Shown: positions 1-32,562, counted from the first letter of the stretch. The stretch: DNA of 32,562 nt from an uncultured Clostridia bacterium (GCA_944385325.1 CALWWT010000199.1:1-32562), one strand, 5' to 3'. Numbers and translations are program-made. Notes: a model not told the origin generated them from the sequence alone.

Positions 1-127
1 ACTTCTGGTTTGCAACGGTGCAGGAAGTCTTGCATGCAGACTGGCAGGAAGCCTGGCACTCGCCGCAGCCGCCTTTAGCAGCGGACTCTTTCAGATTGCT
101 TTTGTTGAGAGACTGAACGTGTTTCAT
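1..127 (-). CDS. scfA: SCIFF (six-cysteines-in-forty-five) ranthipeptide precursor, C-terminal few residues cut by window edge
   Basis: Minus-strand ATG at 127..125 translates to MKHVQSLNKSNLKESAAKGGCGECQASCQSACKTSCTVANQK. The GGCGECQxSCQSACKTSCTV core is the SCIFF signature. It is absent from the ORF track because it runs off the window. It lies downstream of yajC and a small membrane protein, as in other Clostridia. Confidence 0.85.
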   Translation of the reverse strand, partial: MKHVQSLNKSNLKESAAKGGCGECQASCQSACKTSCTVANQK

Positions 128-184
128 TAAAAACGCTCCTTTACTATGTATTTGGGTTTATCCCCTGCCAATTAAGGGCAGGAT

Positions 185-607
185 TTACAACGGCCTTCTC
201 CGCGGTCTTACCCGTGATCTGGCCTTTCCCGGCTTGAATTTTGCTCTTTTCCCGGACACCATCCCAGCGCCAGCCGCTCCCGCCAGCAGCAGTACTCCGC
301 CCCGCAGCAGTTCACCCATTCCCGGGCTTCGCAGCAGCAAAAGCGACATTCCCCACAGCAGTACGGCGGCAATCACTCCGCACAGTTCTTTCCGTTCTCC
401 GGCAAATCCGCTCCCAAATCCTCCGGAAGCGAGTCCGCCCAGGCAGATCGGAACCCATACCAGCATCGGATAACTGGACAGCGCCATCTCCAGCTTTACC
501 GCACACAGTGCCGACAGCGGCATCATCACCGCCGTCACCGCACTGCCTGCCAGCAGTCCGATGGCAATCGGAAAAAGAAATCCCCTGACCGACCATTTTG
601 ACGGCAT
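185..607 (-). CDS. small glycine/alanine-rich multi-TM membrane protein (position fits the TIGR04086-type gene between yajC and scfA)
   Basis: ORF 185..643, with a likely start at the internal Met (MPSKWSVRG, 607). It has about four hydrophobic segments and a basic C-tail. The family name is recalled from the conserved neighbourhood, not from a search. Confidence 0.5.
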   Translation of the reverse strand: MPSKWSVRGFLFPIAIGLLAGSAVTAVMMPLSALCAVKLEMALSSYPMLVWVPICLGGLASGGFGSGFAGERKELCGVIAAVLLWGMSLLLLRSPGMGELLRGGVLLLAGAAGAGMVSGKRAKFKPGKARSRVRPRRRPL

Positions 608-662
608 ATTACCACCCCTTTTTGATTCATGGATGGTAAACAATATGCGTCAGAACTTAAAA

Positions 663-989
663 TCAGACGTCGTCGTGAATGGTTTCGCAGGACTGAACCG
701 CCCAGCGTTTGATACGGATCTTGGTATTATTGCTTCCGGTTTCGATCAGCAGGGTATCCTCACGCAGCGAAACAACGCGGCCAACAATACCACCGGCAGT
801 CACGATCTCATCGCCGACCTGCAGGTTATTGCGCATTTTGGTAACTTCTTTTTCTTTCTTTTTCTGCGGACGAATCAACATAAAATACATGACGACAATA
901 ACCAGCGCCAGCGGCAGCATGGAAACAACCAGAGACAATACACCGGCCTGCTCACCAGCAGCAGCCGTCATCAGAGCGGTAGAAATCAT
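663..989 (-). CDS. yajC: preprotein translocase subunit YajC
   Basis: 108 aa with a single N-terminal TM segment, followed by MLIRPQKKKEKE and LQVGDEIVTAGGIVGRV, the typical YajC motif. An SD (GGAGGA) lies upstream. Confidence 0.9.
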   Translation of the reverse strand: MISTALMTAAAGEQAGVLSLVVSMLPLALVIVVMYFMLIRPQKKKEKEVTKMRNNLQVGDEIVTAGGIVGRVVSLREDTLLIETGSNNTKIRIKRWAVQSCETIHDDV

Positions 990-1044
990 AGTTTTCCTCC
1001 AGATTTATGAGTATTCAGGCAATTATTCACCTGTATCAACCTAT

Positions 1045-1073
1045 ATTATACATGACAAACAGCGGATTCGCAA
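1045..1073 (-). promoter_or_regulatory. sigma-A type promoter for yajC
   Basis: The minus strand reads TTGCGA (1073..1068), a 17-nt spacer, then TATAAT (1050..1045), about 55 nt upstream of the yajC start. Confidence 0.5.
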
Positions 1074-1124
1074 GGGGGAAGATCGGATTTTCAAAAGGTT
1101 TTAACAAAATTTCCGGTACTCCGG

Positions 1125-1766
1125 TCATTTTTCGCCGTTTACCTGTGCAGACGGGCAGAATCCGGTCATCGGGCATTTATCGCACCATGTCTTGCGCGCG
1201 GTACAGATATCCCTTCCAAAATGCACCAGCCGATGGCAGAAAGCGCCGCCTTCTTCCGGTGGGATCACCTGCCAAAGCTGCTGTTCCACCTTATATGGGT
1301 CTTTGCCTTCCGACAATCCCAGCCTTCCGCAGATGCGGATGCAGTGAGTATCGGTGACGATGCAGGGTTTGCCAAAAACATCACCCAGCACAAGGTTAGC
1401 TGTTTTGCGTCCGATTCCGGGCAGAGAAGTCAGCCCTTCCATTGTATCGGGAAGCTGACCGCCCCATTTTTCGATCAGTTCACCGCAAAGTGCTTTGATA
1501 TCCCGTGCCTTGGTATGGAACAATCCGCAGGGACGGATGACTTCCTCAAGGTCTTCAATTGGAGCCGAAGCGAGTGCTTCAAGGGTCGGATACTTGCTGT
1601 ACAGCTCATCGGTGACGATATTGACCCGTTTATCGGTACATTGTGCGGAAAGTCTGGTTGAAATCAGCAGTTCATACGGCTTTTCATAGGTCAGCGAACA
1701 AACCGCGTCCGGATACAGTGTTTTCAGCGCATCGATTGCCAGCAACGCCCGTTTTTTTCTATCCAT
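1125..1766 (-). CDS. nth: endonuclease III (HhH-GPD DNA glycosylase with C-terminal 4Fe-4S cluster loop)
   Basis: ORF 1125..1805. The start is assigned to the ATG at 1766 (MDRKKRALLAI), which has GGAGG 7 nt upstream. Motifs: LPGIGRKTANLVL helix-hairpin-helix, the catalytic D in VDTH, and CxxxxxxCxxCxxxxxC (CTARKTWCDKCPMTGFC). Confidence 0.9.
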   Translation of the reverse strand: MDRKKRALLAIDALKTLYPDAVCSLTYEKPYELLISTRLSAQCTDKRVNIVTDELYSKYPTLEALASAPIEDLEEVIRPCGLFHTKARDIKALCGELIEKWGGQLPDTMEGLTSLPGIGRKTANLVLGDVFGKPCIVTDTHCIRICGRLGLSEGKDPYKVEQQLWQVIPPEEGGAFCHRLVHFGRDICTARKTWCDKCPMTGFCPSAQVNGEK

Positions 1767-1779
1767 CTTCATTCCTCCG

Positions 1780-3162
1780 TCAGTTATCCAGCTGCTGCGG
1801 CGCACCCTCTCCGGTTACGTCCCGCATCCAGTGATGGTTACGCATCCGCCAGACAAGCATCAGCAGTTTGACCGGCTCATCCAGCTTGGTACATGCATAT
1901 ACCACCAATACCGGTGCGCCAAAGACAAATGCACTCAAGAGTGCAGCCGGTGTTGCAAACAGCCAAAGTCCAGCAAGATCGACAAACAGTGCAAACCTTG
2001 GGTCCCCGCCGCCTCGCAGCAGACCGACTACACCGATACCCGTCTGGGCAACAAACAGAACAATGACTGCCAATACCCTCAGCATTTCAATAGCGAGCTG
2101 TTTGGTTTCCTGCGGCACGTTGTAAAAGCTGACAACCGGTCCGGACAGCCCAAGAATTAGACAGGAAGCGAAAACACCCAGAATTACACCGATAATTCTG
2201 AACCAGGTTACCCTTTCTCTTGCGCGTTCCATTTTTCCGGCACCGATATCGTTACCGATGATAATAGCGGCGGCATTCGCAACACCAAAAATCAAGACCG
2301 ACGAAAACTGCTGGACAATAGACGCGATCTGGCTTGCCGAAACAACCGACGCGCCAAGTCTTCCCATAACCATCGACTGGATAGAGATACCGACCGACCA
2401 AAGCACTTCGTTAAACGCAACCGGCAGACCGTTTTTCAGGTAGTTTTTGAGCAACCCAACGTCAAACTCCCAGAAGTCCCTGATTTTAAACCGCAGCTTA
2501 CGGTCGATCACTAAGATGTATATCAACACGATGATTGCCTCACCCATTCTGGCAATGACCGTCGCAATGGCAGCGCCTCGGATACCCAGTTTCGGGAATC
2601 CGAAACTGCCGAAAATCAACAGGTAATTCAGACCCGTATTGCACACCAGTGAAAATATCGAGTCGATGACCGCTATACGAACGGTTCCAACACTTCGGAT
2701 AGTCGTCAGCAGCGTATTGGACAAACCAAAAAAGAAATAGCACAGACCAATAATCCTCAGATATTCTGCACCTGCCGCGATGATCTCCGGATCGTCGGTA
2801 TAAATCCGCATCACCGTTTCCGGGAAAAACATAACGGCTGCTCCCAGCAGGATACTAACGGTAAGTGCCACTTTCAAGCAAATAGAGATAACGATTTTAA
2901 TCGACCGTACATCCCCTTTTCCCCAAAACTGTGCGTTCAAAACACTCGAACCGGACGCCATCCCGAAAATCAACAGGTTAAAAATAAAAAATGGCTGGTT
3001 TGCCAGCGACGAAGCCGACAATTCAATCTGTCCCAGCCTTCCCAGCATCAAACTGTCCATCATCTGTGCCGCAAGGGTAATCAGGTTCTGCGCCACCATC
3101 GGCAGCATCAGCGTGACCAGTGTCTTCAAAAACTGACGGTCCTTAAACATCGAGCGTGACAT
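1780..3162 (-). CDS. MATE family efflux transporter
   Basis: 460 aa with about 12 TM segments. N-terminus is LPMVAQNLITLAAQMMDSLMLGRLG, with a duplicated half bearing GLPVAFNEVLWSVG, the typical MatE repeat organisation. Confidence 0.9.
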   Translation of the reverse strand: MSRSMFKDRQFLKTLVTLMLPMVAQNLITLAAQMMDSLMLGRLGQIELSASSLANQPFFIFNLLIFGMASGSSVLNAQFWGKGDVRSIKIVISICLKVALTVSILLGAAVMFFPETVMRIYTDDPEIIAAGAEYLRIIGLCYFFFGLSNTLLTTIRSVGTVRIAVIDSIFSLVCNTGLNYLLIFGSFGFPKLGIRGAAIATVIARMGEAIIVLIYILVIDRKLRFKIRDFWEFDVGLLKNYLKNGLPVAFNEVLWSVGISIQSMVMGRLGASVVSASQIASIVQQFSSVLIFGVANAAAIIIGNDIGAGKMERARERVTWFRIIGVILGVFASCLILGLSGPVVSFYNVPQETKQLAIEMLRVLAVIVLFVAQTGIGVVGLLRGGGDPRFALFVDLAGLWLFATPAALLSAFVFGAPVLVVYACTKLDEPVKLLMLVWRMRNHHWMRDVTGEGAPQQLDN

Positions 3163-3209
3163 TGCCTAATCCATTCCTTTCCAAAATATTCACGTTTAAC
3201 CGCATAAAG

Positions 3210-3243
3210 TCGGCGGACTGCAATCCTTTATCCTGTCCGCCGA
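3210..3243 (-). terminator. stem-loop after the DivIVA-like gene
   Basis: TCGGCGGAC (3210..3218) pairs with GTCCGCCGA (3235..3243) as a 9-bp perfect stem. On the minus strand it is followed by CTTTAT, a weak U-tract. Confidence 0.4.
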
Positions 3244-3258
3244 TTGATACACATATTC

Positions 3259-4032
3259 TCAATATTTTACATAATCTTCCGCAGCCGGGATCATCGACTG
3301 ATCGGCATTGAGTACCCGTGTTGCTTCCCTAGCCTCTTCCGATTGATTGTCCAGTTCGCCCTGAATAGCGGCAAGCTGCTGACGTACCTGTTCGATCTCC
3401 TGTATCGTCTCTTCCGATACAGCGCGGAAATTTTCCTCCACTCCGCTCAGCTGGTCGCTCAGACCGGAAAAGCGGGTCTTTGCCTCACCGCACCGGCTGG
3501 TGATATTGGTGCGGATTTCTTCAGCATCCGCTTTGGCTTTTTCAATGATCTTTCGGGCATTGATCTTTGCCTGAATCAGCAGTTCCCCGATCTCAATCCC
3601 GGTACGTTCGGCAAAACGCGCGGTTATATCCGCAAGTTCGCTTTGCAGTTCCTCATTTTTTGCCGTTTCCTGACGCAGATTTTCTTCCAATACATTCTTC
3701 TTCATTTGCAGCTGGGTATTAAGCGCCTTTTGTGCGGAAAGTTCCCGCTGGAGTTCCTCATTCTTTTTGCGCAGGACTTCCATCTGACCGGAAAGCTGCT
3801 CAGTCTCCTCACCCATTTCGCGCAGCTGCAAAGTCATCTGCCCAATTGTCTCCGACTGATCGTCACACTGATCCTGAAGGGCAGTTGCCTGCTGCCGGAC
3901 GGCTGCCAGCTCAGACTTAAGGGCTGTAATTTCCTCTCTGTGCTTTTTCTGGGTCTTCTCAAAATAATTCATAACATCGGTTTTATCAAAGCCGCCGATG
4001 ACCGCTTTTTTAAACAGCTCCGCCGATTCCAT
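3259..4032 (-). CDS. DivIVA-domain-like coiled-coil protein
   Basis: ORF 3259..4062, with a probable start at MESAELFKKAVIGGFDKTDVMNYFEK (4032). The GFDxxDV-xxF N-terminus resembles DivIVA-domain starts. The rest is E/Q/L-rich heptad-like coiled coil. Confidence 0.55.
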   Translation of the reverse strand: MESAELFKKAVIGGFDKTDVMNYFEKTQKKHREEITALKSELAAVRQQATALQDQCDDQSETIGQMTLQLREMGEETEQLSGQMEVLRKKNEELQRELSAQKALNTQLQMKKNVLEENLRQETAKNEELQSELADITARFAERTGIEIGELLIQAKINARKIIEKAKADAEEIRTNITSRCGEAKTRFSGLSDQLSGVEENFRAVSEETIQEIEQVRQQLAAIQGELDNQSEEAREATRVLNADQSMIPAAEDYVKY

Positions 4033-4160
4033 TTTTCGCCGCTCCTTTCGTACCTGCGCCAAAAAAGGCGCAAATAATACATCTTCTTCATTATACAGGA
4101 TAGCTTCCCGTTTGTCCAGCCGTTAATAATTGGCTGTCATTTTCATTTTTTGAGCAGACA

Positions 4161-4190
4161 AAAAGCGCATTGCCACCGCAATGCGCTTTT
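4161..4190 (-). terminator. rho-independent terminator of the DUF1538/PII operon (bidirectional shape)
   Basis: AAAAGCGCATTGC-cacc-GCAATGCGCTTTT is a perfect 9-bp GC-rich stem flanked by A and T runs, 20 nt past the stop of the PII-like gene. Confidence 0.75.
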
Positions 4191-4211
4191 GCATCCAATC
4201 AGATCATCTTC

Positions 4212-4907
4212 TCATACGGTTTCCTGTTCCAGTTCTTCCGTCAGCCGCAAACCTGCCGTATCGGTAACCGGGAGAGAAAAAACAATACTTTTTGCCTTGC
4301 TCTTCATGCCGGCATGGTCCATGATCGCCCGCATAACCGGATTTTTGCGTTCCTGGCGGACAACAATCAGTACCATTTCCTTTTCTGCTGCCAGTTTGAC
4401 ACCCAGAAACTGCTCCGCTTTTTCCATACCGGTTCCCTTTGCGTGAATAACTGTACCGCCGCCGGCACCTGCTTCACGGGCCGCGTCCATGACCATTTCG
4501 GTATATCCAAGGTTGGTGACAATTACCAGCAATTCATATCTGGTTTCCTTCAAACTGCTCTCCTCCCCCAATTCAAAATTCTGTCCGCTGGTCAGAAATT
4601 CCAGCTGTCTTTTTCCGCCAATGCTGCTGACCGGTACAATAAAACTGATTCCGGTTCCCGGAATGTCAATCCGCAGCCTGGAACGCATCCCGGACTTGAC
4701 CCGTCTCCAGGTTTCTCCGGTCACGATGGACAAAATCACCGTCTTGTCGCTGGCTTCCAAACCAAAATAGTCCAGCATTTCACTGGCAGCCGTCCCGCGT
4801 CCGACTGTCGCCAGCATCAGTTCCAGACCTTCACCTTCATAAAGTTCCAAAAACCTTCGGGTATCGGGACGGTTTACGATAGTGATCATCAAATTCAGTT
4901 CGTTCAT
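4212..4907 (-). CDS. tandem PII-like (GlnB-fold) signalling protein
   Basis: 231 aa in two halves of about 100 aa, each with a beta-alpha-beta start (LMITIVNRPD and LLVIVTNLGY) and a G-rich T-loop-like segment (ATVGRGTAAS and HAKGTGMEKA). It lies 11 nt downstream of the DUF1538 gene, and PII-like genes are recurrent DUF1538 partners. Confidence 0.65.
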   Translation of the reverse strand: MNELNLMITIVNRPDTRRFLELYEGEGLELMLATVGRGTAASEMLDYFGLEASDKTVILSIVTGETWRRVKSGMRSRLRIDIPGTGISFIVPVSSIGGKRQLEFLTSGQNFELGEESSLKETRYELLVIVTNLGYTEMVMDAAREAGAGGGTVIHAKGTGMEKAEQFLGVKLAAEKEMVLIVVRQERKNPVMRAIMDHAGMKSKAKSIVFSLPVTDTAGLRLTEELEQETV

Positions 4908-4918
4908 AGTCCCACCCC

Positions 4919-6445
4919 TTACAATTCAATAATCGCATCATCGTCAAACGCCGCAAGTGCACCGGCAGGTGCAGAAACCGCTGTCCTGCTCTTTTTCAGC
5001 TGGGAAACCAGTCCCATCACCTGCACCGTAATCAACGGCGTCATGGCTACCATCGCAACCACGCCAAAAGCATCCGTTACCAGATTCCCGCCGACCGCAA
5101 TGCAGGCGCCCTGTGCCAGCGGCAATAAAAATGCAGCCGTCATCGGACCGGAAGCGACACCGCCCGAGTCAAAGGCGATGGCGGTATAGATCTTCGGGAC
5201 AAAAAAGGAAATCCCGATTGCGATCGCGTATCCCGGAATCAAAAACCACATGATCGAAATCCCGGTCAGCACCCGTACCATTGCAAGCCCAAGCGATACC
5301 GCAACGCCAATCGACAGCGCTGTTCCCATTGCACCGGCAGAGATCGCACCGTCCGTCATTTCCTCAACCTGATGGTTCAGGACATAAACTGCCGGCTCGG
5401 CTTTTACAATAAAGTAGCCCATCACCATTGCGACCGGAATCAGCAGCCAGCCGGTTGTGCCGGTTGCCAGTTCCTGTCCGAGAAAGTTGCCGGCAGGCAT
5501 AAAACCAACGTTCACGCCGGTCAGAAACAGTACAAGCCCGATATATGTATATCCCAAGCCGATCAGGATTTTCACAAGATTGCGTCCCGACAGTCTCAGC
5601 GACACAACCTGAAACACCGCAAAAAATAAAATAATCGGCAGCAGCGAAACGGCAATTTCCCGAATATAATCCGGGAAACCATCTGCAAACAGACCCCACA
5701 ATTCTTTTGAATCAGCAATTTCCGGCACTGCCGTTATCTGATATTCACTTTCTGTCGGACGGTAGATCATCCCCAGCAGCATGACCGCCAGAATCGGTCC
5801 GACCGAACAGAGCGCAACCAGGCCAAACGAGTCATCCGCGGCATGACGGTCACTTCGGATTGCCGAGATACCGACGCCCAGCGCCATGATAAACGGTACC
5901 GTCATCGGTCCGGTCGTAACACCGCCAGAATCAAACGCGACGCTCAAAAAACTCTCCGGAACAAAAATGGACAAAAGAAATACAATTGCGTAAAATACAA
6001 CCAACATTCGCGGCAGCGTAATACTGAACAGCATTCTCAGCAGCGCCATGACCAAAAACAGCCCGACCCCGCCTGCAACCGCCAAAATCAAGACCATATT
6101 CGGCACGGACGGCACCTGCGTAGCCAGTACCTGCAAATCTGGTTCAGATATCGTGATAATAAAACCCAGTAAAAAAGATATCAATATAACCAGCCACAGT
6201 TTTCTGCTTCGGGTCATACTTGTGCCGATTCGTTCTCCCATCGGCGTCATTGCCATCTCAGCGCCCAGGGTGAAAAACATCATCCCGACAATAATCAGCA
6301 CTGCTCCCATTAAAAAGCACAACAGGATGCTCGGTGAAATAGGCGCGACGGAAAAACACAGCAGCAATACAATGCCGATAATCGGCAATACAGCCTGTAA
6401 GGATTCCTGTAATTTTTCCTGTAGTCTTTTGGTACTTGCGATCAA
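4919..6445 (-). CDS. fused double DUF1538 integral membrane protein
   Basis: 508 aa, TTG start with AAGGAGAGGAG upstream. An internal repeat is obvious: AFDSGGVTTGPMTVPF in half 1 and AFDSGGVASGPMTAAF in half 2. It is strongly hydrophobic throughout. Confidence 0.7.
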   Translation of the reverse strand: MIASTKRLQEKLQESLQAVLPIIGIVLLLCFSVAPISPSILLCFLMGAVLIIVGMMFFTLGAEMAMTPMGERIGTSMTRSRKLWLVILISFLLGFIITISEPDLQVLATQVPSVPNMVLILAVAGGVGLFLVMALLRMLFSITLPRMLVVFYAIVFLLSIFVPESFLSVAFDSGGVTTGPMTVPFIMALGVGISAIRSDRHAADDSFGLVALCSVGPILAVMLLGMIYRPTESEYQITAVPEIADSKELWGLFADGFPDYIREIAVSLLPIILFFAVFQVVSLRLSGRNLVKILIGLGYTYIGLVLFLTGVNVGFMPAGNFLGQELATGTTGWLLIPVAMVMGYFIVKAEPAVYVLNHQVEEMTDGAISAGAMGTALSIGVAVSLGLAMVRVLTGISIMWFLIPGYAIAIGISFFVPKIYTAIAFDSGGVASGPMTAAFLLPLAQGACIAVGGNLVTDAFGVVAMVAMTPLITVQVMGLVSQLKKSRTAVSAPAGALAAFDDDAIIEL

Positions 6446-6633
6446 ACGCTCCTCTCCTTTCCGCTCGGTGAAATAGTTTTATATATACTCGGCTCATCCG
6501 CTTAAATGGAAGATCTTTTTCAGTATATATATAATTATAACACGGCGGAAAAATTCTTACCAGTTATTTTCTCATAATATAACAGTTTTTTCACAACTAA
6601 AAAATAAATATCAATTATTATATGAATAAAAAA

Positions 6634-7407
6634 TTAAATAATTCTGACAATTCCCATTGGTGTCTGATCATTCCCCTGTCTGAGCGGATTATCGGCCAGA
6701 ATTTTTTCGAACAGCCGCAAATTCATCTCATCTGAACATCCAATTATTTCGCCGCCAATATCATTAAAATCAATGACAGCCACTCTGACGCCTTTCACCT
6801 GCAAACTGTCCCGGATACTTACCGCGACCTGGGAAGCATTTTTGGGGGAGAGGACGATCCACCGGTTATAGGGCGGTATTGTACAATCACAGGGTCCGTC
6901 AATGCCAGCGGCCTGTATTCCGGCGACCCGGTAAAACCAGCCATGTTTTCCAAATATTTTCCCCAATGCCCCAATGCCGGCCGCGATCAAAATTTTCAAC
7001 CTGCCGCACTCTTTCAGTGCGCACTCCATCGTTTCCGGAATGGCAAGTCCGATGCCATACGACGTCCGGGTGACAAACCAGGACAAAAAACGCGCAAGCA
7101 ACCCTGGGTGGATTTGCTCAGCCGGCATGGCACGCCCCTGGGCAATGGCTACGATTTTTTCAGTAATGATCAGGACATCACCCGGCTGTAAAAAAGGCTC
7201 CGCATATTGCCGTACAAATTCTTCAAGATCCTCCCCTACGGTCACCAGCGGCGTTTTGATACACAGCCTGCTGTAGCGTTCTCCGTCCACACGCACCGCT
7301 TCTGCACGGTCAAAATTCACCAGCAGCCCCGGAAAAGAAGATTCCCTTTGGATATGCTGTATTGTTTCGCGCTCATCGTTTAGCGTGTCCTTTCGCTCAA
7401 GCCGCAT
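6634..7407 (-). CDS. CofE-like (F420-0:gamma-glutamyl ligase family, PF01996-type) protein of unknown role
   Basis: 257 aa. The segments LIITEKIVAIAQGRA, AGIDGPCD and NPLRQGNDQTPMGIVR resemble the F420_ligase fold family as annotated in Firmicutes. The assignment is from memory of the family. Confidence 0.5.
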   Translation of the reverse strand: MRLERKDTLNDERETIQHIQRESSFPGLLVNFDRAEAVRVDGERYSRLCIKTPLVTVGEDLEEFVRQYAEPFLQPGDVLIITEKIVAIAQGRAMPAEQIHPGLLARFLSWFVTRTSYGIGLAIPETMECALKECGRLKILIAAGIGALGKIFGKHGWFYRVAGIQAAGIDGPCDCTIPPYNRWIVLSPKNASQVAVSIRDSLQVKGVRVAVIDFNDIGGEIIGCSDEMNLRLFEKILADNPLRQGNDQTPMGIVRII

Positions 7408-7517
7408 TTCATTTCCATCCTTTATCTGTTGATTTGAGGCATCAACTGCCTCCAGATACAGAATACAGCAATCACACTTTTGATACTTTGAGCAAAAGAA
7501 GGGAATTTCTTGAGATT

Positions 7518-8644
7518 TTATTCAGATTGTTTTTCAGTCTGTTCTTCCCGCAATATGGGAAGCAGTACCCGGAAAGTGATCTGCCCATTCTCACAGCTGG
7601 CTGATAAACTGCCTCCATGCAGACAGATAATATCCCGGGCAATGACCAGCCCTAGCCCGGCACCGCCTGTACTGCTGCCATTCGATGCACTTCCTCGTGA
7701 TGGGTCGCCGCGGTAAAAGCGCTCAAAAAACGTTCCAGCTGCTGCTGCGGAACCTGACCCGGGTTTGAAAAGGAAATGATACACCGATTGCCTTCAACTT
7801 CGGAAGCTATGGATATCTGCCCCTTTTCGCCATATGAAACCGCGTTGCGCAACAGGTTTTGCAGTGCCCGCGCAAGCTTGTCCGGGTCGGCATTTACAAT
7901 GATCGGCTCAGGCTGACCGGAAAGCCGGACGGTCATTCCGGCAGCAGCAGCCACCGGATAGGCTTCATCCGAAAGCTGGACCAGCATACACCCGATATCC
8001 ACCGGCTGCAGTTCCGGTCTGACCTGCTGAAAGGTCAGACGGGTCACATCAAAAAACTCCTCGATCAGTTTTTGCAGCTGCAACGCCTTGTCCAGTGCGA
8101 TATTCAGATATCTGCCTTCAATCGCCGCGCCCTGTTTCGGGAACTGCTTGAGCAGGCTCAGATATCCAATTACCGACGTCAGCGGCGTACGGATATCATG
8201 GGCAAGGTACAAAAGAAAATCGTTCTTTTTCTTTTCCGCTTCCCGCTCAGCAGCGGCAGCCGCCTGCAGTTGGCAGCGTACTTTTATCAGACGGACTTCC
8301 ATAAAATCCAGTTCCGGGCTGAGAATGATCGGCTGGTCACCCTTTACCAGCTGGTCGACCCCTTCAATGATTTCGTCAAAATACCGTGTGAACCGCAAAA
8401 TCAGCATCCGCATAAAGATCAGGAAAAACACCAGAAACGCATAAAACATCAGGTATTCTATGTTGGAACGGATATACACATGATACAGCGACTGAGCCTC
8501 AGACCAGCTGCATTCGTTTATCCGCATGAGCAATCCAGTCAGAATATTTCCAATTTTCTGATATCCCAACACCCTTATTGCCAGAATAATCAGAAAGGAT
8601 TTTGCCATAACTCCCAGCATTTCCCGGCAAATCTTCTGAACCAT
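7518..8644 (-). pseudogene. VanS-like sensor histidine kinase, frameshifted and probably N-terminally truncated
   Basis: ORF 7652..8644 carries the H-box YLAHDIRTPLTSVIGYLSLL and the N-box LQNLLRNAVSYG. ORF 7518..7784, in another frame, carries FERFYRGDPSR and the G2 box GGAGLGLVIARDI. The two frames meet at the T6 run at 7725..7730. Confidence 0.8.
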
Positions 8645-8844
8645 ATCTCCCGGCAGAGAGAAAAACCGTCTCCGTCCGGAAGCATGACATCCAGTATCGC
8701 AAGATCGATCTTCTGCTGCCCAATCGCCTGCAAAGCCTGATGCGCTGTATGACAGACAATTGTTTCAAAACCTTCGCTTTTGAGGCAGACTTCCAAAAGC
8801 TGTGCAATTTCCTTTTCGTCATCAACAACCAATACGACTGCCAT
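8590..8844 (-). pseudogene. OmpR/VanR-type response regulator remnant (receiver domain residues 1 to about 67 only)
   Basis: MAVVLVVDDEKEIAQLL through IDLAILDVMLPDGDGFSLCREI is a normal REC N-terminal half. Homology stops at about 8644 and the frame runs out of frame into the kinase gene. There is no alpha4-beta5 and no winged-helix output domain. Confidence 0.75.
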
Positions 8845-8964
8845 TTTTCCTGCTTCCCTTCTTTGAAAAAACTTTTCTTACCAGCCAGTATATCATATTT
8901 TAGCAGTAAAATGATTGAGATTTTTTGCAGATTGATTTCCGAGCCTCCCCTCCGAATCCGGAAG

Positions 8965-9174
8965 GCGTCTGGAAAAGAAGAGACCAGCGGAGATTACTCA
9001 GCATATGAAACTGTCAAAAACACTGCGGTGAATGGAATGGCTGTTACAATGAAAGGAAATGGTAATTCAGTTTACCTTGCAGTCTGGCAGAAAGACGGAT
9101 ATTCGTATTCGGTCTCTTCGGAATCGGGGCTGAGCCGTGCCAAAATGTCCAATATCATCCGCAATATCAGATAA
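8965..9174 (+). pseudogene. C-terminal fragment of a DUF4367-type protein
   Basis: The tail of ORF 8740..9174 reads SGDYSAYETVKNTAVNGMAVTMKGNGNSVYLAVWQKDGYSYSVSSESGLSRAKMSNIIRNI. This matches the remembered DUF4367 C-terminal pattern (GDY-xYE, V-G, VT-KG, LA-W, DGYSYS, GLS, M). No N-terminal part, start codon or SD is present. Confidence 0.5.
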
Positions 9175-9243
9175 CGCTGTATCCTGAAAAACCACCTGAT
9201 GCGTTGCCAGAAAAAATTTGACACTTTTTATAAAACGCAAAAC

Positions 9244-9273
9244 GGGCAGCAGACTGTCAAAAGCCTGCTGCCC
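9244..9273 (-). terminator. rho-independent terminator after the BCCT gene
   Basis: GGGCAGCAG (loop of 12 nt) CTGCTGCCC. On the minus strand it is followed by GTTTTGCGTTTTAT, and it sits 25 nt after the BCCT stop. Confidence 0.7.
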
Positions 9274-9297
9274 GAAGACATGAAGACATTATGTAAA

Positions 9298-10896
9298 TTA
9301 CGTTTCACAACCAGAACCGTTTTCTTCCGGCTGTACAGTTGTTTCTGTTTTTCCGCCCATCTGACCGCGGCGCAGGTTCCGGAGAAATCCCGCGATAATC
9401 ACGCCGATAATGATCATGATCGGGAAAGCCGCGCAGATCGACAGCGTTTGCAGCATCGACAAGGTAGACTGGTTGAACAGCAGCGCAATCGGCAGTACAA
9501 TAAAGACAATACTCCAGAAAATGCGGAGCTTTTTGCCAGGTTCTTCGTCCTCGCCAATATTTTTGACCGAGTAGGACGCAATAACCATCGTCAGTGCGTC
9601 AAAAGTCGAGGCGTAAAACGCCACCATTGCCAGTACCAGCAGAACCAGCGCTACACCGGGAACCGGCAGATGATCAAAAATCGCCAGAATCGCACTGGAC
9701 GGACTTTCTGCCAGAATTTTGGAAGCGATATCCGCTTCACCGGTCACCTGCAAATGCAGACCGAAATTGCCAAAGACAATAAAGGAAAGGAAGGTTGCCG
9801 ATACGCCGGCAACATAGGCGCCCAGAATCGTCTGACGGATGGTGCGTCCTTCACTGATCTTGCCGATAAAGAAGGGGGTTGCAACCGACCAGCTGATCCA
9901 GTATGCCCAATAGAAGATCGTCCAGTTCTGCGGGAAACCGGCAACGCCGTCACCCGACAGCCGAAGCGGGTCCATCCAGGTGGACATCGAGATAAAATTT
10001 TGCGCAACATTGCCGATTGCGGTAATACCGGTTTCAATAATATACTTGGTCGGACCGCAGAAAAGGAAAATTGCCATCAGCGCAAAGAAAAGCCCGATAC
10101 AGATATTGGACAGCTTGGAAATGCCTTTCATTCCGAACATAACCGCCAATGTAAAAACGACCGCAATGAATACCAGCACTACAATCGAAAGCAGATTGCT
10201 CTCCTGCAGACCGGTCACCTCAGCCAGGGCTCCGGAAAGCAGCGGAGTTGCCGTGCTGAAGGTTGTAGCCGTCGCTGCCAGAAGACCGATAATCGCAAAC
10301 AGGTCGATCGCCTTGCCAAGTTTACCGTCCACCCGGTTTCCCAAAATCGGGCGGCAGGCTTCACTCATCCGCTGCCGCGGCGATTTTTTGACATGCATCA
10401 TATACCCATATGCCGCTGCCGGCAGAATATAAAATGCCCAAGGAATCGGTCCCCAGTGGAACAGCGGATAGGAAGAAGCCCAGTCCTGTTTCTCTGCCAG
10501 TGTCATAGCCTCCATCGCAAAAGGTGCCTCACTATAATAATAGCTCCATTCGCACAGCGACCAATACAGGATATCTGCTGCCATCGTAGAGGTAAAAATC
10601 ATCGCACCCCAGGTAAAGGTAGAATAACGCGGCCTTTCCCGCTTGCCAAGACGGATATTGCCGTATTTGGAAAATGCTATACCGAGCGACAAAACCAGTA
10701 CGCCTAATCCAAAAATCATGTAAATACTGCCAAGGTCATTGACCAGCAGGTTGCGCATCGCGCCGATCACCGCTTCCGCCTGCTGCGGACGCAGCAGCAG
10801 ATAGACAGACATAGCGACAATGGCTAAAAGCGGAAAAATTGTAATACCCCAGTCAATCTGCTGTTTTTTCTGAGGGGATGCATTTTTCTTTTGCAT
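9298..10896 (-). CDS. BCCT family (betaine/carnitine/choline) transporter
   Basis: 532 aa and polytopic. It contains the BCCT signature region WTIFYWAYWISWSVATPFFIGKISEGRTIRQ. An SD (AGGAG) lies upstream, 30 nt downstream of the LicC/LicA fusion gene. Confidence 0.9.
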   Translation of the reverse strand: MQKKNASPQKKQQIDWGITIFPLLAIVAMSVYLLLRPQQAEAVIGAMRNLLVNDLGSIYMIFGLGVLVLSLGIAFSKYGNIRLGKRERPRYSTFTWGAMIFTSTMAADILYWSLCEWSYYYSEAPFAMEAMTLAEKQDWASSYPLFHWGPIPWAFYILPAAAYGYMMHVKKSPRQRMSEACRPILGNRVDGKLGKAIDLFAIIGLLAATATTFSTATPLLSGALAEVTGLQESNLLSIVVLVFIAVVFTLAVMFGMKGISKLSNICIGLFFALMAIFLFCGPTKYIIETGITAIGNVAQNFISMSTWMDPLRLSGDGVAGFPQNWTIFYWAYWISWSVATPFFIGKISEGRTIRQTILGAYVAGVSATFLSFIVFGNFGLHLQVTGEADIASKILAESPSSAILAIFDHLPVPGVALVLLVLAMVAFYASTFDALTMVIASYSVKNIGEDEEPGKKLRIFWSIVFIVLPIALLFNQSTLSMLQTLSICAAFPIMIIIGVIIAGFLRNLRRGQMGGKTETTVQPEENGSGCET

Positions 10897-10926
10897 GGTT
10901 CTCTTCTCCTGTCCGTTGCAGTAGCT

Positions 10927-12795
10927 TTAAAAGCGTTTTTCCCAAAGATCGATGTTTTTCTGTGCCCGGGTAAACCGGTCGAGACCATAGGTACCAAAAT
11001 TATCGCCTCTGGATTCTTTCAGTACCGTCCAGGTGCTCCACAGATAATCCTGCAAAATCTTAAAAATCAGGATTTTTTCCCGTGAAGCAGCCGGCTGCGG
11101 AGCTTCACCATAGTAGTAATGGAAAAACAGTTCCTCATCCTCCGCGGTAAAGTCGTTTTCCAGAAACAATGCCGCGATATCGAACATCGGGTCATTGGTG
11201 CCGGAATATTCCCAGTCGATCAGATATATTCTACCGGTCACGCTGTTTTTGACCAGATTGGCGGCAACCAGATCGTTATGACAGGGCAGCTGTTCCCAAC
11301 CCAGTTCAGTGAGGCGCGGACGCAGTATTGCGTATACCTTGCGCTTGAGCGCCGCAAAACCCGGATACATCCTGCCAGGATCATCCAGCAGCTTTTCATA
11401 CCGCACCGCTTCTTCAAACACATCAAATCTATTCTCCCATACAATGTCCGACCGGTGCAGCCGTCCTAAAATATCCGCCGCCAGCGCCATATTTTCCTCA
11501 AGCCGAACCGTCCGTGGAGTCAATGTCTCCGCATTTTCGATGTAGCTGCTCAGTTTGACGCCGGTCTTTTCATTACAGTAAACAAGATGGCAGTTGAAGC
11601 CATAGTCTGACGCCACCTGTGCGTTGCGTTTTTCGTTGACGCGGTTGATCATGCTCTCGGTCATCCTGCCGGGAAGCCGCAGGATATACCGCCCGGAAGA
11701 GGCCTGGATCAGATAGTTTGTATTGGTCAAACCGCCCGCAAACTGGACTTCCTGTACCTCGTCACCCGGCAGGATCTTGCGCATGGTATCCCGGGCAAAC
11801 TGCTCCTGCATCTGGCGCTCCTTGCGCTCGATGCGGGAATAGGTCAGCCGCAGAAGCTCGCGGTAATCGTCCTGCGATTCGATCTTTCCCCAGCAGAGGT
11901 CATCCACCATCACGCCGGTAAACCGATAAATCCGTCCGACGCTTTCCATGACATATTCATAGCTGATCAGCGGATTCAGATTCTGAGAGAAATACTCCAT
12001 CATCCGCTCAAAGCCTTCTATTGAAATGCGTGCAATACCGGTCATCTCGCCCTGTACCCGGTTGATCTGCCGGATATCTTTGGAAAAGCGGAAGATACAT
12101 CCGTTTTCATCCAGCTCCGCAAGCAGTTCATCGCTGCCGCCGCCCGGAGCTGTCAATAGTGCCGCAAAAGGTGCCCGTGTCTCGACCAGCGATTGAATTG
12201 CCCTCTGTTCAAAAACCAGGTCGGATTTAATGACAATAAAGGAGTGGACATTCCATTCCTTCAGTGACTTTTCCGCCAACGCCAGACCGCTCATCGTACC
12301 ATTCCACTTATACCGTTCATTATGCAGAACCGCAATATCCGAACGGTTGCCCAGATGCTGACGGATCATTTCGTCCTGCCATCCGGTCACAATGATCGTC
12401 CGTTTGATCCCACATACTGCCAATACACCGAGCATTCTGTCCAACAGCGTCTGACCTTCCTCACCCAGCGGCTGCAAACAGACAGGACGGTCAAAACCCG
12501 GACGTTTGCCTCCGGCAAGGATAACCGCTGTATCCGCCCTTTCGGATGGCGGAAGGGTCAGTTTCACGCCGCTGCGGGAAAGCAGCATCTGTTCCAGCAG
12601 CCGGTGTCCTTTGTCTGTCAGGGTCAGACGGGACTTTTTACCTTCCCGTCCGGCAATCAAATACCCATCCTGTTCTGCGCTGCGGATCAGCCCGTTCACC
12701 TTTCCGACCGAAATGCCGGTAACGGCAGCAAGGGTTCTCTGATCAATCACGGGGGTTGCGCTGACCGCGCTGAGCAGTGTAAAAATCTGTTCCAA
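10927..12795 (-). CDS. three-domain fusion: winged-helix (MarR-like) domain, LicC-like nucleotidyltransferase, and LicA-like choline kinase
   Basis: ORF 10927..12909, re-started at TTG 12795, which has AAAGGAGGG 6 nt upstream. The upstream 114 nt of the ORF is a promoter. wHTH: QRTLAAVTGISVGKVNGLIRSAEQDGYLIAG. NTP-transferase: AVILAGGKRPGF followed by the TGW, SDLVF and GEMTGIA segments. Choline kinase: GLTNTNYLI, HNDLVAANLV, IDWEYSGTNDPMFDIAALF. Confidence 0.8.
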   Translation of the reverse strand: MEQIFTLLSAVSATPVIDQRTLAAVTGISVGKVNGLIRSAEQDGYLIAGREGKKSRLTLTDKGHRLLEQMLLSRSGVKLTLPPSERADTAVILAGGKRPGFDRPVCLQPLGEEGQTLLDRMLGVLAVCGIKRTIIVTGWQDEMIRQHLGNRSDIAVLHNERYKWNGTMSGLALAEKSLKEWNVHSFIVIKSDLVFEQRAIQSLVETRAPFAALLTAPGGGSDELLAELDENGCIFRFSKDIRQINRVQGEMTGIARISIEGFERMMEYFSQNLNPLISYEYVMESVGRIYRFTGVMVDDLCWGKIESQDDYRELLRLTYSRIERKERQMQEQFARDTMRKILPGDEVQEVQFAGGLTNTNYLIQASSGRYILRLPGRMTESMINRVNEKRNAQVASDYGFNCHLVYCNEKTGVKLSSYIENAETLTPRTVRLEENMALAADILGRLHRSDIVWENRFDVFEEAVRYEKLLDDPGRMYPGFAALKRKVYAILRPRLTELGWEQLPCHNDLVAANLVKNSVTGRIYLIDWEYSGTNDPMFDIAALFLENDFTAEDEELFFHYYYGEAPQPAASREKILIFKILQDYLWSTWTVLKESRGDNFGTYGLDRFTRAQKNIDLWEKRF

Positions 12796-12845
12796 AATAT
12801 GCCCTCCTTTTTGTTGGGGCAGGTTGTTGTTAGGATTATTTCTAT

Positions 12846-12877
12846 CGTTCATTTTTTGAACGTTCACAATATGAACA
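12846..12877. promoter_or_regulatory. two overlapping 17-bp palindromic operators, CGTTCA-N5-TGAACG and CGTTCA-N5-TGAACA
   Basis: On the plus strand, CGTTCAtttttTGAACG is at 12846..12862 and CGTTCAcaataTGAACA at 12861..12877. They abut the -10 box of the licCA-type promoter and cover the expected transcription start. Confidence 0.55.
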
Positions 12878-12905
12878 TTATAATCCTTTTTCTCGCCCCT
12901 GTCAA
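12877..12905 (-). promoter_or_regulatory. consensus sigma-A promoter of the wHTH-LicC-LicA/BCCT operon
   Basis: The minus strand reads TTGACA (12905..12900), an exact 17-nt spacer, then TATAAT (12882..12877). Confidence 0.65.
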
Positions 12906-12957
12906 CCATCCGTCTATAATTTGAGAGAAAAATTATCGCCGTATATGCAAAAATATC

Positions 12958-12986
12958 TGGTCAATTTGAACGAAATATGCTATAAT
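12958..12986 (+). promoter_or_regulatory. promoter of the REC-HD-GYP-PAS-GGDEF gene
   Basis: TGGTCA (12958..12963), a 17-nt spacer, then TGcTATAAT (extended -10, TATAAT at 12981..12986). It is flanked by a further TGAACG (12967..12972) and CGTTCA (12992..12997). Confidence 0.5.
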
Positions 12987-13058
12987 GATACCGTTCACAA
13001 ATAATATTGCCAACTGTTATCTGACAGCATATCACAGTCTTGCGGAGGAATCGCTGTA

Positions 13059-15146
13059 ATGCAAAAGCCAAAAATCCTGATCGTCGACGAATATGAGATC
13101 AATCGCGCTATTCTGAGCGAACTGTTTTGCAGAGAATTTGATATTCTGGAAGCGGACAGCTGTGAAAAGGCGCTGCAGCTGATCACCCAGCCGGGACTCT
13201 GTCTGATTTTCCTCGACGCGCAAATAGCAGACATGGGCGCACAGTTCTTTTTACATAAAGCCAGAGAACTGGGGATTTCTGACAAAACGCCAATACTGCT
13301 TCTGGTCAGTTCCAGTATGGATGAGAAAGTACAAAGTCTGCTGGGAGATGTATTCGACGTCATTTACAAGCCATTTCATCCCGGTATTATCCGACGGCGC
13401 GTCTCCCGGATACTGGAAGCAGTCCAGCTGGAAGGCGACACCGGGCAGCTGGTACAGGCAAGACTGTCCCAACTGCTGCAATGGAGAAAAAAAAGGGAAC
13501 TTTCCGATTATATGATCATTGACGCATTGAGTACCGTACTGGAATTCCGGACGCTCGACTCTGGCGGACATGTCCAGCGCATCCGGCTGCTGACCCGGCA
13601 GCTGCTTCAGGAAGTTTCCAGACGGTACCGACAGTATCAGCTTACAGATGAGATTATAGAAGAAATCGGACTTGCCGCCATGATGCATGATGTTGGAAAA
13701 ATTGCTGTGCCCGACAATATTCTGGAAAAACCGGGTCCGCTCAGCGAACAGGAATATGAGCAAGCCAGACAGCATACAACATATGGCACCCACCTTTTGA
13801 AAAGCATCGGATATTTTGATGACCAGCCGGCAAGCAGCTACTATTATGACGTCTGCCGCTGGCACCATGAGCGCTGGAACGGAAGCGGTTACCCGGACGG
13901 ATTGGCAGGAAACGAAATTCCCATCTGGGCACAGGCTGTTGGGCTTGCAGACTGTTATGACACCCTGGTCAACCGCCGGGTATATAAGCCTGCTTATGAT
14001 CACAAGGAAGCCGTCCGGATGATCCTGAATGGTGACTGCGGCAGCTTTAACCCGCAGCTGCTGGACATTTTCCGGGATATTGAACAGCAGTTTTATGAAG
14101 TGATTCTGCAAAGCGGTCTTCTGCCCGAAAAAGAAAAGCCCTGTGAAAACAGCAATTGTTCCTGTTCCGCCGGGCCATACCTGCAAAATCCGATCGTATA
14201 CGAAAGGACTATTACCGAACGGGTCAACCGCCTGCTGCATCAGGAACAGCTTAAATATCAGAAGCTGGCAGATCTTTCACAGGAGATCACCTTTATCTGG
14301 GACAGGGAAAGTAATCTGCTGCGTTTTTCCAGTGAATTTTCACGGGTTTTTGGCGAAGACAGTGTTTTCAAAAATGCTGCTTCTTTGCTGGATCAGTCAA
14401 ACAGCCTGCTTCCCGATAAGGACCGGCAGCTGCTCAAAAACCGGCTGAAAAGCCTTCCTCCGCGTACCGATCATATCCAAATCCAGTTACAGCTGATCCA
14501 TTCCGATGGAAAGCCGCGCTGGTATGAGGTTTACATCCGTTTCTTCTGGGACGAGACAGGATACAGTCAAAGCTTTTGTACCAGTTTTATTGGAAAACTG
14601 ACCTGCATCGATGAACGGAAACAACAGACGCTGCAATGGAAACAGGAAGCAACTTATGACTATCTGACCGGGCTGTACCGCAGAAGCAGCTTGGAACTGG
14701 CATTACAGCAGCTGACCGAAAGCAAGGAGCAGTTTGCTGTAATGTATATGGACGTCGACCATTTCAAACAGATCAATGACCAGCGCGGTCACCTGTTTGG
14801 CGATAAATTCCTCAAATCTTTTGCGGATGCACTGCGCAGCAACCTGCGTTCGACCGACCTTACTGCAAGGGTCGGCGGAGACGAATTTGTAGCTGTGCTA
14901 AAAGCACTGCCGGATGCTTCGATTGCGCTGAAAAAAGCACATCAGCTTTCTGTTGCGTTCCGGCAGATCCCGGATATCGATGGAACAACAGGCGTATTTT
15001 CAGGAAGTATTGGAATTGCCATCTACCCGGAAGACGGGCAGACACCAGAGCAGCTGCTGATGCGGGCAGACAGGGCACTTTATTGGTGCAAAAATGATCC
15101 TGAGATAGATTATGCCCGATATACACCTGATATGGAAACGGAATAA
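13059..15146 (+). CDS. response-regulator receiver, HD-GYP, PAS and GGDEF multidomain c-di-GMP turnover protein
   Basis: REC: ILIVDE, FLDAQI, VIYKPF. HD-GYP: MMHDVGKIAVPD and CRWHHERWNGSGYPDGL. A PAS-like middle region follows. GGDEF: RVGGDEFV, preceded by an RxxD I-site (RSTD) 5 residues upstream. Confidence 0.85.
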   Translation: MQKPKILIVDEYEINRAILSELFCREFDILEADSCEKALQLITQPGLCLIFLDAQIADMGAQFFLHKARELGISDKTPILLLVSSSMDEKVQSLLGDVFDVIYKPFHPGIIRRRVSRILEAVQLEGDTGQLVQARLSQLLQWRKKRELSDYMIIDALSTVLEFRTLDSGGHVQRIRLLTRQLLQEVSRRYRQYQLTDEIIEEIGLAAMMHDVGKIAVPDNILEKPGPLSEQEYEQARQHTTYGTHLLKSIGYFDDQPASSYYYDVCRWHHERWNGSGYPDGLAGNEIPIWAQAVGLADCYDTLVNRRVYKPAYDHKEAVRMILNGDCGSFNPQLLDIFRDIEQQFYEVILQSGLLPEKEKPCENSNCSCSAGPYLQNPIVYERTITERVNRLLHQEQLKYQKLADLSQEITFIWDRESNLLRFSSEFSRVFGEDSVFKNAASLLDQSNSLLPDKDRQLLKNRLKSLPPRTDHIQIQLQLIHSDGKPRWYEVYIRFFWDETGYSQSFCTSFIGKLTCIDERKQQTLQWKQEATYDYLTGLYRRSSLELALQQLTESKEQFAVMYMDVDHFKQINDQRGHLFGDKFLKSFADALRSNLRSTDLTARVGGDEFVAVLKALPDASIALKKAHQLSVAFRQIPDIDGTTGVFSGSIGIAIYPEDGQTPEQLLMRADRALYWCKNDPEIDYARYTPDMETE

Positions 15147-15185
15147 ACAAACTGTGTATCCTGAAAAGAAGCATGGAAAACAGAA

Positions 15186-15526
15186 AAGCAGGCAGCCCGG
15201 GCAAAAATGCCGGACTGTCCGCCCGAGCTTGTCGAAAAAGTATTTTGGAGAATTTTTAAAATCGCCAAAATTCAACTAAAGTTTACCATAAGGCGGAAAG
15301 CAGGTCCAGGGGCGGACGGTTCGCGTTGCGAACCAGACAGTTTGCCAGCAAACTGTACGGCTTTCTAGGAAAGCCTTCCCTGGGCGCGCGTAAGCGCGCA
15401 ACCCCCCTAAAAAACGCCGCCATTGCCCATGCGAAGCATGGCAATGGCGGAAAAAGAGAACGAGCGATTGATTTTATCGACAGTCTGAAGCGGGCAGCCC
15501 GGGCAAAAATGCCGGACTGTCCGCCC
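15186..15526 (+). repeat. copy A of the hairpin-rich intergenic element (core 15225..15487) with its 39-nt flanking direct duplication
   Basis: Direct repeats are 15186..15224 and 15488..15526 (38/39 identical). The core shares modules with 23315..23535 (inverted) and 17788..17894. Hairpins lie at 15318..15334, 15338..15355, 15359..15375, 15384..15399 and 15417..15450, with a closing stem 15305..15311 paired to 15378..15384. Confidence 0.8.
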
Positions 15527-15566
15527 ATTTGTTTTTCAAGAACTATTTTTCAGATAAATGTTTTGA

Positions 15567-16004
15567 TCAGTCTCCCTCGATCAGAATAGTATTCTTGTGC
15601 GGAAGCTGGCGCTGTTGTTTCGGCAGATTCATCGTCAGGATGCCATCTTCCATTTTTGCTTTGATATCCTCGCCGCGGACGGATTCACCAATATAAAAGC
15701 TGCGGCTGCATTTTCCCGTCCAGCGTTCACGGCGGATATATCCGGAATTCTGCTGAGTGTCATCCCTATCCAGCCCCTTGGAAGCTGTAATGGTCAAATA
15801 ACCGTTTTCCAGTTCAATGGAAACATCCTCTTTCTTAAAGCCCGGCAGATCAATTGCAACTTCATAATGGTCTTCCTGTTCGCGGACGTCCGTTTTCATC
15901 AGGTTCTTTTCATTTTTACCATAAAGCGGATTGCGGCCGGGGAAGAAATCCTTATCAAACCAATCATCAAACAGGTTTTCACCAAAAATACTGGGCATTA
16001 ACAT
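15567..16004 (-). CDS. Hsp20/alpha-crystallin family small heat-shock protein
   Basis: 145 aa. The alpha-crystallin core is MKTDVREQEDHYEVAIDLPGFKKEDVSIELENGYLTITA. The C-terminal end reads GILTMNLPK. GGAGG lies 8 nt upstream. Confidence 0.9.
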   Translation of the reverse strand: MLMPSIFGENLFDDWFDKDFFPGRNPLYGKNEKNLMKTDVREQEDHYEVAIDLPGFKKEDVSIELENGYLTITASKGLDRDDTQQNSGYIRRERWTGKCSRSFYIGESVRGEDIKAKMEDGILTMNLPKQQRQLPHKNTILIEGD

Positions 16005-16136
16005 AAATCATTCCTCCAATCAGGTATATAACATGTAATTTTAATAACCGTTTTTCGCGGCAGAACAGTCCGGCATTCAGCTGCCTGGTGAACCGTCATC
16101 CTCTCTTAAGGATCTCTTGTTCTCTGTTCTGATTCT

Positions 16137-16164
16137 ATTATACCACAAAAATTAGCACTGTCAA
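16137..16164 (-). promoter_or_regulatory. hsp20 promoter
   Basis: The minus strand reads TTGACA (16164..16159), a 16-nt spacer, then TGgTATAAT (TATAAT at 16142..16137). The -35 box lies inside the CIRCE spacer. Confidence 0.6.
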
Positions 16165-16178
16165 CACAAGAGTGCTAA
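16152..16178. promoter_or_regulatory. CIRCE element (HrcA operator)
   Basis: TTAGCACTG-tcaacacaa-GAGTGCTAA compared with the consensus TTAGCACTC-N9-GAGTGCTAA shows one mismatch in 18 conserved positions. Confidence 0.85.
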
Positions 16179-24744: not shown

Positions 24745-26643
24745 TCATTGCTGACTACCCGTGTCAGCTTTTTGGTGCGTCTCCAGTTCCCGCTGAAAAC
24801 GCTGATAGCACTCGATGTACAGTTCAATTCGCCCGCTGTCCAGTATCTTCCGAAGCTGCTCTGTCAGAACCGGGTCATCCAACAGGTCAACTACATACCC
24901 CGCATAACGGGTGTCATACCCATCCTGATACTCTTCTACCAGTTTTTCAAACGAAATACCGTCCGAATAACTGCGCCCGATATAATCGGTAGCCGCGTCC
25001 ATCGAATCCGCCACGGTGATCAAATCAGTGAGGACATCCAGCTTCGGATCCCGTACAAAATCCTCCGGCAGATCTGGATAACCTTTGGAGCCATCATAAA
25101 ACCTATGATGCATCAGTGCCGACTGGGCATACATCTCGGTCGCAGGGTCCCCTGAAAGCATCTGATAACCTCCAAGCGGATGGTTGCGGATAATTTCAAA
25201 CTCAGCATCAAACAAACGGCGGTTATAGACTGTTACCGTTTCCAGACACATCAGCTTGCCAATATCATGAAACAAGCCCGCATTCCGGACAGTCCTGCAA
25301 ATTTCTCCGGTACGGCTCAGGATTTCTTTCCGGTCACTGACTCCAACTATCCCTGCAAATCGTTCCGGCTGCCGTCTGACAAGTGCTTCCGCAAAAGCCG
25401 CGGCGATCTGCGCGACCATCTGGGAGTGGATATAAGTCGGTGCATGGCGCTGCATAACCAGACGGAGCGCAAGGTCTTTAAACGTCACATTGTCCAGATT
25501 GCTCAGACTGATCAGCACATCACAGATCGACCGTATCAGCGCCGGTTCACACCCGGCATTGGAAAACGCACGGGTATATTCAAGCAGCGAATTTACCAGC
25601 TCAGGTTCTGCCTGACGTCTGCTTTGCTGCAAGGACAGCGCAGTCTCCGGGTTGGCGCGGCGGGTCGCAAGCCAATAGTATTCGAGAATAATTGCCGGAA
25701 GAATCACATTTTCCCAAATTCCATTATCACTGTAATCGGTGACGCTCCGTCGGCTATACAGTTCCTGAAACCGGTCAAGCAGCTGATGAATGGTGATATC
25801 CCCTCTGTGATAATAACTGGTATACAGAGTATACACCCATCGAGGACTAACGAATCCGCCTTGTTTTTGCACATTGTACACATATTCCGAAGACGTTACA
25901 ATCCTGTCGATCAGCTGCTGATTTTCAACGCCTTCCCGAACAAATCCCAGTCCGGTGGTTCGGTTCTGGTGAAGTATCAGCAGATACTGCTCCCAGGGAA
26001 GTGTTGGAAAGCACTGCCGCAGCTCGGGATCGGAAATGTTTTCAATAATCTCCGTCAATATATCAGAATGCTTATTGGCAAGCGAAAGATGCTGAGAAAC
26101 ATTAAAATCAGCTGCACGGTTGGCGCAGCAGCGGATGATAAAATCCATCGTTTCCGGACGGCTGATCTCACGCCATCTTGGGAACCATTCGGCTCCTTCC
26201 CTGAAGTATTCATTTTCACTGTAAATGGTAAACTGACCCTCAATCACCGAGCTTTTCCGGTCGCGCATGTAATAATAATACCCGACACCGCAATAATACA
26301 GCTGCTGAATCAGCAGGTCAAGATCTCCCAGCCTGCGCGCATACTGCAGCAGAGCCAGATGCGTGCGGTAATTAACTTCACGGTCAAAGCTCTGGCTGGA
26401 GCTGAGCAGTGACTGGGCAAATGAGACAAACTCCGGAATATTTTCAGCCGGCTGCTGCTCGATTTTTTCCAGCGTTGGCAGAATTTCCTCCGAAAGAATC
26501 CGGATGTTTTCCCGGCAAAGCTTGTGAATCTGCTGCGTATTGGTGTGTAAAAAATCAACATACTGTTTTTTTGTCATCTGTCGGGACGGAAAAAAACTGA
26601 GTTTTTCAATCTGTTCAGTATTGTGTACATACGCTTCAAACAT
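24745..26643 (-). CDS. HD-GYP domain protein with a large uncharacterised helical N-terminal region
   Basis: 632 aa. The C-terminal region carries GLFHDIGK and ALMHHRFYDGSKGYPDLP, the HD and HHxxxDGxGYP motifs. Roughly 400 aa at the N-terminus have no motif I recognise. It ends 13 nt before the NYN-like gene. Confidence 0.75.
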   Translation of the reverse strand: MFEAYVHNTEQIEKLSFFPSRQMTKKQYVDFLHTNTQQIHKLCRENIRILSEEILPTLEKIEQQPAENIPEFVSFAQSLLSSSQSFDREVNYRTHLALLQYARRLGDLDLLIQQLYYCGVGYYYYMRDRKSSVIEGQFTIYSENEYFREGAEWFPRWREISRPETMDFIIRCCANRAADFNVSQHLSLANKHSDILTEIIENISDPELRQCFPTLPWEQYLLILHQNRTTGLGFVREGVENQQLIDRIVTSSEYVYNVQKQGGFVSPRWVYTLYTSYYHRGDITIHQLLDRFQELYSRRSVTDYSDNGIWENVILPAIILEYYWLATRRANPETALSLQQSRRQAEPELVNSLLEYTRAFSNAGCEPALIRSICDVLISLSNLDNVTFKDLALRLVMQRHAPTYIHSQMVAQIAAAFAEALVRRQPERFAGIVGVSDRKEILSRTGEICRTVRNAGLFHDIGKLMCLETVTVYNRRLFDAEFEIIRNHPLGGYQMLSGDPATEMYAQSALMHHRFYDGSKGYPDLPEDFVRDPKLDVLTDLITVADSMDAATDYIGRSYSDGISFEKLVEEYQDGYDTRYAGYVVDLLDDPVLTEQLRKILDSGRIELYIECYQRFQRELETHQKADTGSQQ

Positions 26644-26692
26644 TCACAAACGCTCCCTTCACCGCAAACCCCCATTGTCTGCGATCAAAAAT

Positions 26693-26722
26693 ATTATATC
26701 ATACCGGACAAGCGACTGTCCA
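26693..26722 (-). promoter_or_regulatory. candidate promoter of the HD-GYP/NYN-like operon
   Basis: The minus strand reads TGGACA (26722..26717), an 18-nt spacer, then TGaTATAAT (TATAAT at 26698..26693). Confidence 0.4.
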
Positions 26723-26756
26723 CAGAAAAATACAGTATTTTCGACAGTTTGTGAAA

Positions 26757-28073
26757 TTATTCATCCAATATTTTATGCGCTGTTTCAATATCCAGCTTTT
26801 CAACCGCCCGCAGCTGACGGTTGATTGCACGGGTCCTCACACCGATCAGCTTATCCAGATCATCCCCTGCCAGCTGAAGCCGTTTCTGAGTAGAAAGCAG
26901 TACCTCGGTAAACCGGTCAAATTCCGTCCGCACCGCGCCCAGCAACTGCCAGACTTCCTGCGAACGCTTTTGCAGTGCCAGTGTCCTGAATCCCATCTGC
27001 AAGGCGTTAAGCAGTGCCGCCATTGTACTCGGTCCGGCAACGCTGACGTTGTATTCCCGCTGGAGTGCTTCACACAACCCACGGTTCACCGCTTCCGCAT
27101 ACAACCCTTCGGTAGGGAGAAACATGATCCCAAAGGCAGTTGTGCTGGGCGGAGCGATATATTTATCCCGGATATCCTTTGCGAAAGCCCGCATTCTGCT
27201 TTCCAGCACCGCGCCGGCAGCTTTTACCTGCTGGGAATCGCCCGAATCTACAGCATCCTGAAGCTGTATATAAGCATCCATTGGGAATTTGGAGTCGACC
27301 GGCAGCAGCACAGCTCCTTCCTCACCAGGCAGGCGGATGGCAAACTCAACCCGGTTGCGGGAACCGGGTACCGTCGACACATCGGTAAGGTATTGTTCCG
27401 GCGAAAGGATTTCACCAAGGATAGCACCCAGCTGGATCTCTCCCAGGATACCGCGCGTCTTGACATTTCCCAGAATCTTTTTCAGGTCACCGACCCCAGT
27501 CGCCAGCGTCTGCATTTCACCCAGCCCACGGTAAACCTGCTCCAGACGGTCGCTCACCTGACGGAAGGATTCGGTCATCTTCTTTTCCAGCGCTGATTGC
27601 AGCTGTTCATCTACTGTAGCGCGAATTTGCCCCAGCTGCCGGGTATTTTCTTCCCGCAGTTCCCGAAGTGAACGTGCCGTTTCCTCCCGCATTGCTTCCA
27701 GCGTCCGCACATTCTCCGAAAGCCCGGAACGCAATGTATCGGTAAGCGATGCCTGCGAGGAATACAGCTGCCGTTCCATGGAAGCAATTCCAGCACTCTG
27801 GGCAGCTGAGGCGGTCTGCTGGCTGCCTGCAAGCAATTCTCCAAGCGACCGGACAGAATCGGTCAGCTGCAAGCCAAAATCTGCCCGAAGCTGTGCCGTA
27901 CTTGTTTCCAGTTTTTCCTGTACCTCTTCTGTCAGCTGTTCCAACGCAGCCCGGTTATTTCTGCGGCTGCGCGCGTTTGCCCTGGCATTTAAAACAGAAA
28001 CTGCCGTACCGGCTGCCGCAAGCAGCGCAGTCAAAATAAGCAAAAAAATGATCATCCCAGTTTGTCCGTCCAA
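26757..28073 (-). CDS. rmuC: DNA recombination protein RmuC
   Basis: 438 aa with an N-terminal TM helix, a long coiled coil and a C-terminal RmuC nuclease-like region (FAIRLPGE, LLPVDSKFPMDAY, APPSTTAFGIMFLPTEGLY). It has a TTG start with GAAAGGAAAG upstream. Confidence 0.85.
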   Translation of the reverse strand: MDGQTGMIIFLLILTALLAAAGTAVSVLNARANARSRRNNRAALEQLTEEVQEKLETSTAQLRADFGLQLTDSVRSLGELLAGSQQTASAAQSAGIASMERQLYSSQASLTDTLRSGLSENVRTLEAMREETARSLRELREENTRQLGQIRATVDEQLQSALEKKMTESFRQVSDRLEQVYRGLGEMQTLATGVGDLKKILGNVKTRGILGEIQLGAILGEILSPEQYLTDVSTVPGSRNRVEFAIRLPGEEGAVLLPVDSKFPMDAYIQLQDAVDSGDSQQVKAAGAVLESRMRAFAKDIRDKYIAPPSTTAFGIMFLPTEGLYAEAVNRGLCEALQREYNVSVAGPSTMAALLNALQMGFRTLALQKRSQEVWQLLGAVRTEFDRFTEVLLSTQKRLQLAGDDLDKLIGVRTRAINRQLRAVEKLDIETAHKILDE

Positions 28074-28097
28074 TTTACTTTCCTTTCTGGTCTATCC

Positions 28098-28126
28098 AAA
28101 AAAAGCAGGGGCGCGCGCACCCCTGC
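28098..28126 (-). terminator. terminator of the hydrolase, Mur ligase, ddl and small-gene operon
   Basis: GCAGGGG (28105..11) pairs with CCCCTGC (28120..26). On the minus strand it is followed by T7 (plus-strand A-run 28098..28104). Confidence 0.7.
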
Positions 28127-28187
28127 CCAGGCCTTTGAATACTGTATCGGCATCACCCGGCACGGAGTTCAAAGACCATTCTTGCCA

Positions 28188-28403
28188 TTATTTATGTACC
28201 CTGTCAAAACCGTTTTGCCGGAACAGTTCCGCCGCACGCTGAGAAAATTGCAGCGGATTGCGGCAGGTCTCGGCAAGCGCCGGCAGCTGCTGACGCACTT
28301 CAATAAAGCGCTGTTCCGCTTCCGGACTGTCCTCACCCAAAAACCAGCACTGGCTTGACCAGCTGTCAAACTTCAGATTGATGTTATAGGCTTTTTCAAC
28401 CAT
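28188..28403 (-). CDS. hypothetical 71-aa protein
   Basis: It has a strong SD (AAGGAGAA, 8-nt spacing) and sits 15 nt after the ddl stop. I recognise no motif in it. Confidence 0.5.
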   Translation of the reverse strand: MVEKAYNINLKFDSWSSQCWFLGEDSPEAEQRFIEVRQQLPALAETCRNPLQFSQRAAELFRQNGFDRVHK

Positions 28404-28418
28404 ACTGTTTTCTCCTTA

Positions 28419-29621
28419 TCAGAGTTTACTGCCTTTGGTGCCGCCGAAGCTGACACCGGACAGGATGTTAGTGTCAAAGGCATAACTGATCTCTGCCTGA
28501 TCGCGTTCCCGTTTGAGCGCAAACTGAATCATTCTGTCCAGCAATTCGGTATATTTTACCCCCATCGGCTCCCACAAATAGAAGGAAAGCGAACCAGGAA
28601 TGGTATTGATCTCATTGATCCAGATTTCTCTGGTTTCAGAATCCATCATAAAGTCGATACGGGATACGCCACAGCAATCCAGCGCCTGGAACGCCTTGAC
28701 AGCCGTCTGACGTACAAAATCTCGTTCCTCAGGGGTAATATCTGCCGGAATCTTACGGGACAGGCTTGCCATACCTTCACTGGCACCTTTGGCACCGGTT
28801 TTGCCGCCTTCCTTGCGCAGGTATTTTTCCTCATAGGTCAGGATACGGTCGCTGCTGACCGGTTCTTCACACTCAGAAGCCTCTGCCTCCTCATAGTCGC
28901 CCAGAATCGAGCAGTTGATCTCCTTAAGATTGGGAACAGCTCTTTCGACCAGCACCTTGTGCGCAAACTGGAAAGCGTACTCCATTGCGTCAGACAGTTC
29001 CTGACGGTCAAGCGCCTTGCGGATACCGACACTGGAACCGAGGTCGATCGGTTTGACGATAACCGGGTAGCCGATCTGAGCCTCCACCTGGTCGAGAAAC
29101 GCTTCCGGCGCTTCCATATAACGGCGATGCTCCGCACGCAGGCAGTCCAGTACCGGCAGCCCGGCTTCCTTCCAGACGCATTTCATCATGTACTTATCCA
29201 TGCCGAGCGCCGAAGAAAGCACATCGCATCCGACAAACGGAACACCCAGTGTTTTCAGATAGCCTTGTAATGCACCGTCCTCAACGTTGGTACCATGGAC
29301 GATCGGGAAGATGATGTCGATTGTTTCTTCCACGTTGTTTCCCAGCTTTTTGAGCGGATAATGCAGCAGCTGCACCCGACCCTCTGCCGGAACCATCAGC
29401 ACCTGCTGGCTCTTTTTGAGCAGCTGAGGGATGCCATCCCGATAACTTTCAATTTTGCCGACCTCTTCGCCGATATAAAACTCGTTTTTCTTAGTCATGT
29501 AGATCGGCACAACGTCATATTTTGACCGGTCAAGAGATGCCGCCGCCTGAAGCGCCGAAATGATCGATACTTCATGTTCAACGCTCTTTCCGCCAAACAG
29601 TACGCCCAGTTTTATTTTCAT
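28419..29621 (-). CDS. ddl: D-alanine--D-alanine ligase family ATP-grasp enzyme
   Basis: 400 aa. The N-terminus is KLGVLFGGKSVEHEVSIISA, followed by PIVHGTNVEDGALQGYL, the ATP-grasp core GYPVIVKPIDLGSSVGI and NEINTIPG. It is longer than the usual 300-370 aa. Confidence 0.85.
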   Translation of the reverse strand: MKIKLGVLFGGKSVEHEVSIISALQAAASLDRSKYDVVPIYMTKKNEFYIGEEVGKIESYRDGIPQLLKKSQQVLMVPAEGRVQLLHYPLKKLGNNVEETIDIIFPIVHGTNVEDGALQGYLKTLGVPFVGCDVLSSALGMDKYMMKCVWKEAGLPVLDCLRAEHRRYMEAPEAFLDQVEAQIGYPVIVKPIDLGSSVGIRKALDRQELSDAMEYAFQFAHKVLVERAVPNLKEINCSILGDYEEAEASECEEPVSSDRILTYEEKYLRKEGGKTGAKGASEGMASLSRKIPADITPEERDFVRQTAVKAFQALDCCGVSRIDFMMDSETREIWINEINTIPGSLSFYLWEPMGVKYTELLDRMIQFALKRERDQAEISYAFDTNILSGVSFGGTKGSKL

Positions 29622-29682
29622 AAGGTTTACCTTCTTTCATCAGATCTGTCTGTATTTGGTTGTTTACCCGTCCGGTAAATAT

Positions 29683-31245
29683 TCAAAAGTTATCCGGAAG
29701 ATCGTTTTCCAGCAAAACGATCTTCTGCACACCACCGGTGCGGAGATTTTCAACCGATTTGAGAGCCGCAGTCAGATCATGTTCAACAAAGATCTTTTCT
29801 TTTGGATAACCTTCATCCATCAGTCCCTGATAGATCGGTTCGGTCTGTTTTTCACCGACCAGCGCGACATAATCGCAGACCATTGCAGCCTGACGGCCAA
29901 ACTGACGGTTCAGTTCGACCTGTTTGGTGCCCAGTTCCACCATACCCGGCGTAACCAGAATCTTCACGCCGTCAAACCGGGACAGGGTATCCAGCGCCGC
30001 CTTTGCGCCGCTCGGATTGGAGTTATAAGCGTCGTCAATGGTCAGCGCATTCCGTCCCCGAATCAGCTGCAAACGGTGCGGAACGCTTTCCAGTGCCCGG
30101 ACCTGCGGGATCAGGTCACGCATCGGAACACCCAGCGTATTTGCAACTGCAATCGCACCGGTAATATTCAGCACGTTATGACTTCCAATCAGCGCGGTGG
30201 TAAAGGTATAATCTTCGCCATCACGGGAGACGGTAAAGGTCGAACCCTTCGCCGAAACGCTGATATTCCGTGCAACATAGTCACAGTCTTCCTTTTCAAT
30301 GCCGTAAGTAACTGCCTTCCGGTCAGGATTCTGCGAACGGATATATTCATTATCACCATTCAGGAAAACCGTTCCGTCCTGCGGCAGTGCATCCCGCAGT
30401 TCAAACTTGGTTTTAATAACATTGTCAACCGTCTTGAAACTCTCAAGATGCTGCGGACCAATCGAAGTAATAATACCATACCGCGGAGAAACAATATCAC
30501 ATATCTCTTTGATATCTCCAATATTCCGCGCACCCATTTCGCAGAGGAAAATCTCATGGGTCGGACGAAGTGAATTGCGGATAGTCTTGACAACGCCCAT
30601 CGTGGTATTATAGCTTTCCGGCGTCATCAGCACATTATACCGAGCTGAAAGCAGCTTGCGCAGAAAGAATTTAACGCTGGTTTTGCCATAACTTCCGGTA
30701 ATACCGACCACTTTCAGATTCGGAGAAGAATCGATCATCCGTTTCGCGTCGTTGATATACCAGTTATTGATCGACTTCTCAATCGGCTTATTCAGCCAGT
30801 TGGCAGCCAGCAGATAAAATCCCGAGACAAAATGTACCACCGGGAGCAGCACGCCAAAAGCCAGCGGCCATCTGTGCAGCAGTACAGCAGCCAGAATGGT
30901 CAATGCTGTCAAAACGCCGTCGGTTGCCAGCATACGTTTGACACGGGCAGTATAAACCAGCGGCTTTTTTGCCTTGCGCGGTCTGCCAAGGTAAGCGGTC
31001 AGCGCATACAAAAGAATTGACAGGATGATTCCGGCACGCCCACAGAAGCACAGCAGCGGCAGTGTAAAAATAACCCCCAGATTGCGTCCGACAAAAGCCG
31101 GCAGGAATTTATCCCGGTACCATACCCGCTGTTCATGCGGTTTATAGGAATTGAGCTGGAACATGTGAGTGTGATAAACCGTCAGCATCGCAAAGCTGCA
31201 AAGCCAGCTCACCAGCAGCAGAATAAATAAAATCCAGTCCAGCAT
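29683..31245 (-). CDS. MurF-like Mur ligase with a polytopic membrane N-terminal region replacing the usual N-terminal domain
   Basis: ORF 29683..31248 (GTG 31248 or ATG 31245, with GGAGG 7 nt upstream of the ATG). Residues 1 to about 150 form about 4-5 hydrophobic helices. The Mur ligase core follows: P-loop VVGITGSYGKTS, EMGARNIGDI, ITSIGPQHLE, DAYNSNP. Confidence 0.8.
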   Translation of the reverse strand: MLDWILFILLLVSWLCSFAMLTVYHTHMFQLNSYKPHEQRVWYRDKFLPAFVGRNLGVIFTLPLLCFCGRAGIILSILLYALTAYLGRPRKAKKPLVYTARVKRMLATDGVLTALTILAAVLLHRWPLAFGVLLPVVHFVSGFYLLAANWLNKPIEKSINNWYINDAKRMIDSSPNLKVVGITGSYGKTSVKFFLRKLLSARYNVLMTPESYNTTMGVVKTIRNSLRPTHEIFLCEMGARNIGDIKEICDIVSPRYGIITSIGPQHLESFKTVDNVIKTKFELRDALPQDGTVFLNGDNEYIRSQNPDRKAVTYGIEKEDCDYVARNISVSAKGSTFTVSRDGEDYTFTTALIGSHNVLNITGAIAVANTLGVPMRDLIPQVRALESVPHRLQLIRGRNALTIDDAYNSNPSGAKAALDTLSRFDGVKILVTPGMVELGTKQVELNRQFGRQAAMVCDYVALVGEKQTEPIYQGLMDEGYPKEKIFVEHDLTAALKSVENLRTGGVQKIVLLENDLPDNF

Positions 31246-32072
31246 CACTTTTCCTCCGTTCCCAGGTAGCTCGCCAGTACCCGCGAAACCAGTTCCCAGC
31301 TGTCAACAAAACAAAAATGACCGGCTCCGGGAACTTTCACAAGTGCTGCATCCGGCAGCAGCCGTTCCATCGTTTCGCCATCTGAAAGCGGTGTCGCGGT
31401 ATCCTTTTCGCCCCAGAGCAGCAAAGCCGGTACATGCACCGACGGCATTTTCGGCGTCATGTCGGTATTGACACAGCGCACCAGTGTCTGACGCATCATC
31501 GGAGAAGCGTTCAGATAGTCGGCGCTGCCATGACTGCGGCGAAGGTTTTCCAGTGCGTCCGGATAAAGCACCCGACAAAGCGGAAGTTCCAGAATCCAAC
31601 GGCAGATCTTATATTTCCGCTGGCGAAATTTCTGTTTTGCCGTCTTTTTAGGCAGGACGCCGGCAGCATCCATTAAAATCATCCGTGTAACGGTAAAGGG
31701 CAGTCCCTGTCTGGAAGCGATCTCAACCGACACACGGCCGCCATGAGAATGACCCATCAGGATGACTTTTTTCAGTCCCAGCGCAGCAATCAGTTCAATG
31801 ACAAAATCGGCAAATTCACCGACACCCCAAGGCTGAGACGGTTCCGCCGTTTCACCAAATCCCGGAAAATCCGCAGCCAGCACCGGAACAAAATGCGCCA
31901 TATGTTCCAAAAGCTTTGGATAGATCGAAATGCTGGTTCCCCAGCCCTGTAAAAACACCAGCGTTTCTCTGTCAGGATCAGGTCTGCCATCCGGGCAGCC
32001 CAGCATCGCATAATTGACAGAAAAACCCTCCACCTGTATCCTCTGCGTCTGCATCTGCATCCGCCTTTCCAT
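31245..32072 (-). CDS. alpha/beta-fold hydrolase
   Basis: 275 aa with the nucleophile elbow GHSHGG and the C-terminal segment GAGHFCF. The start is ambiguous (32072, 32060 or 32054). The stop overlaps the Mur ligase start. Confidence 0.8.
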   Translation of the reverse strand: MERRMQMQTQRIQVEGFSVNYAMLGCPDGRPDPDRETLVFLQGWGTSISIYPKLLEHMAHFVPVLAADFPGFGETAEPSQPWGVGEFADFVIELIAALGLKKVILMGHSHGGRVSVEIASRQGLPFTVTRMILMDAAGVLPKKTAKQKFRQRKYKICRWILELPLCRVLYPDALENLRRSHGSADYLNASPMMRQTLVRCVNTDMTPKMPSVHVPALLLWGEKDTATPLSDGETMERLLPDAALVKVPGAGHFCFVDSWELVSRVLASYLGTEEK

Positions 32073-32177
32073 CGTAGTCTATATCTAAATCAGTATAATG
32101 CAAATCAGTTATGATGTCAAGTTTACAGCACGCGCAAATACCATCAACATTTTCAGTATATTTTTGAGGTAATCCCG

Positions 32178-32206
32178 TTGACATCCGACTGCAACATGGA
32201 TATAAT
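32178..32206 (+). promoter_or_regulatory. consensus promoter of the GH2 gene
   Basis: TTGACA (32178..83), an exact 17-nt spacer, then TATAAT (32201..06). Confidence 0.6.
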
Positions 32207-32241
32207 AATACTGGCAACAGGCACAAAAAGGAGGCAAATAT

Positions 32242-32562
32242 TATGTATAATTATATAAAAGATTACCCACGTCCGCAGCTTCTCCGCAGCCAGTGGGAAA
32301 ACCTCAATGGGACATGGGATTTTGCTTTTGACGATGCCGGTACCGGTATTTCGGAAGGCTGGCAGAATGGTTTTACACCTCAGTATCAGATCACTGTCCC
32401 GTTTACATACGAAACCAAAATGAGCGGCATTGAAGACCCAAACCCACACAGCGGCGTATGGTATTCCCGAACCTTTACCGCCGTCAAAAACGGTAAACGG
32501 CTGCTGCTGCATTTTGAAGGAAGCGACTGGCATACCCAGGTATTTGTCAACGGACAGTTTGC
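32242..32562 (+). CDS. glycoside hydrolase family 2 protein, N-terminal part (continues beyond the window)
   Basis: ATG at 32242 has AAAGGAGG 8 nt upstream. The translation is MYNYIKDYPRPQLLRSQWENLNGTWDFAFDD, then VPFTYETKMSGI, VWYSRTF, LLLHFEGSDWHTQVFVNGQF. This is the typical GH2 sugar-binding domain start. It is not in the ORF track because it is open-ended. Confidence 0.7.

Follow-up and report, generated by a model that had tools for sequence, protein, structure and literature searches.

A mobile MITE family of gut Oscillospirales that inserts at Rho-independent terminators and usually duplicates the entire terminator hairpin

Class C (IIC) bacterial group II introns insert directly after the stem-loops of intrinsic terminators, a safe site, and are ribozyme retroelements of at least 700 nt with neither inverted ends nor target duplication. 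Insertion sequences that target REP/BIME or other palindromes (IS1397/ISKpn1, IS110/IS1111) likewise use structured extragenic palindromes, relying on specific repeat families or guide RNAs and leaving the palindrome unduplicated. Previous work on the IS1182 family established that IS1272 and TnSha1 choose inverted repeats and terminator hairpins as their targets irrespective of sequence, and that the stem-loop is deleted in the process (PMC4923244; PMC5678879). In the cruciform model proposed for IS1272, attack at the 3' feet deletes the stem-loops, whereas attack at the 5' feet leaves the entire stem-loop duplicated (PMC5678879). Finally, the bacterial MITEs, among them Correia/CREE, RUP, BOX, Chunjie, Nezha and QMITE, are small, non-coding, multi-copy and intergenic, with inverted ends, target duplications and stable predicted hairpins; their duplications are short and of fixed length, and no MITE that duplicates an entire terminator is described in the review of the group (PMC10969869). 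The element examined here shares each of the former features with these MITEs but differs in the nature of its duplications and in having an interior that is better conserved than its ends.

The window, i.e. the whole stretch of DNA that was analysed, comprises 32,562 nt from an uncultured Clostridia bacterium (GCA_944385325.1, CALWWT010000199.1:1-32562), in which a hairpin-rich element had originally been predicted to occur as three copies (A, B and C) of either a structured RNA or a MITE family. An nhmmer profile of the family located exactly three places in the window, at 15226-15487 (+), 23317-23535 (-) and 17726-17922 (+); all three copies are thus real and lie where they had been predicted, although the boundaries of copy B required correction. 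Copy A (263 nt, 15225..15487) is on the plus strand in the orientation of the original prediction, the insertion sequence orientation proposed below being the minus strand, and lies between convergent genes encoding a GGDEF/HD response regulator and an HSP20 protein. Its 5' inverted end (15225-15239) is followed by an AT-rich variable segment (about 15240-15298), a closing stem, P1 (15305-15311 with 15378-15384, enclosing hairpins at 15318-15334, 15337-15356 and 15359-15375), two further hairpins, P2 (15384-15399) and P3 (15419-15448), and a 3' inverted end (15473-15487). Copy B (221 nt, 23316..23536, minus strand) also lies between convergent genes, encoding an ABC ATPase and a PIN-domain protein, with P3 at 23355-23384, P2 at 23404-23419 and P1 plus its inner hairpin at 23420-23456. 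Copy C had been described as a short copy, but is a full element of 206 nt (17721..17926, plus strand) from a divergent subfamily, with an inverted repeat of about 22 nt at its ends (17721-17745 and 17902-17926, which have the core TTGGGGTAA in common), the 5' arm of P1 at 17793-17800, an inner hairpin at 17805-17821, P2 with a 3-nt loop at 17831-17845 and P3 at 17866-17894. A tRNA-Ala(GGC) gene (18008-18083, minus strand), with its own terminator-like hairpin at about 17976-18005, is located approximately 80 nt downstream of copy C.

Each of the three copies is flanked by a direct repeat, given here without strand. Those around copies A and B, of 39 and 38 nt, were missed in the original prediction, which listed no flanking duplications; they are host intrinsic-terminator hairpins, and those of the A locus differ from those of the B locus. 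At copy A, the left (15186..15224) and right (15488..15526) repeats are 97% identical, the right one being followed by the original T-run. At copy B, the repeat adjoining the 3' end in the predicted orientation (23278..23315), beyond which the T-run follows on the minus strand, is 95% identical to the second (23537..23574). Copy C is bordered instead by exact 8-bp duplications, TATTTATC, at 17713..17720 and 17927..17934, the left one sitting directly past the T-run of an upstream terminator (approximately 17658-17712).

The A site was then compared with that in five contigs from other samples, retrieved via the HSP20 protein. In four contigs of the same species (L016-L019) the flanks are 100% identical to the window, and exactly 302 nt are absent, which corresponds to the 263-nt element plus one 39-nt copy of the hairpin. 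These empty sites retain a single hairpin, identical to the right copy, and then the T-run. Indeed, neither the right hairpin copy nor the roughly 190 nt of flank that were compared differs from the empty site, while the left hairpin copy carries one G-to-A change that places an A.C mismatch in the stem. The fifth contig (L020) ends inside element A, and its site is therefore occupied. The first 25 nt of copy C are also found in one of the contigs with an empty A site (L017). Copy B is present in contigs L021 and L022 and absent from L057, L058 and L106; in the last of these, from a close relative (99% identity in D-Ala-D-Ala ligase, Ddl), the orthologous spacer contains one homologous hairpin and no element, and the B site is also empty in a lineage at 95% Ddl identity. 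A gene for a 632-aa HD-domain protein (window 24745-26643), located between the RmuC and PIN-domain genes, is missing from L106 as well, and constitutes a gene-content polymorphism next to the B site.

A pattern scan of representative genomes revealed six further full or near-full copies, spread over three other genomes of the Oscillospirales. Two are in Candidatus Faecivivens stercorigallinarum, while three belong to Ruminococcaceae bacterium UBA1448 and one to an uncultured Clostridia MAG. One decayed fragment, in the UBA1448 genome (L011, 372-477), lies directly past a stop codon and keeps only P1 and P2. The organism from which the window derives is itself a relative of Ca. Faecivivens, its Ddl being 87% identical to that of a Ca. 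Faecivivens sp., in whose syntenic loci (about 230 kb, much of it redundant) no copies were found. BLASTN of copy A against plasmids and phages gave no match, BLAST with the 40-nt ends gave only noise, and two pattern scans of IMG/VR returned only chance matches in high-GC DNA. A single JGI metagenome scan gave 26 matches, all of them by chance, the family being absent there or the pattern too strict. A pattern match in Ca. Agathobaculum pullistercoris (L005, approximately 5487-5890) is no family member according to nhmmer; the region is full of other G+C-rich hairpins and may hold a different repeat element. Taken together, the inverted ends, the target duplications, presence and absence among contigs of the same species and copies at unrelated sites elsewhere strongly support the MITE alternative of the original prediction, and the element is almost certainly mobile and non-autonomous. 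It is a new MITE family of a known kind, and what is unusual is the duplication of an entire terminator, which the empty sites bear out.

With regard to target choice, all seven insertions with readable flanks lie on a terminator or within about 10 nt of one. Entire terminator hairpins are duplicated not only around copies A and B, but also around three copies in other genomes, where the repeats measure 24 nt (L004), 21 nt (L010) and about 28 nt (L015). An exact 8-bp duplication is seen at copy C and at one further copy (L006, ACTTTTTG), in the latter case inside the T-run of a terminator; of the remaining two loci, one has a truncated end (L011) and the other starts at the contig edge (L014). 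Duplication length accordingly ranges from 8 to 39 nt, the hairpin cases spanning 21-39, and in these the duplication equals the full palindrome to within 0-4 nt when A/T pairs from the A- and T-tracts are counted. The element thus inserts at Rho-independent terminators. Where plain DNA beside the terminator is the target an 8-bp duplication results, and where the hairpin is the target the joins fall at both feet of the palindrome, such that the entire hairpin is left on both sides of the element. The duplicates of a hairpin pair all differ from each other, at one to five positions, which in copy B, L004, L010 and L015 are mostly in the loop or the 5' arm. These mismatches may reflect error-prone repair synthesis through the hairpin.

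The order of modules in the element proved to be as predicted, with P1, enclosing GGTTCGCG..GCGAACC, followed by P2 and then by the P3 hairpin; the tail common to copies A and B and the two extra hairpins inside P1 of copy A (those at 15337-15356 and 15359-15375) were similarly confirmed. The P1 closing stem reads CCAGG(G/A)C/G(C/T)CCTGG and in the window copies encloses GGTT(C/T)GCG..GCGAACC. Copies outside the window are without the GGTTCGCG module, so that P1 in them is simply a hairpin whose loop reads GG(T/C)A. P2 is GCGCGC-GTAA-GCGCGC and P3 is GCCATTGCC...GGCAATGGC. The terminal inverted repeats are imperfect, (G/C)AG(N)CTGTCGA.AAA, with 11 of 15 positions pairing in copy A; together they make up helix 1 of the consensus fold, which is 85% paired, the ends of L010 being degenerate. 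Individual copies measure 159-263 nt, giving a family size of about 160-265 bp. Open reading frames across the copies are short and keep no conserved frame, as had been foreseen, and the peptide from a spurious ORF gave no matches in a protein collection. Mean pairwise identity is 0.90 for P1 plus P2 and 0.86 for P3, against 0.72 for the 3' inverted end, 0.56 for the 5' inverted end and 0.42 for the AT-rich segment, in which A, B, C, L014 and the L004 group essentially cannot be aligned with one another. Whether copies are compared inside a single genome or between species, the values range over 82-90% for the core hairpins, 56-72% for the inverted ends and 33-42% for the AT-rich segment, most of which is missing from L015. 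A core better conserved than the ends is unusual, since an ordinary MITE conserves its ends. The pattern fits with a conserved parent from which different internal deletions have repeatedly produced subfamilies, the leader hairpins keeping the conservation of the parent. It also fits with the hairpins themselves being needed, either for transposition or as RNA.

The identity of the mobilising enzyme was approached by comparing the MITE with full-length IS1182-family elements at 37 loci (four from plasmids and 33 from IMG/VR), together with ten further places, representing eight distinct insertion sites, of one Lachnospiraceae IS1182-family element. The full-length ends start G(A/G)GGCTG(T/G), at the left end of more than 20 of the fetched loci and as matched end pairs in 23; examples are GGGGCTGTCGCACTAAG, GGGGCTGTCGGGAAATAG and GAGGCTGTGACATAAGTC. 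The MITE ends, CAGGCTGTCGAGAAAGTC and GAGCTTGTCGAAAAAGT, begin (C/G)AG.CTGT by comparison with G(A/G)G.CTG(T/G), and share 9-12 of 18 positions with the left ends of the IS1182 family. The mean of 9.4, compared with 4.7 +/- 1.4 for column permutations, was reached in 5 of 5000 permutations (p about 0.001), but the end of IS903, of the sister family IS5, matches equally well: of 18 positions in the IS903B end GGCTTTGTTGAATAAATC, 10-11 agree with the MITE end GAGCTTGTCGAAAAAGT when counted by hand. On end sequence, then, the element would be placed only in the IS5/IS1182 group and in no single family. The layout of the elements provides a second point of comparison. In IS1182-family members one or two terminator-like hairpins come after the left end, and then a -10 box near the transposase ATG. 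Read on the strand opposite to the predicted sense, the MITE presents an end, about 18 nt, P3 with ..GTTTT(TT), P2, P1, the AT-rich stretch and a short right end, which by analogy suggests that this is the forward direction of the element. L004-type copies also carry a mini-ORF, MNDYQ(T/I)QK, in the AT-rich stretch; this is reminiscent of the N-terminal (K/N/Q)(D/N)Y motif of IS1182-family transposases and may be regarded as suggestive only.

The MITE differs from the full-length elements in having no gene for the DDE transposase of the family (PF05598, PF01609, PF13751), and in duplicating a hairpin or 8 bp, the opposite of what is seen in IS1272 and the full-length members, in which the hairpin is deleted or split. 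ISfinder reportedly gives direct repeats of 0-60 bp for the IS1182 family. Among full-length copies with both flanks available (about 20 loci plus the eight sites of the Lachnospiraceae element), duplication was seen in none, and the flanks resemble either the two halves of a palindrome or an A-run directly joined to a T-run, suggestive of a hairpin that has been lost. Nor was the MITE core found by nhmmer in the 37 fetched loci, and an inverted-end regular expression identified no autonomous partner with MITE ends in the window or in 8-kb genome loci. A protein search with the IS1182 transposase whose element has the most similar ends returned only Lachnospiraceae relatives, at identities of at least 83%.

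Some features of the full-length elements were recorded in passing. At several of the eight distinct sites of the 2074-bp Lachnospiraceae element (L109-L118), an A-run in the left flank meets a T-run in the right flank with no intervening hairpin, an arrangement that would fit removal of a terminator stem-loop as in IS1272. In one subgroup from IMG/VR (L074-L082, L089, L094 and L101), the transposase start codon lies 6-8 nt past a strong and often extended -10 box, suggesting that the transposase mRNAs may be leaderless, and the inverted end forms one arm of a terminal hairpin. The right end of ISClbu1 on a Clostridium butyricum plasmid (L070, 2340-2425) contains the terminal repeat a second time, in inverted orientation, which creates a palindrome of approximately 40 nt, and this insertion sequence sits centred in a perfect 14-bp AT palindrome (AAAATAA to one side, TTATTTT to the other).

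Given these data, the MITE might instead be moved by a transposase from outside the IS1182 family, of IS5/IS903-like or some other 8-bp-duplicating DDE type, with the terminator preference having evolved independently. The IS903 end matches as well as do those of IS1182, many DDE families duplicate 8 bp as the MITE does at plain sites, and duplications were never seen in the full-length IS1182 copies examined. IS903 itself generates 9-bp duplications and is not known to prefer terminators, as compared with the 8-bp or hairpin duplications of the MITE at terminators. Element layout argues against this alternative, since the end followed by terminator-like hairpins matches the IS1182 left end. 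Targeting of hairpins and terminators, with no regard to primary sequence, is documented for IS1182 members (PMC4923244; PMC5678879) and is what the MITE displays. A mobiliser from outside the family is considered unlikely, if still worth bearing in mind.

Next to be considered is whether the three-hairpin core is a functional structured RNA riding on the element, such as an sRNA, a cis-acting 3'-UTR module or a portable terminator, and is the part on which selection acts. The original prediction went further, proposing a strand-specific RNA with sense A+, C+ and B-. The conservation of the core relative to ends and AT-rich segment would suit such an RNA, as would the GNRA-type GTAA loop of P2, the insertion of complete hairpins in the loop of P1 with P1 undisturbed, and the folding of copy A, which is far more stable than that of shuffled sequence (z = -5.9). 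The two strands of copy A fold equally well, though, at -100.3 and -100.1 kcal/mol. Similarly, Rfam searches at gathering and at permissive thresholds (E up to 10) revealed only a tRNA in the window and left the element unmatched. The claim that differences between copies preserve pairing held in part: a G-C pair of P1 in copy A is A-T in copy B (alignment columns 95/161), and pair 10 of P3, C-G in the consensus, is G-C in copy C. These few compensated pairs are single events, however, and copy C has an A.C mismatch in P1. Across nine copies, 19 of 32 consensus pairs are invariant and two show double-sided change; shuffled alignments equalled the double-sided count in 215 of 500 cases and the covariation score in 287 of 500, and no covariation measure was higher than in shuffled or slid controls, nine copies affording low power. 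The covariation that had been anticipated is thus not significant in this set. Nor does the argument from strand-specific G-U pairs carry the proposed sense, being based on two C-to-T changes, against which a C.A mismatch in P3 of L015 (U.G on the other strand) favours the opposite strand, a tally of two to one. No consensus promoter was found inside the copies, and conservation of the core can come from a parent insertion sequence whose subfamilies were formed by different internal deletions. The hairpins are real palindromes, the arguments for a structured RNA and for its strand are unsupported, and a functional RNA core appears improbable.

A variable duplication length, from 8 to 39 nt, might also bring to mind a SINE-like RNA that is retrotransposed, being copied by a reverse transcriptase at nicked hairpins. 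The truncated copy L011 and the short L015 would accord with such a process, as would the recent insertion of copy A, in which one mismatch is found in one hairpin copy and none in about 190 nt of flank. Conversely, the element has terminal inverted repeats and no A-tail, the duplications at two insertions are exact and 8 bp long, and the window genes that were scanned with Pfam include no reverse transcriptase, such that retrotransposition is very improbable. As regards the group II introns discussed above, the Rfam searches, which would include their families, left the element unmatched. Least credible of all is a guide-RNA remnant of an IS200/IS605 (TnpB omega RNA) or IS110/IS1111 (bridge/seek RNA) element, which the hairpin-rich structure, the variable segment beside a conserved scaffold and the structured DNA target might recall, but against which stand the target duplications (neither group makes any), the differing flank ends with no conserved target tetranucleotide by the ends, and the lack of a match to any family in Rfam, which includes the HEARO family. 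A guide role was separately rejected, the complementarity between guide and target that would parallel IS110/IS1111 not being found; the longest stretches that an element matches in its own target do not exceed those it matches in the targets of other copies.

The explanation that best accommodates the data as a whole, and that is probably correct, is that of a non-autonomous, terminator-targeting MITE of gut Oscillospirales that is moved in trans. DDE transposases are a common class of cut-and-paste enzymes, and mobilisation would be by one of the IS1182/IS5 type. More specifically, movement by an IS1182-type transposase via attack at the 5' feet of a cruciform is favoured by a modest margin over its negation, the published cruciform model including a branch by which the stem-loop is duplicated. 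In this scheme the attack would proceed as in 'pathway b' of the IS1272 model, and repair synthesis would then yield the two copies of the hairpin; attack on a cruciform is, at this point, part of the model. The MITE may have originated from an insertion sequence whose left end and leader, comprising the end, a terminator hairpin, further hairpins and a promoter region, became joined to a short right end. Following insertion each neighbouring gene would retain a hairpin. Transcripts arriving from the left, in the sense of the insertion sequence, would meet P3 and its T-run, P3 of copy A having a 13-bp stem followed by CG and six T, and transcripts from the other side would stop at the duplicated host hairpin with its original T-run. 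Since a hairpin is kept on both sides, insertions should be nearly neutral and could accumulate between convergent genes, and the presence of three copies in 32 kb of ordinary chromosome can be understood if terminator insertions between convergent genes cost little. A bolder and rather doubtful proposal is that the core is the functional heart of a structure-guided transposition, in which the transposase reads the hairpins of the element and the target cruciform, joins the 5' feet and duplicates the terminator, or else is a mobile RNA module, i.e. a portable terminator or sRNA, that is spread by the element. If true, termination would continue to work to either side of the insertion, and the family would supply a case from nature of the 'stem-loop duplicating' branch of IS1182-type transposition, so far hypothetical.

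By using the hairpins at gene ends as landing pads that are copied in full, the element would allow both neighbouring genes to keep a stop signal, which represents a simple route to a near-harmless insertion. The existence of empty and filled sites within the same species makes the family a clean natural case for the action of a DDE transposase on cruciform or hairpin DNA. It would also extend the hairpin-targeted process proposed for IS1272, which had previously been seen only in its hairpin-deleting form. In terms of genome annotation, duplicated terminators around a hairpin-rich insert in gut Clostridia should be read as mobile DNA, as opposed to RNA genes or CRISPR-like repeats, and the polymorphic insertions could serve as strain markers in metagenomes.
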